A stretch of 64,000 bases of DNA from an uncultured bacterium (GTDB lineage: Bacteria; Cyanobacteriota; Vampirovibrionia; Gastranaerophilales; Gastranaerophilaceae), in NCBI GenBank assembly GCA_949284035.1, contig CASDUQ010000045.1, positions 71,170 through 135,169 of the forward strand, read 5' to 3'. Under the pieces are notes generated by a model that had not been told where the DNA came from, searched no databases, and was given only the letters and a program-made list of their open reading frames with translations. This document shows, piece after piece, positions 1-64,000 of the stretch. How positions within the stretch are numbered: position 1 is the first letter of the stretch; every line of letters begins with the position of its first letter. The position numbers were made by a program, and so were the translations under genes.

Positions 1-1
1 G

Positions 2-982
2 CAATATGAAAAATTTGTCGGAATTGACCCTCTTGAAATCTGGATTAGAGAGGCGCATAAACGCGATATAAAAGTTCATATCTGGTTTGAAACATTCTAT
101 GTAGGACCACAGGCCCCAAAAGATAACCCCAAAAGTATACTTGGCATGAACCCTTCTTGGGGCAATAAAACAAGAAAAGATGCCGATTCCGTTGACCCAT
201 CCAAGTCAACATCAGAGCATAACGGATATTTTCTTGACCCTGCAAATCCTTATGTACAGGATTTTATCGTAAAACTGGTTGACGAAATCATTACAAGATA
301 TAAACCCGACGGGATTAATCTGGACTATATCAGATATCCAAACTGCGTTTCATTGAATGAAGATTCAAACTGGGGATATACTGATTATGCAAGAAATGAT
401 TTTAAAATGATTTATGGTGTTGATCCGGTTAGTATTCTAAAATCAGATCCTCTATGGCTTGAATGGAATAATTACAGACGCGAGCAGATTACAAATATGG
501 TGAAAAAAATCGGAGAAATAGGCAGACGTAAACACACTTACATCAGTGCAGTAATTTTTCCTGACAGAAAAGCGGCGCTTGATCATAAACAACAGGATTG
601 GAAAACCTGGTCAACCAGAGGATACATAAATGCCTTTACTCCACTGTTTTTGACCTGTGATTCTAAAACGGCAAATAAAATGATGTCGGACGTAATAAAT
701 GCATCGTCGGGAAATACTGATTTTTATGCAGGTCTATTCGTTACATTTATGGGCGGAACAGATGAAGATTTGATAAGGCTAATCCATGAAGCACGAAAAG
801 TTAATGCAAAGGGGGTTATTCTGTTTGATTACGCACACTTGAATAATAAATATATTAATACATTATCAAGAAGCGTATTTGCATCACAATCACCGCTTAA
901 ACAAAACTTTAAAATAGGTCAGCCGCAGCCACAATTACAGCCGCAAGATACAAAGGGCTGGTGGATTTTCAAAAAAGATTAA
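2..982 (+). CDS. GH10-like / DUF187 (YddW-type) glycoside hydrolase, 5'-truncated by window edge
   Basis: Frame is open from base 2 (..IDPLEIWIREAHKRDIKVHIWFE..), then motifs YFLDPANP and PDGINLDYIRYP. Confidence 0.8.
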   Translation, partial: QYEKFVGIDPLEIWIREAHKRDIKVHIWFETFYVGPQAPKDNPKSILGMNPSWGNKTRKDADSVDPSKSTSEHNGYFLDPANPYVQDFIVKLVDEIITRYKPDGINLDYIRYPNCVSLNEDSNWGYTDYARNDFKMIYGVDPVSILKSDPLWLEWNNYRREQITNMVKKIGEIGRRKHTYISAVIFPDRKAALDHKQQDWKTWSTRGYINAFTPLFLTCDSKTANKMMSDVINASSGNTDFYAGLFVTFMGGTDEDLIRLIHEARKVNAKGVILFDYAHLNNKYINTLSRSVFASQSPLKQNFKIGQPQPQLQPQDTKGWWIFKKD

Positions 983-984
983 AT

Positions 985-1013
985 AAAAGCTCCTTAATAA
1001 AAAGGAGCTTTTT
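985..1013 (+). terminator. Intrinsic terminator
   Basis: AAAAGCTCCTT-AATAAA-AAGGAGCTTTTT directly after the stop codon. Confidence 0.85.
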
Positions 1014-1022
1014 ACATTTTGT

Positions 1023-1053
1023 TACGTTATGATTGTATCATTTAACGTATAAT
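1023..1053 (+). promoter_or_regulatory. comEC -10 box with overlapping imperfect palindrome; probable leaderless start
   Basis: TACGTTA-TGAT-TGT-ATCA-TT-TAACGTA; TATAAT at 1048-1053 lies 7 nt before the ATG; no SD sequence. Confidence 0.5.
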
Positions 1054-1060
1054 TATCTTA

Positions 1061-3439
1061 ATGGACAGAACAACAATAAACAACATTTTACAGAATAAAA
1101 ATGTCGTAATGTTTCTTACCGCATTGATTTTTATGACCGGAATTCTGGCCTATTTCAACGATAATGCAATTTTGTGCGCAGGAATTATAACTTTTATTGC
1201 CATTGTTGTTATTTTGAAAAATTATTTACCAATAAAATACATTCTCTTCTGGATAATTGTATTTTATCTCGGCTTTTTTAATGCATATTCAAGAACTAAT
1301 ATAACAGATGGGGTTGTCCAGTTTGCAGGACAGGATGCTGTTATCAGCGGACAAATAATATCAATTCCAAACAGCAGTAACCCGCAAAAAGTCAAGTTTT
1401 TCTTTAGAGTAGACAAAGTTAACGGTAAACCTGTATCCGGCAAAACTCTTATAACTTATACCGGAGATGAAATTTCAGAGCTGCAAATAGGAGATAAATA
1501 TGAGTTTTCCGGCAGGCTGAGGAGCCCTTTTAAAGCCAGCAATCCATCCCAGTTTGATTACGGAAAATATTTACGAAACTTTGATACATTCACTGTTTTC
1601 TACACAGATAATGCAAAAGTTGTCGATAATAATTTAACACCTAAATGGAAATTCCTGCAAAATTTGAATAAACTAAGAGATAGAATTATTAATGTTCATG
1701 CTCAATATCTAAAATCTCCAAATCTTGAAATTTTGGGCGGAGTAGTATTCGGCGATGATGCTGTCGCACCTCCGGATTATATAAAAACATCGTTTGTAAA
1801 CTCAGGATTGCTTCACATTTTAGCGGCCTCAGGGATGAATGTTGCCTTTATATATGCTTTTTGGGTATTTTTTATGAGGCGTATGAGAGTACCATTTAAA
1901 TTTATGGTAATTTCGGGTATGGGAATTGTCATAATTTATACATTTATGACAGGACTTGGTGCTTCAGTCATAAGAGCCGCTCTCATGCTTATTTTAGTAC
2001 TCATTGGAAAACTAATAGACAGAGATGCACATACAGTTTCACTTCTTGCATTCGTTGCAATGCTTATGTTGATTTACAATCCGGCTTTTATAAATAACGT
2101 TGGATTTCAACTTTCATTTATTGTAACTTTTGGACTTTTAACAACCGCAAACGTTATTTTTGAAAAATACAAGAATTCTAAAATACCTCAATGGCTTACA
2201 AGCGCCTTGTTAATTCCCGTAATTGCCCAAATATGGGTTGCTCCGATACAGATGTTCTATTTTAACACTTTCAGCACGTATTCGATACTTGCAAATATTT
2301 TAAGCATGCCGTTTTTAAGTGTGATAAGTTTCGGCGGTTTTATAAGTTCAATTATAGCAATGGCGGCACCTTTTAGCGATAAATTCTGTATGATTATAGA
2401 TTTAATTTTAAATTATGTTCTGCATGCAATTGTTTTTATATCAAATTTATTTGCAAATCTTCCCGGTTCCCTTCTTACAACAACACATCCGAATATTTTC
2501 CAAATATTTGTTTATTATGGTATAGTACTATTTTTCACGTTATCAATAAAAAACGGTCTGAACAAAAAAATTGTATATGCATGTACTGCACTCAGCTTAA
2601 TATTGATGCTGTCATTAATAAATATTCCATCAAAAAATCTTGAAGTAATAACATTTGATGTTCAAAATGCGGACTGTTTTCTAATAAAAACTCCTCAAAA
2701 TAAATATTTTATAATAGACACAGGCAGAGCCGGCTATAAAGGAAGCAATGCCCAGGCCAATTCAATTATTATAAAATATCTTAAAGATAGGGGGATTAAA
2801 AATATTGAAGGCATGATAATAACACACTTTGACAACGATCACTCGGGCGGGGCAGTTGATATTATGAAAAGCCTGAATGTTAAGCAAGTTTATATTAATT
2901 CCTTTGATGACAAATCAATTACATCCGAAAATATATATAAAACTTTAAAAGAATTAAATATTCCGGCAAAAATTCCGCTCAACAACAAATCTATATATAA
3001 TGAAGAAAACTTTAATCTGCAAACATATATTTCAAACTCCGACAAAGATAACGAAAAATCAATAATAACATTACTAACTTATAAGAATTTTGACATGCTT
3101 TTTACCGGTGATGCGGGAACAGAAGCTTTTGAAAAATTGAAGAAAAATATTCCGCACAATGTTGAAATTTTGAAAGTAGGTCATCATGGCGGACCTCATG
3201 TTGTAAATTCTGACATGTTAAATCACTTAAATACAAAAGTCTCAGTAATTTCAACAGGTCCAAACTCTTTCGGGCATCCGAATAAAGGAACCCTTGATAT
3301 TTTGCGAAATACGGATATTTACAGAACTGACCGCCAAAACTCAATAAAAATAACATCTGACGGACAAAACTATACACTTTTTACATACAATAAAGATAAA
3401 AAGAAATACAAAAAATCAAAAGAATTTACTGCAAACTAA
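1061..3439 (+). CDS. comEC: ComEC/Rec2 DNA-uptake channel (OB domain, competence domain, metallo-beta-lactamase domain)
   Basis: GLLHILAASGMNV, TGLGASVIRA, ITHFDNDHSGG, LKVGHHGG, NSFGHP. Confidence 0.95.
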   Translation: MDRTTINNILQNKNVVMFLTALIFMTGILAYFNDNAILCAGIITFIAIVVILKNYLPIKYILFWIIVFYLGFFNAYSRTNITDGVVQFAGQDAVISGQIISIPNSSNPQKVKFFFRVDKVNGKPVSGKTLITYTGDEISELQIGDKYEFSGRLRSPFKASNPSQFDYGKYLRNFDTFTVFYTDNAKVVDNNLTPKWKFLQNLNKLRDRIINVHAQYLKSPNLEILGGVVFGDDAVAPPDYIKTSFVNSGLLHILAASGMNVAFIYAFWVFFMRRMRVPFKFMVISGMGIVIIYTFMTGLGASVIRAALMLILVLIGKLIDRDAHTVSLLAFVAMLMLIYNPAFINNVGFQLSFIVTFGLLTTANVIFEKYKNSKIPQWLTSALLIPVIAQIWVAPIQMFYFNTFSTYSILANILSMPFLSVISFGGFISSIIAMAAPFSDKFCMIIDLILNYVLHAIVFISNLFANLPGSLLTTTHPNIFQIFVYYGIVLFFTLSIKNGLNKKIVYACTALSLILMLSLINIPSKNLEVITFDVQNADCFLIKTPQNKYFIIDTGRAGYKGSNAQANSIIIKYLKDRGIKNIEGMIITHFDNDHSGGAVDIMKSLNVKQVYINSFDDKSITSENIYKTLKELNIPAKIPLNNKSIYNEENFNLQTYISNSDKDNEKSIITLLTYKNFDMLFTGDAGTEAFEKLKKNIPHNVEILKVGHHGGPHVVNSDMLNHLNTKVSVISTGPNSFGHPNKGTLDILRNTDIYRTDRQNSIKITSDGQNYTLFTYNKDKKKYKKSKEFTAN

Positions 3440-4194
3440 ACACATGAAGCCTTATCGGCAAGAGCAGTTTCAATTTCATCAATAATAAGATTAGCAGCTC
3501 CAATTCTGTCATCAGCAGATGTAATAGGTCTTCCGACAACCATATAATCAACTCCTGACAAAATATTATCACGCGGGGTATCAACCCTTACCTGATCATT
3601 AACAGAAGCCCAGGTAGGACGGGTTGCGGGACATAAAATTATAAAATCATCACCTATTTCTTTTCTAATTCTTCTTGCCTCTTCAGCACTTGCCACAACA
3701 CCGTCAAGCCCGGATTCCTTTGCAACTTTTGCGAGCTGCAAAACAAAATCTTCAATATTTCTATCAACACACAATTCTGTAGTCAAAGTCTTCTGCCCAA
3801 AACTTGAAAGAAGTGTAACCCCGAGAATTGTCGGAGGTTCAACTCCCATAGACTTTGCAGCCGCACGGGAAGCTTTCACAACAGCAGAAGTCATCTTAGA
3901 CCCGCCTTGAATATGAACATTGAAAAAATTTACATTATTTTTAACAAGACTGATACAAGCCTTTTGAACAGTATGCGGAATATCATGGAATTTACAATCA
4001 TAATAACACTTTGCACCATGTTCTTCCAACAGCCTGAATGCTTCAAATCCGTAATTAACAATTAAAGGCAGACCAACCTTAAAATAACCTACATAATCTT
4101 TCAACTCTCTGACAAGATCTTCTGCCTCTTTTAAATTGTCAACATCCAATGCTAAAATAATTCTATCTTTAGCTGTTTTAGGTTTATCAATCAT
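3436..4194 (-). CDS. pyrF: Orotidine-5'-phosphate decarboxylase
   Basis: IILALDV, YFKVG, DCKFHDIPHT, DYMVVGRPIT. Confidence 0.95.
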   Translation of the reverse strand: MIDKPKTAKDRIILALDVDNLKEAEDLVRELKDYVGYFKVGLPLIVNYGFEAFRLLEEHGAKCYYDCKFHDIPHTVQKACISLVKNNVNFFNVHIQGGSKMTSAVVKASRAAAKSMGVEPPTILGVTLLSSFGQKTLTTELCVDRNIEDFVLQLAKVAKESGLDGVVASAEEARRIRKEIGDDFIILCPATRPTWASVNDQVRVDTPRDNILSGVDYMVVGRPITSADDRIGAANLIIDEIETALADKASCV

Positions 4195-4203
4195 ATTAAC
4201 ATG

Positions 4204-4232
4204 AATATATCACTACGAAAAAATAAAATCAA
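4204..4232 (-). promoter_or_regulatory. sigma70 promoter of pyrF, near-leaderless
   Basis: Minus strand TTGATT-17-TATATT-9-ATG; no SD. Confidence 0.5.
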
Positions 4233-4678
4233 CCCATAACAGAATTAGGCTTGCCGCCCAATTTTTTAAGATATCTTTGACATTGCAAAATTTTATCATA
4301 CCCAAGCATAATACCAAGCATAAAATCCTTTTCAGGAGAAAGCTTGTTCAAATGTTTATCAAAAGTTGCAATAACTTTTATACAATCTTCATTACCGAAA
4401 AAAACATTAATTGAATTTTCTCCGGCAGGATTGATTATATAAGGAATTTTTTCTTTTTCAAGGCGCGAAACAATATAATCTTTATTTGATACTTTTTCCG
4501 TAGTCAAAATAAGGCTTCTCAATCCCTTTTTATATTCATATATATGATGCAGAAACACCTTTAACTCACTATGTTGTTTTTGAGTTATCTGCGGCAATTT
4601 AGCCGCAAAAGGAAGACTTATATTACACTGTTGATAATTAGCTTTAGAATTATTGTATGCTATTGGATAAACCTTCAT
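4229..4678 (-). CDS. DUF2023-like protein with N-terminal low-complexity extension
   Basis: VFLHHIYEYKKGLRSL..T, INVFFG, PEKDFMLGIMLGYD..QCQRY. Confidence 0.75.
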   Translation of the reverse strand: MKVYPIAYNNSKANYQQCNISLPFAAKLPQITQKQHSELKVFLHHIYEYKKGLRSLILTTEKVSNKDYIVSRLEKEKIPYIINPAGENSINVFFGNEDCIKVIATFDKHLNKLSPEKDFMLGIMLGYDKILQCQRYLKKLGGKPNSVMG

Positions 4679-4684
4679 AAAACA

Positions 4685-4713
4685 AAGTTAGACTAAACTA
4701 ACTTATTTGTCAA
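4685..4713 (-). promoter_or_regulatory. sigma70 promoter, leaderless
   Basis: Minus strand TTGACA-17-TAACTT-6-ATG(4678). Confidence 0.65.
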
Positions 4714-4942
4714 CATCATTTTTTTCAAAACCTGCAAGTTCATCCAATGAGATGTTAAACACCTGTGCAAGCTTAATAAAATTTTCAAGACCTAAATTAA
4801 TCTTACCATTCTCAATGCGTGCAATATGTTCCCTGCTGCAATCAATGATTTCTGCAAGACGTTCCTGCGAAAGCCCTAATCTTTTACGATTTTTTCTTAT
4901 CCTGTTACGAATTTTTAAATTATAATTTTTAAACTCTTGCAT
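4703..4942 (-). CDS. XRE-family HTH regulator
   Basis: RKRLGLSQERLAEIIDCSREHIARIENG; TATAAT lies 7 nt upstream of the ATG. Confidence 0.9.
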   Translation of the reverse strand: MQEFKNYNLKIRNRIRKNRKRLGLSQERLAEIIDCSREHIARIENGKINLGLENFIKLAQVFNISLDELAGFEKNDVDK

Positions 4943-5042
4943 AATTGAGATTATACGTTTATAATAAGAATGTTACTGGGATTAATTAATCACTTTTTAT
5001 CGTCAAAATAGCTATTATTAAAGAAATATTAGTATATATTTA

Positions 5043-5807
5043 TTGGAGAGATTTATGAATAACACTTCTATTTTTTATTCCAAACAAGGATTTACATTAG
5101 CAGAAGTATTAATAACTCTTGGAATTATCGGAATAGTTGCAGCAATGACAATGCCTTCGCTTATAGCAGAACACCGAGAGAAGAAAACAGTTGCTCAATT
5201 AAAAAAAACATATTCAACACTTCAACAGGCCTATTTAATTGCAATAAGCAAACATGGGGAACCTGAAAACTGGGAGGTTGGAAACACTCATACAAGTACA
5301 AATGAGGACGGAACAACTCAAGTGGATTATTCAGAAGCAGAACTTTTGTTAGAATATCTTTCTGAAAGCATGAATACAATCAACATTAATCAAGAAGCAG
5401 AATACACAAGATATCAACTGAACGGAACTAAGGGGAAAAATGTCAATTTAAAAAATATTCCAAATATTGTGCTATCAGACGGAACAATAATAGCGTTAGG
5501 TTACATAACCGTAACAAAAAATACCGGAGATATTTATGTTATTCTCAATGGCTGCGTACAAAATGGCAGATGCACATTAGGGAAAGACATATATTATTTT
5601 AATATTTCTTTTTCACCGGCAAAAATTATACCTATAGGTGCAGATGGGAGCCAGTATCCTAAAGAAGAATTTAAAAACTACTGTAACAAAACAGTAGACG
5701 ATGGTGATTCAGGCAAGGGCTGCGCAGCATGGGTACTTTATAACGAAAACATGGACTATCTGCATTGCAATGATTTAGACTGGAATACAAAAACGCGATG
5801 CCGTTAA
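5043..5807 (+). CDS. Type IV pilin / pseudopilin-like protein (likely start ATG 5055)
   Basis: KQG|FTLAEVLITLGIIGIVAAMTMP N-methylation motif; SD GGAG precedes 5055; Cys-containing C-terminus CAAWVLYNENMDY. Confidence 0.9.
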   Translation: MERFMNNTSIFYSKQGFTLAEVLITLGIIGIVAAMTMPSLIAEHREKKTVAQLKKTYSTLQQAYLIAISKHGEPENWEVGNTHTSTNEDGTTQVDYSEAELLLEYLSESMNTININQEAEYTRYQLNGTKGKNVNLKNIPNIVLSDGTIIALGYITVTKNTGDIYVILNGCVQNGRCTLGKDIYYFNISFSPAKIIPIGADGSQYPKEEFKNYCNKTVDDGDSGKGCAAWVLYNENMDYLHCNDLDWNTKTRCR

Positions 5808-5808
5808 A

Positions 5809-6891
5809 TCATTCTTCTTCATCCGCAGTATCTGCCGGAAGTTCAGGCAAATCCTTAGAATATTTACACCCCAGTTTTTCAAGCTTTTCAATCTGGGTAA
5901 TTATATTTCCCCTCCCGGTCAGCTTTTTCAAAGAATTTGCAAGATTATCCTGTATTTTAAGCAGTTCTTTTAACAGATCAGCAAATTTATCATGAACACT
6001 TGTACATAAGTCCGCCATTTCCATAATATTCTTATTCTGTCTGTCCACAACATGAAAAGCATTAATTATCTTTAAAGCAGCAAGAAGAGTTGACGGAGAA
6101 ACAGGCATAACCTTATTTTTCCATGCAAAATCCCAGAGAGCACACTCATCGCAGAACATCATAGAATAACAGCTTTCTATCGGAATAAACATCAATACAT
6201 AATCCGGAGATGCATCTTCAACAGAATAATCCCTTTTTGCCAGCCCAGTTATATGAGCCTTTGTAGAATCAACAAACTGCTTTAAATGAATTTGTTTTTC
6301 AACCTCATCCTGAGCATTTACAAAACCATCCCAGGCAGCAAAAGACGTTTTACTGTCAATGTAAACGCATCTGCCTCCGGGCAGAAATACTGTTGCATCT
6401 GGTCTTCCCTCTGCCGTTCCCATCTGAATTCTATACTCTTCATCTTTTCTTAAACCGGAAGCCTCAAGAACTCTTTCCAAAACTATCTCACCCCATCTGC
6501 CAGACGCCCTGTTATCAGATCTCATAACATTGACAAGAGAATTAGTGTCATGAGAAATTTTATTCCCAGCCTCAAGAAAACTCTTTATATTCATATCAAA
6601 CTTTGTAAAATTTTCGGTTTCAGCCTTAAAATTTGCTTCGGTTCTTTTCTCAAAGTCTTCAATTTTTTCTTTAAAACGTTTAAAAAATTCATCGAGCTTT
6701 TCCCTGTTTTGGCTCGACAATTCTGTAGAATTTTCCTTAAAAATCTTGTTAGCAGTATTTTCAAAATAGAGTTTCATCTGCTCCAGCATCAAATCCTGCG
6801 ATGCCTTATTATTTTTATTTATTACTTTAAACGGTATAAAGACGCATAAACCGCCGGCTAAAAAACCAACTAAAAATACTAATATATCCAT
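5809..6891 (-). CDS. rmuC: DNA recombination protein RmuC
   Basis: N-terminal TM helix, coiled coil, GRWGEIVLERVLEASGL, RPDATVFLPG..IDSK, PDYVLMFIP, PSTLLA. Confidence 0.9.
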   Translation of the reverse strand: MDILVFLVGFLAGGLCVFIPFKVINKNNKASQDLMLEQMKLYFENTANKIFKENSTELSSQNREKLDEFFKRFKEKIEDFEKRTEANFKAETENFTKFDMNIKSFLEAGNKISHDTNSLVNVMRSDNRASGRWGEIVLERVLEASGLRKDEEYRIQMGTAEGRPDATVFLPGGRCVYIDSKTSFAAWDGFVNAQDEVEKQIHLKQFVDSTKAHITGLAKRDYSVEDASPDYVLMFIPIESCYSMMFCDECALWDFAWKNKVMPVSPSTLLAALKIINAFHVVDRQNKNIMEMADLCTSVHDKFADLLKELLKIQDNLANSLKKLTGRGNIITQIEKLEKLGCKYSKDLPELPADTADEEE

Positions 6892-6914
6892 ATCCTTAAC
6901 CTCTTACTAATCTA

Positions 6915-6923
6915 ATTATACCA
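6915..6923 (-). promoter_or_regulatory. Extended -10 promoter for rmuC
   Basis: Minus strand TGGTATAAT, followed by SD AAGGA and ATG. Confidence 0.6.
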
Positions 6924-7153
6924 CAATAAGATTACTTCAAAAACATTAGATGAATTTAAAATCAACCATGCGGTCAAAATCCCGAAAGCATGGTGTAGAG
7001 CATGGTTGAGGAAATATATCAATCTAAAGATGTAAGACAAATTCTCAAACTTGCATGCCGTGAATATCAATCAGGGCATGGATGAAAATTACCCTCTAAA
7101 AGTTGTAGTATTTATAGTGTAGAAGGAACTTTACAAAAAACAGGGAGATAAAA

Positions 7154-7852
7154 ATGAGAGAGTTTAAAAGAAAATCAAGAATTTTATTGATTGATGACAA
7201 CGCAGACCATTTAAGAGGAGTAAAAGAATTAATCACATTAGAAAGCAGCTATGATGTTGTAGCCACAACAACAAGTGCCAATATAGGAATTAATCTTGCA
7301 AAAAAATATCGCCCTGACATTATATTAATGGATATTAATATGCCGGAAAAAGACGGTTTACAGGCTATTCAGGAAATTGAAAAACTTGACATGGATATAA
7401 GAGTAATCTGTTTAAGCGGCTATGATGATGCAGACTTAATTTTCCGGGCAATGAAACTTGGAGCTAAGGGGTATGTTCTTAAAACTATGGCATCAGCACA
7501 GCTTATTTATGCAATAGATGAAGTTGCTGCAGGCAAAATTTATCTTCCGACCGCTCTCACATCAAGATTTTTCGAATATTTTCAACGTTCATTCAAAGAA
7601 GAAGCAAATACTTCTGCAGAAGAAAACCTCCTTACATATTTAACAGCCAGAGAAGAAGAAGTTTTGGACCTTCTCACACAGGGTAATAACTACAAGGGTA
7701 TTGCAGGGAAATTGTTTATATCAGAAACTACAGTAAAGACACACGTAAATAACATTTTCCAAAAATTACAGGTAAATGACAGAACACAAGCCGTTTTATA
7801 TGCTTTAAATAACGGCTTTGCAAACAAAAGACGTGCAAAATTGGCTGTTTAA
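7154..7852 (+). CDS. NarL/FixJ-family response regulator (REC + LuxR HTH)
   Basis: PDIILMDINMP, GAKGYVLK, LTAREEEVL..NYKGIAGKLFISETTVKTHV. Confidence 0.95.
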   Translation: MREFKRKSRILLIDDNADHLRGVKELITLESSYDVVATTTSANIGINLAKKYRPDIILMDINMPEKDGLQAIQEIEKLDMDIRVICLSGYDDADLIFRAMKLGAKGYVLKTMASAQLIYAIDEVAAGKIYLPTALTSRFFEYFQRSFKEEANTSAEENLLTYLTAREEEVLDLLTQGNNYKGIAGKLFISETTVKTHVNNIFQKLQVNDRTQAVLYALNNGFANKRRAKLAV

Positions 7853-7875
7853 ATTATATGATACTAATAAGGTAT

Positions 7876-7911
7876 TTAAAGGTTCAGCCCCATTGAAAGC
7901 TGAACCTTTAA
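7876..7911 (+). terminator. 13-bp perfect hairpin between regulator and kinase
   Basis: TTAAAGGTTCAGC-10nt-GCTGAACCTTTAA. Confidence 0.7.
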
Positions 7912-7927
7912 TGTTAAAGAGGATAAA

Positions 7928-8593
7928 ATGAATAATACGGATTTAGTTTATGAGCAATCAAGATGTGTAGCGCATGAAATAAGAAATCATCTCTCTATCT
8001 GCGAAATTTATACACAGATAATTAAAAAAAATCTTGAACAGGAAGGTGTTGAAAATCAATCAGTAAATAATGCATTAAACTGCATAAGCAAATCATTAAA
8101 AATAATGAATAATTCATTAATCGATTTAAAATCATTAAATAACATTTCCTGTAAAGAATGCAGTATAAAAACTATACTTGAAGAAGGCATAACCTTATCC
8201 AAAGTTTATATTCATGAAAAAGATATAAAAATTACAAGCATTATCAACACGGACGCAGATGTATACATTGATGAAAATAAATTTTTAGCTTGTATTGTAA
8301 ATATTATAAAAAATGCAATAGAAGCAATTGACAATAAAGGCGAAATAAAAGTAACTCTAGACAAAGATTCACAAAATGTATATATAAAAATTTCCAACAA
8401 CGGCGAACCAATCTCAAAGGAAAAACAACAGTCAATATTTGAAGAAGGGTATACAACGAAACCAACCGGAAGCGGTCTTGGGCTTCATATATGTTCTGAC
8501 AATCTTAAAGCCCAAAATGCAATTCTAAGATTAAACAAATCTACACCTGAAATAACCGAGTTTGAAATTATTTTACCAATTTACAAAAATTAA
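7928..8593 (+). CDS. Histidine kinase with no sensor domain (HisKA + HATPase)
   Basis: AHEIRN at residues 15-20, NIIKNAIEA, NNGEPI, IFEEGYTTKPTGSGLGL. Confidence 0.9.
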   Translation: MNNTDLVYEQSRCVAHEIRNHLSICEIYTQIIKKNLEQEGVENQSVNNALNCISKSLKIMNNSLIDLKSLNNISCKECSIKTILEEGITLSKVYIHEKDIKITSIINTDADVYIDENKFLACIVNIIKNAIEAIDNKGEIKVTLDKDSQNVYIKISNNGEPISKEKQQSIFEEGYTTKPTGSGLGLHICSDNLKAQNAILRLNKSTPEITEFEIILPIYKN

Positions 8594-8659
8594 CATATAA
8601 AGCAAAAATTTTTTATCTCTGTTGTTATAATATATAGGGGGAAATAACAACAGGGAACT

Positions 8660-11600
8660 ATGGACTTTTTTAACTCACTATCTCAAATAGCAAAAAACAA
8701 AAATAATTTTAATAAATGGGAAGAAAATCAACGACAGGAACAGGCGCAGCGCGAAGAACTTTATAAAAGGCGCCAATATACTCCTGAAGAACTAGCTAAT
8801 GCAAAAGCTCTAGGCAAAGATATTATGGATGTTGTTGACATAATGGACAACCACTCAGAAAGTGTTGCCGAAAACGTTGAAACAGCACTTCAGCCTATTG
8901 TTGCCGGAATTCCATTGTTGACAGCATTCGGAAGTGCATTTGCTTATGCAAAATTTATTGCAAACCCTATGTATAAAAAAATCTGGGAATCTAGAGAGAA
9001 ACTTGGAAAAAATGAAGAAGCACAAAAACTTTGTGAAAAAATAACAGAATTTAATAAACAAAACGGTAAATCTAATCCATATTTCGGGACTTGGGAACTT
9101 ACACACGAAGACAGCATTAAAAAGATAAAAGATCAGAGCCTTAAAACCGAAGCAATGAAGTATTACACTAAATTCAGGCAAGATACGGCTCAACTGAGAC
9201 ATAAAAACACTTTAGGCATATACGGTGCTGTTGCGGCATTTTTACTGTCATTTGTAGCCGCAAACATTTACGCGGCAAAACTTCAGGTAGACAGCTCCAA
9301 AATTGCCAGATATCAAGCAAGAAAAGCCCTTGAAGATCCAAAGGCCTTTGTCAACTATACGCCGGAGCAAATTGAAAAAGCGAAACAAGAAATTGCAGAA
9401 CATCCGGAACTAAAAAAACAGAAAAAGAAAGAAAAACTAAAAACCGGTATGATGCCAAGTATTATTAATCTGTTTAAAGATAGAAAGGCTTATAAAAATG
9501 CAATAAAAAATGATACTGACGAATCCAAAAAAGTAATGCGGGATTTATCCCCTGAAGAACTTATTCAAGCCAAAAAAGATAAAGAAGTTCTTCAAAGAAC
9601 AGTACGTTTGATAAATAACGAAGCAGAAAAATACTCTGAAAATATGGAAGTTGCATCACAGGTCTTCATAAACGGAACGCCTCTACTAGGTGCCGGTGTC
9701 GGCCTTATTATCAGTACAATTATGAACAAAACAGGCGTACTTGATAAAATTATAGGCAATAACATTGCTAAAAACGGCTCAGAAAAAACTAAAGAATTAT
9801 ATAAAGAATTTAGACAATTGAAAGAAAAAGACCCCGGATATCATTTAAGATGGAAAAAATTCTACAATTCATTTATGGACGATGTAAATAATATTTCTAA
9901 CCAGATGAATAAAAATGAACTCCGCCCCGGTAAAAGAGCACCTAAAAACATAATAAAAACAACAAAAAGAATGATAATAGGTTTAACAGCACACAAATGG
10001 GGCAGAAAGGGTATAATCGGCGGAATAGGTTCTCTGGTTACGGGTTTTGCAGGGCTTTTAATAGGTCTTAAACTTCAAAAATCCGCAGCAAGAGCCGGCA
10101 GATATACCGCAAAACGAGAACTGGAAAAAGACCCGAGAAACTTTATCGGCTATACAGAAGAAGATTATGAAGAAGTTAAGGATATAAAAAATACAAAAAA
10201 ATCCGAATCCAAGTTTAAAGAATATGCTTTGTTCATTCCAAATGTAATAAAGCAGTATTATGCTTATGAAAAATATAAAAATACGGAATTAAAAGAAAAT
10301 CAACTTTTGCAGGAGCAATTGGAAAAACAGGATATAACAGAAGAACAATTGCGTGATGCAAAAAATTTACAGAGAAAATTGTTTAACACATTTGAAAAAG
10401 TGGATGATAATTCTCAAACATACTCTGAATCTATGGAAGCCGCAGTTGAAATTGCACAGCCGATTGTAGCCTACGGCGGGATGTTAGCAATGATTGCACC
10501 ATTCATATATATTGGGACACAGGTTAAAAAAGGAAAGATATCAGGAGCAAAAATCCTTGATAAAGTTGTAGGATTTTTCAGCAAGTCAAGCGAAAAATTA
10601 CAAAGCAAACGTTTCAAAAAATACTTAAGTAATGTCGAAAAGAATATTCCGTATAAAGTTCGTGGAACAAATGTAAAACATAAACCGGCAGCAATACTTA
10701 TGAATGGCATTGATCTGCAAAATGATTCAATATTAAATATTGCATCTAAAGCGTTTAAAAATCTCCAAAATTCAACAACAGAATTGAGAAAATTACCTGA
10801 ACACGAACAATGGAATCAAATGTACAATTTCAGAGAAACACTGAAATCATATTTGATATTAAAAGACAAAAATACTGCAGAGAAAATTGATAAAGTATTA
10901 GAACAGATAAATACAACACCGGCTGGCATACGCGCAGATATGCTGGATATTCTATTAAATCCGCAAAATATTAAAAATATGCCTAAAGAAAATTATGACA
11001 AAGCATATTTCAGACTGCGCAGCATTATAGAAAATTCTATAGGCAGAGAAAAAATTGATAACTTCTACTCAGGAGTTCAAAATATGTTAAAAGAGTTACC
11101 TTTAGATAACTTAGAAACAAACATTACCCAATTATATAAAGATATGCCACAATTAGAAAAAGTAATATCGAAATCTAAGGTAGATTCATCCCTCAAAACA
11201 ATAAAAGAAATTGTTAATGAAAAAAGTCAAAATATGTTTTCATATAGTCTTGACGATATTATAGACAATATATTCAGCCAGAAAAATGTGGTAGAAGCCA
11301 TAAATACAATGAAAAAATTGTCAAATACTATAAAAACTGTTCCTGAAATTGCAAATAAAAATCCTGAATTAAACGGAATAATTAATTTACTTAAATCAAA
11401 AACTATTCCAATTGATAGAAGTATTCTTACGGAATTAGAAAAATTAAATGTTACAGTTAAACCCGTAAATGGGGAAATCACTCTTGAAGAAGCTGTAAAT
11501 TTATACTCCAAGGTAAAAGACAAAATTAAAGCATTAAAAATAAAAGATTTTTACAATAATATGCCTGAACAATTCCGTAACCCGAAAAATTCTATAGCAT

Positions 11601-12106
11601 CATTCAAATCTCATATTGAAAAACTCTCCGATGAACAATTTGCACAGCAAATGGAAAATATCGGTTTCAGCAGTATGGATAAAGCAACTATGCTGAAAAT
11701 TCTGCCCAAAGTAGAAAAAATTCTTGATAATATCCCAAAAGAAGAAATGCAGAAAATATGGACAACAATAATAAAAGAGTTTAATGAACATCCTGATGAA
11801 TTTATTAAACTTGTAAAATCAGGCAAAGTAGGCAGTTTGTTTATGACCCCGGGTTTGAAAAAAGCAATAGCCGCAATAGGAATTTCATGGACGGTATTTA
11901 CACTTGCCATAACTTATGCCATTGAATCATGGCTTGCGGATATGCAGTTAAAAGCAGGACGTTTGGGTGTTATGAAGGCAATCGAATCTCTTGATGATCC
12001 AAGATATTATGCAAATGTTGAACCTGTTGAAACTCCAAAACAGCCGCAAGACTCTCCGGCATTTACTGCAGATTCAAACCTTCTTGCAAGAATAAAGAAA
12101 AATTAG
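8660..12106 (+). CDS. 1148-aa hypothetical membrane protein with three internal repeat modules
   Basis: Long ORF with SD; recurring motifs (see findings); several hydrophobic helices. Confidence 0.85.
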   Translation: MDFFNSLSQIAKNKNNFNKWEENQRQEQAQREELYKRRQYTPEELANAKALGKDIMDVVDIMDNHSESVAENVETALQPIVAGIPLLTAFGSAFAYAKFIANPMYKKIWESREKLGKNEEAQKLCEKITEFNKQNGKSNPYFGTWELTHEDSIKKIKDQSLKTEAMKYYTKFRQDTAQLRHKNTLGIYGAVAAFLLSFVAANIYAAKLQVDSSKIARYQARKALEDPKAFVNYTPEQIEKAKQEIAEHPELKKQKKKEKLKTGMMPSIINLFKDRKAYKNAIKNDTDESKKVMRDLSPEELIQAKKDKEVLQRTVRLINNEAEKYSENMEVASQVFINGTPLLGAGVGLIISTIMNKTGVLDKIIGNNIAKNGSEKTKELYKEFRQLKEKDPGYHLRWKKFYNSFMDDVNNISNQMNKNELRPGKRAPKNIIKTTKRMIIGLTAHKWGRKGIIGGIGSLVTGFAGLLIGLKLQKSAARAGRYTAKRELEKDPRNFIGYTEEDYEEVKDIKNTKKSESKFKEYALFIPNVIKQYYAYEKYKNTELKENQLLQEQLEKQDITEEQLRDAKNLQRKLFNTFEKVDDNSQTYSESMEAAVEIAQPIVAYGGMLAMIAPFIYIGTQVKKGKISGAKILDKVVGFFSKSSEKLQSKRFKKYLSNVEKNIPYKVRGTNVKHKPAAILMNGIDLQNDSILNIASKAFKNLQNSTTELRKLPEHEQWNQMYNFRETLKSYLILKDKNTAEKIDKVLEQINTTPAGIRADMLDILLNPQNIKNMPKENYDKAYFRLRSIIENSIGREKIDNFYSGVQNMLKELPLDNLETNITQLYKDMPQLEKVISKSKVDSSLKTIKEIVNEKSQNMFSYSLDDIIDNIFSQKNVVEAINTMKKLSNTIKTVPEIANKNPELNGIINLLKSKTIPIDRSILTELEKLNVTVKPVNGEITLEEAVNLYSKVKDKIKALKIKDFYNNMPEQFRNPKNSIASFKSHIEKLSDEQFAQQMENIGFSSMDKATMLKILPKVEKILDNIPKEEMQKIWTTIIKEFNEHPDEFIKLVKSGKVGSLFMTPGLKKAIAAIGISWTVFTLAITYAIESWLADMQLKAGRLGVMKAIESLDDPRYYANVEPVETPKQPQDSPAFTADSNLLARIKKN

Positions 12107-12184
12107 ACTTGAAACGTGTCTTATAAATTGCTACACAAAATCGTAAAGCAACTTATGCACTATGCCTCATTTGGTGGAACGCTT

Positions 12185-12904
12185 CTATTCGTTGAACTCT
12201 TGAATAGATATTGATTCAATACCCTCCATATTACGGTATGTTTTATATAAATCCTGAATGGGATGACGACCGACAAAGTCAAGGATTACAACTATTTTAG
12301 TCATATTATCATCCTGCTTATTCAACTTTCTTGAAATTTCCACAAGATACTTGCTGTTTTCAATAATATAATCATAAATTTTATTTGAATTTTCATTAAG
12401 GCAAGAAATACTCATTTTCAAACGTCTTGTATTTTTTGCACTCGATATAAGAAAATGTTTTTCAAAAAGCCTAACGGAAACAAGTACAATTATAGAGAAA
12501 ATTGTTGATAAAATTGCCAAAGTATACATTCCTGCACCGCATGCCATACCAATAGCCGCAGATACCCACAAAGTTGCAGCCGTTGTAAGCCCAAAAACAG
12601 TTGCACCATGCCTGAATACGGTACCTGCACCGATAAAACCGATACCGGTAACTACCTGTGCCGCAACACGAGCCGTATCTCTGGTTCCGAGTTCATCTCC
12701 GGTTACCGAAACTTCAGGAAAACCATAAATAGATATTATAGTAAAAATGCAAGCACCAAGACAAACAAGAATATTTGTCCTCAATCCTGCATACTTATTT
12801 GTCATTTCACGTTCAAGCCCAATTGCAAAGCCTAAAAGCAAAGCTGACAACACCCTTATAATTATTGTTAAATCAAAAGCTATTCCAGTGTTAGATAAAT
12901 CCAT
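12185..12904 (-). CDS. MgtC/SapB family protein with C-terminal ACT-like domain
   Basis: IGLERE, AGLRTNILVCLGA, RVAAQVVTGIGFIGAG, GLTTAATLW. Confidence 0.9.
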   Translation of the reverse strand: MDLSNTGIAFDLTIIIRVLSALLLGFAIGLEREMTNKYAGLRTNILVCLGACIFTIISIYGFPEVSVTGDELGTRDTARVAAQVVTGIGFIGAGTVFRHGATVFGLTTAATLWVSAAIGMACGAGMYTLAILSTIFSIIVLVSVRLFEKHFLISSAKNTRRLKMSISCLNENSNKIYDYIIENSKYLVEISRKLNKQDDNMTKIVVILDFVGRHPIQDLYKTYRNMEGIESISIQEFNE

Positions 12905-12927
12905 TTATTCTCTCCATTTACAAAAGC

Positions 12928-13995
12928 TTATCTTATCTTGCTTTTCGGGTCAAGCACATCTCTTATTGTATCACCTATAAGGTTAAATGCCAATACTGCA
13001 ATAAAAATTAAAAATCCGGGTGTCAAAAGCCATGGGCGGTAAATTATATTTGTATATTCCTGAGCCTCTTTAAGCATGTTACCCCAGCTTGCATCAGGCT
13101 GCTGAATACCAAGCCCCAAAAAACTTAAACCAGATTCCGATAAAATATAAGACGGAACAGAAAGAGTCATTGCAACAATGACAAAGCTTGTTGTCTGGGG
13201 GAGAATATGTTTTATGATAATTCTTAAACGTGATGCACCTATTGATTTTGCAGCCTGAACATATTCCTGATTTTTTATTGATAAAACCATACCTCTTACA
13301 ACTCTTGCAAACCCAGCCCAGCCGATAAGCGCAAGGATTATTACAATAAGCATAAACCTTTGTACGCTTGTCATGCCTGAAGGAAGAATTGAAGCCAAAA
13401 TAATCAAAAGATAAAAACTCGGAATAGACATAATGGCTTCTGCAAACCTCATCATAATCATATCAGTTTTACCGCCGAAATATCCGGCAATACCGCCGTA
13501 TAAAAGTCCAATAGGGAAAAGAACGAACAATGCCAAAAATCCTATTGTCATAGAAATTCTTCCTCCGAAAAGGATTCTTGAAAATACGTCCCGCCCGTTA
13601 ATATCCGTACCGAGCAAAAACAATCTTCCATCCTTATCAGTTGTTACAAGATGACGTTTCATCGGGATTAAACCCAAAAATTTATAAGGCTGCCCCTGAG
13701 CAAAAAATTTAATGTAATGTTTTTGGCTTCTGTCAAGTGTATAAATAATTTTCAAATCATGAGAGTCAAACTCACGTTTATAATTATAGGTATAAGGTTT
13801 TGATAACTTTCCGTTTTCATCTATGGTAAAAATTTTAGAAGGCGGAACATACGCCATTGACCTGTCTGAAAAATCCTTGGTATAAGGAGCAATAAAGTCA
13901 GCAAAAAGCAGAGCAAAATAAATTATCCCGAGTATAATAACGGCAATTCTTGCAAATTTGTCTTTCCATAACTGTTTAATCAAATCTCTAATCAT
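12928..13995 (-). CDS. Peptide ABC transporter permease (OppC/DppC type)
   Basis: LGTDINGRDVFSR, YVQAAKSIGAS, ESGLSFLGLG..SWG. Confidence 0.95.
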   Translation of the reverse strand: MIRDLIKQLWKDKFARIAVIILGIIYFALLFADFIAPYTKDFSDRSMAYVPPSKIFTIDENGKLSKPYTYNYKREFDSHDLKIIYTLDRSQKHYIKFFAQGQPYKFLGLIPMKRHLVTTDKDGRLFLLGTDINGRDVFSRILFGGRISMTIGFLALFVLFPIGLLYGGIAGYFGGKTDMIMMRFAEAIMSIPSFYLLIILASILPSGMTSVQRFMLIVIILALIGWAGFARVVRGMVLSIKNQEYVQAAKSIGASRLRIIIKHILPQTTSFVIVAMTLSVPSYILSESGLSFLGLGIQQPDASWGNMLKEAQEYTNIIYRPWLLTPGFLIFIAVLAFNLIGDTIRDVLDPKSKIR

Positions 13996-14969
13996 GCCTG
14001 ACTCCCTTCTCTAATTCTCGGATCAGTAATTATAAGAAGAATATCAGCAATTAAATTCCCGAGAATAAGCATAACAGCCCCCATCATTAATGAAGCCATA
14101 ACAAGGTTTATATCAGATTTCAAAACCGCTTCTAAGATTAAACGCCCCAGTCCGGGGTATTGAAAAACGTATTCTGTCAAAGCTGCACCGCTTAAAAGAC
14201 CCGCAAACTCAAAACCCAAAAGCGTTATAAGAGGATTTACGGCATTTCTCAATGCATGTTTAAATATAACTTTAAATTCACTAAGTCCTTTTGCTCTGGC
14301 AAATTTAACATAGTCGCTGTCAAGAACATCCAGAAGATTTCCCCTCATCTGTCTTTGCAAACCCGCCAGAGACAGGGTAAATAATACTGTTACAGGAAGC
14401 ACTAAATGGTGCGTAATATCCCAAACTTTTTGCCCGAAATTCATTTCTAAAAAGTTAGAGCTTGTAAGTCCGCCGACAGGAAACCATCCCGTTTTAACAG
14501 CAAAGATTAAGAGTAAAACAGCAAAGAAAAACGAGGGTATTGCCATTCCGATACTCGTAAGAACAGTTAAAATCCTGTCAAAAGACGTTTTCCAGTAAAC
14601 AGCAGCAAGAATTCCCAGAGGAACTCCGACAGCCCATGATAAAAATATTACAATTACCGTTAACAGCAAAGTATTTGGAATACGTTCTTTTAACTTTGTA
14701 CTTACCTGCTCGCCGTTTGAGGTTACCCCCAAGTCGCCTTTTACAAAAGATTTTGCCCATTTACCATACTGAACAATTATAGGTTTATCCAGCCCCAGAC
14801 GTTCTGTCTCCTTTTGCAGAGTTTCTTTTGAAACAGATGGGTTAAGTCTCAATTCCGCAAGAGGATCAACAGGCGACAAGCGGATTATAAAAAAGCTTAT
14901 CAGTGAAACAATTATAAGCAATGGTATTGTTTGAAGTATTCTTTTAAATATATAGATTAGTATTTGCAT
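13992..14969 (-). CDS. Peptide ABC transporter permease (OppB/DppB type)
   Basis: LGLDKPIIVQY, DYVKFARAKGL, KHALRNA, VFQYPGLG. Confidence 0.95.
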   Translation of the reverse strand: MQILIYIFKRILQTIPLLIIVSLISFFIIRLSPVDPLAELRLNPSVSKETLQKETERLGLDKPIIVQYGKWAKSFVKGDLGVTSNGEQVSTKLKERIPNTLLLTVIVIFLSWAVGVPLGILAAVYWKTSFDRILTVLTSIGMAIPSFFFAVLLLIFAVKTGWFPVGGLTSSNFLEMNFGQKVWDITHHLVLPVTVLFTLSLAGLQRQMRGNLLDVLDSDYVKFARAKGLSEFKVIFKHALRNAVNPLITLLGFEFAGLLSGAALTEYVFQYPGLGRLILEAVLKSDINLVMASLMMGAVMLILGNLIADILLIITDPRIREGSQA

Positions 14970-14985
14970 TGTCTTTCCTTATTTG

Positions 14986-15068
14986 GAAGATAAGAGGGTA
15001 AGAAGATATGAAGATAGGCCGGTTTCTAAAAATTGCTTATCTTCTTATCCTCCTGGCTTCTTATCTTC
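14986..15068. repeat. 83-bp palindrome with octamer-built arms, copy 1
   Basis: 34-bp arms (G + 4 x ARGATARG-like + C) around a 15-nt loop; right arm overlaps the 3' end of the SBP gene. Confidence 0.85.
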
Positions 15069-16898
15069 ATTAATATATATTTCCTCAATGTTATGCGTAA
15101 CTCCGCCTAAGCTTGTCGGATAAATATTTTTAAATTTATTTCTTAAAGCGACAATTCTTATAGGAGAATAAATATATATCAAAGGCTTTTCATCATACAC
15201 AATAGCCTGATATTCATCATAATATTTTTTTCTGTCCTTAAACTTTGTTGCAAGTGCACCTTGAGTATAAAGGTAATCCAGACGGGTTTCAAACGGATAT
15301 CGCTTGCTGTTTAAATCCTTTTCTAACCTCTGATTAAATATATGCAAAGTCCCGTCAGAAAGCCAGACATTTTTACCGCCGTTCGGCTCCAGTGGAGAAC
15401 CGGTAAATCCCATTATCACCATATCCCAATCTAACGTTGCCATAAGTTTATTTACAAGAGAGTTAAATTCAATAGGTTTAAAATTAACTTTCATCCCTAA
15501 ATCTTCCAGGTCCTGTTTTACCATTACTCCTATTGCTTCACGTTCAGTATTTCCCGCATTTGTGTAAAGATCAAATTCAACATGATTTCCGAATTTGTCT
15601 ATCAAATGTCCGGCTTTGTCCCAGTTAAAACCTGATTTTTTTAATAACTCTTTTGATTTTTCAAGATTTCTGTCATAACCTTTTAATTCTTTATTCAAAA
15701 AGATTGAGTTTAGCGTTTCAGGAGTAAAAAGAGGTTCTGCAAGTCCGTTTGCAATATTAAATACCATATTTTTTCTATCTATTGCATAATCTACTGCCTG
15801 CCTGAAATTTTTATCCTGAAACCAAACCTGTTTTTTAGGATCAACATAATATTTACCTTTATCGTCTTTGCGGTTATTCATATTCATAGAAATATACATG
15901 GTTCCCGTATCAGGCCCTATATTGTAAACAGTGAAATTGCCATGTTTTTCCATTTCTTTAAAACGTGCAACATTTGCTCCCTGCAGACTAATCTCATCAA
16001 GTTCCCCGCCTTCAAACTTTAAAACCTGGTTGTTTATATCACCTACTATCAAGTAAACTATTTTATCAAGGTACGGAAGTTTTTTCCCGTCCTTATTTAT
16101 AACGTAATAATCAGGATTTTTTTCAAACACAACCCTTTGCGCCGGAACATATTCTTTCAGTTTGAAAGCTCCTGAGGTTACAAAATCTTTTGGCGGAGTA
16201 TTTGTGGAGAGAAAGCCCTCAAAATACGCCTTACCGCGTTTGACAGCAGGTTCAAAAATATGTTTCGGAGCAATCGGAGATGAAAGCATTCTTAAAAACG
16301 GTGCAAAAGGTTCAGGGGTTACAAATTTCACCGTATAATCATCAATTTTTTGAACAGTCGGCAATTTTCCGTCAATTACTATAGAATCTCTGATTGAAGT
16401 ATTGCCGAATCCATCAAAAATTATATTCTGCCATGTAAATACAACATCATCAGCCGTTATAGGCTTGCCGTCAGACCACTTTAAACCATGCCTTAAATTA
16501 ACAATATATTCTTTTCCGTTTACGGTAAAAGATTTTGCAAGTTTCGGGATAGTATTACCCGTAACCGGATCAGTAGTAACTAATCCGTCATACATAATTT
16601 CTGACATCTGAGAAGAGATGTTATCTTTCGAATTAAACGGATTAAAAGTTTTAGGCCCTTCTCCTATTGTTGATGAAACAAAAGTCCCGCCGAATTTTCC
16701 AACAGGCGCCTGTGATTTAAGGTAATCTATACCATCTATCGTAACATTTTTTTCTAACGGATATTGGGCATCTTTAATTTCTGCTTTATCTCGCAAAACA
16801 GGCTTATTAAAATCAGGCTGCACGTCGGCTCTTATACAAGCTTTCCCGACTCCTAAAATTATTAGTAAAACTAAGATAACATAAATAACCCGTTTCAT
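15045..16898 (-). CDS. Peptide ABC transporter substrate-binding protein (SBP family 5)
   Basis: PKTFNP, YDGLV..DP, LRHGLKWSDGKPITADDVVFT, NFRQAVDYAIDR. Confidence 0.95.
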   Translation of the reverse strand: MKRVIYVILVLLIILGVGKACIRADVQPDFNKPVLRDKAEIKDAQYPLEKNVTIDGIDYLKSQAPVGKFGGTFVSSTIGEGPKTFNPFNSKDNISSQMSEIMYDGLVTTDPVTGNTIPKLAKSFTVNGKEYIVNLRHGLKWSDGKPITADDVVFTWQNIIFDGFGNTSIRDSIVIDGKLPTVQKIDDYTVKFVTPEPFAPFLRMLSSPIAPKHIFEPAVKRGKAYFEGFLSTNTPPKDFVTSGAFKLKEYVPAQRVVFEKNPDYYVINKDGKKLPYLDKIVYLIVGDINNQVLKFEGGELDEISLQGANVARFKEMEKHGNFTVYNIGPDTGTMYISMNMNNRKDDKGKYYVDPKKQVWFQDKNFRQAVDYAIDRKNMVFNIANGLAEPLFTPETLNSIFLNKELKGYDRNLEKSKELLKKSGFNWDKAGHLIDKFGNHVEFDLYTNAGNTEREAIGVMVKQDLEDLGMKVNFKPIEFNSLVNKLMATLDWDMVIMGFTGSPLEPNGGKNVWLSDGTLHIFNQRLEKDLNSKRYPFETRLDYLYTQGALATKFKDRKKYYDEYQAIVYDEKPLIYIYSPIRIVALRNKFKNIYPTSLGGVTHNIEEIYINEDKKPGG

Positions 16899-16949
16899 AG
16901 TTTCAGGATAACATAAATATAAATTTTGTTTATAGCCTGAGTGTTGATT

Positions 16950-17830
16950 TTATTCCCACAGTTCACATTTTTTATCTTTTATATAATCCATGTTTCTTCC
17001 GTAAATAACATGTGCGGTACAGTAATCACCTCTATTCACCATATTATTATCGGAACTCATTCCTTCTAATTTAACCCCGGCAGGAATAATTTTATCCGCA
17101 TAAACGTAAAATGAAAATAAATCTACACCCATCTGATTAGGGCCTGCAAAGCCGTTTACATCAACCCTAAGTATTCCACAACTGGCCCAAGTATTAGTAC
17201 AGTCGGATTTGAATGTAATTGAAGAAAGCAACAATCCGTCATTTAATACCGCATTTGAATACCACTGCATTGTATTAAAATTTAGTCCAAAAGCATACGA
17301 ACCTAAAGAACTGTAACTAACATCAGGGAAACAACCGCTTTGTTTTTTCCCGCAGCTTTTTACCACATTCATATAAGGTAAAAGATAATACAGGATATCT
17401 TCTTCATCATTAGTTGAAGATTGATAATTTACAAGATTCCAACCAGAAATATCCCCATTGTCATTTTTTGCCATTATATACGCATTACTTATAACTGTAT
17501 AAAATTTATTCAATTTGGAAATTATAACCTGTTTTTTGTGATTTGCAATTAACGAAGGCATAGTCATTGCGGCAACCACGCCGATTATGCCAAGAGTTAT
17601 CAAAACCTCAGCCAGGGTAAAGGCAACACTTTCGGATGATAAGAGGATAGGAGGCTTAGAAGATAAGCCATTTACAATAAATTGCTTATCCTCATATCTT
17701 CTTACCTTCTTATCTTCTAATGTATTGGGATCCTGAAACGAGTTCAGGATGACTGAAAAACTAGCCTTCTTGCCCTCTGTTAGCTGGGAACGCCCCCCCC
17801 CCGACGTTTCAGGTTAATTAACTTTTTCAT
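16950..17830 (-). CDS. Type IV pilin-like gene, frameshifted (phase OFF) at a G10 tract
   Basis: SD GGAG + ATG 17830; G10 gives a stop after 16 aa; G11 or G8 opens an uninterrupted frame into VA|FTLAEVLITLGIIG and the ORF called at 16950-17603. Confidence 0.85.
17635..17717. repeat. 83-bp palindrome with octamer-built arms, copy 2 (inside pilin leader)
   Basis: Same 34/15/34 geometry as copy 1; loop also ends AAATT. Confidence 0.85.
17729..17753 (-). repeat. REP-like GTCAT palindrome (inside pilin leader)
   Basis: GTCATCCTGAACTCGTTTCAGGATC on the minus strand; related copies at 18329 and 30309. Confidence 0.8.
17793..17802 (-). repeat. G10 homopolymer (slippage tract)
   Basis: Ten C on the plus strand, starting in codon 10 of the pilin gene. 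Confidence 0.95.
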
Positions 17831-18036
17831 AACTCGCTCCTTTTTTAATATACAAACTCTATAAATCAATTATAGAATATTTTTATCAAATTTTCAAGTG
17901 GCAGATAAAACCGCATTGACTAAACTTTGGAATATTTATCCCAAAAATTAATTTTTCCTTAAGAAAATTAAATTTTTTATGAATTCGTTATATAAATATA
18001 ATGTAGACTTGAATTAGGAGAAAAGGAGAGAATATT

Positions 18037-18321
18037 ATGTTAAAACCATTAGGAGACAGAATTGTAATTAAAGTTATTGAAGATACTGAACAAACCTCAG
18101 GCGGTATTTTTATTCCTGACAGTGCTAAAGAAAAACCGCAAAAGGGTGAAGTTGTTGCAGTAGGTGCAGGTAAAATTAACGACAAAGGCGAAAGAGAACC
18201 TATGGACGTTAAAACCGGAGATACAATTCTTTATGCAAAATATGCAGGAACAGATATTAAAATTGATGGCGTAGAGTACAAAATTCTATCTGTAAAAGAC
18301 GCATTAGCAATTATTGAATAA
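18037..18321 (+). CDS. groES: Co-chaperonin GroES
   Basis: [34 protein letters not shown]. Confidence 0.98.
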
Positions 18322-18328
18322 ATAAACA

Positions 18329-18390
18329 GTCATCCTGAATTTATTTCAGGATTTCATGTTTATCAGATGCTGAAACAAGTTTAGCATGAC
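18329..18390. repeat. REP-like doublet (two inverted GTCAT palindromes) between groES and groEL
   Basis: GTCATCCTGAATTTATTTCAGGAT-14nt-ATGCTGAAACAAGTTTAGCATGAC. Confidence 0.8.
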
Positions 18391-18411
18391 AAATATAGTA
18401 AGGAGAAATAG

Positions 18412-20052
<1,641 letters not shown>

Positions 20053-20074
20053 TAAAATCACATCTATAAAATAG

Positions 20075-20108
20075 AAAAAAACAGGGATTATGCAATCCCT
20101 GTTTTTTT
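20075..20108. terminator. Bidirectional intrinsic terminator (groEL / cysK)
   Basis: AAAAAAACAGGGATT-ATGC-AATCCCTGTTTTTTT. Confidence 0.9.
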
Positions 20109-20135
20109 GCGTTAATAAAAATATACAGAATTATA

Positions 20136-21062
20136 TCAGCTGAATAACACACTTGATAAATAACGTTCACCTGTATCCGGTAATATTACAACTATAAGTT
20201 TTCCTTCATTATCTCTCATTTTAGCAAATTCTAAAGCAGCATACATTGCCGCTCCTGAAGAAATCCCGCACAGAATACCTTCATCAGTTGCGAGTTTTCT
20301 TGCAGTATCAACAGCGTCTATATCACCGACAGGATAAATAACATCTATAACACTCCTGTCAAAATTTCGCGGTACAAAATTTGCGCCTAGTCCCTGAATA
20401 GCATGAGAACCTGCCGGTTTACCCGCAAGAACCTGTGAACGAAACGGCTCTACAGCTACAATTCTAATTTCAGGATTTTTCTTTTTTAAATTACGTCCTA
20501 TTCCGGTAATTGTTCCACCAGTACCAACACCTGCAATAACAATATCAACTTTTCCATCAGCATCACGCCATATTTCTTCAGCCGTTGTTTTTTCATGTAT
20601 TTCAGGGTTTGCAGGATTATTAAATTGCATAGGAATAAAAGAATCAGGGAATTGTTCCCGCAGTTCCATTGCCTTATCTATGGAACCTTTCATCCCCTTA
20701 TCAGCATCTGTTAAAACAATTTCCGCACCATAAGCCTTTAATAATTTTTGTCTTTCAAGACTCATATTTTCAGGCATTGTCAAAATCATTTTGTACCCTT
20801 TGATAGCACAAACCATTGCAAGGCCAATACCGGTATTACCGCTAGTAGGTTCTATAACAACAGCACCAGGAGTTAACAGACCTTGACGCTCTGCTTCTTC
20901 TATCATATTTAAGGCCGGACGATCTTTTATAGAACCGGCAGGATTAAAGCTTTCAACCTTTGCAACAACATCTGCATACCCGTTTGAATTTAATTTATTA
21001 ATCTTTACAAGAGGTGTATTTCCTATTAATCCTAAAATATTCTCTGCTATTTTCATTTTCAA
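20136..21062 (-). CDS. cysK: Cysteine synthase A (likely start 21056)
   Basis: NPAGSIKDR, EPTSGNTGIGLA, GVGTGGT, GISSGAA. Confidence 0.95.
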   Translation of the reverse strand: MKMKIAENILGLIGNTPLVKINKLNSNGYADVVAKVESFNPAGSIKDRPALNMIEEAERQGLLTPGAVVIEPTSGNTGIGLAMVCAIKGYKMILTMPENMSLERQKLLKAYGAEIVLTDADKGMKGSIDKAMELREQFPDSFIPMQFNNPANPEIHEKTTAEEIWRDADGKVDIVIAGVGTGGTITGIGRNLKKKNPEIRIVAVEPFRSQVLAGKPAGSHAIQGLGANFVPRNFDRSVIDVIYPVGDIDAVDTARKLATDEGILCGISSGAAMYAALEFAKMRDNEGKLIVVILPDTGERYLSSVLFS

Positions 21063-21083
21063 AACTCCATAAATTAATATTAT

Positions 21084-21112
21084 AAAAGGGCTGATTAAAA
21101 ATCAACCCTTTT
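21084..21112 (-). terminator. Intrinsic terminator after Spy/CpxP gene
   Basis: AAAAGGGCTGATT-AAA-AATCAACCCTTTT. Confidence 0.7.
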
Positions 21113-21142
21113 ATTTTATATAGTTTATGGAGATAAATTAAA

Positions 21143-21760
21143 TTATTCAGCATTAGCATCAGTTGCAGGAGCTACAGGACAAGGACCTTCCGGTCTCGGG
21201 CCTTCAGGTCCGAATCCGGGACGAGGGCCAGGGTGTCCGCCATTTTTATGATTTTTTTCGAAATTTTGACGGCCTTCTTCTTTCATTTTTTTCAACTCTT
21301 TTAATTGTTTTTTAGTTAAAATTGCTTCAAAATCTTTCATATTCTGCATACGGAGTTCATGAGCCTCACGTTTCAAAGCTTTAATCTCTTTGTGTAGCTC
21401 AGCTAATTTTTCCTGCTGCATTTCTACTGCCATTCTTGAACGTTTTACAGCTTCAACTTCCTGACGTTTTTCATGTAATTTATCCATAATAGGCTTCATT
21501 TTCTCAAAACTTTGTTTACGCAATTCTTCTGCTTTTGTCTTTTGTTCATCAGTTAGTTTTAGCCTTTTTTCGAAAGCTTCCTGACGTTTTTTGAACTCAG
21601 GATTCTTAGGAGGTTTTTTGCATTCAGGTGATGCAGGCGCTGCAACAGCCGGAGTTTTAGAGCTATCAGTTGTTGTTTGAGCAGTAGTTTCTGCAGCAAA
21701 ACACATAGCAGAACTTGCAAATACCAATACACTAGCCATAATTAAACTTTTTTTCAACAT
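21143..21760 (-). CDS. Spy/CpxP-family periplasmic protein
   Basis: Signal peptide, LKLTDEQK and ILTKKQ (LTxxQ) motifs. Confidence 0.85.
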   Translation of the reverse strand: MLKKSLIMASVLVFASSAMCFAAETTAQTTTDSSKTPAVAAPASPECKKPPKNPEFKKRQEAFEKRLKLTDEQKTKAEELRKQSFEKMKPIMDKLHEKRQEVEAVKRSRMAVEMQQEKLAELHKEIKALKREAHELRMQNMKDFEAILTKKQLKELKKMKEEGRQNFEKNHKNGGHPGPRPGFGPEGPRPEGPCPVAPATDANAE

Positions 21761-21781
21761 AAATTTCTAATCCTTTCTTTT

Positions 21782-22279
21782 TTACAATAAATCTTTAAGC
21801 ATAACTGCCAATTCTTTTTTTGCGTTGTACAACCTTGATTTTACTGTCCCTATCGGACATTTAAGCTTATATGCGGCATCTTCGTATGAATAACCGTATA
21901 TTTCACATAACATTATTACTTCTTTAAATTTCGGCTTCAAAGAATTTATTGCCTGTGTAATTCTTTTCTGCCTGTCATTAACTATAAGTCTGAGTTCTGG
22001 TGTAGATTTTTTATCTTTTATTGTGTTTATTATTTCCTCATCATTCGTTAAACAATCCTGGTTACGTTTCTGCTTTGATTTCAAATAATCCTTAGAAACA
22101 TTTTTTGCAATGGTGTTTATCCAGCTTTTAAATGTACCTTGTTCAGTGTATTTATCGGCATTTTTCCATACCTTTACATACACTTCCTGTTCAAGATCTT
22201 CATTTGTTTCATTTGTAATAAGTCTTATGATACTTCTTACATTATTTTGATTGCTCTTTATAAGCTCTTTGAAATTCAT
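21782..22279 (-). CDS. ECF sigma-70 factor
   Basis: DLEQEVYVKVW, FKSWINTIAKN, SYEDAA..PIGTVKSRL. Confidence 0.95.
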   Translation of the reverse strand: MNFKELIKSNQNNVRSIIRLITNETNEDLEQEVYVKVWKNADKYTEQGTFKSWINTIAKNVSKDYLKSKQKRNQDCLTNDEEIINTIKDKKSTPELRLIVNDRQKRITQAINSLKPKFKEVIMLCEIYGYSYEDAAYKLKCPIGTVKSRLYNAKKELAVMLKDLL

Positions 22280-22285
22280 TACTTA

Positions 22286-22630
22286 CTATTCCACCATTAA
22301 CAAACCGTATGAATCAACCGGAAAACCGTAGTCTTCCGCACTTAAAGTAGTACCGTATTTTATAGTATCCGAAATATCTGTATTAAAATTTACGATACCC
22401 AAAGCTGTTCCGCTAAGCAAAATTGCAAATATCGCACAAGCCATTTTCAACTTTGCCACCTTAGAACGTTGTACTTTGTAATAAGGTTTTACTTCTTTTA
22501 ACAAATCAGAAACTTTATCCATCAATTCCTGTTCTTTCTGACAATCCTCACAGGTTTCCAGATGCCGTTTCAGAGTTTCATCGTTACCGAAGGTAAATAA
22601 TGCTTCATATTTAGTACATTTATCAGTCAT
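22286..22630 (-). CDS. Zinc-binding (ZAS, HxxxCxxC) membrane anti-sigma factor
   Basis: HLETCEDC plus a single TM helix. Confidence 0.8.
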   Translation of the reverse strand: MTDKCTKYEALFTFGNDETLKRHLETCEDCQKEQELMDKVSDLLKEVKPYYKVQRSKVAKLKMACAIFAILLSGTALGIVNFNTDISDTIKYGTTLSAEDYGFPVDSYGLLMVE

Positions 22631-22759
22631 TTTTTTAACCTCTATACTTATATAACGATAACGAAATAAAAAAGTTCATTTGCTTAAAAAATTTCTTCGT
22701 AATATTATAACATATATTAACAAAACTAGCAAAAAAAAATTTTACCCGTTTTATAAAAT

Positions 22760-23323
22760 TTGGGAATAGCAATGGCAGTAGCGGATTTAATAAAAAAGAC
22801 CTGTAAATCACTAGGCGAAAATAATAAACCAACTTATGTCGTAATGGCAATTGCGGCAGTTAAAGGTATTTGCCGTCCGGCATTTACAATGATGGACAAA
22901 ACTGAAAATCCCGAAACAAAAAAATATACAGCTCTAAGAGAAGGCTTAACAGAAGTCATTGCAATACCGGCCTACTGGGGATGTGGAGAACTTGCCGGTA
23001 AACTGGCAAAAAAAGCATTTAACAGCGACAAAGCTCTTGCAAACAGAGCTGAAAAAAATCTAATGTTCATAGGTGTTTGTACGGCAGCGTTATTTGTAAT
23101 TCCGGCTCTGTGCTCTGTTGCAATAAAACCGATTATGCACAAAATAGGGTTAAAAGCACCAGAAGGGCATAAAAATGAAGAGCCTAAGAATTTACAAATG
23201 CCGGCAGAATCTAATCAAACTGCGATGTTAAAAACGCCCGCATCTTTCAATAAAATTATTTATCCAAAGATGAGTACATTTACAAGCAGACCACAGATTG
23301 GTCTAAGGGTGGGCGGATTATGA
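22760..23323 (+). CDS. Hypothetical membrane protein (paralog of next gene; start may be 22772)
   Basis: KGICRPAF..DK..ETKKYTALRE motif; two TM helices. Confidence 0.75.
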   Translation: MGIAMAVADLIKKTCKSLGENNKPTYVVMAIAAVKGICRPAFTMMDKTENPETKKYTALREGLTEVIAIPAYWGCGELAGKLAKKAFNSDKALANRAEKNLMFIGVCTAALFVIPALCSVAIKPIMHKIGLKAPEGHKNEEPKNLQMPAESNQTAMLKTPASFNKIIYPKMSTFTSRPQIGLRVGGL

Positions 23324-23958
23324 TAGGAGCAGTAAAAAGTTTTATAACAAGCTCACAGCTTGCAAATATTGCACAAAATACAACACAGTCAGTTGCTGCC
23401 GAAACGACTTTAAAATCTATCGGCCGTCCAGGCTTCATTCTAATAGATAAAGATATTGATTCAGACACTAAGCAGTATGCAGCAGCAAAAGAATTTTTAT
23501 ATCAGGCAACCTGTCTTGCAGTATATATGGCATTAATTGTTCCTGTTTTCAAAAAAGGCGGATTTCAAGTTGCAAAAAAATATATATTCAAAAATACTGA
23601 AGGCTTTGAACATTTTAAAGATGTAAAAGAATATATGTATTATAGAAAACTTGCAGACAATCCTTCTGTAAATAACAGAATGAAAACTCTTGAAAAAGAG
23701 CGGCTTACCGATAAAACAAAAATTAGAGACAAATATAATACAACATTACAACAAGAACTTGAGAAAAAAGACCCCGACAAATTTGCATACGTAAAAGGTG
23801 CTGTTGAATTAAGTAATATAATCGGTTCTGTTCTGGGCTTAGCAATTCTGGCACCGCAGGTAAGCCATGCATTTATTCATCCCGCATTAAAATTACTGGG
23901 CTTGGAAAAGAAAAAAGATAAAACCGAACAAACTGATAAAATTGACACCAAAGCTTAA
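23320..23958 (+). CDS. Hypothetical membrane protein (paralog of previous gene)
   Basis: KSIGRPGF..DK..DTKQYAAAKE motif; ATGA overlap with the upstream stop. Confidence 0.8.
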   Translation: MIGAVKSFITSSQLANIAQNTTQSVAAETTLKSIGRPGFILIDKDIDSDTKQYAAAKEFLYQATCLAVYMALIVPVFKKGGFQVAKKYIFKNTEGFEHFKDVKEYMYYRKLADNPSVNNRMKTLEKERLTDKTKIRDKYNTTLQQELEKKDPDKFAYVKGAVELSNIIGSVLGLAILAPQVSHAFIHPALKLLGLEKKKDKTEQTDKIDTKA

Positions 23959-24647
23959 TAATTCATTTCCCAATTGTCATTTAAAATTTTATCAAAACAA
24001 CCTAAGCCATTACTTTCACAGTTTTTTGCATACTCTTCTCTTAATGCAGACTTGTCAATACTATTTACATCTTGTCCTGTAAACTCGTATAGAACTATTG
24101 CGAAAATTACAGTAAATCCATCAACTAAATTTTGTGTAGTAGAAATACCCACAACATAAAAATCTCTACCCGCAATATTAGGAGGAGCGGCCCCATTTAC
24201 ATCAATATATGTCTGAATCAGATTTCCATTGATAGCCAAACATATTGAATATCCTCCAGCTGCTGTAAAACAATAACCATTACTGGAATTCGGATTAAAA
24301 ACATCAGTATTCATCGCCGTCCCGCTTATTGTTGAATAAGAAGAGCCAAAACATGGAGTAGCTTTGTCATCACAAACCTGAACAGTTTTAAACTGGCTTG
24401 AAACAAAATTTGCAATACCGGTAGCATCAGTAACTCGTGCTTCTTTTAAACTTACGGCATTTTTAGAGGCAGTATAACTCTCTATTGCCTGACTCAACTC
24501 ATTATATACTTTATGAAGCTGGGTAACATAAACTTTTCTCTGATGATTTTGCATCAGTGTCGGAATTGTCATTGCTGATACAACACCTATTATCCCTAAA
24601 GTTACTAATACTTCAGCTAAAGTAAAACCATTATATCCAAATTTCAT
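23955..24647 (-). CDS. Type IV pilin / pseudopilin-like protein
   Basis: NG|FTLAEVLVTLGIIGVVSAMTIP, DVNGAAPPNIAGRDF; SD GAGGTG. Confidence 0.9.
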   Translation of the reverse strand: MKFGYNGFTLAEVLVTLGIIGVVSAMTIPTLMQNHQRKVYVTQLHKVYNELSQAIESYTASKNAVSLKEARVTDATGIANFVSSQFKTVQVCDDKATPCFGSSYSTISGTAMNTDVFNPNSSNGYCFTAAGGYSICLAINGNLIQTYIDVNGAAPPNIAGRDFYVVGISTTQNLVDGFTVIFAIVLYEFTGQDVNSIDKSALREEYAKNCESNGLGCFDKILNDNWEMNY

Positions 24648-24698
24648 AAATCTTTCACCTCATAAATATAAACTCTATATTTTATTTTAACATATATA

Positions 24699-26006
24699 TT
24701 AAAAAGTTTCAACTCCGTTGATATAGTCAATTGAACGTTTAACAATCATTTCAGCTTTTAACTTTTTATTTTTACGCTCTTTTTTGGGCAATTCTATAGG
24801 CTCTACAATCCCCCAATTTGAATTTATCGGTTGAAACTTGGTGTGATTTTCATCCGAAATATACTGTGTAAGTGCACCAAGCATTGTCTGCTTCGGTAAA
24901 ATCAGAAGTTCCTCATTATTAATTAGCCGCGCCATATTAATACCTGCAAGCATACCCGTTGCAATAGATTCGGTATATCCTTCCGTCCCGGTTAACTGTC
25001 CGGCAAAAAATAAATCATGACGTTTACGGGTCTGCAAAGATGCATTTAATATCTTGGGAGAATTTATAAAAGTATTCCTGTGCATTACACCGTATCTCAC
25101 AATATTAACATTCTCCAATCCGGGAATTGAGTGCAGAAGTTCTTTTTGCGCTCCCCATTTTAAATTAGTTTGAAAACCCACAAGATTAAAAAGCGTTTTT
25201 GCCGAATTATCCTGGCGCAGCTGAACAACAGCATAATTTTCAATACCGGTTCTTTTATCAACAAGCCCGACAGGTTTCATTGGACCAAATCTCAAAGTAT
25301 CAACACCGCGTGAAGCCAAAACTTCAATAGGAAGACAACTTTCAAAAAATTTTGCGTTTTTTTCAAATTCTTTTAGTTCAATTTTCGGGGCATTAACTAA
25401 TATATTATAAAAGTTTTCGTACTCCTGCTTATTCATAGGACAATTAATGTATGATGCCTCACCCTTATCATACCTGCTTGCCCAAAATGCTTTGTCAAAG
25501 TCAATACTATCTTTTTCTACTATAGGAGCTATTGCGTCAAAAAAATGCAAATGCTCACTTTGAGTAAACTCCTTAATCGAATCAGCAAGTTTTTCAGACG
25601 TTAAAGGCCCAGATGCCATAATAGTATATGAGTCAGGTATTTTTATAACTTCTTCTCTTAAAATATTTATATTGTCATTATTTTCTATTCGTTCGGTAAC
25701 AGTCTGAGAAAAAAGTTCTCTGTCTACTGCCAACGCATTCCCTGCCGGTACAGAATGTTCACGGGCAATCTTTATAAGTTCCCCACCAAGAAGCTCCATT
25801 TCCTTTTTCAACAATCCCGAAGCATTAGAACAATCTGATGCGCCTAAACTGTTTGAGCACACAAATTCAGCAAATTTATCAGTTTTATGTGCACCCGTTG
25901 TTTTCTGTGGACGCATTTCATATAAATCGACTTTTATACCGCGTTTTGCTAGTTGTAATGCGGCCTCACATCCTGCAAGACCGGCTCCTATAACATTAAC
26001 TTTCAT
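24699..26006 (-). CDS. trmFO: tRNA (U54) methyltransferase TrmFO
   Basis: VIGAGLAGCEAA, YEMRP, EFVCSNS, HFFDAIAPI, FGPMKPVGL, YGVMHRNTF. Confidence 0.95.
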   Translation of the reverse strand: MKVNVIGAGLAGCEAALQLAKRGIKVDLYEMRPQKTTGAHKTDKFAEFVCSNSLGASDCSNASGLLKKEMELLGGELIKIAREHSVPAGNALAVDRELFSQTVTERIENNDNINILREEVIKIPDSYTIMASGPLTSEKLADSIKEFTQSEHLHFFDAIAPIVEKDSIDFDKAFWASRYDKGEASYINCPMNKQEYENFYNILVNAPKIELKEFEKNAKFFESCLPIEVLASRGVDTLRFGPMKPVGLVDKRTGIENYAVVQLRQDNSAKTLFNLVGFQTNLKWGAQKELLHSIPGLENVNIVRYGVMHRNTFINSPKILNASLQTRKRHDLFFAGQLTGTEGYTESIATGMLAGINMARLINNEELLILPKQTMLGALTQYISDENHTKFQPINSNWGIVEPIELPKKERKNKKLKAEMIVKRSIDYINGVETF

Positions 26007-26012
26007 AAAAAT

Positions 26013-26041
26013 AGTTTATATCAGATGAAAAATAGTGTCAA
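26013..26041 (-). promoter_or_regulatory. sigma70 promoter of trmFO, leaderless
   Basis: Minus strand TTGACA-17-TAAACT-6-ATG(26006). Confidence 0.75.
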
Positions 26042-26126
26042 TTTATAGCCAATCGGCTGATTTTTTATCTATCATTAGAGTTTATTACAAATTTGTAAAA
26101 TAATTATTATATTTGTAGTAAAAAAC

Positions 26127-26155
26127 TTGCATATATAATAAATATTAAGTATAAT
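26127..26155 (+). promoter_or_regulatory. sigma70 promoter for the 667-aa gene
   Basis: TTGCAT-17-TATAAT; perfect palindrome TTACAAATTTGTAA upstream at 26085-26098. Confidence 0.6.
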
Positions 26156-26283
26156 AATTACACTTAATACATTTATGACCTTTTCTTAATTTTTCTTAAA
26201 ATTGCAACAGAAAAAAGCAATAAGTGTAAATCAGAAGTTTTATTTAATATATGTGTGTAGTTATGAAAATTTAAAGTAGGGAC

Positions 26284-28287
26284 ATGTCAGTAAAAGCAAT
26301 AAATTCAGCAAATAGTGTTAATAAGCAACACAAGAGTCTTAATGACCGCAAAAACTCTAATAATCAACAAACATTTACAGGTTCATTTAATCCTGTTGTT
26401 ATGTTGATGGATGGCATTGATAAAGGTGGTTTTGCAGCATCATTTATTACGCAAGACGGTATTGGCATGGTCGCCCCAAGAATTTATGAAGGACTTAACC
26501 GTAACAGAAAAAAAGATGAAAACGGTAAAAGAACAGGCCCTTTAAACTGGGAATTTGCAAGACGTGAAGGTATCAGAGAAATATTAAGCGGCCCCAGTGC
26601 TTTCTTAATTCCTATGGGTATTCTTACGGTTTTGAAAAAGACATCAGGAACTGCAAATAATGTACATGTTAGCCATATTGAAATGTTAGGACAAAATTTT
26701 GCTGATTACGCAGCAAAAAATCCTGACCAGCTTAAAAATACTAAAGAATTCAAAAAAGGCTACTATAAAAGGGTATTTGAAAATGCATTCACAAATTCCA
26801 CAGATGAATCATTTAAAGATCAAATATCTCAAACTGCGCAAAAATTTGCGGATAAACTTATAGATTCAGAGGAAAAACGCGCAAGTAAAGACGGAAAAAT
26901 CAAAAAAGCAGGGAAACAATTACAAGGCGAAATCTTTGAAGAATACATGAAAATTAGAAAACAGTATTCGGAACCTTCTGTTAATGAACTGGAAGCAGCA
27001 CTCAAGGTAGAAGGCAAGGAAAAGCCTTTATACACTGATATTAAACGTTTAACTCAAAGCTTAACTGATTATACCGGTGATGCACTTGAAAAAGTAAACA
27101 AACATCTCGAAAAACATGCTAACGGCAATATTGATGATTACGTAAAAAAATTCAACATTCACAGAGCCGGCACAAGGGTTCTGGCAAATCTCGGTATGTG
27201 GTCGGCAGTTGTAGGTTTCTATACACTTATTCCAAAATTATACAATCTTGGGCTAAAACATGACCCGGGCTTGACCGGTCTTGTTGATGAAAATAATCAA
27301 CCTTCCCAACCCGATAATGATAAAGATAAAAAAGATAATACGGCTAAGAAGGCTGAAAATGACAAACAAATAGCATTTACCGGTGGTTTTGTATCAGGAA
27401 TAGGCAAAGCAGCTGCGAAAGAAAACAGAATTGGCAGACTGTTAAAAGATTTTGAATTTAACGGTGCTTCAATGTCTGTCCCTGCTATGCTTACTTTATT
27501 ATTTGGCTTCTGCTTGCCGGCAAGATATAAGAATGCCAAAAGCGATAAAGAACGTAAAGAAATTCTTGTAAGAGATATTGCAAGCTTTACTGCTATATTA
27601 TTTGGTGCAAAAGCTCTGTCTCGTGTATTTTCAGATGTGTTTGCAAAAATGTCCGGTCTTACATTAAATGTTAAACCCGAAAATCATAGCAAAAGTTTAT
27701 ATCACAAATTAAAGAATTATTTCACTGCAGGCTCGGGCGTAAACGTTCTTTCAAGCGAACAAATAGTTTCTAAATACAGCCACATTGATGAATACAAGGA
27801 TGGTATCAACGGCTTCTTCAAATTCTTACAAGAAAACGGCGGAGATGTCAAAAAAGTATTAAATATTGATAAAACAGTAAAAGAACAATCAGAAACTATA
27901 ATGAAAAACTTTAATGGCAAATCTATTAAAGATGCTACTTTAGAAGAAATTCATGAAGCATTCAAAAAGGCAAAAGGTTCTGAAGCTCTTGAAAAGATAT
28001 ATGGAGTATTCAATTCTAAAGAAAATAAATTCATCAACAGAGCTAAGACATTCAACAGCGCATTTGGATTTGCGTCAACAATTATCCTTGTACCTGCATT
28101 TATGATATGGCTTGCCAAGTACTGTGAAAACATGACTAAAAAGGCCATTGAAAAAGAAAAGGCTGCTGCAAATAATAATCAAAACCAACAGCTACAAAAT
28201 CAAACAGTACAGGCTTCTACAGTTCAGACATCGTCTTATATACCTAACAGCAAGCCCACAATGGCAGGTTTTTTAAATAATAATTAA
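26284..28287 (+). CDS. 667-aa hypothetical membrane protein, two-module architecture
   Basis: Long ORF; low-complexity linkers ending in xFTG at aa 30-33 and 364-367; TM pairs in each half. Confidence 0.85.
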   Translation: MSVKAINSANSVNKQHKSLNDRKNSNNQQTFTGSFNPVVMLMDGIDKGGFAASFITQDGIGMVAPRIYEGLNRNRKKDENGKRTGPLNWEFARREGIREILSGPSAFLIPMGILTVLKKTSGTANNVHVSHIEMLGQNFADYAAKNPDQLKNTKEFKKGYYKRVFENAFTNSTDESFKDQISQTAQKFADKLIDSEEKRASKDGKIKKAGKQLQGEIFEEYMKIRKQYSEPSVNELEAALKVEGKEKPLYTDIKRLTQSLTDYTGDALEKVNKHLEKHANGNIDDYVKKFNIHRAGTRVLANLGMWSAVVGFYTLIPKLYNLGLKHDPGLTGLVDENNQPSQPDNDKDKKDNTAKKAENDKQIAFTGGFVSGIGKAAAKENRIGRLLKDFEFNGASMSVPAMLTLLFGFCLPARYKNAKSDKERKEILVRDIASFTAILFGAKALSRVFSDVFAKMSGLTLNVKPENHSKSLYHKLKNYFTAGSGVNVLSSEQIVSKYSHIDEYKDGINGFFKFLQENGGDVKKVLNIDKTVKEQSETIMKNFNGKSIKDATLEEIHEAFKKAKGSEALEKIYGVFNSKENKFINRAKTFNSAFGFASTIILVPAFMIWLAKYCENMTKKAIEKEKAAANNNQNQQLQNQTVQASTVQTSSYIPNSKPTMAGFLNNN

Positions 28288-28310
28288 TGGGATTCTATAA
28301 TAATGCAAAA

Positions 28311-28348
28311 GAAAAACAGCCTGCAAATACTATGCAGACTGTTTTTTC
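28311..28348. terminator. Bidirectional terminator
   Basis: GAAAAACAGCCTGCA-AATACTA-TGCAGACTGTTTTTTC between convergent genes. Confidence 0.85.
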
Positions 28349-28362
28349 TAATAGAAAATTTA

Positions 28363-28566
28363 TTAATCTTCAATTAAAGCATTTATATCAGCAACCATTG
28401 CATCAGGATCAAAACCATGAACCTTAGCTCCAGCCTCTAAATTTTCAAAATGAGCTGCAGCACAACCAATACAGCCCAAACCATATTTTTGAAATACTGC
28501 AACACTTTCAGGACACTGCTGTACAATATCCATAATATTCATATCCTTTGTAATTTTTCCAGCCAT
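28363..28566 (-). CDS. DUF1858 protein (hybrid-cluster-associated redox domain)
   Basis: ITKDMNI.DIV..PE..VF.KYGLGCIGC, ENLEAGAKVHG; SD AAGGAGG. Confidence 0.9.
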   Translation of the reverse strand: MAGKITKDMNIMDIVQQCPESVAVFQKYGLGCIGCAAAHFENLEAGAKVHGFDPDAMVADINALIED

Positions 28567-28640
28567 AATATATCCTCCTTATTTGACTTTACACATAATA
28601 TCATTAAATATATTATATAATAAAAAAAGAAGGATGTGTA

Positions 28641-28799
28641 ATGGAATTTCTGAAAAAATTATTTAAAGATGATGACAAAGTTATAGGATTGTGCAGTTTT
28701 AAGAAAAAAACTCAAAAAGTCTATACTTTTACCCCGCAATTCAGTACAACTACACTGATTTACAGTACAAATACAAAAAATAACTTTCTATTATCCTAA
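28641..28799 (+). CDS. Putative 52-aa small protein (below ORF-track cutoff)
   Basis: SD AAGGA + ATG; MEFLKKLFKDDDKVIGLCSFKKK...NNFLLS*. Confidence 0.4.
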   Translation: MEFLKKLFKDDDKVIGLCSFKKKTQKVYTFTPQFSTTTLIYSTNTKNNFLLS

Positions 28800-28988
28800 A
28801 CAGTATAATTTAGTTCCTCTTGTTGGATCACCTAAGGCATTCTCACAAACAATGCCATTAGGTCTGTTAGGATTTGCATCTCCAAAATTAAATGCATTTT
28901 TTACAAAATTATTTCCGGTATGATTTACACCGTATGAATTTTGTGTTCCCCTTATTGGATTAATAGCGAAAAGTTTTTGAATTGACAT
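28791..28988 (-). CDS. Small Asn/Gly-rich protein
   Basis: 65 aa, GGGGT SD, C-terminus GTKLYCLG. Confidence 0.65.
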   Translation of the reverse strand: MSIQKLFAINPIRGTQNSYGVNHTGNNFVKNAFNFGDANPNRPNGIVCENALGDPTRGTKLYCLG

Positions 28989-29074
28989 AATTTTTTACCC
29001 CAAAATTTCCCTTATATATATAAAGTAAATTTGAGAATAAAAATTGCCCAAATTTCATAAAATATTAAGAAATA

Positions 29075-29281
29075 TTAAGCTAATAAGTCTAAATGTCTTG
29101 CCTGAGTCTCACTTCCAATAACTCTCGGATGATTTAAATTATAACTTTCGTTGGTTTGTTGCGCGAATAATCCGGAATCAAAACGATTAGCCACAGATTT
29201 GTTTTGACGGCCATTTTCAAAAAGATTAACCGCATTAACTCTAAAAATATTATTCGGTTGTATTGCTTCAATTCCGTTCAT
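29075..29281 (-). CDS. Small Asn-rich protein
   Basis: 68 aa, AAGGT SD, C-terminus ARHLDLLA. Confidence 0.65.
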   Translation of the reverse strand: MNGIEAIQPNNIFRVNAVNLFENGRQNKSVANRFDSGLFAQQTNESYNLNHPRVIGSETQARHLDLLA

Positions 29282-29362
29282 AGTTATACCTTACATATAA
29301 TAAAACCTGAAAATTCAAATATTTTCAAATTATTGAAAAATCTTTACAAACTTAACAATATT

Positions 29363-29908
29363 TTATTGATCGCTTTCGTGATGTTCATTATCCTTCATCA
29401 ATTTGGCAAAATCAGAAGGTTTAATACTCTGGACAAATTTTTTAAATTCCTGAGCTTCTTCCTCGTCCTTAGCCGAATCAGTAGAAACAGAGCCGTTAGA
29501 AATAACATTTGCCGTAACAAAAATCGGTGCATCAACCCTGATTGCCACAGCTATAGCATCAGATGGCCTTGAATCAATCTCAAGAACTTTACCTTCATCA
29601 TTAGAAAGGTATAAAGTCGCATAATAAGTATCTTTTTCTACATCATTTATCTCAATTTTATCAAGATGATACCCGGTTTTCTCAATTATGTTAATAATTA
29701 AATCATGAGTCATCGGACGTGCAACATTGAGATTTTCAATTTTTCTAATAATAGCACTTGCCTCTGCTGAGCCTATCCATATAGGCAGTGCTTTTCTGTT
29801 TTCTTTATCATGTAGAACAACAATAGGCGAACCTGTTCTTGTATCAAGGGCAATCCCCATAACTTTCATTTCAATCATCGTAAAAAGCCTTTCTATGTAA
29901 TTTACCAA
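29363..29908 (-). CDS. Bifunctional nuclease family protein (DUF151), likely start 29878
   Basis: LPIWIGSAEA, RPMTHDL, IDSRPSDAIAVA. Confidence 0.95.
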   Translation of the reverse strand: MVNYIERLFTMIEMKVMGIALDTRTGSPIVVLHDKENRKALPIWIGSAEASAIIRKIENLNVARPMTHDLIINIIEKTGYHLDKIEINDVEKDTYYATLYLSNDEGKVLEIDSRPSDAIAVAIRVDAPIFVTANVISNGSVSTDSAKDEEEAQEFKKFVQSIKPSDFAKLMKDNEHHESDQ

Positions 29909-30026
29909 TATTTTAGCTTAATTAAAAATAACGGTCAAGAATATATTTACGAAAAAAAATATTTATGTTATTATACGAATATGCACATGTTTTTGTTTGT
30001 GCATAATGACAACTAAATGTAAAAAT

Positions 30027-30116
30027 GGAGTAGTGGCCGAGTGGCTGAAGGCGGCACCCTGCTAAGGTGTTATGTGGGTATAACCTGCATCCAGGGTTCA
30101 AATCCCTGCTGCTCCG
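30027..30116 (+). tRNA. tRNA-Ser(GCT)
   Basis: Acceptor stem GGAGTAG/CTGCTCC, anticodon loop CTGCTAA, long variable arm, GGTTCAAATCC T-loop; CCA not encoded. Confidence 0.95.
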
Positions 30117-30159
30117 TTTTTTTTAGTTTAAACATTGTGAAAATAAGTAAATATAGAAT

Positions 30160-30190
30160 AAAAAACACGTCCGCAACGGGCGTGTTTTTT
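30160..30190 (+). terminator. tRNA terminator
   Basis: AAAAAACACGTCC-GCAAC-GGGCGTGTTTTTT. Confidence 0.85.
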
Positions 30191-30274
30191 CTATATAGAA
30201 TGTCTATAAAAATGCAGACCTTATTTTTATTCAAATATACAGCAATAATGATCTTTTACAAATTTAATATAATT

Positions 30275-30462
30275 GGGAATTAATCGCAGCTTACACTAGA
30301 ATATGTGTGTCATGCTGAACTAGTTTCAGCATCTCTCAATAGTTAGGCTCTGAACTTGTTTCAGGGTCTATCAACACAGAGATTCGAAACACGGAGGTCA
30401 ATCCGACGTTCGGAATGAGACTGTATTTGTAATACATTTAGTGTAAACTGCGATTAATTCCC
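30275..30462. mobile_element. 188-bp MITE with 24-bp TIRs and 8-bp TSD, containing nested REP-like palindromes
   Basis: TIR GGGAATTAATCGCAG(C/T)TTACACTA at 30275-30298 and 30439-30462 (1 mismatch); ATATAATT at 30267-30274 and 30463-30470. Confidence 0.9.
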
Positions 30463-30498
30463 ATATAATTTTATATAATTATTTTAAAAGAGGACAAA

Positions 30499-31002
30499 AT
30501 GACAGAAATTAAAGTTATAAAAGGTGATATTACAAAACTTGAGGTTGATGCAATAGTTAATGCTGCCAATAAAACATTACTCGGAGGGGGAGGTGTTGAC
30601 GGTGCAATTCATCGTGCAGCAGGGAGAGAATTGTTAAAAGAATGCAAAACACTTAATGGCTGCGAAACAGGGGAAGCAAAAATTACAAAAGGCTACAATC
30701 TCCCCGCCAAATATATTATTCATACGGTTGGTCCGGTATGGTATGGCGGGAACAACAATGAGAAAGAGAAACTTAGATCTTGTTATTACAATTCATTACT
30801 ACTTGCCCAACATTACAGCCTAAAAACAATTGCCTTCCCTGCAATATCTTGCGGAGTCTATGGTTTTCCAATTGAACTTGCTGTTCAAATAGCTTTTAAC
30901 ACCGTCAATGATTTTATTAAAACATATAAAGTATTTGATAAAATCATTTTTATTGATATTAATGATAAAGTAATATCTGAATATCAAAAAATAATTAAAT
31001 AA
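30499..31002 (+). CDS. Macro-domain O-acetyl-ADP-ribose deacetylase (YmdB-like)
   Basis: [40 protein letters not shown]. Confidence 0.95.
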
Positions 31003-31187
31003 AGTCTCTGATAACCTATAAAACTTTTTCTTACCTAAAATTTTTTAGTAAAATTTTAGACCTAATTTTATGTATTTTAATATTTTCAGCAATATTTAGT
31101 CCTGACTGCTTATTGTGATTTCGTAACAATTGATTAAAAATTTTTTAAACAAATATATGGTTATGGAATTAAGAAGGGAGAAATAGT

Positions 31188-31730
31188 ATGAATATTGTTG
31201 AACCAATAAGAAAAAAGAAAGATTTGAAAAAAATTGAAAACATTCTGAAAAAACAAGGGCTTCGAGACTTATTACTTTTTACAATAGGCACCAATTGTGG
31301 ATTAAGAATTTCCGATATCTTAAACCTTAATGTCGGAGATGTAAAAAATAAAGACTATATAAACATTAAAGAGAAAAAAACTGGGAAATACAAAAGATTT
31401 CCAATAAATTCAAAATTAAAACCAATGTTTGCCAAATTCACAAAAGGACGAAATTTGGATGAACCACTGTTTTTATCCGTTTTTAAAAACAGAATGGAAA
31501 GAACTCAATGTTACAGAATAGTAAACGATGCTTGCAAAAAAGCCGGAATTGACTATAAAATAGGAACCCATACATTAAGAAAAACTTTCGGTTATCATCA
31601 TTATCAGAAATTTAAAGATGTTGTTATCTTACAAAAAATATTTAATCATTACTCTCCTCAAGTAACTCTACGATATATCGGAATTGATCAAGACATGATT
31701 GATGATAGCTATAACAATTTTATCCTCTAA
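31188..31730 (+). CDS. Minimal tyrosine recombinase, catalytic set intact
   Basis: R40 (GLRISD), K64, H128xxR131, H154, Y163; catalytic domain only, 180 aa. Confidence 0.95.
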   Translation: MNIVEPIRKKKDLKKIENILKKQGLRDLLLFTIGTNCGLRISDILNLNVGDVKNKDYINIKEKKTGKYKRFPINSKLKPMFAKFTKGRNLDEPLFLSVFKNRMERTQCYRIVNDACKKAGIDYKIGTHTLRKTFGYHHYQKFKDVVILQKIFNHYSPQVTLRYIGIDQDMIDDSYNNFIL

Positions 31731-31754
31731 TTTATATATAAGAGATAACTCAAC

Positions 31755-31798
31755 AAAAAAACAATTCAACATATTTATGCTTGTGTTGAATTGTTTTT
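31755..31798 (+). terminator. Strong hairpin / terminator between the two recombinase genes
   Basis: AAAAACAATTCAACATA-8nt-TGTGTTGAATTGTTTTT. Confidence 0.8.
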
Positions 31799-32014
31799 AT
31801 TAAATCTTTAAATTAAATCTATCACAAAAAAATTCTTATGCAAATTATAGAAAATAAATCTCGAATCTCCTTAATATATTTTAAAATAAACCTGCCCAAA
31901 ATATTGATTTATAAGTATCTTTCCTATTTCTCAACAAACGCATAATTGAGTAGAGATTAATATTGTTTTTATCCAGTGAGGCAAGAATAGTTAAAGAAGG
32001 TATAGATTTAGATA

Positions 32015-32542
32015 ATGACGCTAAGTTCTCCGATAAAAAATATATGCACTATAGAACAAATTAAAGAATTGTATAAAAAGAAAAACATGTTGAGAGATTT
32101 GTTAATGTTTGAACTCGGTATTAATACGGGGATGACATTAAAAAACTTGTTAAAATTAAAAGTTAAAGATGTAAAAAACAAATATTATTTAACTGATGGA
32201 ACAAAAACATTCCCATTAAATGAAAATATAAGAGAATTAATCTCTGAAATAACAAATAATAAAAAATCTTCCGAGTATTTGTTTAAAAGTAAATTTGGCA
32301 GATGCATGGACAGGGGAACTGTCTTTTATGCCTTTAAAGAAATCTGTAAAGAATTAGCATTACCAGATAGTATTTCCGTTGCATCCTGGCGAAAAACATT
32401 TGCATATCATCATTATCAAAAATACAGAGATTTGTCTTATTTACAGTGGTTATTTAATCAAACCAGAGTAACTGTAACTCTTCAATTTATTGAAGAAAAG
32501 GAAAATATGAATTTGAGATATCGGGAAGGGGTAATTCTGTAA
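32015..32542 (+). CDS. Catalytically dead tyrosine-recombinase paralog
   Basis: Aligns with 31188-31730 but has R>T41, a shortened Lys hairpin, H>A123, H>Q149 and Y>F158; TAATG overlap with the next gene. Confidence 0.85.
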   Translation: MTLSSPIKNICTIEQIKELYKKKNMLRDLLMFELGINTGMTLKNLLKLKVKDVKNKYYLTDGTKTFPLNENIRELISEITNNKKSSEYLFKSKFGRCMDRGTVFYAFKEICKELALPDSISVASWRKTFAYHHYQKYRDLSYLQWLFNQTRVTVTLQFIEEKENMNLRYREGVIL

Positions 32543-34053
32543 TGAGTATAAAAAAAATAATTATTCAAGCAGGCGGAAAAGGAACCAGATTAGAGGGGTT
32601 AACAAGAAACAAGCCTAAATGTCTGGTACCTGTAAACAATCTGCCGATTATTTTTTATGCATTTCAAAAATTTCAAGATGCAGAATTTACAATTATCGCA
32701 GACTACAAAACAGATGTTTTAAAAAAGTACTTACAAGCCTTCGGCTCTAAGTACAATTACAAAATAGTAAAAGCCGTTAAAAAAGGGACCGCTTCGGGCA
32801 TAAAAGAAGCCATCTCCGCATACTCCGATGATGAACCGTTTATGATAATGTGGTGCGACTTGATTTTATCTGATAATTTTGAAATTCCGGCAGCTAAAGG
32901 AAACTATATTGGAATTTCAAAAGATTTTGAGTGCCGTTGGTCCTATGTTAATAATCAATTTATAAAAGAACCTTCAAAAGAAAATGGTGTTGCTGGACTA
33001 TTTATTTTTGAAAATAAAAAATTACTGGAAAATGTTGCAGAAGAAGGGGCCCTTGTTGGCTGGCTGCAAAATCAAGGTATAAAATTTGACAGATTGGATT
33101 TATATGGTTCAAAAGAAATCGGCACACTTCTTTCTTATGCTGATAATAGCGCTGATGCGCCTCGATGCAGACCATTTAATTCAATGGAATTTAGTGGTGA
33201 TGTCATTATTAAGCGCGGCATTAATGAACAGGGGAAAAAGATTGCGGTTGATGAAATCGCCTGGTATAAGCATGTTAAAGAACTCGGCTACAATAATATC
33301 CCTGAAATATATGAATATGAACCTTTAACAATGAAACGTGTTAAAGGAAAGAATATTTTTGAGTATGATTGCTTAACCAAAACACAAAAACGTGGAATTT
33401 TGAGAAAACTCATTGAAGCTTTAAAAGAACTACACAATCTTGAACCGGCGCAGCCTGTAAATATCGTTGATGTAGAAGATAATTTTCTAAACAAAACTTT
33501 TGACCGGCTTGCAAAGGTAGAACACCTTGTTCCGTTTGCAGATAAAGAATTTATCAAAATTAACGGGAATTATTACAAAAATGTATTTTTCAACAAAGAA
33601 GAATTAACAGAGGCGGTAAAAACTGTTTACCCGAAAGAATTCAGACTTATTCATGGTGATTGTACATTTTCAAACCTAATGTTTGACACATACAATATGA
33701 AAGCAATTTTAATTGACCCAAGAGGGTATTTCGGCAAAACTAAATTCTACGGCGATGTGGATTATGATTGGGCAAAATTGTATTACTCATTGAAAGGCGA
33801 ATACGACCAGTTTAACCGTAAAAAATTCACTCTTGATATCAGAGAAAAAGATGTTGAAATGGCTATAAAGCCAAATAATTGGGCGGATATGGAAGAGTTT
33901 TTCTTTGACTGCCTGCCGGGGGTTAGCAAATACAAAATAAAACTTTTACATGCAATTATCTGGTTGAGTTTAACAACTTATGCGTGGGAAGATTACGACA
34001 GCATTTGTGGTGCTTTTTATAACGGAATAATAAAACTTAATGAGGTGTTGTAG
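32542..34053 (+). CDS. Nucleotidyltransferase-kinase (APH/choline-kinase fold) fusion
   Basis: IIQAGGKGTRL..KPKCL; LIHGDCTFSN, LIDPRG, GDVDYDWAKL. Confidence 0.85.
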   Translation: MSIKKIIIQAGGKGTRLEGLTRNKPKCLVPVNNLPIIFYAFQKFQDAEFTIIADYKTDVLKKYLQAFGSKYNYKIVKAVKKGTASGIKEAISAYSDDEPFMIMWCDLILSDNFEIPAAKGNYIGISKDFECRWSYVNNQFIKEPSKENGVAGLFIFENKKLLENVAEEGALVGWLQNQGIKFDRLDLYGSKEIGTLLSYADNSADAPRCRPFNSMEFSGDVIIKRGINEQGKKIAVDEIAWYKHVKELGYNNIPEIYEYEPLTMKRVKGKNIFEYDCLTKTQKRGILRKLIEALKELHNLEPAQPVNIVDVEDNFLNKTFDRLAKVEHLVPFADKEFIKINGNYYKNVFFNKEELTEAVKTVYPKEFRLIHGDCTFSNLMFDTYNMKAILIDPRGYFGKTKFYGDVDYDWAKLYYSLKGEYDQFNRKKFTLDIREKDVEMAIKPNNWADMEEFFFDCLPGVSKYKIKLLHAIIWLSLTTYAWEDYDSICGAFYNGIIKLNEVL

Positions 34054-34422
34054 GTGCTTGAATTTTCTTCATTAAATAAAACATGGATTCTGGATGTAGA
34101 TGGAACTCTTGTAAAACATAACGGTTACAAAATTGACGGTTATGACACCCTGCTTGATGGGGTTAAAGACTTCTTTGAACAGTTACCACTTAATGATAAA
34201 GTTATTCTTCTTACAGCAAGAAAAGAAGAATTTTTACCTGCTTTAAAAGACTTTTTAAAAAAAAATAATATCCGCTATGACTATTTGTTAACCGATATGC
34301 CTATGGGTGAAAGGATTTTGGTAAATGACAGAAAACCAAGCGGTTTGGATATGGCCTTTGCAATAAATAAGGATAGAGATAAAAACTTAAACATTGCATA
34401 CAAGATAAATAAGGAGTTATAA
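34054..34422 (+). CDS. Small capless HAD phosphatase
   Basis: ILDVDGTL, LLTAR, LVNDRKP. Confidence 0.8.
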   Translation: MLEFSSLNKTWILDVDGTLVKHNGYKIDGYDTLLDGVKDFFEQLPLNDKVILLTARKEEFLPALKDFLKKNNIRYDYLLTDMPMGERILVNDRKPSGLDMAFAINKDRDKNLNIAYKINKEL

Positions 34423-35412
34423 ATGACAACTTTATTAGAAAATCCAATTTCAATTCAAGAAAATTTAGATAGAAATTGTGCAATTCGTACAATTAACAGT
34501 GAAATAGATACAATAATTAAACTACGCGACAGTCTTGATAATTCATTGACTAAGGCACTTGATATTATGCAGGAAGCAAAAGGCAGAATAATTTTGACCG
34601 GAATGGGGAAATCAGGTCATATCGGCAAAAAAATTGCAGCATCTCTCGCTTCGACCGGGACACCATCATTTTTTGTACATCCTGCCGAAGCGAGTCATGG
34701 CGATTTGGGAATGATAACTGAAGATGATGTTGTCATTGCAATATCCAATAGCGGAGAATCCAGAGAACTTGTCGATATACTTAATTATTGCAAACGATTC
34801 GGTATAAAACTTATTGCTATTACAAAAAATCCCGAAAGTTCTCTGGGAAAAGCCGGTGATATAGTATTAACACTCCCCAACAACGGGGAAGCATGTCCTT
34901 TGGGACTTGCACCCACTAATTCTACAACAGCAACCCTTGTATTGGGAGATATTTTAACAGCAGGGTTAATTCAAAGAAAAGGGTTTACAAAAGCTGACTT
35001 TAATGAAAGACATCCCGGCGGAAAGTTAGGCTCTATATTAAAACGTGTATCTGATTTAATGCATACAGGCTCTGAAATGCCTATATTGGAAGAAAATTCC
35101 AATATGCAGCAGGTATTACTTGAGATGACTTCTAAACGTTTAGGCTGTGTTGGTTTTATAGACAATAACGGGAATTTAACGGGAATGCTGACTGATGGAG
35201 ATTTAAGACGCTGTTTGACTCCAGAAATATTAAACAAAAAGGCAGTTGAACTAATGACAAAAAATCCTAAAACAATTTCAAAGGATGTTATGGCATCAGA
35301 GGCCATAAAAATAATGCATGAAAAGAAAATTACAAATATTTTTATAGTTGAAAACAACATCCCAATCGGAGTAATACATATTCATGATCTTTTAAATAAT
35401 GGAGTCGTTTAG
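34423..35412 (+). CDS. kdsD: KpsF/GutQ/KdsD arabinose-5-phosphate isomerase (SIS + 2 CBS)
   Basis: TGMGKSGHIG, HPAEASHGDLG, LAPTNST, HPGGKLG, TDGDLRR. Confidence 0.9.
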   Translation: MTTLLENPISIQENLDRNCAIRTINSEIDTIIKLRDSLDNSLTKALDIMQEAKGRIILTGMGKSGHIGKKIAASLASTGTPSFFVHPAEASHGDLGMITEDDVVIAISNSGESRELVDILNYCKRFGIKLIAITKNPESSLGKAGDIVLTLPNNGEACPLGLAPTNSTTATLVLGDILTAGLIQRKGFTKADFNERHPGGKLGSILKRVSDLMHTGSEMPILEENSNMQQVLLEMTSKRLGCVGFIDNNGNLTGMLTDGDLRRCLTPEILNKKAVELMTKNPKTISKDVMASEAIKIMHEKKITNIFIVENNIPIGVIHIHDLLNNGVV

Positions 35413-36620
35413 TGAAAATATTTGAGTATAGAAAATCTGAAAATAAAAGTGTTGCCAAATTATTCGGATTTCCGATAATGGAGCAGACTTCTGATTATAT
35501 GACTACTGAAAGACATCAGAGTTTTTTTAAAGGTTTTGTTTCTACAATAAAAATTAATGATAAATACTCTGATTGCTCAAATAAAATAATAAAAATTCTG
35601 GGCAAAACTATAATAAGGCGAGAAGAAAAAAATAACTTTAGGACTTACTATATTTGGAACAAAGAATTCTGTAGATTTTCTTTACTTGATGAGTTTAAAA
35701 AACGTTACTTTAAGTATTTTGACAACCAGCATGATGATATTTATATATTACGTGCAAATAGCGGAGAAACATATCTTATTTTAACTTATATATTAGATAA
35801 ATTGATAGAAAAAAATAATAGTAAAAAGCCCTTATTAGTTGCCACCCTAAAATATCATGTTGATATGATTAAAATGATTTGTCCGGAAATTCCATACGTT
35901 TATATAGGGAAATTTAGATTAAAACTAAAGGACAGTAATTTTAAAATTGATAATCTTCACTTTTTTCTATTATTCAACCACAACCATTTTTTACAGGTAG
36001 AAAATCAAATCAGAAAAGGTGAATTAGGACAAATACACTATTTTTATTCAATTCTAAAATCTCTTGGTATATCAACTCAAGAGATAAATATGAGACATGT
36101 AAAGGTAAATATAGATGATGAAAACAAAATGCTTGATAAGGTCAAAAAAATCGGTCTAAATCTTAAAAAATTTGTTTTTTTAGCACCTGAGGCGCAATCT
36201 TGCAAATTATATGATGAAGATTTCTGGAGCGAATTAATAAATCAATTACAAACAATAGGATATGATGTGTTTGTAAATCTGGTTGATAATGAAATTAAGC
36301 TTAAAGAAACAATAAATTATAAGACTTGTTATCTGACATTTGCAGAAGCTTTTGCACTTGCAAAATGTTCAAAAAAAATTGTATCTTTAAGGAGCGGTTT
36401 TACAGAATTTCTACTTCAAACAAATGTGCCTATTGATGTCATATATACAAGATTTAGAAAGCGTCATTTTTTCGACGATTTGGATACATACCATGTAATA
36501 GCCGGATTTGGCTTAATGCAGCTACCATTTGTAGATAAATCTAAAATTCATGAATTCAATATGTATGAAATATCACCGAAACAATGTCTAAATGAAATTG
36601 TAAATGGATTAAATCAATGA
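35412..36620 (+). CDS. GT9-like putative glycosyltransferase, paralog 1
   Basis: NSGETY, FLAPEAQS, LRSGFTE; N-terminal K(I/L)(F/L)G repeats. Confidence 0.6.
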   Translation: MKIFEYRKSENKSVAKLFGFPIMEQTSDYMTTERHQSFFKGFVSTIKINDKYSDCSNKIIKILGKTIIRREEKNNFRTYYIWNKEFCRFSLLDEFKKRYFKYFDNQHDDIYILRANSGETYLILTYILDKLIEKNNSKKPLLVATLKYHVDMIKMICPEIPYVYIGKFRLKLKDSNFKIDNLHFFLLFNHNHFLQVENQIRKGELGQIHYFYSILKSLGISTQEINMRHVKVNIDDENKMLDKVKKIGLNLKKFVFLAPEAQSCKLYDEDFWSELINQLQTIGYDVFVNLVDNEIKLKETINYKTCYLTFAEAFALAKCSKKIVSLRSGFTEFLLQTNVPIDVIYTRFRKRHFFDDLDTYHVIAGFGLMQLPFVDKSKIHEFNMYEISPKQCLNEIVNGLNQ

Positions 36621-36630
36621 GGTTTCCAAA

Positions 36631-37758
36631 ATGTTATTTCAAATAAAAGAAACAGCCGATTATAAAAAAATATATATATTTTTTGGTCTTATTAGCTTTA
36701 AGATACTATATCATAATCCATCTATTGCTATAAGGATATTTGGAATTAATATACTAACTCTATATTTATTTAATGGAAAATTATTAATACAGTTAAATAT
36801 AAAAATTCCAATACCTTTTATTGATGATGAATTATTTAAAGCAAAATTTTTATATAATTGTGTAAAAGAAAATTACACAAAAGATTTTGATTGTATTTAT
36901 TCATTATGTGGATCTCCTTCAGGGGAAACATATATTATTTTAAATCTTTTAAATATTATTTTAAGAAAAAATTGTTCAAAACAACCTATATTGGTTGTTG
37001 ACAAAATGTTTAAGTATCAACTATGCAAACTATTTCAACCTGAAATCCCTGTAATTTTATGCAAAAATTTATCTTTTTTATATTTTAATAAGAAAAATTT
37101 TCATAAAATAAAAGGATGTAAAGTTTATAATTATTTTCCAACTCAGCATTATATAAAACAGGATATTTTGATAAATACTAAAGATGAACATTATTTTTCA
37201 TATATAGTCTCTAAGTTAGATTTAAATAGAAATTTATCTTTTAATAAACCCAAAATTTCTGATACAGCAAAACAAAATATTTCGTTATTTATAAAAGAAA
37301 ATAATTTAAAAAATTTTGTTATTATAGCTCCGGAAGCTAATACTTGTTCTGAAGGATGCATTAATTGGACTAAAATTTGCAATAAATTGCAAACTCTGGG
37401 ATATAAAGTTGTATTAAACATAACAGATATGAAGAATTATATTCCACATACGATACCGGTTCTATTAACATATGAAGAAATGTTTATACTCACCCAACAG
37501 GCCAGTGCATTCATAGGCTTACGAAGTGGATTGGTTGAAATTTTATCACAGTGTTCTGAAAACACTCCATTTTTCATATTCTATACAGATTTTCCTAAAA
37601 GGGGGGTATTACAAGCCATGAGCGCAGAAAAAGCATTGTCTGGTTTTACACTAAAAAAGCTTCCAAATGTTAATAAAAATAATATTACTGAACTCGTAGC
37701 AGAAGAAAATAGTATTGAAGAACTATTTAAAAAATTAATCAGAGCAAAAAATAATTGA
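36631..37758 (+). CDS. GT9-like putative glycosyltransferase, paralog 2
   Basis: PSGETY, IIAPEANT, LRSGLVE. Confidence 0.6.
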   Translation: MLFQIKETADYKKIYIFFGLISFKILYHNPSIAIRIFGINILTLYLFNGKLLIQLNIKIPIPFIDDELFKAKFLYNCVKENYTKDFDCIYSLCGSPSGETYIILNLLNIILRKNCSKQPILVVDKMFKYQLCKLFQPEIPVILCKNLSFLYFNKKNFHKIKGCKVYNYFPTQHYIKQDILINTKDEHYFSYIVSKLDLNRNLSFNKPKISDTAKQNISLFIKENNLKNFVIIAPEANTCSEGCINWTKICNKLQTLGYKVVLNITDMKNYIPHTIPVLLTYEEMFILTQQASAFIGLRSGLVEILSQCSENTPFFIFYTDFPKRGVLQAMSAEKALSGFTLKKLPNVNKNNITELVAEENSIEELFKKLIRAKNN

Positions 37759-37764
37759 GGCGTA

Positions 37765-38943
37765 ATGAGCGTGTTAAGAAACATATTTTCAAATAAAATT
37801 TATTGCAACAATAACATTTATAAAAAAATCTTTTTCAATGGTTTATTTTCTATTGAATTTAAAATGTTAGACTATTGTGTATTTTACAAAATATTTAATT
37901 TATCTTTTATGGAAAGAAGATTTAAACGAGGCGTTTCTTTATTTAAGTTGTTTAATACCATAAAATTTAAAACTTCTGAAAAAAGCACATTAGAATTCTT
38001 AAAGCCAATCCTAATTGAATATGTAAAAAATCAAACCTTACAAAAAAATTTCTCATTAATACATTTCATAACAAGATTAGGTGAAACATACTTGCAAATG
38101 TACCATTTAGAAGAATATCTAAATAATAATAAAATTAAAAATCCAATTTTTATCTCCCAATTTAGCAACCTTAAATATATATGTAATATGTTTTATCCTA
38201 AAATAAAATTCATAACTATTCCACAAGTTTTCTTTGAAATGTGTTTTTCTACTGAACTAAAAAATTATAAACATGCAGGCTGTTATTATTTTTTACCTAT
38301 TAATAGAACTCATTTGATTAATGTTGAAAAACAATTAAACAATAATAACCAGATACTTTTTTATGAAGAACTAAAAAAATCATTAAAAATTAAAAAATCT
38401 AATTTGATAAATTACCCAATACTCAGTGTGAATGTTAAAACAAAAAGTGATAATATCATTAAACAATTGAGATTAAAAAAGCGTTTTGCATATATTATTC
38501 CAGATGCTCAATCAAACTCTTCTATGTCGTTAAACTTTTGGAATAAACTTTGTAAGACTTTAAACGTTGACTATAATTATGATATTTTTCTAAATACATT
38601 ACCTCAAGGTTTTCAAAATAAGTATAAACACCATCATATATCAATTGAACAAGCAAAATATATTGCATCAAAAGCTGATATTATTATTGGCATAAGATGT
38701 GGCTTGTTGGATATAGTTACGAATAATTCTTCAGATATTTTTGCAATTTATCTCCCTTTTAATAATAGAGCACCTGAATTTCCTTATTTATCCGCAGAAA
38801 AAGTAATGGGGGCCTTTTCACTAAAGCAACTACCCAATATTTGTAATAAGCATCTTTATGAATATAATGCAGAAATTTATTCTGAAAGATACATTTTAAA
38901 TGAAATTTTAAGTCTCATTTCAAAAAAAGAGGTTGAACATTAA
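37765..38943 (+). CDS. GT9-like putative glycosyltransferase, paralog 3
   Basis: RLGETY, IIPDAQS, IRCGLLD. Confidence 0.6.
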   Translation: MSVLRNIFSNKIYCNNNIYKKIFFNGLFSIEFKMLDYCVFYKIFNLSFMERRFKRGVSLFKLFNTIKFKTSEKSTLEFLKPILIEYVKNQTLQKNFSLIHFITRLGETYLQMYHLEEYLNNNKIKNPIFISQFSNLKYICNMFYPKIKFITIPQVFFEMCFSTELKNYKHAGCYYFLPINRTHLINVEKQLNNNNQILFYEELKKSLKIKKSNLINYPILSVNVKTKSDNIIKQLRLKKRFAYIIPDAQSNSSMSLNFWNKLCKTLNVDYNYDIFLNTLPQGFQNKYKHHHISIEQAKYIASKADIIIGIRCGLLDIVTNNSSDIFAIYLPFNNRAPEFPYLSAEKVMGAFSLKQLPNICNKHLYEYNAEIYSERYILNEILSLISKKEVEH

Positions 38944-40034
38944 TGAATATAGTAAAATTTGAAAACTTAAGACAAGAATCTAAAATAACATTTTTGAATG
39001 GCTTATTAAGTTTATATAAATTTAAATCTATTCTTTGGGAATTAAAATTTTTAAAATTGCCTATTCTAGCTTTTTATAAATATCATTATAGCAATAAAAA
39101 ATATAAATCTATTCTTTTATTTTCAAAACCTAAAATAAAAAAACGTATAGAAGATGAGTGCCTATTTCATATAGTAAATCAATCTCCACAAGAGTATGAC
39201 AATATTGTTTTTATCCGTTCTGGATTAGGGGAAACATATTTATTGAACATATATCTTAAACAGATTTTAGAATCTCTTAATATTGAACTCGAAAATACTT
39301 GTTTTATCGGTCTAAGGGATACTTTTAAAGAAATTTTTCACCAATACAATCCAAATGTAATTTATAAAAAAATTGATTTAAATTGGGATTATCTTTGTCT
39401 TTCATGCGATAAACAAAAATACCAATATAATGGGAAAAATATTTATTTTTATATTGAAAAAAATTATATATACAATCTAATGAATAATTACAAAAACAGT
39501 ACAAATAACACGCACTTTGTTTCTAATATATGTAACTTTTTCAATATTAATAAAAATTCTGCTCAAATAGCAAAATATGTCCCATCAATTTCTGAAAGAG
39601 ATAAAGCAATAACATATTTATATAAAAATAATATAAATATTAATAATTTTATTTTTATTTCTAAAAATGCTATATCAATCGAAAATTTTTCTGATGCTTT
39701 TTGGAATGATTTAGAACACTATTTGAAATTAAAAGGGTATGATATAGTTTACAATCAAAATGAATTCTCTATTACGGAAGCAAAGGTTATTGCAAGTTAT
39801 TCTAAAGCAATTATTGCATTACGTTCTGGTTTTCTAGAAACATTGTCAGAATTAGATAAAAAATTTTATATTCTGAATACAGCACTAACAATGAACAATA
39901 TTAATGCTGAGAGAATAAAAAAACTATACTCTTTAAAGTTTTATCCAAACGTAAAACAAGAAAATATTTTTGAATATGACAATGAAACTATGGATGAAAA
40001 TGAAATTTTATTAGATATATTGAAAGGTGTTTAA
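38943..40034 (+). CDS. GT9-like putative glycosyltransferase, paralog 4
   Basis: GLGETY, LRSGFLE. Confidence 0.6.
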   Translation: MNIVKFENLRQESKITFLNGLLSLYKFKSILWELKFLKLPILAFYKYHYSNKKYKSILLFSKPKIKKRIEDECLFHIVNQSPQEYDNIVFIRSGLGETYLLNIYLKQILESLNIELENTCFIGLRDTFKEIFHQYNPNVIYKKIDLNWDYLCLSCDKQKYQYNGKNIYFYIEKNYIYNLMNNYKNSTNNTHFVSNICNFFNINKNSAQIAKYVPSISERDKAITYLYKNNININNFIFISKNAISIENFSDAFWNDLEHYLKLKGYDIVYNQNEFSITEAKVIASYSKAIIALRSGFLETLSELDKKFYILNTALTMNNINAERIKKLYSLKFYPNVKQENIFEYDNETMDENEILLDILKGV

Positions 40035-41088
40035 TATGAAATTATTTGAAAAAATAAGCGACCAAGCTGCCCCCCCCCCGAACGAACAAGTTAAAATTTT
40101 CGGAATAAATTTTTATGAAAAATATTATAAAAATGGGAAAGAAGTAAGAAAATTTTTATATAACATTTTTAAAATAATAACATCACCCACTAGCAAATCT
40201 TTTTATATTGTAGGGATAAAAATTTTTTATAAAAAATATACAAATAAACAAGAACTTAACTTACTTTATGAAATTATAGGAAACATAAATTTTACTAGAG
40301 AAGAATTAAAAAAATATCTACATAATATAATTCAAGAAACTATAATTGATGAAACACGTATGGCGAATGCAGTAGCTTATTTGCATTCTAAAGTATTTCC
40401 ACAGTTTAAGAATTGTAATATAGGTAAGGATCTTGTGATTGTAGGAACAGGTCCGACTTTAAATAATTATAAATTCAATAAAAAGTTAATACATGTTGGC
40501 TTAAATCGGGCATTTCTGGCCGATAATATCAAGAAGCTTGATTATACATTTCTTATTCATTACAACAAAACATCTTCTACATATATAGAAGAATTGTCAA
40601 AGTATGATTGTATTAAGTTTTTTGGACAATATCATTTTAAAGATATATTGGATTGGAATATTCCTAATATATATGCAAATGCGAAGAATATATATAGATA
40701 TTTTATTGATAGAACATTATTACACCCAAATATTGAAGTTGAAGGTTTGTATGATCCTGGTTCAATAGCTTTTTCAGCTTTACATTTTTCTTTATATACA
40801 CATCCAAAAAGAATATTTTTGGTTGGTTGTGATTGCACTCAAAATGGTTATTATGATAACTCTGTTGAACAGGTCAAATGGTTGGGACTGGCTAATACTT
40901 TAAAAAGTTATCCTATATTAAAAAACTTCGCACAAATTTACTATCCAGATATAGAAATAATTTCAGTAAATCCAATTGGATTAAGAGGGATATTCAGAGA
41001 TGTATATACAAAAAGTTATGTTACTGATAATCCAGAATTATTTATAGGACTTGAAGATAAAATTGAGTATTTTGAAGACATAGTATAA
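40027..41088 (+). CDS. Maf/DUF115-like transferase with in-frame C10 tract (likely start ATG 40036)
   Basis: KDLVIVGTGPTL, VGLNRA, SIAFSALHFS..IFLVGCD; GCT GCC CCC CCC CCG. Confidence 0.7.
   Translation: MFNMKLFEKISDQAAPPPNEQVKIFGINFYEKYYKNGKEVRKFLYNIFKIITSPTSKSFYIVGIKIFYKKYTNKQELNLLYEIIGNINFTREELKKYLHNIIQETIIDETRMANAVAYLHSKVFPQFKNCNIGKDLVIVGTGPTLNNYKFNKKLIHVGLNRAFLADNIKKLDYTFLIHYNKTSSTYIEELSKYDCIKFFGQYHFKDILDWNIPNIYANAKNIYRYFIDRTLLHPNIEVEGLYDPGSIAFSALHFSLYTHPKRIFLVGCDCTQNGYYDNSVEQVKWLGLANTLKSYPILKNFAQIYYPDIEIISVNPIGLRGIFRDVYTKSYVTDNPELFIGLEDKIEYFEDIV
40070..40079 (+). repeat. C10 homopolymer (slippage tract)
   Basis: Ten consecutive C in a very AT-rich gene. Confidence 0.95.
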
Positions 41089-41103
41089 AAAGAAAGGTAA
41101 ATT

Positions 41104-41868
41104 ATGAGTAAAAAACACAAAATAATAGCTATAATACCAGCGAGGTATGCATCAAGTCGTTTCCCAGGTAAACCACTTGCTGATATTTGTGGGAAACCTA
41201 TGATTTGGTGGGTTTATGAACAAGTGAAAAAAGTAAAAGATTTTGATGGTATAGTAGTTGCGACTGATAGTGATATTATCATTGAAGAATGCAACAAATA
41301 TAATATAAAAACAATTAAGACTTCAACTAAACATCCTACACATATCAATAGATTAAAAGAAGTATCTGATAACATCTCATCAGATTTGTATGTTTGTATT
41401 TGTGGAGATGAACCTTTAATTGATCCAGAGACTATTAAGTCTGTTATTCCCACGAAAGAAGAAATTAACTCATCTTTTTATGTTGGAGCTTTAATGAGAG
41501 AATTTAGTGAACCAACAGAGGTAATTGACCCAGCAAATATTAAAATAACAACAAATGATAATAATTATTGTGTATCTCTATCAAGAAGCCCAATACCTTT
41601 CCCTTATAAAACAATTCAGTTTAAATATAAAAAAATTGTTGGCGTTGAATGTTACTCAAAAGCGACTTTAGACTTTTTTGCAACTACAGATGCAGGATGT
41701 ATTGAAAAAATCGAGGATATAACTCTTTTAAGATTTTTAGAAAATAGAATACCTATAAAATTTACTCTAGTTGAAACAAATGCTTTATCCGTCGACACAC
41801 AAAGAGACTTAGAAAAAGTTCGACAAATTATAGAACATAGAGAAAGAGGTAATTATGAGACAAATTAG
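41104..41868 (+). CDS. kdsB: KdsB-family ulosonate cytidylyltransferase
   Basis: IIPARYASSRFPGKPLADI.GKPMI, VATD, GDEP, VDTQRDL. Confidence 0.8.
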   Translation: MSKKHKIIAIIPARYASSRFPGKPLADICGKPMIWWVYEQVKKVKDFDGIVVATDSDIIIEECNKYNIKTIKTSTKHPTHINRLKEVSDNISSDLYVCICGDEPLIDPETIKSVIPTKEEINSSFYVGALMREFSEPTEVIDPANIKITTNDNNYCVSLSRSPIPFPYKTIQFKYKKIVGVECYSKATLDFFATTDAGCIEKIEDITLLRFLENRIPIKFTLVETNALSVDTQRDLEKVRQIIEHRERGNYETN

Positions 41869-43465
41869 CTTATTGGATTGTACATTACGAGATGGCGGCT
41901 TTTTAAACGACTGGAATTTTAGTAAAAATACAATACTTAGTATTTTTAGACGTCTTGTTAAAGCTAATATTGATATAATAGAAATAGGTTTTATTAATGA
42001 AAACTATTGCTTTGATGAAAATAGAACAATTAACCCGGATACAAAATCTTTTGATAAAATTTTTGGAAATGAGAAAAAAGGAAATTCATTGATTGTCGCA
42101 ATGATTGATTTAGGAACCTGTTCAATTGATAAAATTTCAGATAAGAAAGAGTCGTTTATAGACGGTATTCGCGTTATTTTTAAGAAAAAAGACATGCATT
42201 CTGCAATTAATTTTTGCAAACAATTACAAGATAAAGGATATAAAATTTCCGTGCAGCCTGTCTCAATTACGACTTATAGTGATAGGGATATGTTAGATTT
42301 GATTGATTTAGTAAATGAATTAAATCCCTATGCAATGTCATTAGTTGATACATATGGATTATTATACAAAGACAGATTGTTAAAATATTTCAGTTTACTT
42401 GATAATAATCTTAATTCTAATATTAGTATTGGTTACCACGCACATGATAATTTTAAATTGTCATTTGCCAATGCTAGCGAATTGCTTAGAATTCAGACAA
42501 GAAGAAAACTTATTATAGATTGTTCGTTATACGGAATGGGAAAATCTGCCGGAAACCTTAATACTGAACTTATTTCTGATTATTTAAATAAACAATACGG
42601 AAAAAACTATGATATATTAGAAATAATTAATGCTATTGAACTTGAAATATTAAGATTTTTAAAAGATTGCAAATGGGGGTATCAATTGCCGCTTTATGTT
42701 TCTGCAATTAATGAATGTCATCCAAATTATGTAAAATATTTAGGAACTAAAAATACAATATCTATGAAAGAAATTAGTGAAATAATAACTGAAATAGATA
42801 AGGATAAACGTTTATCTTTTAACAAGGAACATATAGAACAACTTTATTTAAAATATCAAAGTAAAAATCTAGATGATTCGAAAGAATATGAAAAACTTTC
42901 TAAAATATTCAAAGATAAAACTATATTACTTATAGGCCCCGGCAATTCAGTTAAAAAGGAACAGATAAAGATAAAAGAATATATTAATAAAAATAATGTT
43001 ATTACTTTTGGAGTAAATCATATTAATACTATTTTTGATATAAATTATTTATTTATAAGTAATGTAAAACGTTATGACCAATTTATTGATTTTTATTCTA
43101 AAAATCAAAATGGAGAGATTATAATCACCAACAATATCAAGTCTGGACAGGATAAATCTGATTACATTTTAAATTATTCCAGTTTAATTAATCCTAACAG
43201 TATTATCGGAGAAAATTCTTTATATTTGTTACTAAAAATATTAATTAAACTTAAAGTTAAAAAGGTTGTTCTTGCAGGCTTTGATGGTTTTTCAAAATTT
43301 GCACCGAATTATTATGACAATAATTTTCAGTTTTTTAATAAAATTGAAAATACAGATGAAATTTCAAAAGCAATTATTGAACAATTGTCTGATTTCCAAA
43401 AATATATAAAAATCGAATTTTTAACGAAATCCAAATATCAAAATAAGGAATTAATTAATGTATAA
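41855..43465 (+). CDS. HMGL-like (DRE-TIM) aldolase fused to a Maf/DUF115-like domain
   Basis: LDCTLRDGG, LVDTYG, YHAHDN, YGMGKSAGN; C-terminal ILLIGPGNSV..FGVN, LAGFDGF. Confidence 0.8.
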   Translation: MRQISLLDCTLRDGGFLNDWNFSKNTILSIFRRLVKANIDIIEIGFINENYCFDENRTINPDTKSFDKIFGNEKKGNSLIVAMIDLGTCSIDKISDKKESFIDGIRVIFKKKDMHSAINFCKQLQDKGYKISVQPVSITTYSDRDMLDLIDLVNELNPYAMSLVDTYGLLYKDRLLKYFSLLDNNLNSNISIGYHAHDNFKLSFANASELLRIQTRRKLIIDCSLYGMGKSAGNLNTELISDYLNKQYGKNYDILEIINAIELEILRFLKDCKWGYQLPLYVSAINECHPNYVKYLGTKNTISMKEISEIITEIDKDKRLSFNKEHIEQLYLKYQSKNLDDSKEYEKLSKIFKDKTILLIGPGNSVKKEQIKIKEYINKNNVITFGVNHINTIFDINYLFISNVKRYDQFIDFYSKNQNGEIIITNNIKSGQDKSDYILNYSSLINPNSIIGENSLYLLLKILIKLKVKKVVLAGFDGFSKFAPNYYDNNFQFFNKIENTDEISKAIIEQLSDFQKYIKIEFLTKSKYQNKELINV

Positions 43466-44117
43466 AGTAGTTATTTTTGACATAGATGGCACATTACTAG
43501 ATGCAACGGAAGGTATTTTATCATCAGTAAATAAGACAATAAATTATTTGAAGCTTAAAAAACTTTCAAAAAAGGAAATGCTTGATTTTGTTGGTCCTCC
43601 TATTCAAAATTCATATAAAGCAATTTATGAAAATAATGATATTAAAGCACAAGAATTTGCAAATATTTTTAGAAAAGAATACGCTGGAGGTGATGTATAT
43701 AAGGCAAATGCTTATGATGGAATAGAAGAATTACTGTCACTTCTTAAAAATAATGGGTATAAATTAGGTGTAGCAACATATAAACGTCAAGATTATGCAA
43801 ACGGATTAATAATTCATTTCGGTTTTGATAAATATATTGATTTAATTTGTGGTTCAGATAATGAAAATAAGCTTAAGAAATCTGATATTTTAAGAATTTG
43901 TATAAATGGACTAACAACCAATAAAAGCGAAGTTATTTTTATTGGAGATAGTTATCATGATGCAGAGGCCGCAAACAATTTAGGTATAGATTTTATTGGT
44001 GTAACGTACGGATTTGGTTTTAAAACAAAATATGAAATCCAAAAATATAACCCCGTACTTTGTGCAGATAACATAGAAGAAATTATTAAGTATTTTAAAT
44101 TTGTAAACGCTCTATAA
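43458..44117 (+). CDS. HAD-family phosphatase
   Basis: FDIDGTLLD, VATYK, IGDSYHD. Confidence 0.9.
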   Translation: MYKVVIFDIDGTLLDATEGILSSVNKTINYLKLKKLSKKEMLDFVGPPIQNSYKAIYENNDIKAQEFANIFRKEYAGGDVYKANAYDGIEELLSLLKNNGYKLGVATYKRQDYANGLIIHFGFDKYIDLICGSDNENKLKKSDILRICINGLTTNKSEVIFIGDSYHDAEAANNLGIDFIGVTYGFGFKTKYEIQKYNPVLCADNIEEIIKYFKFVNAL

Positions 44118-44330
44118 AAAATAAACCATGACTGTATATAAAATTGATTTAAAAGTATTTACGTTAAATCTACTTTTTATTATTACAACTTTATTTAGTA
44201 CTAATAAAATATATCATCCTCTTTAATACAATTTTACACCAAATTTCATATTTTAATAATTTAGGGAGTTGAATTTTTATCAAATGTGTATAAAAATTAT
44301 TATTATTTAGAATTTAATAAGGAGTAATTA

Positions 44331-45296
44331 ATGGAGAAAAAATGTTTAAATTGTCTTAATTTTAGAAAGGCCGTTATGATTGGATGCGGTTTTGTCGGAG
44401 CGGCTTCTGTATTCAGCCTAATGCAAAGCGGTTTATTTTCCGAAATTGCTATGCTTGATGCAGATAACGGTAGAGCTGAAGGAGAAGCACTTGATATTAG
44501 TCATGGAATTCCGTTTGCTAAACCAATGAAAATATACGCCGGAAATTATGATGATATAGAAGATGCATCTATTATAATTATAACTGCAGGTGCAAATCAA
44601 AAACCAGGAGAAACACGTCTTGATTTGGTGCACAAAAATGTTGAAATATTTAAATCAATTATGCCCGAAATTAAACAAAGAGATTTCAAAGGAATTTTAC
44701 TCATTGTTTCTAACCCCGTTGATATTTTAACAACTGTTGCAGTAAAGCTAAGCGGACTGCCTGAAAATAGAGTAATAGGTTCAGGAACCGTACTTGATAC
44801 TGCAAGATTAAAATATGCAATTGGAGAACATTTGAATGTCGACAGCAGAAGTGTCCATGCTTTTATAATAGGCGAACATGGAGATAGTGAAATTGCTGCA
44901 TACAGCAGCGCTAATATTTCCGGTATTCCTCTTAATAAATTCTGTGAAATGCGCGGACATTTTAATCATGAAGAAGCCACAGACGAAATAGCCGAAAAAG
45001 TAAAAAACAGTGCTTATGAAATAATTTCAAGAAAAAAAGCCACATATTTCGGGATTGCGATGTCTGTTAAAAGAATATGCGAAGCAATTGTTAGAGATGA
45101 AAAATCAATTCTTCCAATATCTTCTATGATGAATGGCGAATATGGAATTTCCGGAATTTCATTGAGTATGCCGGCAATTGTCGGCCGAAACGGAGTTGAA
45201 ACCAAAGTTCCGATACAACTTAACGAAGATGAAATTACAAGATTAAAAGAATCCGCACAAAATCTGCAAAGCGTCTTGGCAAATACAAACGTTTAG
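44331..45296 (+). CDS. ldh: L-lactate dehydrogenase
   Basis: IGCGFVG, TAGANQKPGETRLDL, VSNPVD, SGTVLDTAR, GEHGDS. Confidence 0.95.
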   Translation: MEKKCLNCLNFRKAVMIGCGFVGAASVFSLMQSGLFSEIAMLDADNGRAEGEALDISHGIPFAKPMKIYAGNYDDIEDASIIIITAGANQKPGETRLDLVHKNVEIFKSIMPEIKQRDFKGILLIVSNPVDILTTVAVKLSGLPENRVIGSGTVLDTARLKYAIGEHLNVDSRSVHAFIIGEHGDSEIAAYSSANISGIPLNKFCEMRGHFNHEEATDEIAEKVKNSAYEIISRKKATYFGIAMSVKRICEAIVRDEKSILPISSMMNGEYGISGISLSMPAIVGRNGVETKVPIQLNEDEITRLKESAQNLQSVLANTNV

Positions 45297-45298
45297 AG

Positions 45299-46399
45299 TT
45301 ATTTAGAATTTTTACGGAATAATAATTTAAATAATATTGGTATCAATGCAATTCCAGAAATAGGAATACCAATAAAGAACTGCTCAATTTTTTCTTTTAA
45401 CGCAACCTCATTATCGAATAATTTGTATAAATGTTTATAAAATCTTAGAATTCGTAGTGCCGTATCTTTATTTGAAAACAAAATATTTTCGCTTTTGGGA
45501 ACATAAGAATTATCACAATATTCTTTATAATCCAATTCAAAATTATAAAAATTATACAGGTATATATACTGTTCACCGGTAAACGGTTCATACTTACTGC
45601 TGGTGATTTTCAAATTCCTTATACCCGACTGTTTGTATTCCAGAAATATAAAATTGTTTGCAAGACATATTCTTGATTTTTCATTAATCTCTTCAGAGAT
45701 ATCAGAACAATCTTCCATTTTTATATCATCAAAATACTTTGAAAAACATGAATAACCTAAATATTGTTCCGGAGCAAAACGCCAGCTGAATTTTAAATAA
45801 ACAGATTTTTTATCTTTATTCTCAGGGTACTCAAAATAATTCGAAAAATATGGTTCTTCTACCAGTTCTGATGCAAGCAAATATTTTTTTACGTCATTAC
45901 TAAAACCGAAAAACCACCAATCAGAAATATGAAAAGCAATTTCTTGAGGTCTGCTATGTTTAACCTCAAAAATTTTTGAAAATAATGTAGATGCCAATAT
46001 ACGATGTTCAAATAATTTATATTTATCACATCTTTTTGGGAAACAATCAAACATTTTCAAAAAATCTGTATTATCGATTACAGAATCTGTACGTAACTTA
46101 AGTATATATTTACGTGAAGCCTTTTCAACTCCAGATTTTGTTGATACAAGCATTCTATTTAAATTACTATATAATTTTTTATTTTTAAAATTTTTCTGGA
46201 GAATTCCGCCAGGATCTTTATTCAAAATAAGAATATCATAGTTCAAACCTGAAACATCGGAGTTTTCCCATGTTGATAAAATAATCTCTGCTTCGGGCAA
46301 ATTTTTTCTTATACTATTGAGACATTGCATTGTCCTAATTCTATGCACAGGGCCTTGAACAACGACACTTATCTCTTTTGATTCTATTTTTTTCTGCAT
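45299..46399 (-). CDS. WavE-family LPS/capsule synthesis protein
   Basis: ISVVVQGP, IILSTW, DPG..N..R, KLRTD, FHISDWW.FG, APEQY. Confidence 0.8.
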   Translation of the reverse strand: MQKKIESKEISVVVQGPVHRIRTMQCLNSIRKNLPEAEIILSTWENSDVSGLNYDILILNKDPGGILQKNFKNKKLYSNLNRMLVSTKSGVEKASRKYILKLRTDSVIDNTDFLKMFDCFPKRCDKYKLFEHRILASTLFSKIFEVKHSRPQEIAFHISDWWFFGFSNDVKKYLLASELVEEPYFSNYFEYPENKDKKSVYLKFSWRFAPEQYLGYSCFSKYFDDIKMEDCSDISEEINEKSRICLANNFIFLEYKQSGIRNLKITSSKYEPFTGEQYIYLYNFYNFELDYKEYCDNSYVPKSENILFSNKDTALRILRFYKHLYKLFDNEVALKEKIEQFFIGIPISGIALIPILFKLLFRKNSK

Positions 46400-47457
46400 A
46401 TAACCTCCCCGGGCAATGAAAATAAAAACTTACAAAAATAGAGAAAAGTTGAAACCAATTCAACCAACTTTTTCTCCGGATTGCTTAATATCAATAAAAC
46501 AAAATGTTTTCTTAACTGTTCAAAATATTTAATTTTATATAAATTTTCCAAAAATTCTACATCTTTTATCTCATAAGAATTATCACAGTATTTTTTATAA
46601 TCCTTTTTTTGTTCGGCAAGAGAATAATACATAAACTGATTTCTTGCCTGCATTATTGTTCCGGAATACTGTTTCTTTAAAGTAAAAATTCCCCATTCCG
46701 TTGATGAAAAGACTCTAAAATTATTTATTATAAAATCTTCAGATATTGTAATATTTTCGGGATTTACATCCAAATAGTTTCCAAACTTCAAATTGTTAAA
46801 AACTTTTAGCGCATTAGAATATGTAAAGTATTGCTCCGGAGACATTCTCCACAATCTTGCGGGGAAAATATCAGTTCCAGCTTTATTATGAGACTCAAAA
46901 TATCTTGAAAATTCAGGTTCTTTAACTTCCGGAATATTAAACAGCTCCTCCAAGTCCCGACGTAAACCTAAATAACACCAATCAGAAATATGAAATAACA
47001 TACTTTGTTTTATACCTTTACAGGTGTTGAACTTTAAAGAAAAAATATCGTAGGCAAAAATTCTGTCTTTAAAAAGTGAAGAAGATTTATTCCTATGTTT
47101 AAAGCTATCAGATAATTTTAAAATATTATCATTTTTAAGAACAAGATCATTCCTCATTCTTAAAACATACTTTCTTTCGGCCTTTTTTATACCATTACGG
47201 CTTGAAATAAGTATTCTGTTTAAACTGTTTGTTTTTTGTTTTTCTGTCTCAAATACAACAGCACCAGGATCATCATTTAAGACAAGAATATCATATAAAC
47301 CATCGTAAGGAGAAACATCAGAATTTTTCCAGGTCGACAAAATAATCTGAGCTTCGGGTAAATACTTTCTAATACTCTTCAAGCAGGGAATAGTCTCACA
47401 AGGGGTAACAGCCCCCTGAATAACTACAGATAAGTCTTTGCTTGAAATTTGTTTCAA
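46384..47457 (-). CDS. WavE-family LPS/capsule synthesis protein
   Basis: LSVVIQG, IILSTW, DDPG, RMRND, FHISDW, SPEQY. Confidence 0.8.
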   Translation of the reverse strand: MKQISSKDLSVVIQGAVTPCETIPCLKSIRKYLPEAQIILSTWKNSDVSPYDGLYDILVLNDDPGAVVFETEKQKTNSLNRILISSRNGIKKAERKYVLRMRNDLVLKNDNILKLSDSFKHRNKSSSLFKDRIFAYDIFSLKFNTCKGIKQSMLFHISDWCYLGLRRDLEELFNIPEVKEPEFSRYFESHNKAGTDIFPARLWRMSPEQYFTYSNALKVFNNLKFGNYLDVNPENITISEDFIINNFRVFSSTEWGIFTLKKQYSGTIMQARNQFMYYSLAEQKKDYKKYCDNSYEIKDVEFLENLYKIKYFEQLRKHFVLLILSNPEKKLVELVSTFLYFCKFLFSLPGEVICRKK

Positions 47458-47581
47458 AATATTCCTCCAGCCTTATAATTTTATACCTTATATTTTATAA
47501 GCGAAAATAAATATTCTTTTACAATTATATATAAAAAGAACAATATAACAAATAGCAAAAAGTATAAAAATTAAATTTAAC

Positions 47582-47962
47582 TTATCTGTCCTTAGCCTGC
47601 CTTAAGACATCCTCTTTATTCATCTTGTCCCAGCTTTCAAATTTTATTACCCTGTCATCTATTGTTATATCTGCATTTGGTTTGCCAAAAAATATTTCAT
47701 CATACTGAATTCCATTATCATCAAGCCAATCAAGAGTAATTTTACCGATATTCTTCATCACCTTACCAACATTATGTCCCTGAGTCTGCATATTTCTTGC
47801 GGTATTTATGATAATAGTATGGCCGTCCGCTTTCAAGCTGTCTATAAATTCTTTAGCCCCGGGCATAGGCTTTACATCTGCATAACTTTCTCCGGATTTC
47901 TTAATTGTACATATCGTCCCATCCAAATCAATACATATTCTGAGCTTCTTTTCCGTTATCAT
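47582..47962 (-). CDS. EcbF/BcbF-like capsule HAD phosphatase
   Basis: CIDLDGTIC, INTARNM, FFGKP..IDDR. Confidence 0.85.
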   Translation of the reverse strand: MITEKKLRICIDLDGTICTIKKSGESYADVKPMPGAKEFIDSLKADGHTIIINTARNMQTQGHNVGKVMKNIGKITLDWLDDNGIQYDEIFFGKPNADITIDDRVIKFESWDKMNKEDVLRQAKDR

Positions 47963-49622
47963 ATCTTACATCCTCATCTTCGCTATCCAAAGTTTCATTC
48001 AGCAATTCTACCGCTCTTATATAAAACATTTTTTGTCTAATAAAATTATCCTTATGGAGAGGTATCATTGATAAGAACAACAAACCTTCTATAAATTTGA
48101 TTTCATTTATATTAAAACCGTTATCAACAGCCAATTTATCAAAAATTTTTTCTAAAACAGAATAGTCAGCACTTGTTAGAATTTTATATTTAAATTGATC
48201 AGAGCATTCCTCCAAACGGAACATTCCCTGAACAATAAAGTCATACAGACCTGCAACACTATGCCTTAACTTAGCAATATCATATCTTGGATCCCCATAA
48301 ATAGTAGGTTCGGCATTTAACCTGCCTCTTGGATCAATCAATTTAAAAATATAATTATTTGAATCAAACAATATATTGGAAAAACAATAGTCTCCATGAA
48401 CAACCGTAAAGTACTCACAACTGCTTAATTTTTCACAAACTGCTTTAATTTTAGATTTAAGAAGAGATATACCCTTATATTTCTTCCCGTTTATATACTC
48501 AAAGTCCTTACCCAGAAGTGTTTGCCAGTATGAATTCTGCAATCTTAAATCACTTAATCGTTCTGCAGTTTTTTCATAATAAAGCCATTTTAAAGCCCCG
48601 GTATCAGATTTTACCTTATAATTTTCAAAAATTTTATGCAAAGAAAACAATTTTTCTATTATACAACGCCAATCTTCAATATTGACCTCACCTGACAAAT
48701 AAAGTTCCTGTAATGATTGATACCCGTATAATTCCTGAGTTAGCTTCGCAAATCCATCATTTTTTTCATATTTTATAAGACGAGGAGTACAAATTTTCAA
48801 CTTATCAGGAATATTTTCATACCATAAAGCTTCATCCTCAAGTTTTTGTATTTTTGTACTTGTTTTAATCAAGAGACCCACTTCGGTATCTACAGAAATA
48901 GAATTAAAACATCTTGCATTAAACAACATATTTTTAGCTTTTATTAAACCTGAAGTATGCCCCAAATCATACCAATCGTCTATCAATCTGGTTTTTAATT
49001 TGTAACGTTCCTGATAAGCTTTAAGAGCAGTAGAAATCTCTTTTTTCAGCATTAATCTTGATTTTATGCAGCAATTTAAAAGATACTTAGTATCAGAAAA
49101 CGCATAATAACCTACAAGAGCTTCTTTATTAATTAAATCAAGATTTTTCTGTTTATCATAAAAATCTATAACATAATTATTAATATCTTTTTCAGCCAAG
49201 CACCAATTGTCTGAAGTTGTAATATCCTTTGAAGTAAAAAGAATATCTGTTTCAGAATCTATACTGTTCGGAATTAATGTGTCCCCAAGAATTACTCTTG
49301 TAGGTAAGCTTAAATCTGCTCTTTTTAGAGAATACTTTAATGAACTTAAAATATTTTTTCTGCTGCTGACCAAGACAAGTTCAATATCAAAACTTTCCTG
49401 AAGGATGTTTTTAATATAGCCGATAAGCTTATAATTATTACTGCATACGGCAATTATAAATTTATCCATCCCATATTTTTTTAAATTATTCAACTGCCAC
49501 CAGATTACGGGTTTTCCGCGCAACGGAAGCAGGGCAAGAGATGAGTAAAAGCCTACAGGCATATTTTCGTTTTTAGTTTCTCCTCCAAAAAGCAAAATAT
49601 TATTAAATTTTTGCACATTCAC
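47928..49622 (-). CDS. Nucleotidyltransferase-like + kinase fusion (BcbE/EcbE-like)
   Basis: LLPLRGKPVI, WYDLGH, VHGDYCFSN, LIDPRG, GDPRYDIAKL. Confidence 0.75.
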   Translation of the reverse strand: MNVQKFNNILLFGGETKNENMPVGFYSSLALLPLRGKPVIWWQLNNLKKYGMDKFIIAVCSNNYKLIGYIKNILQESFDIELVLVSSRKNILSSLKYSLKRADLSLPTRVILGDTLIPNSIDSETDILFTSKDITTSDNWCLAEKDINNYVIDFYDKQKNLDLINKEALVGYYAFSDTKYLLNCCIKSRLMLKKEISTALKAYQERYKLKTRLIDDWYDLGHTSGLIKAKNMLFNARCFNSISVDTEVGLLIKTSTKIQKLEDEALWYENIPDKLKICTPRLIKYEKNDGFAKLTQELYGYQSLQELYLSGEVNIEDWRCIIEKLFSLHKIFENYKVKSDTGALKWLYYEKTAERLSDLRLQNSYWQTLLGKDFEYINGKKYKGISLLKSKIKAVCEKLSSCEYFTVVHGDYCFSNILFDSNNYIFKLIDPRGRLNAEPTIYGDPRYDIAKLRHSVAGLYDFIVQGMFRLEECSDQFKYKILTSADYSVLEKIFDKLAVDNGFNINEIKFIEGLLFLSMIPLHKDNFIRQKMFYIRAVELLNETLDSEDEDVRYDNGKEAQNMY

Positions 49623-50388
49623 CCCCTATATATTTTTTTAACTGTTCAGGGGTACCTACACAATCAAAATGTAATATATCAAAAATTCCAATTTTATCTG
49701 TCATTTTTCTGAGATGATTGTATACAGTCGACATATAAAACTCACCTTTTTGCAAATCATTACAAATAACAAGATCAATTACGGCATTTTTAAACAGTTC
49801 TACATTATTAAAATAGTACATACCGCAAATTGCATGATTGGAAATAACTTCTTTTTCCCTTGTTTCAAGTAAAAATCCGTTTGAATCAATATTTGCATAA
49901 GAAAAACAAGGATTATCCGAATATATAGTCAACAAAGCCGCTGCAAGTTTTCTTGACCTTACATCTAAAATAAAGTTAGAGACATCGTTACAAGCAAAAA
50001 TATTATCAGAATCCGCAAATATAATATCATATTCAGGCCTAATTTTCTGATGAGCAGCCAGAGCAGTAATTGCAGCCCCCATTGTAAGTTTCGGTACAGT
50101 TACAAAATCTAAGGTATACTTATTTTTCAATTCTTCAAGCTGAAGCTTTTGTTCTATAAGAAATTTTTCCTGAAGAACTAAAATTATCTTTGCATTAATA
50201 GTTTTGAAGCTATCAAGAACATGTTCAATCATCATTTTTCCGTTAAATTCAATAAACGGCTTAGGCACATCATACCCCTCGACTGCAAACCTGCTCCCGG
50301 CACCTGCCATAGGAATAACTATATTTATAGGTTCTTTTAACAGTTGATTATCATACAAATTATGATTATTAAATTTCGAAATAGACAT
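49603..50388 (-). CDS. Sugar nucleotidyltransferase-like protein (BcbG/EcbG-like)
   Basis: IPMAGAGSRF..YDVPKPFI, EKEVISNHAICG.YYF, GEFY, GTPEQL. Confidence 0.8.
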   Translation of the reverse strand: MSISKFNNHNLYDNQLLKEPINIVIPMAGAGSRFAVEGYDVPKPFIEFNGKMMIEHVLDSFKTINAKIILVLQEKFLIEQKLQLEELKNKYTLDFVTVPKLTMGAAITALAAHQKIRPEYDIIFADSDNIFACNDVSNFILDVRSRKLAAALLTIYSDNPCFSYANIDSNGFLLETREKEVISNHAICGMYYFNNVELFKNAVIDLVICNDLQKGEFYMSTVYNHLRKMTDKIGIFDILHFDCVGTPEQLKKYIGGECAKI

Positions 50389-50501
50389 AAAATAACCCTT
50401 AAATATTACAGATGATCTAGATAATATACTGATTTACCATTATTCTACCACAAATATTAATTAGAATATCCAATCAAAATATAATATAGCCATGGGTATA
50501 A

Positions 50502-51842
50502 TTATTTAGTTATTGATGGAAACTTTTTATCATCAATTTTATTTAAAATACTATTGTAATATTCAATATCAAGAAGATAAATAGAATAAGGGACTAATCT
50601 TTTATCTTGAAATCTTGAAACTCTTTTACAAAATTTTTCAGGGACATAAGAATACTGTTTAATAATATTCAATTTGTTATTAATTTCATTATATAAATAT
50701 CCGGGAACAAATTGTCTCAAACTACCGTTCTCATTCTGAATTAATAAAATATCAGATTTATTAAATTCGTTAGGGAATTTTAATTTAGTCTGCTGATATT
50801 CCTTCAAACAAAATCTGCATCCGAGTATTGTCAAGACTTTAGTTTTATTTTCAAATAATTTTTCATTTTTAATTGAAAAAACGGTATGAACAGGATCTAA
50901 ATATTTAATAATAAACTTTGTATAAAAATTAGGTAAATCCCTCCAATATTTAAAGTATTTAACCAAATATTTCAAATTTATAAAAAAATTGTGTGAACGT
51001 CTGAAGGTAATATTTTTTATATATTCAGATAACAGAGTTTTACGATACCAATTAAACACATTGTGAGAGTAGCCCAATTTATCTGCGAAACTGTACACCC
51101 ACAAATTATTGAAATAAATTCTCGGGCCATCATCATTATTCAGCCAGCTCTGTACTCCGACACGATTTATAACAATCGGATGCTTATCAGCAAACAAATA
51201 ACAATTCGGCCATTTTTTCGCGATATAGAGAAGAATATAAATATGAATCCAATCTTTTTTATAAAAATTTTCCAAATCAGGAATCCGGTTAAAATACTCT
51301 TTCCTGAAAACAAGATTTGTATTAGGCCAGGCTCTATCTTCAACATCTATTATAAAGTTGTCGGAATAATTGTTATATATTTTATCCTTTACCGTAAATT
51401 TCTCATTTAAAGATTTTCTGGATACAATCAATCCATAATAATCATTTCTCAAATAGTAATTAGATAGAACAAGAACTGATAAGTCCTCGTTATGAATTAA
51501 AACATCATATAATCGTTTTAATCCGCTGGGGGCGTAATAATCATCATCACCAAACAAATGAATAAATTTTCCCTTGGCAATTTCACAGCACTTCATAACG
51601 TTACCGTCATACCCAAGATTGGCTTCATTACGGTTATAACGGATAATTTCAGGGTACTGTTCTTTATATTTTGCCATTATATCAGGTATACTATCTGTGG
51701 AACAGTTGTCTGACACAACAATTTCCACACCCGATAAATTATATTCTTTTATCTGTTTCAAAATAATATCAATATTATTTTGAATATATTTTTCTCCGTT
51801 GTATGTCGGAATACAAATTGATAATAAACAATTATTAGCCAT
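50502..51842 (-). CDS. Glycosyltransferase family 2
   Basis: SICIPTYNG, VSDNCSTD, NLGYDGN, GDDD. Confidence 0.9.
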   Translation of the reverse strand: MANNCLLSICIPTYNGEKYIQNNIDIILKQIKEYNLSGVEIVVSDNCSTDSIPDIMAKYKEQYPEIIRYNRNEANLGYDGNVMKCCEIAKGKFIHLFGDDDYYAPSGLKRLYDVLIHNEDLSVLVLSNYYLRNDYYGLIVSRKSLNEKFTVKDKIYNNYSDNFIIDVEDRAWPNTNLVFRKEYFNRIPDLENFYKKDWIHIYILLYIAKKWPNCYLFADKHPIVINRVGVQSWLNNDDGPRIYFNNLWVYSFADKLGYSHNVFNWYRKTLLSEYIKNITFRRSHNFFINLKYLVKYFKYWRDLPNFYTKFIIKYLDPVHTVFSIKNEKLFENKTKVLTILGCRFCLKEYQQTKLKFPNEFNKSDILLIQNENGSLRQFVPGYLYNEINNKLNIIKQYSYVPEKFCKRVSRFQDKRLVPYSIYLLDIEYYNSILNKIDDKKFPSITK

Positions 51843-51876
51843 ATATCATAACTCTTATTATTTTATTTGACATCTA

Positions 51877-54042
51877 TTAGATATCCTCTAAAGTTTTCAT
51901 AAGATCAACTTCTGTTAATTTTACAGGATTATTAGATAATCTATTTAAATTTACAGACTTTACAACAAAATCCTTATCAATATCTATAAAATTTGTTCTC
52001 TTTAAATTTATATCATCAAATAACTCTACAAAATATTCTTCTGCATTCTTTATACCTAGTAATTCATAAATTTCCTTTACTCTGCTTACGACAAAATCAA
52101 AACCTCGTTTATCGTTACAATTTTGAGTATTAACATATAAATTAAATTGCATCAATTTTGCAATAAATAAAGATACAGCATAACCATGAGGGAAACCATA
52201 TTCTTTTGTCAAAACATATGACATTGCATGTGCTGCAGTAGTTCTAGATATATTTATAGCTTTCCCTGCCAAATTTGAAGCCAGTGCCATATTATTAGCA
52301 GCATTTATATCTTCAGTATTAACAAATTTTGCAAGATTATCTTTACATAACAAAATTGCTTGTTTCGCATATTCTCTACTAACCGGAGTTGATCTTACAG
52401 CCCAATAACTTTCTATAGCATGGCAAAATGCATCCATTGCTGTACAAGCCTTAATATACCGTGGAGAACCATTCAAAAAATTACTATCTACAATTGCATA
52501 TTCAGGTAAAATAGATTTATCATCCAATGAATGTTTTACCCCATCTATATAAATTACTGCAAATTGTGTTGCTTCAGAACCTGTTCCGGCTGTAGTAGGT
52601 ATTGCAATAAGTTTTTGCTTAGACTTTGCATAAACTCTATAAGCCTTTGCAAAATCTATCACACTTCCTCCACCAACTGCCAATATTATATCAAAATTCT
52701 TATCAATAGTGTTTATAGCTCTTTTAATATCAGCCTCTTTAGGATTTGTTTCAAAATCATTATAATAAACTATATTTATATCTGTTAACTCTTTTTCAAT
52801 GATTTGTTTAAATTTTTGATAAGATTTTTTCCCAGTAAAAACAAGAGCACTCTTTATATCTTCAATTTTCAAAATGCTAGATAACTTTTCAATAGCTCCA
52901 CGATAAACAAATTCAATCTGTTCAAGATTTTCCATAAAAATCTTTTTATTTTCTTGCGGTTTTTCCTTTGGTCTACCGAGGTTATCCCTAGCACCACATT
53001 TAACTTTTATTTCCAGAAAAGACATACATTTATTAGAAATAAATTCTGGCAACACTCTGAGAAGCTCGGATTCAGTTGAAACTGTATAAGATTTTTGATA
53101 TCCACAATCTAAAGCAATCTTTGCTAGACTGGATTTATAGACTGCAGTTGGCTGTGAACCAACAGAATCATGAGCTTCATTATTAAATACAATATGTTTA
53201 AAATTTACTAATTCTTTTGTTGCATTTACGGTTAAAGCTCCTTGGTGCATTAAACAAGCCCCATCACCATCAAAACAATATATATTCCTATCTAACTTTT
53301 CTAGAGCTATTCCCAGAGCAATAGAACTTGAATGTCCCATTGAACCAACGGTTAAAAAATCTTGCCTATGAGATTGTCCTAATCGCTCTCTTATTTCATA
53401 AAGTTCTCTGGAAATATGCCCAGTAGTAGAAACTACAATATCATTCAATGACAAACATTTTATTATAGTTTCGATTGCATATTCCCTACTCATTGTATAT
53501 GAACTTATTTTTTTATTCTTTAAAAGATATTTTTCAAACGTTCCTTTTTTAATAATAAATGCATATGAACAATTTGTTTCACGCATATAAACAAAAGCCT
53601 CATTAATCTTTTTTTTAGCTTCTGAAATATCTTCAGGCAAAACACTGTATTTAATTCCCATCGCATCTAGCAACTTATCAGTAACCTTACCCTGTTTTAT
53701 ATGCTGTGGTTCATCTTTTTTCCCAGGCTCTCCTCTCCATCCAATCAACATGAATACAGGGATATTATAGACTTCTTCATCAACTAAAGAAAGAAGTGGA
53801 TTTATACAATTTCCAATTCCAGAATTTTGCATATAAACACAACCAATATTCCCAGTTGCAAGGTAATGTCCAGCCGCAAGAGCAATTGCATTCCCTTCAT
53901 TTGCTGTAATTGTATGATGCTTTTCGTCTACATTATCAGTAACATATGCACAAAAATCTTTTAACAAACTGTCTGGAACCCCACAATAGCATTCCACATC
54001 ATTTTGTTTTAAAATATTAAATAAGTCTGCAACATTTATCAT
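51877..54042 (-). CDS. aepY: Phosphonopyruvate decarboxylase fused to Fe-containing alcohol dehydrogenase (phosphonoacetaldehyde reductase)
   Basis: GVPDSLLK, ANEG, MQNSGIGN, EPQH, VGSMGH, DGDGA; then AVGGGSVID, IPTTAGTGSE, DAFCHAIESYW, TTAAHA. Confidence 0.9.
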   Translation of the reverse strand: MINVADLFNILKQNDVECYCGVPDSLLKDFCAYVTDNVDEKHHTITANEGNAIALAAGHYLATGNIGCVYMQNSGIGNCINPLLSLVDEEVYNIPVFMLIGWRGEPGKKDEPQHIKQGKVTDKLLDAMGIKYSVLPEDISEAKKKINEAFVYMRETNCSYAFIIKKGTFEKYLLKNKKISSYTMSREYAIETIIKCLSLNDIVVSTTGHISRELYEIRERLGQSHRQDFLTVGSMGHSSSIALGIALEKLDRNIYCFDGDGACLMHQGALTVNATKELVNFKHIVFNNEAHDSVGSQPTAVYKSSLAKIALDCGYQKSYTVSTESELLRVLPEFISNKCMSFLEIKVKCGARDNLGRPKEKPQENKKIFMENLEQIEFVYRGAIEKLSSILKIEDIKSALVFTGKKSYQKFKQIIEKELTDINIVYYNDFETNPKEADIKRAINTIDKNFDIILAVGGGSVIDFAKAYRVYAKSKQKLIAIPTTAGTGSEATQFAVIYIDGVKHSLDDKSILPEYAIVDSNFLNGSPRYIKACTAMDAFCHAIESYWAVRSTPVSREYAKQAILLCKDNLAKFVNTEDINAANNMALASNLAGKAINISRTTAAHAMSYVLTKEYGFPHGYAVSLFIAKLMQFNLYVNTQNCNDKRGFDFVVSRVKEIYELLGIKNAEEYFVELFDDINLKRTNFIDIDKDFVVKSVNLNRLSNNPVKLTEVDLMKTLEDI

Positions 54043-55361
54043 TATTTAGCCCCCGGAATTAATGTAATAACTTCTTTGATAGGCATACAATACTCTTCTG
54101 ATGCCTCTTTACATCTATGATTATTAAGAATAGACTTTGCAGTATTAACCATTGCAGGATATGCTGCTCTTAACAAATGATTTGCATAAATTACAATATT
54201 TATACCATTATCTATTAATTCCTGCTCTGTTACCTGATTATATGAGGAAGGCACTACTACAAGAATTTTCCTATTTGGTAATTTATTGTATAACCTTGCA
54301 AATTCTTTAATTTCAGCAAAATCCTTTTTACGAGAATGAATCATTATTCCATCTGCACCAGCGTCCAAATATATTTTTGCTCTATTTATTGCATCATCCA
54401 TTCCCTGCTCTAAAATCAAACTCTCAATGCGTGCAATAATCATAAAATCTTCTGTAACTTGAGCTTGTTTTCCTGTACGTATCTTTTGTGCAAAATCTTC
54501 TGGAGTATCTTGCTGTTGAAATACCTCTGTACCAAATAAAGAATTTTTCTTTAAACCGACTTTATCTTCTATAATAATAGCTGAAACGCCAAGCCTTTCC
54601 AAAGTTTTTACAGTAAAAATAAAATGTTCTTGAGGTCCACCGTTATCACCATCATAAATTATTGGTTTTGTAGTAACTTCAAGAATATCGTTTAAAGTAT
54701 CCATTCTTGATGTTGTATCCAAATATCCTATATCAGGCTTTCCTTTAGCAGCAGATTGAGTTAATGATGAGATCCAAATTCCATCAAACTCTACATTATG
54801 TCCATTTTCTTCTATACTTGTATTTTCAACTATCAAACCAGATAGTCCATTATGAGCTTCACAGATAGTTACTATCTCTTTCGAATCAAGTAATCTTCTT
54901 AATCTATGACATCTAATCTCTGGAGTGGTCCCAACTTCTTTTAACACTTGGTTCAACTTTGTAGAAGAAATTCCTTCAGTATAAGGAATATCAATAACTT
55001 TTCCTCCCCATTTTTGCATTACTTCAATTATTCTCTGTCTTGTTTCTGCCTGAATACCGGATTTCCAATCATCACCGTGAAGTACATAATCCGGTTTTAT
55101 CTTTTCAAGATTCGGAACATAATCCAGTGTTTCTTGAGGAACAACTCGAGTAATACCTTTAACATTTTCAATAATAGTTTTTCTTTGTTCAAATGTCATA
55201 TAAGGTAAACGTTTGTAACTTGCAATAGCTTTATCCGTAAGTAGACCAACTATAAGTTCTCCGCCACCTTCTTTTTCCAAAAGTTTTCTTGCCTCATTTA
55301 TAATATTTAAATGTCCAGGATGTAATAAATCCGCACTCATTCCAATATAAATTTTTACCAT
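54042..55361 (-). CDS. aepX: Phosphoenolpyruvate mutase with N-terminal cytidylyltransferase domain
   Basis: HPGH and HGDDW; [18 protein letters not shown] (EDKxxxxxNS), IARIES. Confidence 0.95.
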
Positions 55362-55373
55362 GTTAATAACTCC

Positions 55374-56528
55374 TTATTCTACGATATCTGCTAACAACTC
55401 TTTAGATATTTCTTTATACTCCTCAAAATGTTTAGATTTAACTGTAAGTGGAATCGTTTTGAAATCTCCATAAATCTTTTCTAAACATTTATCAATATTG
55501 TGGGGCGCCCAGAATTTCATTCCCTCAAAATCAATTTGCTTCAATGGAAATATATCAGATTTAAGAAAATATTTACGATATTTATATGCAAAAAAAGTAA
55601 AATTATCTATACCATAATAAATTCTATCAGTTCTTTTATTTATTATAGGATCATTTTTAATTAAATGATCTATAAGCTCTGAAAGTTCTCCAAATGATTT
55701 ATTCCCACGTTTTTTAGAAATTTCATTTATATAATTTTGATAATCTTTTTTCTTAAATTTATTAGGGTAGTTATCCATTGAAAAGATATCAATCACCTTA
55801 AAATCTCTTATCGTACCCTTTATTAGTTTAAAACATATTGGCATTTTAAAACAAAATGTTTTATTTTTATACTTATCAAAATTTTTAATAAGTTCATTCA
55901 TATAATTTGACCAATTCCAATTCGTGCTATCAACAACTGGATATTTTGTAGTAAAATACTCCACTGCCTTTTCATAGTCATCTCTCATTAATACGAAATC
56001 AACATCTTCATCCCAAGGGATAAACCCATTATGATATTTAGCACCCAGAAGTGATCCATAAAATATTATGGCTTTAATTCCTGTTTCTTGTTCTAATTCA
56101 GATAACATTGTATCGCAATATTTTGCACTTTCCAACTGATAGATTCTTAACTTACCAGTTGCTGATTTAATTTTTGTTCTATCAACTTTCTTTATAAATC
56201 TATAATAATTATAGGAATCTTGTACGTAAGTTTTATAACTAACCCCATACTGTTCACTATGCATTTTTATAGTATTATATAAAGTATCATCTTTTATAGA
56301 ACTAGCAGCTAAATAATCAAGCATCTGCATCATTTCTCTATAAACTGTACTTTTAATAGATATTAAAGATTGTTCGTAAATATTTTTATCACTTATAAAA
56401 TCTTCACTTTCTAAATTATGGATAAACTTAAAATTCATATAATTAATTTTAAACTTAAACTTAACACCTAAAATTCTCACAATTTTATGGTTATTATCTT
56501 CATTTATTGAAAAGAGTTTCTCTAACAT
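55374..56528 (-). CDS. LicD-family phosphotransferase
   Basis: YGSLLGA.YHNGFIPWDEDVDF, IDIF, YGDF. Confidence 0.9.
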   Translation of the reverse strand: MLEKLFSINEDNNHKIVRILGVKFKFKINYMNFKFIHNLESEDFISDKNIYEQSLISIKSTVYREMMQMLDYLAASSIKDDTLYNTIKMHSEQYGVSYKTYVQDSYNYYRFIKKVDRTKIKSATGKLRIYQLESAKYCDTMLSELEQETGIKAIIFYGSLLGAKYHNGFIPWDEDVDFVLMRDDYEKAVEYFTTKYPVVDSTNWNWSNYMNELIKNFDKYKNKTFCFKMPICFKLIKGTIRDFKVIDIFSMDNYPNKFKKKDYQNYINEISKKRGNKSFGELSELIDHLIKNDPIINKRTDRIYYGIDNFTFFAYKYRKYFLKSDIFPLKQIDFEGMKFWAPHNIDKCLEKIYGDFKTIPLTVKSKHFEEYKEISKELLADIVE

Positions 56529-56574
56529 TTTTCTTCCTAGCTTTTATTCCAAATCTATTCTATTATTCACAACA

Positions 56575-57552
56575 TTAAAATCTTGCTTGAGGGTAACCCC
56601 TTGCAACTTTCTTTTTATAATGTTTTGCCCTTATAGCAATTATCTTATTTAGTATATTTATACAAAATATATTTCTATATATTAGACTTTCAAATTTTCC
56701 AAAAACATTTCTTCTGACAAGCTCATCTAAAAATTCATACCAAGTTAAATATTTTGATAGAACTGACCAATTGTATAAAAAATATGAAAAATTCCATAAG
56801 AGAGGTTTATATAAAAATCTATGTTTCGTATATATTTTACTTAAGTCTTGTATTATATTCCAAATTTCATTAGGGAATGGTCCAGTTGAGAGCGTATTTG
56901 AATCAGAATTGTTATGTTGTCGCCAACGCATACAAATTCCTTGTATAAAAATAATATCCCCCAAATTATTTAATTCAAACATAAACATATTATCATGAAG
57001 TTTTCCATATCTTTTAGGATTATAAGCGATTTTTTTATATGCAGCTGTATTATAAATAGCATCGGCAAAAACTGTGCGATGAATTAATAATTGTAAAAAC
57101 ACACCATTATTTTTTGAATAATAATGATAATTCTTATACAAAGCATTCCAATTATTATTATCAACATTCCATATTATACTTTTATGCCCTGTACACATAA
57201 CAGCTTGAGGATGAATTTTAAACAAAGTCATTGCAGTATCAATATATTCAGGATGAATTGCATCATCGTCATGAAAAATAGCAGTATACTCATTAGTAGC
57301 CAATTCTTGCGATCTTATAAAATTTCCTGCATTTCCAAGATTTTTTTCATGAGTAATCACCTCAATATCTCTATCCGGATGTTGTTTTTTTATATCTTCT
57401 ATAACATCAAGAGTGTTATCTGTACTACAATTATTCAAAATTTTAATTTTAAAACCTGTAGCAGTCTGAGAACATAAACTCTCTAACATTATTCTTAAAT
57501 ATTTTGCACGATTATATGTCAAAACGAATACATCTAAATTGTTACACTCCAC
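56575..57552 (-). CDS. Glycosyltransferase family 2
   Basis: LTYNRA, NNCSTDNT, NLG..GN, FHDDD. Confidence 0.9.
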   Translation of the reverse strand: MECNNLDVFVLTYNRAKYLRIMLESLCSQTATGFKIKILNNCSTDNTLDVIEDIKKQHPDRDIEVITHEKNLGNAGNFIRSQELATNEYTAIFHDDDAIHPEYIDTAMTLFKIHPQAVMCTGHKSIIWNVDNNNWNALYKNYHYYSKNNGVFLQLLIHRTVFADAIYNTAAYKKIAYNPKRYGKLHDNMFMFELNNLGDIIFIQGICMRWRQHNNSDSNTLSTGPFPNEIWNIIQDLSKIYTKHRFLYKPLLWNFSYFLYNWSVLSKYLTWYEFLDELVRRNVFGKFESLIYRNIFCINILNKIIAIRAKHYKKKVARGYPQARF

Positions 57553-58399
57553 TACTTATCTCCTCTTTTATACTTTCATAAAAATGAAACATTCCGTCTT
57601 TGTAAGATGTAAATTTAAAATCATTTACAAGATTCAATAATTTTGTATTATCTCCTGTATATTCCTTATTCATTCCGGGATTTTTTACTATGATTTCAGA
57701 TTTATAATCAGAAAAATCATTAACTATTTTTGCTAAATCTAAAATTTCTATACTTTCCGTAGGGGTTACGTTTATAAACTTCTCCTTTGTGGGATGATTT
57801 ATAAAATATTCAACAACCTTACAGAAATCATCAATAAACAGAAAATCAAATTTCACATTTTGATTTAAAACTATAGGCTCTTTGGCTATATTTGCATTCA
57901 CTATACAGGATGTAACACGCGATTTATCTTCACCTGAACCATAAATCCCGAATAATCTTAGATTTAAGATATTATCTCTTTCCTCTATCATTTTTGAAAT
58001 TAGATATTTTGAATATCCGTAAGGATCTTTCGGAATACTTTTTCCAAAATCACTTTCCTTAATCTTGCAAAGCGGACGACTCTTGTCATATTCTGCACCT
58101 GATCCGATTGTAATCATTGGACGCTCATTTGATGTTAACTCCGCCAAATTTTCAAACATTTCAATATTAGGCTTTGCTACATCCTCAAGCGTAGCATCCG
58201 GAGTAATTCTAACACCGCAAGAGGCTGAATGAATAATATATTCTATATTATTTACTTCGACATATTTTTTTACAGCATCTTTATTAAGCAAGTTTAACTG
58301 AAAACTTCTTGGCATAAAGAGATTAAATTTTCCTGATAAAGATTTTTTAATATGCGAGCCGATAAATCCACCCGAGCCTGTTAATAATATATTTTTCAC
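57542..58399 (-). CDS. NAD-dependent epimerase/reductase (extended SDR)
   Basis: TGSGGFIG, GSGAEY, YGYSK, LRLFGIYG. Confidence 0.9.
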   Translation of the reverse strand: MKNILLTGSGGFIGSHIKKSLSGKFNLFMPRSFQLNLLNKDAVKKYVEVNNIEYIIHSASCGVRITPDATLEDVAKPNIEMFENLAELTSNERPMITIGSGAEYDKSRPLCKIKESDFGKSIPKDPYGYSKYLISKMIEERDNILNLRLFGIYGSGEDKSRVTSCIVNANIAKEPIVLNQNVKFDFLFIDDFCKVVEYFINHPTKEKFINVTPTESIEILDLAKIVNDFSDYKSEIIVKNPGMNKEYTGDNTKLLNLVNDFKFTSYKDGMFHFYESIKEEISSGV

Positions 58400-59283
58400 T
58401 ATTCCTCTCCAAAATATAATCCGAATTGCTTTTTGATAAACTTTTGGCTGCCAATATAATGTGAGAAAGTGTCAGGAATACCTATTCTTTTGAATTTAAC
58501 ACCTTTCCCGCTTTCTGCAATCACCTCAGCAACGGCACTGCCCAACCCGCCGACAATACTGTGTTCTTCCATAGTATGAATTTCAACACCGTCATTGACC
58601 AGCTTTTCAATTATGTTTTTATCAATCGGTTTAACAGTATGCATACTTATGAAATAAGGATTGCGCCCTTCTGCCTCAAGTTGTTTACAATAACCTGCCG
58701 CGTCAGGAAGCATATTGCTTGTTGCAATTACTGCAATATCTTTTCCCTCTTTTATTACAGAAGCCTTTCCGATTTCGATTTTGTTATTATCAAAAATACC
58801 TCTGTTATGACGTCCAATTCTTATATACATCGGTTTATTGCTATTAACGGATTGACGCACAATCTGCTCAGCCTCATTGTTATCACCAGGACAACAAACT
58901 GTCATATTAGGCAGGCTTCGCATCAAAGATATATCTTCAATAGCATGGTGAGTTGCTCCCGCAGCTCCGTATGTAAACCCAGCACCTATACCGACAAGCT
59001 TCACGTTATTATTCATATAAGCAACATCCAGACGCACCTGCTCAAAGGCTCTTTCAACTAAAAATGGAATTATTGTATACACATAAGGTTTTTTACCTGC
59101 AAGAGCCAATCCGGCAGCAAGAGAAACAGCATTTTGCTCTGCTATACCACAATTTATTGAACGTTCCGGAAACTTCTCAAAAAACGGTTCAAGAACAGAA
59201 AAACCCATATCAGGAGTAATTAATACAATATCCTCATCTTTTTCAGCCAGCTCAATTAGGGTATTTATAAACGTTTTTCTCAT
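58399..59283 (-). CDS. Transketolase-like protein, C-terminal (pyrimidine-binding) subunit
   Basis: GIAEQN, GATHHA.ED, HTVKPID, EEHS..GGLG. Confidence 0.9.
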   Translation of the reverse strand: MRKTFINTLIELAEKDEDIVLITPDMGFSVLEPFFEKFPERSINCGIAEQNAVSLAAGLALAGKKPYVYTIIPFLVERAFEQVRLDVAYMNNNVKLVGIGAGFTYGAAGATHHAIEDISLMRSLPNMTVCCPGDNNEAEQIVRQSVNSNKPMYIRIGRHNRGIFDNNKIEIGKASVIKEGKDIAVIATSNMLPDAAGYCKQLEAEGRNPYFISMHTVKPIDKNIIEKLVNDGVEIHTMEEHSIVGGLGSAVAEVIAESGKGVKFKRIGIPDTFSHYIGSQKFIKKQFGLYFGEE

Positions 59284-60080
59284 TAATATTTCTCCTCAAT
59301 TTCAGCTAAAGCAATTTTCAACTGTTCATCATTAGGTGATTTATAGTGCCACTCAAGCCTATTTTCCATGAATGATACTCCTTTCCCCTTAGTTGTATCT
59401 GCAATAATTGCAACCGGTTTATCGCTTTTATGAGTTAAAGCTTGTTTCAATTCATCAAGATTGTTTCCGTCAATAACCAGAGTGTCAAATCCGAATGCCC
59501 TTACTCTTTCTGCAATGTTTGACTGATCTATAACATCATTGGTAGCTCCAAAACCTTGAAATTTATTATAATCAACAATAAATACAAAATTATTGAGCTT
59601 ATGAGTAGAAGCAAACATTAAAGCTTCCCAAACAGAACCTTCGTTACATTCGCCATCCCCGCAGATTACAAAAACTCTGCCGGAATTTTTGTCCATTTTT
59701 TTTGCGAGAGCAAAACCAGCACCCAAAGATGGGCCATGCCCTAAAGAGCCTGAAGAAACTTCAAAAAACGGAGATTTTTCCTTGTCTATATGACAAGGAA
59801 GAGAACCGCCGTCTATTGAATAATTTTCAATATAATCAAAAGATAACAACCCCTTATGATACAAAACCGAGTAAAGAGCTGCACTTGCATGTCCCTTGCT
59901 CAATATAATAATATCCCTGTCAGGAGAAGTTATATTGTCTTTGTTTATATTTGCAACATCAAAGTATAAAGTATATAATATATCGACAACACTCATGGCA
60001 GCACCGATATGTGATACTTTTGCTTTATGCACCATTTTTACTATTGTTTTTCTTATCTCTTTCAATATTGAATTTTTCAT
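59283..60080 (-). CDS. Transketolase-like protein, N-terminal (TPP-binding) subunit
   Basis: SKGHA, GSLGHG, GDGECNEGSVWE, KGKG. Confidence 0.9.
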   Translation of the reverse strand: MKNSILKEIRKTIVKMVHKAKVSHIGAAMSVVDILYTLYFDVANINKDNITSPDRDIIILSKGHASAALYSVLYHKGLLSFDYIENYSIDGGSLPCHIDKEKSPFFEVSSGSLGHGPSLGAGFALAKKMDKNSGRVFVICGDGECNEGSVWEALMFASTHKLNNFVFIVDYNKFQGFGATNDVIDQSNIAERVRAFGFDTLVIDGNNLDELKQALTHKSDKPVAIIADTTKGKGVSFMENRLEWHYKSPNDEQLKIALAEIEEKY

Positions 60081-60102
60081 TATTTCACACCCATTAAGTC
60101 TC

Positions 60103-61491
60103 TTAACAAGTTCCTTTTCCCGAAACTACACAAACATCAGAAACTTTACTATTGATAAATTCCTTTATAGTCCCCGCAATTCTGTCAATTTCTTCATCAC
60201 CAAGTGCAGGGAAAGTACCTACCCAGAAAGTATTATTCATAATAAAATCTGTGTTGGGTAATAATTTATAATGCTCTTCAGTTAATTCTTTAGAGTTTAT
60301 TAATTCGGAATTTCCTATTCTTAAATCAACATCATTGTCAACAATCATAGGTTGTCTCAAAATATTACCTGCGAACAATTGTCTTGTTCCCACATTATGG
60401 TTTTCCAAATATTCAACCATTTCTTGTTTCGTAAACGGCGCATCTTCTTTTACAGAAATTAGATATCCAAACCAAGACGGTTTTACTCCTTCCTTAATTT
60501 TGGGAAGAATTAAATAATTCTGCATATCAGACAATTTTTCAGTCAAACGGTCTGCATTATGCGTTCTAATACCTATAAATTTATCCAATTTATCAATTTG
60601 AGAGCATCCTAAAGCTGCCTGCCAATCAGTAATTTTTAAGTTAAATCCTATATGAGAATAAGTATATTTGTGGTCATAGCCGAATGGTAGATTGCCCAAC
60701 TGCTGAGAAAATCTTTTTCCGCAAACACCATCACGTCCCGGCGGACAGCAACAATCTCTGCCCCAATCTCTAAATGACATAATTATTTTGTATAATAACG
60801 GATCATTAGTTATTACGGCACCGCCCTCTCCCATTGTTAAATGGTGAGCAGGGTAAAAACTAAATGTTCCAATATGTCCTATTGTGCCGATTTTTTTGCC
60901 TTTATATTCCCCACCCAGAGCATCACAGCTGTCTTCTATAACCCATAAGTTGTATTTTTCGGCAAGTGCCATTATTTTATCTAAATCATAACTGTTACCC
61001 AGCGTATGAGCCAAGAATATTGCTTTTGTTCTAGGTGTAATGGCCTCTTCAATTTTATCAGCATCAATATTATATGTTCCGATTTCACAATCCACAAAAA
61101 CAGGCACCATTCCATGCTGGATAATCGGATTTATAGTTGTCGGAAATCCTGCTGCTACTGAAATAACTTCATCACCTTTTTTCAAAGCTCTTTCACCCAA
61201 TTTGTGAGATGTCAAAGCTGAAAAAGCCAATAAATTAGCACTGGAACCTGAATTAGTTGAAAGTGCATATTTAACACCAAGATATTTGGCAAACTTTGTT
61301 TCAAACTCTTTATTAAATCGGCCTGCAGTAAGCCACATATCCAGAGAAGCATCAATCATATTTAACAATTCTTCTTCACCAAGAAGTTTTCCGCTCGGCG
61401 GAATATAATCAAAAACGCGTTTTTCCCCGTAAACTTCTTTATAATATTCTTTTGCTGCTTCTTTTACCTTATTACGTAATTCTTGTTCCAT
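60103..61491 (-). CDS. rfbH: CDP-4-keto-6-deoxyglucose 3-dehydratase (DdhC/RfbH)
   Basis: NSGSSANL, FPTTINP, EDSCDALG, SFYPAHH.TMGEGG, WGRDC, YDHKY. Confidence 0.9.
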   Translation of the reverse strand: MEQELRNKVKEAAKEYYKEVYGEKRVFDYIPPSGKLLGEEELLNMIDASLDMWLTAGRFNKEFETKFAKYLGVKYALSTNSGSSANLLAFSALTSHKLGERALKKGDEVISVAAGFPTTINPIIQHGMVPVFVDCEIGTYNIDADKIEEAITPRTKAIFLAHTLGNSYDLDKIMALAEKYNLWVIEDSCDALGGEYKGKKIGTIGHIGTFSFYPAHHLTMGEGGAVITNDPLLYKIIMSFRDWGRDCCCPPGRDGVCGKRFSQQLGNLPFGYDHKYTYSHIGFNLKITDWQAALGCSQIDKLDKFIGIRTHNADRLTEKLSDMQNYLILPKIKEGVKPSWFGYLISVKEDAPFTKQEMVEYLENHNVGTRQLFAGNILRQPMIVDNDVDLRIGNSELINSKELTEEHYKLLPNTDFIMNNTFWVGTFPALGDEEIDRIAGTIKEFINSKVSDVCVVSGKGTC

Positions 61492-62552
61492 TTTATACTC
61501 TCCTCATACTCTTGTATTTGCTTCAAAGTGAATTCGTACATATCTCTATCCCGTGTATAGAAATGTTTATACCACTCAACTGTTTTGCCTATTGCTACAT
61601 CAGCGGTATAAGTCGGTGTCCAGCCTAAGACTTTTTCAGCTTTTTCAATATTCAGCATAAGAAGATTTGCTTCATGCAAATTATCTTTTTTATGGACAAC
61701 AACTTCACCCTTACCGTAATTATCTACAACCATTTGCGCAACTTCTGCGACTTTGAGAACACTGTCCTCATTAGGTCCGAAATTAAAACCTTCAGCATAT
61801 TTTTTACCATCCTCTAAAAGTTTCTGTCCCAAGAGCAAATATCCGGATAACGGTTCTAAAACATGCTGCCAAGGTCTTACAGCAACCGGATTTCTAATTT
61901 CTATTTTTTCTCCTGCATTAATATATCTTACACAATCAGGGATTAATCTGTCTAAAGCCCAATCTCCGCCGCCAATTACGTTACCTGCTCTTGCCGTAGC
62001 CATTGCATAAGCACTTTCACTCTGTAAAAATGAACGTCTGAAAGATGATGACATAATCTCAACACATCCCTTGGACGATGAATACATATCATACCCGCCC
62101 ATAGGTTCATCTTCTTTATACCCTCTGTTTATCTCTTTATTTTCATAACATTTGTCAGTGGTAACATTTACAAATGCTTTTACAGAAGGAGTTTTTTGTG
62201 CAGCTATCAATAAATTTAAAGTACCTATAACGTTTGTTTGATATGTCAATAAAGGTTCAGAATAAGATAATCTTACCAGGGGCTGAGCAGCCAAATGAAA
62301 AATTATATCGGGCTGAAATTCCAATATTGTTTTTTCAAGTTTACCGGTATCCAAAATATTTCCGATAACAGATTTATATATTCTGTTTCCAATATTCAAC
62401 TCTTTGAACATTGACGGGTTAGTATTAGGCTCTAAAGAATATCCACAGACTTCCGCTCCTAATGACGTCAGCCACAAAGCAAGCCAACTTCCTTTAAAGC
62501 CTGTATGTCCGGTTAAGAAGACTTTTTTACCTTTATAAATATTATTATACAT
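61464..62552 (-). CDS. rfbG: CDP-glucose 4,6-dehydratase
   Basis: TGHTGFKGSW, HLAAQPLV, TTDKCY, YSSSK, RPWQHVLEPLSGY. Confidence 0.95.
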   Translation of the reverse strand: MYNNIYKGKKVFLTGHTGFKGSWLALWLTSLGAEVCGYSLEPNTNPSMFKELNIGNRIYKSVIGNILDTGKLEKTILEFQPDIIFHLAAQPLVRLSYSEPLLTYQTNVIGTLNLLIAAQKTPSVKAFVNVTTDKCYENKEINRGYKEDEPMGGYDMYSSSKGCVEIMSSSFRRSFLQSESAYAMATARAGNVIGGGDWALDRLIPDCVRYINAGEKIEIRNPVAVRPWQHVLEPLSGYLLLGQKLLEDGKKYAEGFNFGPNEDSVLKVAEVAQMVVDNYGKGEVVVHKKDNLHEANLLMLNIEKAEKVLGWTPTYTADVAIGKTVEWYKHFYTRDRDMYEFTLKQIQEYEESIKWNKNYVIR

Positions 62553-63354
62553 TTACTACCTCTTTACTATTTAGCCATTTTGCCCAAGGAGCGTTTTCCT
62601 GCTCCCACATAGCAGTCAAATCAATCTTATCCTTAAGTGTATCCATCGGTTTCCAGAAACCGTCATGTTTATAAGCACACAATTGACCATCTTCGGCAAG
62701 TTTTTCCAAAGGTTCGCGTTCAAAAATAACTTTATTATGAGAGCCGTCAATATAATCAAATATTTCAGGTTCACAAACAAAGAAGCCTCCGTTAACCCAA
62801 GCCCCATCGCCCTTCGGTTTTTCTTTAAATGACATAACATCATTTGAAGATGAAAGATTTAAGGCACCAAATTTTCCTGAAGGCTGAACAGCCGTCATAG
62901 TAAGATACTTGCCTTTTGCTTCATGGTATTTAATAAGTTCTCGGATATTTACATCCGAAACACCATCACCGTAAGTCAACATAAACCTTTCATTTCCGAT
63001 ATATTTCTGGGCTTTTTTGATACGACTGCCAGTCATGGTATCCAAGCCTGTATATAGCATTGTAACCTTCCATGGTTCAGTTTGAATTCTATGGATATCA
63101 ACAGTATTGTTTAACATGTCCACTGTTATATCAGAATATTGCTGATAATAATGAACAAAATAGTCCTTAATAACATGAGATTTATAACCCGTTAATATAA
63201 TAAAATCATTAAACCCGTAATAAGAGTAAGATTTCATAATATGCCATAATATAGGCTTACCGCCAATGGCAACCATTGGCTTTGGTATCAATTTTGTTTC
63301 TTCCGATAATCTTGTTCCCAAACCTCCTGCAAGTATTACAACCTTCATTAACAT
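62545..63354 (-). CDS. rfbF: Glucose-1-phosphate cytidylyltransferase (likely start 63348)
   Basis: LAGGLGTRLSEET..PKPM, LTYGDG, NGGFF, FWKPMDTL.D. Confidence 0.95.
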   Translation of the reverse strand: MLMKVVILAGGLGTRLSEETKLIPKPMVAIGGKPILWHIMKSYSYYGFNDFIILTGYKSHVIKDYFVHYYQQYSDITVDMLNNTVDIHRIQTEPWKVTMLYTGLDTMTGSRIKKAQKYIGNERFMLTYGDGVSDVNIRELIKYHEAKGKYLTMTAVQPSGKFGALNLSSSNDVMSFKEKPKGDGAWVNGGFFVCEPEIFDYIDGSHNKVIFEREPLEKLAEDGQLCAYKHDGFWKPMDTLKDKIDLTAMWEQENAPWAKWLNSKEVVNV

Positions 63355-63998
63355 ACTCCTTTTATATTTTTATTAATTCGAAACAGCTTAGTTTTTATAA
63401 AGTAGAAAAGTCTTAAATCAAAGTTTATAGTTAGTAAATTTTTCTCTTTATCAAAACACTCTTTTTTACTTACGAATACAACCCTGTACAACGAATAAAA
63501 AAGAATAACGTTTAATATAAACCTTAATTTTTCCCATGGACTTAGCACTGCAAAAACACATAAATAATTATATAAATTTTTTTCTGAGTCTTTAGGTTTC
63601 CAGAAGAATAGTTTTGCAGAATTTAATTCCGTCAAAAAACGATTATGAGAAATAATATAATTTCGGATTTTCTTATTCTTTATTAAATATAAAGAATTGG
63701 CATACCCGCTAATCCAATTCATTCCTTTTTGCAGAGGATGTATAGACTCATCCAGCCCTCTTGTGTAAGTATAACAGCCATCTTCATCTCTGTTATCTCC
63801 AACCAGCACAACTGCATTATCAACGACAGATATTTGTTTCTTTTCATTTACCAACTTTGCTGCTAAGGCAAGATGCGGAAACATATTAGCTATGTTAAAT
63901 TCCATATTTGCCATAACAGTATCGTTAATATTTGCTGTTTTATAAATTACACCCGGTAAAAAAGTCATCTGATCAAATAATTGTGCTATATCATATTT
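63348..63998 (-). CDS. Partial hypothetical glycan-locus protein (runs off the window edge)
   Basis: Frame stays open upstream of ATG 63968 to the window edge (KYDIAQLFDQM..); overlaps the rfbF start. Confidence 0.6.
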   Translation of the reverse strand, partial: KYDIAQLFDQMTFLPGVIYKTANINDTVMANMEFNIANMFPHLALAAKLVNEKKQISVVDNAVVLVGDNRDEDGCYTYTRGLDESIHPLQKGMNWISGYANSLYLIKNKKIRNYIISHNRFLTELNSAKLFFWKPKDSEKNLYNYLCVFAVLSPWEKLRFILNVILFYSLYRVVFVSKKECFDKEKNLLTINFDLRLFYFIKTKLFRINKNIKGVC

Positions 63999-64000
63999 AG

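Follow-up and report, generated by a model that had tools for sequence, protein, structure and literature searches.

A putative poly-G contingency switch on a type-IV-pilin-like gene of Gastranaerophilales

Results and discussion

Structure of the pilin locus

The DNA analysed here is a 64-kb stretch (64,000 nucleotides, hereafter the window) from an uncultured Gastranaerophilales bacterium. Its reverse strand carries a pilin-like gene in which the start codon and the mature coding region are separated by a homopolymeric G run and a long spacer (positions are given in Table 1). The observation of a pilin gene interrupted by G10, made in an initial annotation of this DNA, is confirmed: from the Shine-Dalgarno sequence and the ATG at 17830, translation ends after 16 aa at the TAA at 17782-17780. 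When tract lengths from 7 to 13 were translated, G11 gave a read-through product of 293 aa and G8 one of 292 aa, both entering the mature protein as A followed by FTLAEVLITLGIIG, while G7, G9, G10, G12 and G13 yielded only peptides of 15-23 aa. A change in length thus toggles between a truncated product of 16-23 aa and one of 292/293 aa, with the ORF otherwise intact; the tract alone is the frame lesion in this gene. The open G11/G8 frame and the 70 codons counted before the pilin in the annotation were both correct, Phe+1 being residue 71 of the G11 product.

The pilin frame, which lies at +1 nt, has a stop just upstream of the tract and is stop-free from the tract to the stop at 16950, the spacer leading into ...SESVA and then FTLAEVLITLGIIGVVAAMTMPSL. 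In the ORF listing no ATG, GTG or TTG occurs in this frame from the upstream stop to the TTG at 17603, and this TTG falls within the hydrophobic helix; both points had been anticipated. Only two G/C runs of at least 7 nt are found in the 64-kb window, both of them 10-mers (17793-17802 and 40070-40079), and 0.21 matches to G8 are expected from shuffled sequence, so that the description of G10 as an extreme outlier holds. Simple-sequence-repeat (SSR) contingency loci are marked by a G or C homopolymer, at least 7-8 nt long, in the promoter or the 5' coding region, and such a run is present here in the latter.

Table 1. Positions of the elements of the pilin locus in the window
Feature	Position	Strand	Remark
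Sigma-70-type promoter, TTGAAA-17 nt-TATAAT	17869..17897	(-)	11/12, best match of the region; kept in syntenic orthologs L002, L003 and L007
Shine-Dalgarno AAGGAG	17837..17842	(-)	ATG 6 nt downstream; direct reading
Short OFF-state ORF, MKKLINLKRRGGGVPS*, 16 aa	17780..17830	(-)	ATG 17830, stop TAA 17782-17780
G10 homopolymer, proposed switch	17793..17802	(-)	9 codons / 28 nt after ATG
Spacer, 57 codons	17622..17792	(-)	No stop in the pilin frame, 5 in each of the other two; would form most of the ON-form leader
Small hairpin repeat in spacer, atcctgaa-CTCGT-ttcaggat	17730..17750	(-)	Part of the multi-copy stretch 17723-17808
87-nt REP-like palindromic element in spacer	17631..17717	(-)	Translated in frame (…EDKKVRRYEDKQFIVNGLSSKPPILL…)
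Mature pilin-like protein, 223 aa, start FTLAEVLITLGIIGVVAAMTMPSL, DUF6613 family	16950..17621 (stop included)	(-)	

The pilin-like protein

Homologs of the protein carry precomputed assignments to PF20318 (DUF6613), often together with PF07963. PF20318 is precomputed on nearly all of them, including P0001, which is 99% identical; hmmscan of the window protein itself gave no PF20318 match. The N-terminus matches type IV pilus and type II secretion pseudopilin models, below threshold in the window protein (14.8 bits for PF07963 and 14.9 for TIGR02532, with cut-offs of 21.2 and 16.3) and at threshold in homologs such as P0049 (21.2 and 20.8) and P0008 (24.2). The type IV pilin hallmarks of Phe+1, Glu+5 and about 21 hydrophobic residues are all found in FTLAEVLITLGIIGVVAAMTMPSL. 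In alignment A1, residues F2, T3, L4, A5 and E6 are invariant and Cys202/Cys220 are conserved. The AF2 model (pLDDT 89) consists of an N-terminal helix of 53 residues (4-56) and a beta domain of 7 strands; a Foldseek search with it against the PDB returned no match at E < 1.

The protein is called type-IV-pilin-like, and not a proven pilin, because the pseudopilin hits are below threshold here and at threshold in homologs, and because the predicted fold found no solved relative. Its pilin-type N-terminus and the model point to a surface structure, or one exposed to host or phage, as would be expected of the product of a contingency locus. The 205-aa product annotated in the window had no exact protein record in the look-up.

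Two more pilin-like genes are present in the window, at 5088 (+) and 24629 (-). Neither has a tract, and both have short leaders with Gly at -1, namely MNNTSIFYSKQ and MKFGYN, each followed by GFTLAEV. Their conserved N-terminal coding regions account for the 77-nt inverted repeat I2.

Tract alleles in other samples and in syntenic orthologs

Tract alleles were read between samples from assembled contigs (20 runs, all as contigs), which were placed on the window by the unique upstream flank. Matches to the window came from chicken-gut and manure metagenomes. Two contigs, L099 with G10 and L100 with G9, match the window with 100% identity outside the tract, along a region of about 480 nt that spans promoter, leader, spacer and pilin N-terminus. 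On such identical flanks, G10 is found in the window, L099, X1 and X4, and G9 in L100 and X9. The X2 allele has 11 nt (G8-A-GG), is in frame and translates to the full 293-aa protein; the X3 allele has 12 nt. Since an A interrupts the run both in the X2 ON allele and in that of X3, these two are not pure slippage products. Contig ends coincide with the tract in X6, X8 and X11.

The tract is thus polymorphic in length (G9, G10, 11 nt and 12 nt) between conserved flanks, as is characteristic of SSR contingency loci. The initial annotation had suggested a look at the same locus in other strains, and had named two outcomes that would speak against a switch: a G11 in all reads, or a G10 with further decay of the ORF. 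Neither was found: independent assemblies do not agree on G11, and the ORF is free of further decay.

Syntenic orthologs have the gene order groES, pilin, SBP_bac_5. Two of them (L002 and L003) carry G10 and are OFF, and a third (L007) carries G9 and is ON from its own SD-ATG. Their promoter, SD, ATG and tract are retained despite spacers of wholly different length (109, 181, 235 and 464 nt). The OFF peptide of L001-L003 has a common ending, '...RGGG(V/I)xS*'. On the sequence evidence, then, the switch anatomy, a tract polymorphism on an identical background, an ortholog predicted to be ON and an allele predicted to be ON all occur at this locus.

Word depth in X1 reaches 15-20 times that of the flanks over about 17723-17812, and the loose ends past 17804/17808 lead into other ATG-plus-leader sequences. 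The X1 community therefore contains many copies of the tract module.

Census of pilin 5' ends in the family

Relatives of the gene were found in Gastranaerophilales/Melainabacteria MAGs from many hosts. For the census, 80 loci were taken from a profile search, blind to their ON/OFF state; they supply 80 different 5' ends of pilin genes and come from dozens of Gastranaerophilales MAGs. Half of them (40/80) carry a homopolymer of 8-12 nt, G in 29 and C in 11, with a mode of 10 (G8 in 1, G9 in 6, G10 in 17, G11 in 3, G12 in 2, C10 in 10 and C11 in 1). In 36 of these 40 loci an SD-ATG lies about 20-35 nt before the tract, and in the remaining four it lies 71-84 nt before it. These tracts make up 40 of the 44 runs of at least 7 nt in 268 kb of locus sequence, and when such runs were sought again independently of the ORF, 39/40 were in or abutting the open pilin frame. 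Several genomes have more than one tract-bearing paralog (L001 with L002; L003 with L053 and L096; a tandem pair in L009-L014).

The spacers between tract and Phe+1 range from 26 to 551 nt in the 40 loci. Their 1658 codons contain no stop in the pilin frame; the other two frames contain 156 and 130. At the stop rate of those frames, about 8.6% per codon, the chance of finding none is P ~1e-65. An SD-preceded in-frame start between tract and Phe+1 is absent in 37/40 tract loci, and any start codon at all is absent in 20/40. The mature ORF is intact in the window and in all orthologs. In database proteins the tract is read through and appears as 'GGG'.

Counted from the ATG next to the SD, only 2/40 loci have an ON consensus (P ~2e-5 against a neutral 1/3). 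Of the others, 27 would come into frame with one more nucleotide (+1 nt) and 11 with one fewer (-1 nt). The most frequent length observed is 10, and the most frequent ON length is 11. The OFF state of the other 38 had not been foreseen in the initial annotation. An earlier impression that G10/OFF(+1) was invariant, which came from 5/5 loci, was dropped when the larger sample brought lengths of 8-12 and both directions.

Half of the paralogous pilin genes thus have an 8-12 nt run at the same position, and the putative device would be lineage-wide. The open frame behind the tract points to selection for it, and the arrangement recurs across species. As judged from these comparisons, the family-wide data are the signature of a maintained contingency device, and not of decay.

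In L079, L054, L040, L058 and L077, interrupted runs such as GGGGTGGGGG and GGGGGGAGGGGG stand upstream of FTLAE at the position of the pure tract; these could be forms of the switch that have become 'locked'. In L002/L003 (1367-1395, atgaaaagattatttgATGaaaaacatcG10) and in L009-L014 (about 1478-1506, …caagaATGtcG10), a second ATG stands immediately ahead of the tract in a different frame, so that two of the three tract-length classes could yield a product. Gene callers pick this second, SD-less ATG in the leaders of L002/L003 and L009-L014.

The long leader and its repeat elements

The leader of the ON form has 70 aa and ends in Ala, and those of relatives reach about 190 aa. Leaders of bacterial class III signals have 6-26 aa and end in Gly (PMC4471445), and the ON-form product has neither property. 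Ala at -1 is shared by 59/80 family members, among them some with classical short leaders, for example MKKYA before FTLAEV. In other respects the protein resembles canonical type IV prepilins, with Phe+1, Glu+5, the hydrophobic stretch, a predicted long N-terminal helix with a beta domain and a C-terminal Cys pair. A 70-codon leader with repeat elements, non-canonical for a prepilin, was likewise not foreseen.

The spacer palindrome folds as a long hairpin. A second copy of the 87-nt element occupies 14982-15068 at the junction of the SBP and permease genes, overlapping both the 3' end of the former and the intercistronic gap; the two copies are 77-79% alike and each is self-complementary. An Rfam search of the spacer gave only sub-threshold, miRNA-like noise at the palindrome, and a known riboswitch, intron or ribozyme was rejected on this ground. 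The repeat elements of the spacer are kept in frame, and the N-terminal extensions of homologs are rich in repeat-derived peptides. Long in-frame leaders that start at an SD-ATG are also found in relatives without a tract, such as the 82 codons of L030 in the complete MEL.A1 genome, CP017245. It is plausible that the leader tolerates in-frame insertions, since it would stay in the cytoplasm and be removed.

Short GC-rich hairpins of the family c-atcctgaa/atgctgaa…ttcaggat/ttcagcat-g occur at 17730-17750, ~18331, 18365-18397, 30302-30334 and ~57247, at scattered intergenic spots that include the groES-groEL spacer. Translated, they give peptides such as VILNSFQDL and MLKQVQHD, which are frequent in hypothetical proteins of the lineage. 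Units of about 60 nt, encoding AFTLA(E/D)-G/C-ATHVA-…-R-x-A, stand in 1-3 copies directly before the real cleavage site between A and FTLAEV in L001 (6018-6080), L009-L014, L019, L030 and L031, and thereby duplicate the cleavage motif. These units may have arisen by unequal recombination or through a small insertion that duplicated its target.

A poly-G switch as the preferred explanation

With a probability of about 0.7, the locus is a simple-sequence poly-G contingency switch on a type-IV-pilin-like gene, caught in the OFF state. The transcription and translation signals are intact, and the sole start codon stands 28 nt before the G10 run. At G10, G9 or G12 the ribosome would stop after 16-23 codons. 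Slipped-strand mispairing during replication would produce G11 or G8 and join the start to a precursor of 293 or 292 aa, with a 70-aa cytoplasmic leader built partly from in-frame REP-like palindromes. Prepilin peptidase presumably cuts after Ala-1, leaving a mature N-terminus of FTLAEV... Because most populations sit one nucleotide from ON, each pilin would probably be made by a minority of cells. The phase-variation reading of the initial annotation is supported by the length-polymorphic tract on an identical background, the ON ortholog with G9 and the 40/80 related pilin genes that carry a tract. Reversibility within a clone, a switching rate and cleavage of the leader would follow from the model, and the benefit may be escape from antibody or phage, or a choice of adhesin.

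Several points weigh against a phase switch. The first is that only 2/40 consensus sequences are ON, far fewer than in Campylobacter, and that 27 loci need the same +1, with which an RNA-level mechanism would agree as well. The scarcity of ON consensus could reflect expression in a minority of cells, counter-selection of ON in the gut, or RNA-level slippage that supplies expression. The second is the A within the run of the X2 ON allele and of the X3 allele. The third is that the predicted precursor breaks two prepilin rules, leader length and Gly-1, and that its globular domain matches no solved pilin.

A broader picture can be offered only tentatively, as possible rather than probable: a lineage-wide 'pilin phasome' in which paralogs are held one nucleotide short of ON, expression depends on rare slippage at the DNA and/or RNA level, and a REP-built leader of 70 to about 190 aa is cut after Ala-1. 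If true, leaders of this kind would form a new class among prepilins, and the system might be the first programmed slippage on G runs for pilins.

Alternative explanations

Programmed recoding at the RNA level ranks second, below a DNA phase switch. The DNA would stay near ten G residues, and slippage of RNA polymerase on the run would add or remove a G in a fraction of the transcripts; alternatively, ribosomes would make a -1 shift on G GGG GGG. The pilin would then be expressed constitutively at a low level, with no heritable ON and OFF states. An RNA:DNA hybrid is about 10 nt long, which would suit slippage on 10-nt runs. The 38/40 loci that are out of frame, the 27 that need exactly +1 nt and a modal length of 10 beside a modal ON length of 11 are also what this mechanism would give. 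Stops lie within a few codons of the tract on both sides, upstream in the pilin frame and downstream in the ATG frame, as is typical of recoding sites; here, as in programmed slippage and -1 frameshifting, a homopolymer stands at the junction of two frames with a short overlap and the genome is out of frame. Transcriptional slippage is an established route of bacterial gene expression (PMC1088944).

Known programmed systems use a fixed run, mostly A/T, in a single direction, whereas length (8-12 nt), direction and the DNA itself vary here. Eleven loci need -1 and two are in frame, which does not agree with one conserved direction. No conserved stimulatory sequence beyond a flanking C surrounds the tract in the tract-bearing loci compared. 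At this very locus the length varies in DNA, and ON alleles and orthologs exist. Slippage is documented mainly on A/T runs, G/C runs being regarded as less prone (PMC5084427), and the in-frame C10 of the maf-like gene described below argues against obligatory slippage at every 10-mer. Because both directions occur, no stimulator is conserved and the DNA varies, we consider RNA-level recoding unlikely as the main explanation and keep it behind the DNA switch.

Assembly error and simple decay are both poorly supported. Under the former, the true sequence would be G11, miscalled in an intact gene. Long G runs do trouble sequencing chemistry (PMC9187656), and 10 is the commonest assembled length; against this, independent samples and assemblers give G10 (window, L099, X1 and X4), others give G9, 11 and 12 nt, and sequencing of a G11 template in a Bifidobacterium breve control gave the right length in the great majority of families (PMC9187656). 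Every length from 8 to 12 is reported at other loci, which shows that calls do not stop at 10, and a miscall is very improbable.

Decay would mean a plain pseudogene, in which a REP/MITE-like insertion separated the start codon from the N-terminus and the G run is incidental. The spacer does hold the 87-nt palindrome, with its second intergenic copy, and a multi-copy hairpin module, and the other pilins in the window have short leaders without a tract. An inactive remnant would hardly keep 1658 spacer codons free of stops over 40 loci (P ~1e-65), an intact mature ORF here and in all orthologs, and a conserved promoter and SD; tract-free relatives, moreover, have long in-frame leaders too (L030). 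It is an equally remote explanation.

A translational bypass like that of T4 gene 60, or a small spacer intron, was rejected because no spacer of the 40 loci has a stop in the pilin frame, although neither mechanism would need it to stay open. A silent cassette like Neisseria pilS was rejected as well, the promoter, SD and ATG being present and conserved.

Comparison with known systems

In Neisseria, a G run in the signal-peptide region of pilC reportedly turns type IV piliation ON and OFF by frameshift. PilC is a tip adhesin and assembly factor, not a pilin, and its gene differs from the present one in a Sec-type signal and the lack of a long spacer. Variation of the Neisseria pilin itself arises by pilE/pilS recombination. 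The poly-G tract of pilC is attributed to Jonsson et al. 1991, as cited in PMC5084427.

The sortase-dependent pilus of B. breve offers another parallel. There, a G run of 10-12 nt splits the ORF of a secretion signal from that of the pilus subunit, the second ORF lacks a translational start, the reference genome is OFF and the population is of mixed length; tracts of this type recur on pilus clusters across the genus (PMC9187656). Both cases concern a gut commensal with an intragenic G run that gates a pilus subunit and an OFF reference. B. breve, an actinobacterium, has sortase/LPXTG pili, a Sec signal and 1-2 loci per genome, whereas the present system involves a type-IV-pilin-like protein, a class III signal, a relative of cyanobacteria, many paralogs per genome and, behind the tract, a long spacer that is translated. 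In B. breve switching was measured; here it is proposed from sequence.

Likeness to Campylobacter tracts had been pointed out in the initial annotation and is well founded. Campylobacter, also an AT-rich gut bacterium, has 8-12 nt G/C runs in many surface-structure genes, with a distribution peaked at 9-10 (9 in 53% and 10 in 26% by PhasomeIt, PMC6321876), and its tracts include genes of the maf family (PMC6321876), like the second tract gene described below. A sharp peak of lengths, as seen in the present census, is accordingly nothing unusual. The Campylobacter tracts differ in that they lie in glycan, flagellar-modification and other genes, not pilins, and in ON fractions near or above neutral expectation, against 2/40 here.

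The mechanism is therefore of a known kind, that of Neisseria pilC, Campylobacter and B. breve pili, in a new lineage and gene family. A literature search found nothing that links Melainabacteria or Gastranaerophilales with phase variation, pilins or homopolymeric tracts, and nothing on DUF6613; in the literature searched there was no account of this lineage or gene family in such a role, of a device on this scale (half of the paralogs in dozens of species), of its bias towards OFF or of a hyper-long leader built from repeats.

Gastranaerophilales are widespread, uncultured gut relatives of cyanobacteria. Pilin genes gated by slippage, and conserved as a set, would imply strong, fluctuating selection on their pili, by antibody, phage or choice of niche, and provide a concrete handle for studying that selection in metagenomes. 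The long in-frame leaders also bear on the length of leader that prepilin peptidases can accept. Gene callers misannotate these genes, either as a truncated 205-aa protein from an internal Met or with spurious long N-termini, and pilin repertoires of the lineage are consequently miscounted.

A second tract in a glycan island

The other 10-mer of the window, which the initial annotation did not foresee, is a C10 on the plus strand (40070-40079), 44 nt into an ORF of 353 aa at 40027-41088 (+). This ORF has a weak MptE-like/DUF115 (maf-like) match, and its tract is in frame (…SDQAAPPPNEQ…). The gene lies in a glycan-type cluster of 23-30% GC, next to a CMP-sugar cytidylyltransferase. No relatives of it were found among the genome contigs searched, and its product had no exact protein record in the look-up. 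X1 is identical, the contigs of X2 break exactly at the C10 tract, and X3 and X4 are without the island.

The maf-like gene is preceded at 35412-40034 (+) by four paralogous ORFs in a row, 363-402 aa in length; the last of them (38943-40034), which was the one scanned, has no Pfam match. Tandem repeats of about 1.06 kb (families D10, D11 and D14) follow at 45500-47300. Together, the four paralogous ORFs and these repeats suggest an expanding gene family in the glycan island.

Follow-up and report, generated by a model that had tools for sequence, protein, structure and literature searches.

In Neisseria, PilC undergoes poly-G phase variation in its leader-coding region. In Opa of the same genus, phase variation occurs at CTCTT repeats in the region coding for the signal peptide (PMC3960869). 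The locus described here resembles both systems in that a repeat is found soon after the start, in a part which is later removed (here by prediction), frameshifts would set the gene ON or OFF, and the genes constitute a surface/pilus multigene family that is mostly OFF. It differs from them as the repeat lies in the class III leader of the pilin-like subunit itself and is followed by up to ~150 further leader codons, and as the genes belong to uncultured Melainabacteria in which 36 of 37 species-level copies are OFF. The poly-G/C contingency loci known from Campylobacter jejuni and from Helicobacter pylori share with this locus the placing of 9–13 nt G/C runs at the 5′ ends of genes for surface structures and the setting in a gut bacterium of low GC content. 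In contrast to these, the tracts in the present case are nearly confined to pilin leaders, which hold 44 of the 46 G/C runs of at least 8 nt at the loci sampled (413 kb).

Class III pilins and pseudopilins possess a hydrophilic leader with Gly or Ala as its last residue; Phe at +1, Glu at +5 and about 20 hydrophobic residues come next, an arrangement shared by the gene studied here. The leader remains on the cytoplasmic side, where it is removed (PMC4471445, PMC10191384). Described class III leaders are of 6–26 aa, at most ~30, and none longer has experimental precedent (PMC4471445), whereas the leader predicted here is of 70 aa. Dispersed palindromes that lie in frame within coding genes without destroying them have been described as Rickettsia palindromic elements, RPEs (PMC10969869). 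The peptide encoded by RPEs is conserved and is retained when the protein matures, whereas the repeats at the present locus occupy a segment predicted to be discarded and are read in whichever frame is open. They are also similar to the REP/BIME elements of E. coli, being short GC-richer hairpins of many copies which lie between cistrons or at gene ends and are present or absent according to the strain; the sequence families differ, and an Rfam search gave only sub-threshold matches to miRNA hairpin families.

Taken together, the evidence suggests that the gene is probably, if with considerable reserve, a phase-variable type-IV-pilin-like gene (DUF6613) whose leader is filled with palindromic repeats. 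If this is correct, homopolymer phase variation would extend to an uncultured, widespread gut lineage of non-photosynthetic relatives of Cyanobacteria, and would reach the prepilin leaders of pilin-like subunits themselves. A search of the literature gave no account of phase-variable or long-leader pilins in Melainabacteria.

Proposed frame switch in the prepilin leader

The window, i.e. the whole stretch of 64,000 nucleotides that was analysed, is derived from a member of the gut Melainabacteria, order Gastranaerophilales. The features of the pilin-like gene in the window, in the direction of its transcription, are as follows.

17869..17897, minus strand: sigma-70-like promoter TTGAAA-17-TATAAT upstream of the pilin gene, 11/12 consensus positions
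17837..17840, minus strand: Shine-Dalgarno (SD) sequence GGAG, 6 nt 5′ of the ATG, read from the sequence
17828..17830, minus strand: prepilin start ATG (MKKLINLKRR...), the sole canonical start
17793..17802, minus strand: G10 homopolymer, the putative frame switch, after 10 codons from the ATG
17780..17782, minus strand: TAA at which the ATG frame closes when the tract is G10, giving MKKLINLKRRGGGVPS on translation
17759..17792, minus strand: post-tract module CGTTCCCAGCTAACAGAGGGCAAGAAGGCTAG, multi-copy in metagenomes and common to other pilin leaders
17730..17750, minus strand: REP-like hairpin ATCCTGAA-N5-TTCAGGAT, 8-bp stems and 5-nt loop, read as VILNSFQD
17715..17717, minus strand: polymorphic codon, GAA (Glu) in the window and TAA (stop) elsewhere (17717 C>A on the plus strand)
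17635..17717, minus strand: 83-bp octamer-unit palindrome read as EDKKVRRYEDKQFIVNGLSSKPPILLSS, arms 17717-17678 and 17674-17635
17619..17624, minus strand: predicted prepilin-peptidase site Ala(-1)/Phe(+1), cut 17622/17621, motif AFTLAEVLITLGIIGVVAA aligned with 114 homologs
16950..17621, minus strand: mature pilin-like protein of 223 aa, DUF6613 family, with its stop, from homolog alignment

The promoter is the top-scoring site of the region, as a consensus match only. As at contingency loci, a homopolymer of at least ~8 nt lies in the 5′ coding region and a change in its length shifts the frame. The G10 run places the ATG one base off the pilin frame, and the gene in the window is OFF. The pilin frame is open from 17813 to its stop at 16952-16950 and reads ...SGGGRSQLTEGKKASFSVILNSFQDPNTLEDKKVRRYEDKQFIVNGLSSKPPILLSSESVA/FTLAEVLITLG... 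(the slash marks the predicted cut). Between the tract and Phe+1, 57 codons contain no stop in the pilin frame as against 5 and 5 in the other two frames, and the frame stayed open in 60 of 5000 dinucleotide shuffles (1.2%). An ON state of the window gene is hypothetical; it would be reached with G11, giving a leader of 70 aa, or with G8, giving one of 69 aa. The first-pass annotation had put the ON leader at ~70 aa against short leaders for the two other pilins of the window, and this agrees with the 70 aa (G11) obtained here and with the 7 aa (MKFGYNG) and 12 aa (MNNTSIFYSKQG) of the other two.

In the reading favoured here, translation would begin at the SD-ATG at 17830 and pass the G10 run after 10 codons. 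With G10, the ribosome would halt 6 codons past the tract and the gene would be OFF, and addition of one base or removal of two would join the start to the pilin frame. Such changes in tract length would most likely be due to slipped-strand mispairing during replication. We infer that switching takes place at the DNA level and that the copy in the window is still functional. Candidate peptides from the window leader are ASFSVILNSFQDPNTLEDK and YEDKQFIVNGLSSKPPILLSSESVA.

To place the window gene in its family, 80 loci from other GTDB species were surveyed, retrieved by the mature domain only. Upstream of Phe+1, the pilin frame was open for 33 codons in the median and the remaining two frames for 5 and 6; open stretches of at least 40 codons were found 29 times in the pilin frame but 2 times and once in the others (Wilcoxon p = 6e-13). 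The preservation of frame that had been proposed for pilin leaders is supported by these values. The leaders called in this family are up to ~210 aa long, with the median at 67 aa, and one 67-aa leader, which has a strong SD-ATG, is stable across at least 24 contigs. These results support an open, repeat-holding, translated leader as a family-wide trait of Gastranaerophilales pilins. If so, class III leaders of 70–200 aa, several times the textbook limit, would be possible.

The family also bears on whether the leader is translated at all. Some members of the family have short leaders with their own ATG (MKNRA/F in P0038, MHGKKFYNYKIA/F in P0007) and some long leaders contain internal Met codons, as would be expected if an unrecognised start lay beside the cleavage site and ATG-G10 were a separate small ORF. 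This is hardly credible for the window gene, where the pilin frame is devoid of ATG, GTG and TTG from the stop at 17816-17814 to Phe+1 and of any SD between 17813 and Phe+1. It would also leave unexplained why, at the 80 loci, tens to hundreds of codons pass without a stop in the pilin frame and only 5–6 in the others.

A 9-nt pairing, CCUGAAACG/CGUUUCAGG, enclosing the G tract was considered and dropped, the 91-nt fold being no better than shuffles (z -0.73). It is further weakened by the conspecific assembly L003, which has the same ATG-G10 head with a different REP downstream.

Mature protein and predicted cleavage site

The junction ...SESVA/FTLAEVLITLGIIGVVAAMTMP has all the elements of a class III motif, with a Gly/Ala end, Phe+1, Glu+5 and ~20 hydrophobic residues, and F1, T2, L3, A4 and E5 are invariant across 26 aligned homologs. 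Cleavage of the 70-aa leader at Ala/Phe is predicted from the alignment with 114 homologs. The residue at -1 is Ala rather than Gly, as noted in the first-pass annotation; this is the family norm (105 of 114 homologs), and Ala at -1 is an accepted variant beside Gly (PMC10191384).

Standard models recognise the protein poorly. With Pfam PF07963 (N_methyl) it scored 14.8 bits against a cut-off of 21.2 and was aligned from Phe+1 only, NCBIfam TIGR02532 gave no report for it, and matches to pseudopilin/ComG models were sub-threshold and began at residue 70-71 of the ON form. The two paralogs in the window with Gly at -1 pass both PF07963 and TIGR02532. The lowered N_methyl score is attributable to Ala at -1 and to the missing short leader. 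This affects pilin-finding software, as the window gene fails curated motif models and is truncated by gene callers. Local Pfam scans did not report DUF6613 for the window protein, and precomputed annotation gives PF20318 for P0001, which is 99% identical.

An AF2 model of high confidence (pLDDT 91.6) has an N-terminal helix of 53 residues (3-55) followed by six strands forming a beta-sheet head. With this model as query, Foldseek gave no significant match in the PDB (best E 0.6). The annotated parts of the window contain no type IV pilus machinery and no pilD. A pilD gene has been reported for a member of the order (PMC5877343).

Palindromic repeats inside and outside leaders

The 57 codons from the tract to the Ala/Phe site would consist of dispersed genomic repeats, namely the post-tract module, the REP-like hairpin and the 83-bp octamer palindrome. 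The mosaic of G tract, REP-like palindrome and 83-bp octamer palindrome described in the first reading of the sequence was recovered in full, with refined coordinates. The REP-like hairpin (17750-17730) folds with -8.9 kcal/mol (z -2.9) and the octamer palindrome with -27.9 kcal/mol (z -3.8). In the window, the REP pattern occurs in 3 copies against 0.03 expected, the others being at 18332-18352 and 30312-30332, and the octamer arm in 2 copies against 0.00 expected. Two further elements lie outside the leader.

14983..15070, no strand assigned: second octamer palindrome, between two cistrons, with its octamer match at 14986
18327..18390, no strand assigned: REP-like hairpin (match 18332-18352) in the spacer between groES and groEL, with a second palindrome of the ATGCTGAA type, recognised by eye, after it

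The final codons of the SBP gene at 15045-16898, together with its stop, come from the first of these. The repeats are therefore multi-copy, dispersed and also intergenic, and their contig depth is 4–18x that of the flanks. They are also polymorphic for presence at orthologous sites. The groES-groEL spacer is of 93 nt in the window and in L001, L002, L005, L006, L008 and L009, and of 21 nt, without the 72-nt insertion, in L003, L004, L007 and L010; neither palindrome of the window gene is present in the leaders of its syntenic orthologs L091–L093. The octamer element is itself palindromic, and no empty site could be aligned that would define its ends or a duplication.

Homologs of the octamer palindrome are found in the pilin leaders of L018 and L020 and in protein P0118. 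Only 1–2 of its 6 frames are open, and it is always placed in its open frame. The REP family is translated as VILNSFQD, ILKQVQDD or HPELVSGS in different leaders, which are its three open frames. The block of REP and octamer is 81% identical between the window and L020, whose mature domains have only 39% of their residues in common. The reading of the same DNA repeats in differing frames indicates that the peptide sequence of the leader is unconstrained and that only the lack of stops and the register are kept. In the mechanism we favour, repeats that land in the open frame with the register kept would survive. As a prepilin leader is cytoplasmic and is cut off there, the sole constraints on it would be the absence of a stop codon and the right register, and the repeats surviving in register would have made the leaders of the family grow to 30–200 aa. 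Leaders of this kind would provide a natural experiment on the filtering of selfish palindromic repeats by reading frame when the encoded peptide is discarded.

The leader had also been proposed as a harbour for palindromes. Hairpins occur at 1.72 per kb in leaders, 1.14 per kb in intergenic DNA and 0.04 per kb in coding DNA. The comparison of leaders with intergenic DNA, set beforehand as the one able to refute the proposal, gave no significant difference (p = 0.075), while the density in leaders is ~40x that of coding DNA. The part of the claim concerning tolerance is upheld by this density and by the open frame, and the part concerning enrichment is not. A leader density close to the intergenic one points to tolerance of the repeats and not to their attraction.

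Certain features of the repeats are those expected of functional elements, which might act as RNA hairpins, by controlling the stability of the mRNA or slowing its translation, or as sites of recombination through which pilin paralogs exchange start modules. A 33-bp hairpin is common to the four octamer DNA copies compared (17635-17717, 14981-15073, L018 and L020) and its changes are mostly AU-to-GU, but this covariation rests on four sequences only. The order REP then octamer is kept between the window and L020. The post-tract module has a contig depth of ~18x its flanks (run X1), is flanked in metagenome contigs by a number of different heads and tails, and also follows G10 in L020/L094 and, in part, in L092/L093; a scan of metagenome contigs for it gave one locus only, the same gene as L020. 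In addition, L003 and L004 are rearranged at these repeats. Functional palindromes are nevertheless quite unlikely, as both palindromes are absent from the syntenic orthologs L091–L093, many tract-bearing leaders are short and hairpin-free, and leader hairpin density is not significantly above the intergenic one.

Tract alleles, possible decay and the OFF bias

Alleles within the species were compared in the window and the assemblies L001–L010, together with runs X1–X3, which show alleles as Logan assembled contigs. The tract is polymorphic, with alleles G9, G10, G9AG and G10AG. It is held by seven conspecific assemblies (window, L001, L002, L003, L005, L006 and L008), none of which is functionally ON. 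Six of these tracts are out of frame, and the in-frame allele of L002 has the leader TAA. L002, L005 and L008, half of the six conspecific copies of the gene, carry the TAA allele, which is also seen in runs X2 and X3. That no assembly of the same species encodes an intact ON prepilin counts against the phase-variation explanation. It is as expected of a pseudogene decaying in this species, with the start cut off from the pilin by invading repeats and the open frame left over, still to gather stops. In L004 the 5′ portion of the pilin gene is missing, and L003 retains of the gene only the ATG-G10 head, beside dnaJ. The leader next to the site (SSESVA) is without the basic residues typical of most homologs, and a query with the ON-form prepilin found no full-length match among 5.8 billion proteins.

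Other observations argue against decay, and we regard it as unlikely. In the window allele the 57 leader codons are free of stops, and each of the other frames has 5. The mature coding sequence is intact in five conspecific copies, L001, L002, L006 and L008 among them, with no frameshifts or stops; the within-species differences in it (4 synonymous, 3 non-synonymous) are too few for an informative dN/dS. All 27 family-invariant residues, four cysteines included, are kept in the window pilin. In other species a long open leader is the rule. Among the syntenic orthologs, L091 has G11, in frame, and is ON with a leader of 50 aa, and L092 and L093 have G10 and are OFF; these three retain the tract, the SD-ATG and the register (G10 OFF, G11 ON) despite different leader content.

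Among the 80 loci, 37 possess a G/C tract of 9–13 nt (one is a C16 at a contig end). At 36 of the 37, no stop interrupts the pilin frame between the tract and Phe+1, and the tract is preceded by an SD-ATG at a distance of 12–37 nt (two at 52–84 nt). There is no pilin-frame start 5′ of the tract at 28 of them, and at 11 there is none at all 5′ of Phe+1. Tract length has a sharp peak at 10 (22/37). As assembled, 36 of the 37 tracts are OFF, one base out of frame (p = 6e-6 against an expected third ON; under length shuffling 9.7 ON are expected, P = 1e-5). The correction needed is +1 nt at 25 loci and -1 nt at 11. An assembly artefact behind the bias was rejected because the loci call for corrections in both directions and reading frame plays no part in assembly. 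A bias of this extent is not predicted by simple, unselected phase variation.

The OFF bias could also be attributed to recoding, with the genes held one base off on purpose and RNA polymerase slippage or ribosomal frameshifting giving low, stochastic amounts of pilin. The displacement by exactly one step, the length peak at 10 and the single register of all 12 C10 tracts, which would be ON at C11, are in keeping with this. We consider it very unlikely, since both directions would be needed, tract length is polymorphic within the species, and in-frame alleles exist (L091 with G11 and L022 with C11; the ON-looking proteins P0009, P0023, P0036 and P0118). Reports of efficient transcriptional slippage mostly concern A/T runs, which also counts against it. 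The 45 nt downstream of the tract show no structure beyond chance (38 loci, mean z 0.02), and the canonical stimulator of -1 frameshifting is accordingly missing. In the window, the first hairpin lies 42 nt past the tract and not at the 5–9 nt of a programmed -1 site. The suggestion of the first-pass annotation that the hairpins tune frameshifting is not supported, in view of this spacing and lack of structure and of the absence of the hairpins in L091–L093, which keep the tract and its register.

A bolder reading, which we put forward tentatively and with more doubt than belief, is that Gastranaerophilales deliberately keep many pilin-like genes 1 nt out of frame at G/C10, the leaders serving as a neutral sink for palindromes. 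Expression of each gene may then be rare and stochastic, whether by slippage at the DNA level, under strong selection against ON, or by slippage at the RNA level, and mobile palindromes may pile up in the discarded leaders, translated in any open frame. If this were true, it would constitute a default-OFF, combinatorial surface-variation system undescribed for type IV filaments, with leaders several-fold longer than known. The OFF state in 36 of 37 species poses a testable puzzle as to the way in which the many pilin paralogs are used in the gut.

A second C10 tract is found in the window, in frame, in an MptE-like/DUF115 gene of a glycan cluster. Look-up of its neighbour yielded one further C10 copy only. 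Genes of the MptE-like/DUF115 class are phase-variable in C. jejuni.

Architecture of the pilin-like gene and its family

The pilin-like gene lies on the minus strand, with an SBP gene (15045-16898) on one side and groES (18037-18321), which is transcribed divergently, on the other. The anatomy proposed in the first-pass annotation (a G tract, a REP-like palindrome, an 83-bp octamer palindrome and an ON leader of about 70 aa) was borne out, and every element was located on the minus strand:

17897-17869, minus: sigma-70-like site TTGAAA-17-TATAAT, 11 of 12 consensus positions
17840-17837, minus: SD GGAG
17830-17828, minus: ATG start
17802-17793, minus: G10 tract, after the ten codons MKKLINLKRR
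17782-17780, minus: TAA terminating the ATG-frame product MKKLINLKRRGGGVPS
17813 to 16950, minus: second (pilin) frame, open, reading SGGGRSQLTEGKKASFSVILNSFQDPNTLEDKKVRRYEDKQFIVNGLSSKPPILLSSESVA, the predicted cleavage site, then FTLAEVLITLGIIGVVAAMT...
17792-17759, minus: post-tract module, a leader element
17750-17730, minus: REP-like hairpin, -8.9 kcal/mol, z -2.9
17717-17635, minus: octamer-unit palindrome, 83 bp, -27.9 kcal/mol, z -3.8, ending four codons before Phe+1, the first residue after the predicted cleavage site

ATG, GTG and TTG codons were looked for in the pilin frame from the upstream stop (17816-17814) to Phe+1, and none was present; the SD-ATG at 17830 is the sole canonical start of the gene. 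By frame analysis, gain of one G joins the ATG to the pilin frame (the ON state) with a 70-aa leader, and loss of two G gives a leader of 69 aa. The pilin frame runs through the 57 post-tract codons without a stop, against 5 stops in each of the remaining frames, and it stayed open in just 60 of 5000 dinucleotide shuffles. Downstream of the predicted site the pilin frame encodes a 223-aa pilin-like protein. The leaders of the window's other two pilin genes are 7 and 12 aa long with Gly at the end.

The window was assigned to Candidatus Gastranaerophilales (Melainabacteria), known as gut MAGs from chicken, manure and other hosts, by an exact GroES look-up together with a protein search and a genome scan. 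The family is very large, with 7629 proteins at E ≤ 0.001 among 8000 candidates scored. Precomputed annotation of the homologs gives PF20318/DUF6613, with or without N_methyl, and among the names used by NCBI are 'type II secretion system GspH family' and 'prepilin-type N-terminal cleavage/methylation domain'; PF20318 was not reported by the local Pfam copy for the mature protein (16953-17621), despite these annotations. The AlphaFold model of the mature protein (pLDDT 91.6) has an N-terminal helix of 53 residues and a beta-sheet head, the head being modelled with high confidence, and a Foldseek comparison with the PDB gave no significant match for the model, head domain included. An FTLAE site is present in 114 of 120 homolog cluster representatives, with Ala (105) or Gly (9) at -1. 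Called leaders of these 114 have a median of 67 aa (at least 30 aa in 87, at least 100 aa in 16), the longest in the family being about 210 aa, and frequently begin M-x(5-12)-GGG or PPP. In several leaders (L012, L026, L027 and L066; proteins P0012, P0013, P0032, P0056, P0077 and P0118) the cleavage-site region is partly duplicated in tandem once or twice, ...AAFTLAECATHVAHFDDIRQAAFTLVEGNTHVA...RRAA/FTLAEV, each duplication being followed by a GCGAC...GTCGC hairpin translated as ATHVA. The duplicates may act as decoys or as alternative sites for the peptidase.

Reading frame, G/C tract and OFF bias

Because gene callers bias lists of called leaders, the leader test was redone on DNA, at 80 loci from different GTDB species retrieved via the mature domain only. 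The open stretch 5′ of Phe+1 had a median of 33 codons in frame, compared with 5 and 6 out of frame (Wilcoxon p = 6e-13), and stretches of at least 40 codons numbered 29 in frame versus 2 and 1. One widespread homolog, of which at least 24 contigs carry identical copies, starts with AGGAG-7 nt-ATG, and its leader of 67 aa lacks a G/C tract; on this evidence long leaders are stable ORFs. In place of the tract, this homolog (MKLVKKRCKEL..., L100/L101 701-730) carries an A8 run at codons 4-6, possibly slippery as well.

A G or C run of at least 9 nt was present in the leader at 37 of the 80 loci. Its length was 9-13 nt (10 in 22 of the 37), apart from one C16 at a contig end. Within 413 kb, 44 of 46 G/C runs of at least 8 nt fall in pilin leaders. 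The pilin frame is open from tract to Phe+1 at 36 of the 37 loci, with an SD-ATG upstream, mostly within 12-37 nt. No pilin-frame start codon occurs 5′ of the tract at 28 loci, and none at all 5′ of Phe+1 at 11; at these 11, as in the window, expression thus requires a frame change at the tract. Alleles within the window's species are G9, G10, G9AG and G10AG.

The syntenic orthologs of related species (L091-L093; gene order groES-pilin-SBP) have the same head as the window gene. The G11 of L091 allows read-through to MKNLGNFGGGGSLRL...KIA/FTLAEV and a leader of 50 aa; L092 and L093, both with G10, are OFF. The REP and the octamer palindrome are absent from all three, and are therefore later additions. 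The register 'G10 OFF, G11 ON' was retained through their addition.

Of 37 assembled tracts, 36 leave the SD-ATG out of frame, more than an expectation of one-third ON would allow (p = 6e-6). The frame would be corrected by +1 nt in 25 loci and -1 nt in 11; all 12 C10 tracts share one register, and shuffling tract lengths among loci gave a mean of 9.7 ON (P = 1e-5). An assembly artefact is unlikely, because assemblers ignore frame and both shift directions occur. Two readings remain. ON may be rare or counter-selected in the dominant gut populations, giving a default-OFF repertoire, for which the Opa genes offer a parallel (PMC3960869). Alternatively, RNA-level or ribosomal decoding may correct the frame. 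Over 38 loci no excess structure was found in the 45 nt that follow the tract (mean z 0.02), which counts against classical -1 frameshift stimulators. The same result counts against the suggestion that the hairpins tune frameshifting; the first hairpin of the window gene starts 42 nt past the tract.

Palindromic repeats in leaders and neighbouring DNA

Both the REP-like and the octamer repeats recur in the window far more than chance predicts. Palindromes in homolog leaders are translated as VILNSFQD, ILKQVQDD, MLKQVQHD, HPKLVSGS, HSELDSESI and GATHVAH, and the window's octamer palindrome is also found there. Depending on the leader, one DNA repeat is read SRFTLHTSLKK or RTYSPIHLFSYS; conservation lies in the DNA and not in the peptide. 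Three of six frames of the REP family are open, exactly the three translations observed. For the octamer palindrome one or two frames are open, and the leader copies (window, L018, L020 and P0118) all use the same one. The window and L020 are 81% identical over the REP+octamer block, against 39% of residues over their mature domains.

The density of perfect GC-containing hairpins is 1.72 per kb for leaders, compared with 1.14 for other intergenic DNA and 0.04 for coding DNA. The excess over coding DNA is large (p = 2e-21), but the enrichment over intergenic DNA expected of a preferred in-frame harbour for palindromes was not significant (p = 0.075). With the open-frame statistics, these densities indicate that leaders take repeats like non-coding DNA and stay open like coding DNA.

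Repeats were also seen elsewhere in the window. A second octamer palindrome (14983-15070), between the SBP and permease genes of an ABC operon, ends the SBP reading frame, contributing its final 8 codons (NEDKKPGG) and its stop; the SBP is 617 aa in the window and 612 aa in L004. The groES-groEL spacer (18327-18390) contains REP-like hairpins; it is 93 nt in the window, L001, L002, L005, L006, L008 and L009, and 21 nt in L003, L004, L007 and L010, which encode an identical GroES. The two lengths are a presence/absence polymorphism at these repeats. A MITE-like intergenic element of 190 bp (30274-30463), whose terminal inverted repeats are 25 nt long and 96% complementary, has REP-type hairpins between its ends, ATGCTGAA...TTCAGCAT among them.

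In metagenome runs X1-X9, the tract module (17759-17812) and the conserved pilin N-terminus (17570-17623) had 10-18 times the depth of flanking unique DNA, and at loose ends of contigs one tract module was joined to several ATG heads and different repeat tails. Many paralogous leaders of the same design therefore coexist in the samples.

State of the window's copy, proposed mechanism and a second homopolymer

No conspecific assembly contained an intact ON prepilin, and an ON-form query of the protein database gave no full-length match. The leader codon GAA at 17717-17715 is TAA in L002, L005, L008 and contigs of two runs, and the stretch preceding the site (SSESVA) is without the basic residues that homologs commonly have there. 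At L003 and L004 (about 2500-3000 in each), which encode an identical GroES, the pilin is lost. Only the 3′ ~190 nt of the gene is left in L004. In L003 the gene's start survives (promoter, SD, ATG and G10 head), after which come other REP and octamer repeats and, next, dnaJ. Both changes are rearrangements at the repeats. Such losses and the TAA allele would fit a decaying pseudogene in the window's species, which we consider unlikely: all five conspecific copies have an intact mature coding sequence, and the protein retains all family-invariant residues.

Beyond the directly observed anatomy, open frame, tract polymorphism, ON ortholog, family-wide pattern, and repeat density and frames, a mechanism may be proposed. 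The tract would switch by replication slippage, the 70-aa leader would be cleaved, and repeats would persist in the leader because the peptide is discarded. Class III leaders are cytoplasmic and are cleaved off behind a Gly or Ala on the cytoplasmic side (PMC4471445, PMC10191384), and pilD is reported for a member of the Gastranaerophilales (PMC5877343). Neisseria surface genes are switched by simple repeats in leader-coding regions (PMC3960869), and genes can harbour palindromic elements in frame (PMC10969869).

The closest systems include leader-region repeats of Opa and PilC type, Campylobacter-type poly-G contingency genes and Rickettsia palindromic elements. The present system differs in lying within the pilin-like subunit's own prepilin leader, in repeats read in any open frame, in host lineage and in OFF bias. 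Its leaders (median 67 aa, maximum about 210 aa) also exceed the 6-30 aa of known ones. The literature searched gave no description of such a design in Melainabacteria.

G/C runs of at least 7 nt in the 64-kb window number two, the pilin G10 and a C10 at 40070-40079 (plus strand). The latter lies in frame, 11 codons into ORF 40036-41088 (MKLFEKISDQAAPPPNEQ...), which has a weak MptE-like/DUF115 match, belongs to a glycan cluster and adjoins a CMP-sugar cytidylyltransferase gene (41104-41868). This ORF looks like a second contingency gene. The window also has a phosphonate-type glycan decoration cluster (51877-56528), to which glycosyltransferases, two WavE genes (45299-47457) and the following belong:

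51877-54042: TPP decarboxylase fused to Fe-ADH
54042-55361: PEP mutase fused to cytidylyltransferase
55374-56528: LicD

What the first reader, a model, noticed from the sequence alone, without database searches (positions are those of the whole stretch)
32542..35412. Isomerase + kinase/nucleotidyltransferase + phosphatase: possible heptose-pathway analogue for a pentose
The three coupled genes mirror the logic of ADP/GDP-heptose synthesis (SIS isomerase GmhA, kinase, HAD GmhB, nucleotidyltransferase). Here the isomerase is arabinose-5-phosphate isomerase and the kinase is APH-fold. Four GT9-like transferases follow, and GT9 enzymes normally use ADP-heptose. Hypothesis: synthesis and transfer of an NDP-D-arabinose or related pentose. 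Alternative: KdsD simply feeds the ulosonate module downstream.
Basis: inference. Interest (0 to 1): 0.55.

Follow-up and report, generated by a model that had tools for sequence, protein, structure and literature searches.

The report
Bacterial nucleotide-D-arabinofuranose synthesis cassette
Three overlapping genes in a gut Melainabacteria surface-sugar island look like the bacterial version of a pathway shown by experiment only in phages, which turns ribulose-5-phosphate into nucleotide-activated D-arabinofuranose; here the sugar probably goes to a cell-surface glycan through heptosyltransferase-like enzymes.

Summary
32542-35412 carries three translationally coupled genes: a 503-aa nucleotidyltransferase/APH-kinase fusion (NTK), a 122-aa capless HAD phosphatase (mHAD), and a 329-aa KpsF/GutQ-type arabinose-5-phosphate isomerase. 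Four paralogous transferases with a GT9-like fold follow.

The chemistry is already published for phages: HY126 AfhE/AfhF plus an isomerase make UDP-D-arabinofuranose for DNA arabinosylation (PMC13326640; PDB 9iqw).

- NTK is a full-length homologue of the phage enzymes, at 28-35% identity with all catalytic motifs kept.
- NTK and mHAD are adjacent in about 57 of 61 related loci, usually followed by a GT9-like gene.
- A KpsF gene sits beside the pair in 16 loci.
- Natural NTK+HAD, NTK+SIS and GT9-like+NTK fusions exist.
- KpsF shows no association with the downstream ulosonate genes (odds ratio 0.84).
- The genome has a separate KdsD-KdsC-KdsA set for Kdo.

The weak point is mHAD, which belongs to a different mini-HAD lineage from AfhF. 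Substrate, nucleotide and acceptor are all inferred.

It is new only as a bacterial glycan use. This scan has already reached the same reading for this cassette in several other genomes.

The parts
32542..34053 (+). NTK: bifunctional enzyme. The N-terminal half is a sugar-1-phosphate nucleotidyltransferase and the C-terminal half is an APH-fold kinase. Predicted to act as arabinose-5-P 1-kinase and NDP-D-arabinofuranose pyrophosphorylase (AfhE-like).
   Evidence: Pfam NTP_transferase and APH above gathering. Full-length homology to phage proteins: Maestro 28% identity, E 1e-33; S-SRM01 35%, E 1e-93; RB69 kinase half 30%. The GxGxR, PK, D106, K224, E238, HGDxxxSN and DPRG motifs are conserved across the family, phages included.
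34054..34422 (+). mHAD: 122-aa capless HAD phosphatase. Predicted to remove the 5-phosphate from arabinofuranose-1,5-bisphosphate.
   Evidence: D14, D16, T54 and D92 are invariant in an alignment with phage mini-HADs. It is 54% identical to the cyanophage S-SRM01 partner. It is fused to NTK in six representatives. Fold matches are Pnkp1, 1xpj and AfhF 9iqw, with TM 0.58 at E 6.5e-3. Weak point: a bacterial-only profile does not reach 9iqw.
34423..35412 (+). KpsF/GutQ-family arabinose-5-phosphate isomerase (SIS plus 2 CBS). It is a second, island-borne copy.
   Evidence: TIGR00393 318.7 bits against 203.7. The KdsD equivalog scores 352.9, below its 505 cut-off. PDB 2xhz E 4e-51. It is 48% identical to the housekeeping KdsD at G000:C13, which is followed by KdsC.
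35412..36620 (+). GTa: GT-B transferase with a GT9-like fold and an extra N-terminal beta domain (residues 1-90). It is the best candidate for the committed transferase of the cassette.
   Evidence: AlphaFold pLDDT 93. Foldseek top hits are TibC, 3tov, WaaF and WaaC, E 1e-8. A homologue follows mHAD or KpsF in 40 or more loci. One natural GT9-like+NTK fusion exists, P0202.
36631..37758 (+). GTb: paralogue of GTa.
   Evidence: BLASTP against GTa gives 32% identity, E 8e-29. It matches the family profile.
37765..38943 (+). GTc: paralogue of GTa.
   Evidence: BLASTP against GTa gives 28% identity, E 1e-19.
38943..40034 (+). GTd: paralogue of GTa.
   Evidence: BLASTP against GTa gives E 2e-9 and against GTc 1e-15.
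32015..32542 (+). Tyrosine-recombinase-like gene whose stop codon overlaps the NTK start. It is associated with the operon, not part of the pathway.
   Evidence: Pfam Phage_integrase. The TAATG overlap is shown. Homologues of this gene or its neighbour lie upstream of NTK in 12 related loci.

Best explanation
The three genes form a cassette that makes a nucleotide-activated D-arabinofuranose from the pentose-phosphate pool.

1. KpsF converts ribulose-5-P to arabinose-5-P.
2. The C-terminal APH-fold kinase of NTK phosphorylates the anomeric carbon, giving arabinofuranose-1,5-bisphosphate.
3. mHAD removes the 5-phosphate.
4. The N-terminal nucleotidyltransferase of NTK joins arabinofuranose-1-P to an NTP (UTP by analogy), giving NDP-D-Araf.

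The four GT9-like GT-B paralogues encoded next, GTa above all, then probably use this donor to build or decorate a surface glycan. The neighbouring genes suggest LPS core or another envelope glycan.

What is shown: the domain content, the homology, the conserved motifs, the synteny and the fusions. What is inferred: the substrate, the order of the steps, the nucleotide, and the role and acceptor of the transferases.
For: Published precedent:
- AfhF is a Mg-dependent phosphatase acting on arabinose-1,5-bisphosphate, and an isomerase is encoded beside them (PMC13326640).
- PDB 9iqw is titled 'phage HY126 encoded D-arabinose 1,5-diphosphate phosphatase AfhF'. It is 127/128 identical to RB69 gp51.

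Homology:
- Window NTK matches 365 phage records, 350 of them over at least 80% of its length.
- All nucleotidyltransferase and kinase catalytic motifs are kept, together with family-specific residues.
- In a tree, the T-even and cyanophage enzymes fall inside the NTK family, not with the window's paralogue NTK2.
- Phages Maestro and RB69 have the order SIS, NTK, mini-HAD. Cyanophage S-SRM01 has the same trio inside a glycan cluster.

Recurrence:
- NTK and mHAD are adjacent in about 57 of 61 loci.
- The next gene is GT9-like in 32 loci and KpsF in 11. KpsF is present in 16 loci overall.
- In distant relatives (31-49% identity) a SIS gene is fused or adjacent.

Fusions: NTK+HAD in six representatives, NTK+SIS in P0125 on 9 contigs, and GT9-like+NTK in P0202.

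The genome makes Kdo with a separate KdsD-KdsC pair and a KdsA gene.
Against: - No enzyme of the bacterial clade has been assayed, and identity to the phage enzymes is only 28-35%.
- mHAD is not in the AfhF/EcbF-BcbF lineage. It gives no TIGR01689 hit and a bacterial-only profile does not reach 9iqw. The fold match is weak and rests on a model of pLDDT 75.
- Most related loci (about 70%) carry no isomerase of their own. There the link to arabinose-5-P depends on a housekeeping KdsD.
- The GT9-like family has no characterised member. Its Pfam GT9 match is below threshold.
- The GT9-like+NTK fusion is a singleton.
Confidence: 0.68

Rival explanations
1. KpsF is there to feed the downstream CMP-ulosonate (Kdo-like) module. 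NTK and mHAD activate some other sugar, such as ribose, a hexose or a heptose, and have nothing to do with arabinose-5-P.
For: In this window a KdsB-like gene, an HMGL-type aldolase and a HAD follow in the same operon. About 70% of related loci have NTK and mHAD without an adjacent KpsF. GT9 enzymes classically use ADP-heptose.
Against: - KpsF and the ulosonate genes are not associated across 41 loci: 2/13 against 5/28, odds ratio 0.84, p = 1.
- Where KpsF is present it usually abuts mHAD or NTK, not KdsB.
- The SIS partner is an arabinose-5-P-isomerase type, never a GmhA type, in phages, in fusions and in distant relatives.
- In locus L101 a canonical GmhA-HldA-HldC-HldD set lies beside the NTK+SIS fusion. 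The cassette is therefore not a heptose pathway in another guise.
Confidence: 0.15
2. NTK is a LicC/LicA-type or MurU/AmgK-type salvage enzyme. It would activate phosphocholine, MurNAc or a similar free compound, and mHAD would be an unrelated phosphatase.
For: LicC (1jyk) and MurU (4y7t, NF045761) are among the closest nucleotidyltransferase matches. LicA and AmgK are APH-fold kinases (established knowledge).
Against: The matches are far below the family cut-offs: MurU scores 39.7 bits against 250. A salvage kinase plus nucleotidyltransferase needs no phosphatase, yet mHAD is adjacent in about 93% of loci and fused in six representatives. The recurrent partner is an arabinose-5-P isomerase.
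Confidence: 0.05
3. The chemistry is the same (NDP-D-Araf), but the product is not for a surface glycan. It would modify DNA, as in phages, or a small molecule.
For: The only proven use of this pathway is the arabinosylation of 5-hydroxycytosine in phage DNA.
Against: None of the island ORFs scanned is a thymidylate-synthase-like 5-hydroxy-dCMP synthase or a phage structural or replication gene. The neighbours are GT9-like, WavE, MptE-like and KdsB-like envelope-glycan genes. Related loci carry ABC-transporter, GT2 and GtrA genes.
Confidence: 0.04

Closest known systems
Phage UDP-D-arabinofuranose pathway for arabinosyl-5-hydroxycytosine DNA: HY126 AfhE and AfhF plus an arabinose-5-P isomerase; RB69 gp55, gp53/52, gp51; DLP3 gp83-81; Maestro
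   Same: The same three activities in the same domain architecture: an N-terminal nucleotidyltransferase and C-terminal kinase in one protein, a mini-HAD of about 125 aa directly downstream, and an arabinose-5-P-isomerase-type SIS protein. NTK is homologous over its full length with its catalytic motifs conserved.
   Different: - The context is a bacterial envelope-glycan operon, not a DNA-modification module.
- The isomerase keeps its CBS domains and lies 3' of the pair rather than 5'.
- mHAD belongs to a different mini-HAD lineage from AfhF.
- The transferases are GT9-like, not the phage DNA arabinosyltransferases.
- Identity is only 28-35%.
Cyanophage S-SRM01 SIS / 'NDP-sugar synthase' / '3' phosphatase' trio
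   Same: This is the closest phage relative: NTK 35%, mHAD 54% and SIS 32% identical. It sits among glycosyltransferase and GDP-fucose genes, so it too is a glycan context.
   Different: It is uncharacterised. Its isomerase is SIS-only, its partner transferases are fucosyltransferase-like or GT2, and it is viral.
Nucleotide-heptose pathways (GmhA; HldE or HddA+HddC; GmhB) with GT9 heptosyltransferases
   Same: The same logic: isomerase, anomeric kinase, removal of the distal phosphate by a capless HAD, then a nucleotidyltransferase. A GT9-like transferase fold follows.
   Different: Every enzyme is non-orthologous. The isomerase is KpsF-type, not GmhA. The kinase is APH-fold, not PfkB or GHMP. 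The HAD is not GmhB. No GmhA was found in this genome. In L101 a canonical ADP-heptose set lies beside the cassette.
Kdo pathway KdsD-KdsA-KdsC-KdsB and the capsule duplicate KpsF
   Same: The isomerase belongs to the same family and presumably catalyses the same reaction.
   Different: The genome has its own KdsD-KdsC pair and a KdsA gene elsewhere. The window copy is translationally coupled to NTK and mHAD.
Other routes to D-arabinose donors: decaprenyl-phospho-arabinose in Actinobacteria, and GDP-D-arabinopyranose in trypanosomatids (PMC11301363)
   Same: The end product is an activated D-arabinose for glycoconjugates.
   Different: The first is a lipid-linked donor made from PRPP. The second is a pyranose donor made from free arabinose by a different kinase/pyrophosphorylase. 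This comparison rests on established knowledge and was not tested here.

Membership tests
Phage-type NDP-D-arabinofuranose pathway (isomerase + AfhE + AfhF) | An arabinose-5-P isomerase of the KpsF/GutQ SIS type is encoded with the module | tested here: met
   TIGR00393 318.7 bits against a 203.7 cut-off. PDB 2xhz E 4e-51. The gene is translationally coupled to mHAD.
Phage-type NDP-D-arabinofuranose pathway (isomerase + AfhE + AfhF) | One protein with an N-terminal sugar-1-P nucleotidyltransferase and a C-terminal kinase, homologous to AfhE-type enzymes, with catalytic motifs intact | tested here: met
   97% coverage at 28% identity to Maestro and the Klebsiella T-even phages, and 35% identity to S-SRM01. 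The motifs are conserved. The sequence of HY126 AfhE itself was not available. RB69 gp52/53 stands in for it, because its neighbour gp51 is 127/128 identical to AfhF.
Phage-type NDP-D-arabinofuranose pathway (isomerase + AfhE + AfhF) | An AfhF-type capless HAD phosphatase lies directly downstream of the fusion enzyme | tested here: inconclusive
   The position, size and HAD motifs match. The fold search lists 9iqw with the highest TM (0.58), but at E 6.5e-3 and from a model of pLDDT 75. A bacterial-only profile misses 9iqw. mHAD gives no TIGR01689 hit, whereas RB69 gp51 and the window's other mini-HAD do.
Phage-type NDP-D-arabinofuranose pathway (isomerase + AfhE + AfhF) | Enzymatic conversion of arabinose-5-P to UDP-D-Araf | not testable with these tools
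   This needs a biochemical assay.
Phage-type NDP-D-arabinofuranose pathway (isomerase + AfhE + AfhF) | The product is used for arabinosylation of 5-hydroxycytosine in DNA (a thymidylate-synthase-like hydroxylase and DNA arabinosyltransferases are encoded nearby) | tested here: not met
   No such domain occurs among the 20 island ORFs scanned. The neighbours are envelope-glycan genes.
GT9 heptosyltransferases | Pfam PF01075 at or above the gathering score | tested here: not met
   GTa scores 15.9 bits against 22. Only 3 of 36 family members give even a weak hit.
GT9 heptosyltransferases | A GT-B fold closest to solved GT9 structures | tested here: met
   The Foldseek top ten are TibC, 3tov and WaaF (WaaC follows at ranks 31-37), at E 1e-8 to 2e-7 and TM 0.37-0.56.
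GT9 heptosyltransferases | An ADP-heptose supply in the genome | tested here: inconclusive
   No GmhA was found above 25 bits. An RfaE-domain-I-like kinase is present but below its cut-off, at 294.6 against 345.
Nucleotide-heptose biosynthesis (GmhA/HldE/GmhB) | A GmhA-type isomerase, a PfkB or GHMP kinase, and a GmhB phosphatase | tested here: not met
   The isomerase scores 22.7 bits on the GmhA model against a cut-off of 265. The kinase is APH-fold. GmhB (2gmw) ranks only 48th for the mHAD model.
Housekeeping KdsD of the Kdo pathway | It reaches the equivalog score and is the genome's only A5P isomerase copy, linked to kdsC | tested here: not met
   It scores 352.9 bits against 505. A second copy lies at G000:C13 and is followed by KdsC.

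The most novel reading that the evidence does not exclude
The GT9-like paralogues are a new, unannotated family of NDP-D-arabinofuranose-dependent arabinofuranosyltransferases. Many gut bacteria would use them to put D-Araf, perhaps as short oligomers from the tandem paralogues, on LPS or another envelope glycan, through a nucleotide-sugar route unrelated to the actinobacterial lipid-linked donor. The upstream recombinases may make this phase-variable. The phage DNA-arabinosylation pathway would then have been recruited from such glycan islands.
Probability: 0.4. Interest if true: 0.7.

Novelty: new variant of a known kind. Interest (0 to 1): 0.5.

Why it matters
D-arabinofuranose in bacterial glycans is classically explained by the lipid-linked decaprenyl-phospho-arabinose route of Actinobacteria. 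A soluble nucleotide-sugar route was shown only in 2025-26, and only in phages, for DNA modification.

If this cassette works as proposed, that route is widespread in cellular genomes as a surface-glycan module:
- 3767 homologues were scored at E <= 0.001, among a capped set of candidates.
- 38 of 201 sampled genomes of this order carry it.
- Copies in Lentisphaerae, Elusimicrobia and Campylobacter and Helicobacter MAGs are 75-82% identical, and those in cultured Helicobacter isolates 61-62%.

It would name a large unannotated transferase family. It would point to D-Araf as a variable, horizontally traded surface antigen of gut commensals. It would also suggest where the phage pathway came from.

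Tried and rejected
- PDB sequence search with NTK found only nucleotidyltransferase hits, nothing for the kinase half and no AfhE structure.
- Profiles of the GT9-like family (A1) and of the alternative DxD family (A2) found nothing in PDB by sequence. Only a fold search placed GTa.
- A bacterial-only mHAD profile did not reach AfhF 9iqw. I therefore do not claim orthology of the phosphatase.
- I looked for an isomerase serving the cassette in a Lachnospiraceae MAG (G001) that has no KdsA. None was found near it, but the NTK contig is cut at its 5' end, so the result is inconclusive.
- Short metagenome contigs for distant relatives gave little context.
- The heptose reading, the LicC/LicA or MurU/AmgK reading and the 'feeds the ulosonate module' reading were each considered and rejected as the main explanation. 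Reasons are given under the rival explanations.
- Literature searches found no description of the bacterial cassette. The one exception is a remark in PMC6024577 that RB69 ORF53_52c has diverged prokaryotic homologues, some fused to a SIS domain.
- The original HY126 paper (He et al.) and Mahler et al. 2025 are not in the library. I cite them only through PMC13326640.
Full report
**What is there**

The window comes from a gut Melainabacterium of the order Gastranaerophilales (related loci). Its genome is 2.2 Mb and 99.9% complete. Coordinates 32542-35412 hold three genes on the + strand.

- NTK, 503 aa. It has an N-terminal NTP_transferase domain and a C-terminal APH domain, both above Pfam gathering.
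- mHAD, 122 aa, with a GTG start. It has no Pfam hit but carries the HAD signatures DVDGT, TAR and ND-K.
- A KpsF/GutQ-family isomerase, 329 aa, with SIS plus two CBS domains. TIGR00393 scores 318.7 bits against a 203.7 cut-off. The KdsD equivalog model is not reached, at 352.9 against 505.

The stops and starts abut or overlap, and each start has a Shine-Dalgarno sequence upstream. The upstream recombinase-like gene and the downstream GTa gene overlap the block in the same way.

GTa to GTd (35412-40034) are paralogues. The AlphaFold model of GTa (pLDDT 93) matches GT9 structures first: TibC, the Veillonella GT9 3tov and WaaF, with WaaC lower at ranks 31-37. E-values are about 1e-8 and TM-scores 0.37-0.56. 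The sequence match to Pfam GT9 is below threshold.

**The key comparison**

A literature search found PMC13326640 (NAR 2026). It describes how T4-like phages with arabosylated 5-hydroxycytosine DNA make the sugar donor.

1. An arabinose-5-P isomerase supplies arabinofuranose-5-P.
2. HY126 AfhE is bifunctional. Its C-terminal kinase makes arabinose-1,5-bisphosphate.
3. AfhF, a Mg-dependent HAD phosphatase, removes one phosphate.
4. The N-terminal domain of AfhE makes UDP-D-arabinose.

PDB 9iqw bears the title 'phage HY126 encoded D-arabinose 1,5-diphosphate phosphatase AfhF'. It is 127/128 identical to RB69 gp51.

**Homology to the phage enzymes**

- Window NTK matches 365 phage records, 350 of them over at least 80% of its length.
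- It is 28% identical to the enzyme of Acinetobacter phage Maestro, a phage reported to carry arabinosylated 5hoC.
- It is 30% identical to the kinase half of RB69 gp52.
- It is 35% identical to an 'NDP-sugar synthase' of cyanophage S-SRM01.

In Maestro and RB69 the gene order is SIS isomerase, fusion enzyme, mini-HAD. S-SRM01 has the same trio inside a fucose and glycosyltransferase cluster. Its mini-HAD is 54% and its SIS 32% identical to the window proteins.

An alignment of 92 family members, phages included, keeps the nucleotidyltransferase GxGxR and PK motifs and D106. It also keeps the kinase residues K224 and E238 and the HGDxxxSN and DPRG motifs, together with a set of family-specific polar residues. 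In a FastTree tree rooted on the window's own paralogue NTK2, the T-even enzyme, the cyanophage enzyme, a SIS-fused form and window NTK all lie in the ingroup. The T-even branch is long and the backbone is poorly resolved.

**Is the unit recurrent?**

68 related loci came from one genome per species. I labelled their ORFs with the window proteins and with an iterated profile of the GT9-like family.

- NTK is directly followed by mHAD in about 57 of 61 loci that have room for it.
- The gene after mHAD is GT9-like in 32 loci and KpsF in 11. In 9 it carries no label. Eight of those nine belong to a different family with a DADD motif, and the ninth is a partial ORF cut by a contig end.
- KpsF is present in 16 loci, usually touching the pair.

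More distant relatives (31-49% identity) again have mHAD downstream. They often have a SIS protein adjacent or fused. One contig carries two NTK-SIS-miniHAD trios.

Fusion proteins tie the parts together.
- NTK+mHAD occurs in six representatives, five of them forming one clade.
- NTK+SIS occurs in P0125, seen on nine contigs.
- GT9-like+NTK occurs in P0202. This is a singleton, so it is weak evidence.

The cassette is patchy. It is in 38 of 201 sampled genomes of the order and in 9 of 31 of the window's own genus. It is 75-82% identical in Lentisphaerae, Elusimicrobia, and Campylobacter and Helicobacter MAGs. That pattern fits a horizontally traded surface-antigen module.

- *KpsF only feeds the ulosonate genes downstream.* Among 41 loci with at least 6 kb downstream, KpsF and ulosonate genes co-occur no more than expected: 2/13 against 5/28, odds ratio 0.84. 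The loci are related, so this is descriptive rather than a formal test. The genome has a second KdsD, 48% identical, directly followed by KdsC. It also has a KdsA-sized gene elsewhere. In this window KpsF may still serve both modules.
- *The cassette is a heptose pathway.* None of the three enzymes is of the heptose type. In locus L101 a canonical GmhA-HldA-HldC-HldD set lies immediately upstream of the NTK+SIS fusion and its mini-HAD.
- *It is a LicC/LicA or MurU/AmgK salvage system.* Such a system needs no phosphatase, and the matches are far below the family cut-offs.

**Weak points**

mHAD is not demonstrably an AfhF orthologue. There are two mini-HAD lineages. T-even AfhF and the window's other small HAD (47582-47962, minus strand) both hit TIGR01689 EcbF-BcbF below its cut-off. 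mHAD and the cyanophage protein do not. A bacterial-only mHAD profile does not reach 9iqw. The mHAD model (pLDDT 75) ranks Pnkp1, 1xpj and 9iqw together at weak E-values, although 9iqw has the best TM-score at 0.58.

No bacterial member has been assayed. The nucleotide, the order of the steps, the donor use by the GT9-like enzymes and the acceptor are all inferences.

**Novelty**

The chemistry is known, but only from phages and only since 2025-26. PMC6024577 had noted diverged prokaryotic homologues in passing. I found no paper describing the bacterial cassette or its pairing with GT9-like transferases.

I reached this reading from the literature before consulting the scan's index. The index then showed that follow-up agents have already given the same reading for this cassette in several other genomes, including Clostridia, an actinobacterium and the same or a similar cyanophage. 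Those notes are unchecked AI notes and I do not count them as evidence.

Three features are particular to this window:
- a CBS-bearing isomerase placed 3' of the pair;
- four tandem GT9-like paralogues;
- a second, divergent kinase/mini-HAD module in the same island.

Noticed in passing
window 47582-50388 (minus strand): A second, divergent module of the same superfamily lies here: a separate 261-aa nucleotidyltransferase (49603-50388), NTK2 (47928-49622, 564 aa) and a 126-aa mini-HAD (47582-47962). The GxGxR and PK motifs of NTK2's nucleotidyltransferase half are lost, while its kinase motifs and the family-specific residues are kept. This mini-HAD is closer to T-even AfhF than mHAD is (E 1e-9) and hits TIGR01689 EcbF-BcbF at 68.5 bits, below the cut-off. 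The Pasteurella multocida type B capsule is reported to contain arabinose. The module may therefore also handle arabinose, but I did not check its homology to BcbE/F/G.
   Followed up: partly
window 31188-32542, and related loci L001, L004-L006, L010, L011, L013, L014, L025, L026, L033, L036: Small tyrosine-recombinase-like genes precede NTK in 12 related loci as well as in the window. The stop codon of the window's second copy overlaps the NTK start. This suggests recombinase-controlled, possibly phase-variable, expression of the glycan operon.
   Followed up: partly
L002:11934-13001, L010:3646-4653, L012, L022, L038, L042, L051, L058 (alignment A2): In eight loci the gene after mHAD is not GT9-like. 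It is a 335-357-aa protein family with an invariant DADD motif, and a PDB profile search (A2) found no match. It may be an alternative GT-A-type transferase for the same donor.
   Followed up: partly
G000:C45:66124-67083 (about 4 kb upstream of the window start): An RfaE-domain-I-like heptose-7-P kinase homologue scores 294.6 bits, below the 345 cut-off. No GmhA was found in this 99.9%-complete genome, although two proper GT9 genes exist at C3 and C49. The heptose supply of this organism is unclear.
   Followed up: no
GTa, window 35412-35690 (residues 1-90): The AlphaFold model shows an all-beta domain of nine strands ahead of the GT-B Rossmann domains. I did not examine what it resembles or binds.
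   Followed up: no
L101:2088-8497: A metagenomic locus joins Wzm/Wzt-like ABC-transporter genes, a complete ADP-heptose gene set (GmhA, HldA, HldC, HldD), the NTK+SIS fusion, a mini-HAD, a GT2 and a GtrA gene. It looks like a glycan containing both heptose and the cassette's sugar.
   Followed up: partly
L001 and L052 (a second NTK-labelled ORF downstream); contig of P0202: Some loci carry two or three NTK-family genes. This hints at paralogues with different nucleotide or sugar specificity within one glycan locus.
   Followed up: no

Follow-up and report, generated by a model that had tools for sequence, protein, structure and literature searches.

Three overlapping genes of a gut bacterium are one instance of a conserved gene cassette that, with a probability of about one in two, makes a CMP-activated 3-deoxy-2-ulosonic acid, a sugar of the Kdo or sialic acid kind, without a PEP-dependent synthase of the KdsA or NeuB type. 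The genes lie on the plus strand within positions 41104-44117 of a 64-kb stretch of DNA, here called the window. The host lineage is given as gut Gastranaerophilales (Melainabacteria), and the trio is part of a surface-sugar operon. To our knowledge, all known bacterial pathways to Kdo, sialic, legionaminic and pseudaminic acid use PEP-dependent synthases of the KdsA/NeuB type, and genome mining for Kdo- and sialic-type sugars relies on genes of this type. The trio and its neighbours in the operon are listed below, with the basis of each assignment in brackets.

34423..35412, + strand: second KdsD/KpsF arabinose-5-phosphate isomerase, operon context (TIGR00393, 319 bits)
35412..40034, + strand: four genes without an assigned family and with a faint likeness to GT9, candidate glycosyltransferases, operon context (one weak PF01075 match)
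40027..41088, + strand: stand-alone MptE-like/DUF115 protein of 353 aa, ATG at 40036 (sub-threshold PF01973)
41104..41868, + strand: KdsB-like cytidylyltransferase of 254 aa, a diverged second paralogue (PF02348, NF003952)
41855..42670, + strand: DRE-TIM (HMGL-like) metal-dependent barrel of the pyruvate-aldolase type, residues 1-272 of a 536-aa fusion protein (PF00682)
42668..42904, + strand: helical linker, residues 272-350 of the fusion (family-invariant residues, AF2 model)
42905..43465, + strand: nucleotide-binding domain of the MptE/Maf/sialyltransferase fold, residues 351-536 of the fusion (fold comparison)
43458..44117, + strand: HAD-IA phosphatase with C1 cap, 219 aa (PF13419, motifs)

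Domains and motifs of the trio

The first-pass annotation had described a KdsB-like cytidylyltransferase, a DRE-TIM aldolase and a HAD phosphatase as coupled. This is borne out by ORF calling, which returns exactly 41104-41868, 41855-43465 and 43458-44117, by overlaps of 14 nt between the first and second gene and of 8 nt between the second and third, and by the domains recognised in Pfam and NCBIfam. A ribosome-binding site containing AGG lies 5' of the KdsB-like gene. We looked for a terminator-like site between the HAD gene and ldh and found none.

The main known substrates of CTP_transf_3 enzymes are 2-keto-3-deoxy sugar acids. The first gene of the trio matches this family (PF02348) with 134 bits and passes the KdsB subfamily model NF003952 (211.7 bits, cut-off 193). 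It does not reach the kdsB equivalog TIGR00466 (126.7 bits, cut-off 155.2), on which the other KdsB copy of the genome scores 201.6. The product is 34% identical to this housekeeping KdsB, encoded on contig C34, with 41% identity in the CTP-binding part and 31% where the alignment covers the Kdo-binding C-domain, roles that have been located in KdsB at the level of domains (PMC3149649). The CTP-binding and Mg motifs IPARYxSSRFPGKPL, GDEP and SVDT are present. The stretch LEQLR of the housekeeping KdsB reads ITLLR in the window paralogue and xDLxR in cassette-type relatives.

The HMGL-like model PF00682 covers residues 4-246 of the fusion with 71.3 bits (gathering cut-off 29). The AF2 model of this region has a pLDDT of 90 and a TIM-barrel fold, for which Foldseek gives a probability of 1.0 against 3dxi, DmpG, IPMS and HMG-CoA lyase. 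In profile searches, the best match is PDB 3dxi with an E of 8e-37, followed by DmpG (1nvm) with 5.7e-16. Residues R12, D13, H195 and H197 align with the enolate and metal residues of DmpG and are invariant across 66 homologues. At the position of His21, the general base of DmpG, the window fusion has Phe16 and most homologues have Tyr. The fusion does not reach the 4-hydroxy-2-oxovalerate aldolase equivalog TIGR03217 (54.8 versus 286 bits), and as to an acetaldehyde dehydrogenase partner of the ErwJ/BphJ type, Pfam finds no aldehyde dehydrogenase in the operon. Membership in the superfamily suggests aldolase chemistry for the DRE-TIM domain.

The closest solved structure, 3dxi, is BVU_2661 of Bacteroides vulgatus, a structural-genomics entry described as the N-terminal domain of a putative aldolase. 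The match spans residues 3-319, and both proteins carry the LDCTLRDGGY and WG motifs. They differ in that identity is about 22% and that the family-invariant Y276 is Thr in BVU_2661. A literature search found no published description of the fusion, the cassette, BVU_2661 or the biochemistry. The linker, residues 272-350, is helical in the predicted model and contains the invariants W274-G275-Y276 and H289-P290-x-Y292 in alignments of 45 and of 66 homologues; in its position it appears to resemble the helical domain that follows the barrel in aldolases of the DmpG type.

For the third gene, HAD_2 (PF13419) scores 130.3 bits with a cut-off of 23.8, and motif I (FDIDGT) and motif IV (GDSYHD, i.e. 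GDSxxD) are intact. The nearest NCBIfam models, none of which reaches its cut-off, are those of phosphoglycolate phosphatase and PpaX. Matches to the KdsC model TIGR01670 in the whole genome are confined to contigs C13, C30 and C39, with none at the window HAD.

Genomic settings of the fusion and Kdo genes of the host

The fusion is present in at least 576 species genomes, with carriers in Melainabacteria, Lachnospiraceae, Muribaculaceae and Treponema, and the trio is conserved across phyla. In seven of eight sampled metagenome or MAG contexts, the genes for CTP_transf_3, fusion and HAD are adjacent; the sample includes contigs that carry the label Muribaculaceae or Melainabacteria, as well as loci with genes of the teichoic-acid type (Glyphos_transf, LytR). 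Two settings are found among the 80 loci that resemble the query best, for which we give raw counts regardless of relatedness. In 18 loci the fusion has a CTP_transf_3 gene no more than 6 kb away, and 15 of these also have the HAD; a ThDP enzyme lies beside the fusion in 60 loci, 31 of them with the HAD. Among cultured carriers, Murimonas intestini DSM 26524, Otoolea muris DSM 111138 and [Clostridium] aminophilum DSM 10710 combine the fusion with a HAD and a ThDP enzyme, and Clostridium thailandense PL3 has the ThDP enzyme but no HAD. Both enzymes occur together in three of the 80 loci, so that the settings rarely coincide, and with these three loci in mind the two settings may not be alternatives. 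In the 57 ThDP-only loci the HAD is found within 6 kb in 29 and is absent in 27, and a phosphorylated intermediate is therefore not universal. In a quick LG+G4 tree, the window fusion falls into a clade with 99% support whose 11 rows all have the cytidylyltransferase context. Within one Clostridia subclade of the same tree, near-identical fusions occur in either setting.

The module had been called KdsA-independent. This holds for the window, where neither KdsA nor NeuB is encoded: the PF00793 and PF03102 matches of the whole genome all lie on other contigs. It does not hold for the genome, in which the check for kdsA returned a KdsA outside the window (TIGR01362, 392 bits) as part of a complete canonical Kdo set, with the housekeeping KdsD adjoining KdsC on contig C13 and a true KdsB. 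Since this set is present, a replacement route to ordinary Kdo is not required, and the earlier suggestion of Kdo made by a non-canonical route is weakened. The whole genome contains no true NeuB-family synthase. The sole match has 30.7 bits, compared with 237-277 bits for true NeuB, and lies in a 353-aa ORF of the DAHP-synthase family on contig C48.

The genome encodes the full Kdo pathway and the operon has a KdsD of its own, so that CMP-Kdo could simply be what the KdsB-like enzyme makes. Group 2 capsule loci of E. coli carry kpsF/kpsU duplicates. By analogy, the second KdsD and the KdsB-like protein of the window, which passes NF003952, would be extra copies that, together with KdsA and KdsC of the housekeeping set, raise the CMP-Kdo supply of a Kdo-containing capsule or O-antigen, and the fusion and HAD would make some other keto-acid-derived substituent. 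We regard this as unlikely on several grounds. The window protein is below cut-off on the kdsB equivalog and distant from the housekeeping KdsB, and Pfam finds no Kdo transferase of the KpsC/KpsS or WaaA type in the operon. The slot 5' of the fusion is occupied in sister loci either by a KdsB-like enzyme (~245 aa) or by a short PseF/NeuA-like cytidylyltransferase (~220 aa), an alternation seen even among close Melainabacteria relatives. The conserved link is thus a CMP-ulosonate synthetase beside an aldolase and not Kdo metabolism per se.

The distribution of KdsD and KdsA points in the same direction. KdsD lies within 7 kb in one of the 18 CTP_transf_3-type loci and pairs instead with the upstream NTP-transferase/kinase gene, as in L091. 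A full KdsD over cut-off is absent from five Gram-positive carriers. The previously proposed supply of A5P by KdsD is hence not a conserved feature. KdsB-like genes adjoin the fusion in three Gram-positive carriers (L027, L028 and L070) in which no KdsA exceeds its cut-off, the best DAHP-synthase matches reaching 130-133 bits where the cut-off is 314, and L028 is also without a true NeuB; MAG genomes may be incomplete, and absences in MAGs are weak.

The fused domain and transfer of the sugar

Residues 270-536 of the fusion match no family above threshold in Pfam or NCBIfam, and Pfam at E up to 10 yields nothing usable for the C-domain. PF01973 scores 15.5 bits on the window protein, below its cut-off of 34.6, and 5 of 34 relatives match it at E <= 1, the best at 5e-5. 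The AF2 model of the domain (pLDDT 87) was compared by VIA-align and gives a Z of 12.0 both to Maf (5mu5, 172 aligned, rmsd 3.8) and to the MptE HPPK (8sd5, 169 aligned, rmsd 3.4). SteA follows with Z 11, Cst-I (2p56) with Z 10, GT29 sialyltransferases with Z 9-9.7 and thiamin pyrophosphokinases with Z 7-7.7, and Foldseek agrees on the fold. The name Maf-like given to this domain is therefore appropriate at the level of fold and is not recovered by Pfam. Look-alikes of the C-domain in the ESM Atlas score below 0.8 and serve as leads; one cluster mixes MptE-like proteins with the WaaZ Kdo-III Pfam family. We also considered 'stand-alone' C-domain proteins of ~305 aa as a split form and rejected them, as the two that were inspected start near the ends of ~1-kb contigs and are probably truncation artefacts.

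Could this domain be the glycosyltransferase for the CMP-sugar, so that one protein makes and installs the sugar? Its Z values of 9-12 to Maf and to GT42/GT29 sialyltransferases would fit, as would the motifs GPG and GFDG, found at places that, by what we take to be the arrangement in CstII, correspond to the nucleotide-binding motifs of sialyltransferases. The pyrophosphokinase fold match is equally good, the cytidylyltransferase loci come with an MptE-like gene apart from the fusion, and no invariant His follows GFDG, where the catalytic base of CstII presumably sits. The invariant residues of the domain (G363, N388, N403, R406, T425, N427, G475, D477, G478 and Y528) are identical in 52 proteins of the ThDP context, whose genes have no cytidylyltransferase gene in the 6 kb around them, and more generally the two settings do not differ in the invariants of either fusion domain. 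A function as CMP-sugar transferase, as had been proposed for the fused domain, is improbable given this identity, and attachment of the sugar is probably the work of another protein.

A better candidate for CMP-sugar transfer is the MptE-like protein encoded at 40027-41088, which belongs to the same fold family as Maf and the sialyltransferases, users of CMP-sugars. The gene matches PF01973 with 24.6 bits (E 2.5e-5), below the cut-off of 34.6, and its product carries the motifs GTGPT and VGCDC. MptE-like stand-alone genes are found in 9 of 18 CTP_transf_3-type loci and in 1 of 57 ThDP-only loci (Fisher p 3e-6). The protein had been presented as a stand-alone relative of the fused domain at 40036. 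The ORF with its ATG at this position and the likeness in fold and motifs stand, and direct kinship in sequence does not, being insignificant by BLASTP (E 0.5) and hhalign (probability 0.25%). Among the four GT9-like genes upstream, only the first has a match to PF01075, and this is weak (E 0.008); the other three have no usable Pfam match even at E up to 10. Relatives of these genes lie 5' of the trio in four Gastranaerophilales loci, directly so in L021, L026 and L036, and L021 also has a KdsD.

Proposed route and related systems

We infer a route, and with it the reaction, the way in which it runs, a substrate that is phosphorylated, its product and its acceptor. In this route the metal site of the DRE-TIM domain would bind pyruvate and join it to an aldehyde, which is probably a sugar phosphate, to give a 4-hydroxy-2-keto acid. 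The HAD-IA enzyme would then remove the phosphate and the KdsB-like paralogue would form the CMP derivative. The MptE/Maf-like protein of 40027-41088, possibly together with the GT9-like genes, would transfer the sugar to a glycan of the cell surface, be it LPS, O-antigen or capsule. The fused MptE-fold domain would be the nucleotide-binding part of the synthase step, perhaps as a (pyro)phosphokinase of the aldehyde partner or as a nucleotide sensor. The order of synthase, phosphatase and cytidylyltransferase had already been suggested, and it retains its footing in the conservation of the trio across phyla, the kept aldolase residues and the Gram-positives without KdsA, while the A5P/KdsD input is weakened. 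A pyruvate aldolase, followed by a phosphatase and leading to a CMP-ulosonate, is supported by the use of 2-keto acids by both types of downstream enzyme, ThDP and CTP_transf_3, and by those Gram-positive carriers that have a KdsB-like gene and lack KdsA.

The proposed order of steps is that of the Kdo pathway KdsD-KdsA-KdsC-KdsB (with KpsF/KpsU), with which the trio also shares the NF003952 subfamily and, in the operon, a KdsD paralogue. In contrast to that pathway, the condensing enzyme has the fold of a DRE-TIM metal aldolase, for which we take pyruvate to be the donor, instead of the DAHP_synth_1 fold that works with PEP. Dephosphorylation would fall to a C1-capped HAD-IA enzyme that is not of the KdsC type, the cytidylyltransferase falls short of the kdsB equivalog, and the cassette occurs in Gram-positives without KdsA. 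Routes to sialic acid and Kdn (NeuB/NANS, NANP-type HAD, CMP-synthetase, sialyltransferase/Maf) likewise combine a synthase, a HAD-IA enzyme and CTP_transf_3 with a sialyltransferase/Maf-fold protein nearby, and sister loci of the cassette have a PseF/NeuA-like activating enzyme. They differ in that the window genome has no true NeuB and the trio no genes for a 2-epimerase, aminotransferase or acetyltransferase.

A third relative is found in the loci for erwiniose and caryophyllose. ErwI, a BphI-like pyruvate aldolase, has been proposed from gene context to supply a 4-hydroxy-2-keto acid for acyl-branched sugars, and the ThDP enzyme ErwE accepts 4-hydroxy-2-keto acids in vitro; together they set a precedent for an aldolase working with a ThDP enzyme (PMC9306805). 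As would be the case here, a DRE-TIM pyruvate aldolase of a glycan locus supplies a 4-hydroxy-2-keto acid to a glycan enzyme acting after it, and a ThDP enzyme is the more frequent neighbour of the fusion. Unlike ErwI/ErwE, the window has no ThDP enzyme, and the fusion has an extra MptE-fold domain, usually a HAD partner, and only a distant relation to BphI/DmpG (phmmer E 8e-6 to 1nvm). The idea that fusion and HAD supply a hydroxylated 2-keto acid for a use other than CMP activation, with the cytidylyltransferase acting on an unrelated substrate, can draw on this precedent, on the 60 ThDP loci with their 31 HADs and on the three loci with both enzymes, but is the least probable of the alternatives given that an HMM search of the 64-kb window finds no ThDP enzyme, that 11 of 11 rows in the clade of the window fusion have the cytidylyltransferase context, that the cytidylyltransferase gene overlaps the fusion gene by 14 nt and that CTP_transf_3 enzymes act mainly on sugar acids of the 2-keto-3-deoxy type.

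More tentatively, and with the odds somewhat against it, we suggest a wider form of the reading of the cassette as a source of a CMP-ulosonate: gut bacteria would widely possess a PEP-independent route to CMP-ulosonates in which the MptE-fold domain prepares the aldehyde, for example by (pyro)phosphorylation, and the same enzyme would feed the synthesis of long-branched sugars in the ThDP setting. If a CMP-ulosonate is indeed made from pyruvate by the cassette, current annotation would overlook one class of acidic surface sugars in hundreds of gut species. The link to the ThDP context would indicate a product class shared by both settings and would identify the aldolase so far missing from many branched-sugar loci. 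If the wider reading is true, one enzyme family would head two different classes of unusual surface sugars.

Gene order and the Kdo genes of the genome

The trio that the first-pass annotation placed at 41104-44117 is real. Its three open reading frames overlap by 14 nt (first and second) and 8 nt (second and third), and they close a tightly packed run of twelve genes that starts at 32015. The organism is a relative of gut Melainabacteria, since its GroEL shares 91-92% identity with proteins from Gastranaerophilales MAGs.

34423-35412, upstream of the trio: KdsD/KpsF paralogue
Upstream of the trio: four genes without family assignment, faint GT9 signal
40027-41088, upstream of the trio: stand-alone MptE-like protein, 353 aa, MptE-like match below threshold
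41104-41868, + strand: KdsB-like cytidylyltransferase (Pfam CTP_transf_3)
41855-43465, + strand: aldolase fusion, 536 aa, HMGL-like DRE-TIM barrel at residues 4-246
43458-44117, + strand: HAD-IA hydrolase, motifs FDIDGT and GDSYHD intact

The cytidylyltransferase scores above the KdsB subfamily model NF003952 (211.7, cut-off 193) and does not reach the kdsB equivalog TIGR00466 (126.7, cut-off 155.2). The module had been read as independent of KdsA, which holds for the window alone but not for the genome (completeness 99.9%): KdsA is present on contig C37 (TIGR01362, 392 bits), KdsD adjoins KdsC on contig C13, and a true KdsB lies on contig C34 (TIGR00466, 201.6 bits). A real NeuB was not found in the whole-genome search. 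With the complete Kdo set encoded elsewhere, a substitute route to ordinary Kdo is unneeded, and a KdsA-independent route to it is not supported. In the window, KdsD and the KdsB-like enzyme are each encoded a second time, and the KdsB-like protein is 34% identical to the housekeeping KdsB. Where the housekeeping enzyme (L003:1489-2220) has SLEQLRAL, the window paralogue has DITLLRFL and seven cassette-type relatives have xDLxR(F/Y), and GIYGY is likewise replaced; judged by sequence, these changes in the sugar-binding domain are a possible specificity signature.

A5P was not supported as the conserved aldolase input, since KdsD is close to the trio in just one of 18 related loci and five Gram-positive carriers do not have a full KdsD. 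In two of these, SIS-only proteins could perhaps take over the isomerisation to A5P. In this organism A5P may thus serve as input, but it is not a general substrate of the fusion family. In a Dorea MAG (L091:368-2469), the 503-aa NTP-transferase/APH-kinase fusion of the window pair 32542-35412 recurs (522 bits), directly followed by a SIS-domain gene with a shorter reading frame and a weak match to the window KdsD (70 bits). The kinase fusion and SIS isomerase may be a mobile unit of their own, perhaps serving an NDP-pentose and not aldolase supply.

Barrel and C-terminal domain of the aldolase fusion

The AF2 model of the entire fusion has a mean pLDDT of 90. The nearest structure to the barrel is PDB 3dxi, the 'N-terminal domain of a putative aldolase' from Bacteroides vulgatus (profile E 8e-37), followed by the 4-hydroxy-2-oxovalerate aldolases DmpG, HsaF and AmnG. 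R12, D13, H195 and H197 of the fusion align with the DmpG residues that stabilise the enolate (Arg) and bind the metal. The general base His21 of DmpG is replaced by Phe, and by Tyr in most relatives.

Residues 270-536 match no Pfam family above threshold. Modelled alone (pLDDT 87), the C-terminal part matches Maf (5mu5) and the archaeal MptE pyrophosphokinase (8sd5), both with Z 12.0, SteA (Z 11), Cst-I (Z 10), GT29 sialyltransferases (Z 9-9.7) and thiamin pyrophosphokinases (Z 7-7.7). The label 'Maf-like' is therefore correct at the level of the fold, but this fold is common to CMP-sugar transferases and ATP-using pyrophosphokinases and so leaves the function of the domain undecided. A role in transferring the activated sugar, as had been proposed, is unlikely because loci without a neighbouring cytidylyltransferase gene conserve the domain just as well. 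We infer that it more likely serves the synthase step as a (pyro)phosphokinase or nucleotide-sensing part. That HAD often accompanies the fusion would agree with a phosphorylated intermediate, against which count 27 ThDP-only loci without HAD within 6 kb of the fusion.

The supposed relative of this domain at 40027-41088 retains its sub-threshold MptE-like match, but its sequence similarity to the fused domain is not significant. Stand-alone MptE-like genes occur in 9 of 18 CTP_transf_3 loci versus 1 of 57 ThDP-only loci (Fisher p 3e-6, uncorrected for relatedness). Because they track the cytidylyltransferase context, they are better candidates for the predicted transferase activity than the fused domain. 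For residues 272-536 of the fusion (window 42668-43465), the ESM Atlas returned a low-score (0.76) cluster annotated MptE-like and 'WaaZ_KDO_III' (PF27901), which hints at an MptE-like fold family including a Kdo transferase, as would suit the 40027-41088 gene.

Two genomic contexts of the fusion

With each species represented by one genome, a scan confirmed at least 576 fusion loci. The C-terminal domain alone gives 913 representative clusters, and almost all of these have the fused form of ~530 aa; two shorter forms, checked as a possible split version, were probably contig-end artefacts. CTP_transf_3 and HAD flank the fusion in seven of eight sampled metagenome/MAG contexts, among them contigs with Muribaculaceae or Melainabacteria labels and loci that also carry teichoic-acid-type genes. 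The 80 best genome loci were then searched with HMMs made from these neighbours. CTP_transf_3 lies within 6 kb in 18 (15 with HAD, nine with the stand-alone MptE-like gene), a ThDP enzyme lies beside the fusion in 60 (31 with HAD), and only three have both.

A tree built from 74 fusions places the window in a clade of 11 (support 99%) with nine Melainabacteria, Gastranaerophilales or related MAG sequences and one MAG labelled Fusobacterium, all in cytidylyltransferase context. The context switches at least four times on the tree, and one Clostridia subclade holds close relatives in either context. The invariant residues of barrel and C-terminal domain are all identical between the two classes.

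In L027, L099, L024 and L074 the fusion has a CTP_transf_3 gene as well as a ThDP enzyme nearby, which neither simple model explains; two of these loci, L027 and L099, have the ThDP gene and an epimerase oriented divergently from CTP_transf_3-HAD-fusion. Two Gastranaerophilales/Melainabacteria contigs (L023:49-6367 and L025:3431-8614) each hold two diverged fusion copies, which suggests more than one product from a single locus. The L023 copies match the window protein with 363 and 611 bits and are accompanied by four cytidylyltransferase genes, of which two are KdsB-like and two are short; on L025 there are two, both short and divergently oriented. The fusion of the Fusobacterium-labelled MAG (L019) is nearly identical to that of a Melainabacteria locus, L018 (branch lengths 0.03-0.05), and the first 266 bases of the L019 contig are 73% identical to the window recombinase region (31488-31731), which indicates that the contig is mis-binned or that the entire recombinase-headed glycan operon was transferred recently.

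A 4-hydroxy-2-keto acid as candidate product

KdsB/NeuA-type cytidylyltransferases and ThDP carboligases share the 2-keto acid as substrate type. For this reason, the simplest reading common to both contexts is that the fusion makes a 4-hydroxy-2-keto acid. Literature searches turned up no biochemical description of the fusion family. A published precedent exists for the ThDP context: on the strength of gene context, the BphI-like aldolase ErwI of Pectobacterium is proposed to convert pyruvate and acetaldehyde to 4-hydroxy-2-oxopentanoate, which the ThDP enzyme ErwE accepts in vitro and joins to a ketone mimicking a keto-sugar; analogous schemes exist for caryophyllose and gastriose (PMC9306805).

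An unlikely alternative is that the second KdsD and KdsB-like copies supply CMP-Kdo, as KpsF/KpsU do, with an unrelated aldolase product; the genome's full Kdo set gives this reading its weight. However, the position before the fusion is occupied in some loci by a KdsB-like enzyme and in others by a short PseF/NeuA-like one, with both types seen in close relatives, and the Gram-positive genomes L027, L028 and L070, of the KdsB-like type, have no KdsA above cut-off (the L028 genome search found no true NeuB either). Together with the rarely adjoining KdsD, this favours CMP-activation of the aldolase product. Use of the keto acid outside CMP chemistry is improbable.

We give the order aldolase, phosphatase, CMP-ulosonate a probability of about one half. 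The earlier pathway logic is partly supported, in its sequence of synthase, phosphatase and activation, but not in its Kdo bypass, A5P input or transfer by the fused domain. The fusion, with HAD where present, would form a hydroxylated 4-hydroxy-2-keto acid, which would be CMP-activated in the window context or taken by the ThDP enzyme in the other.
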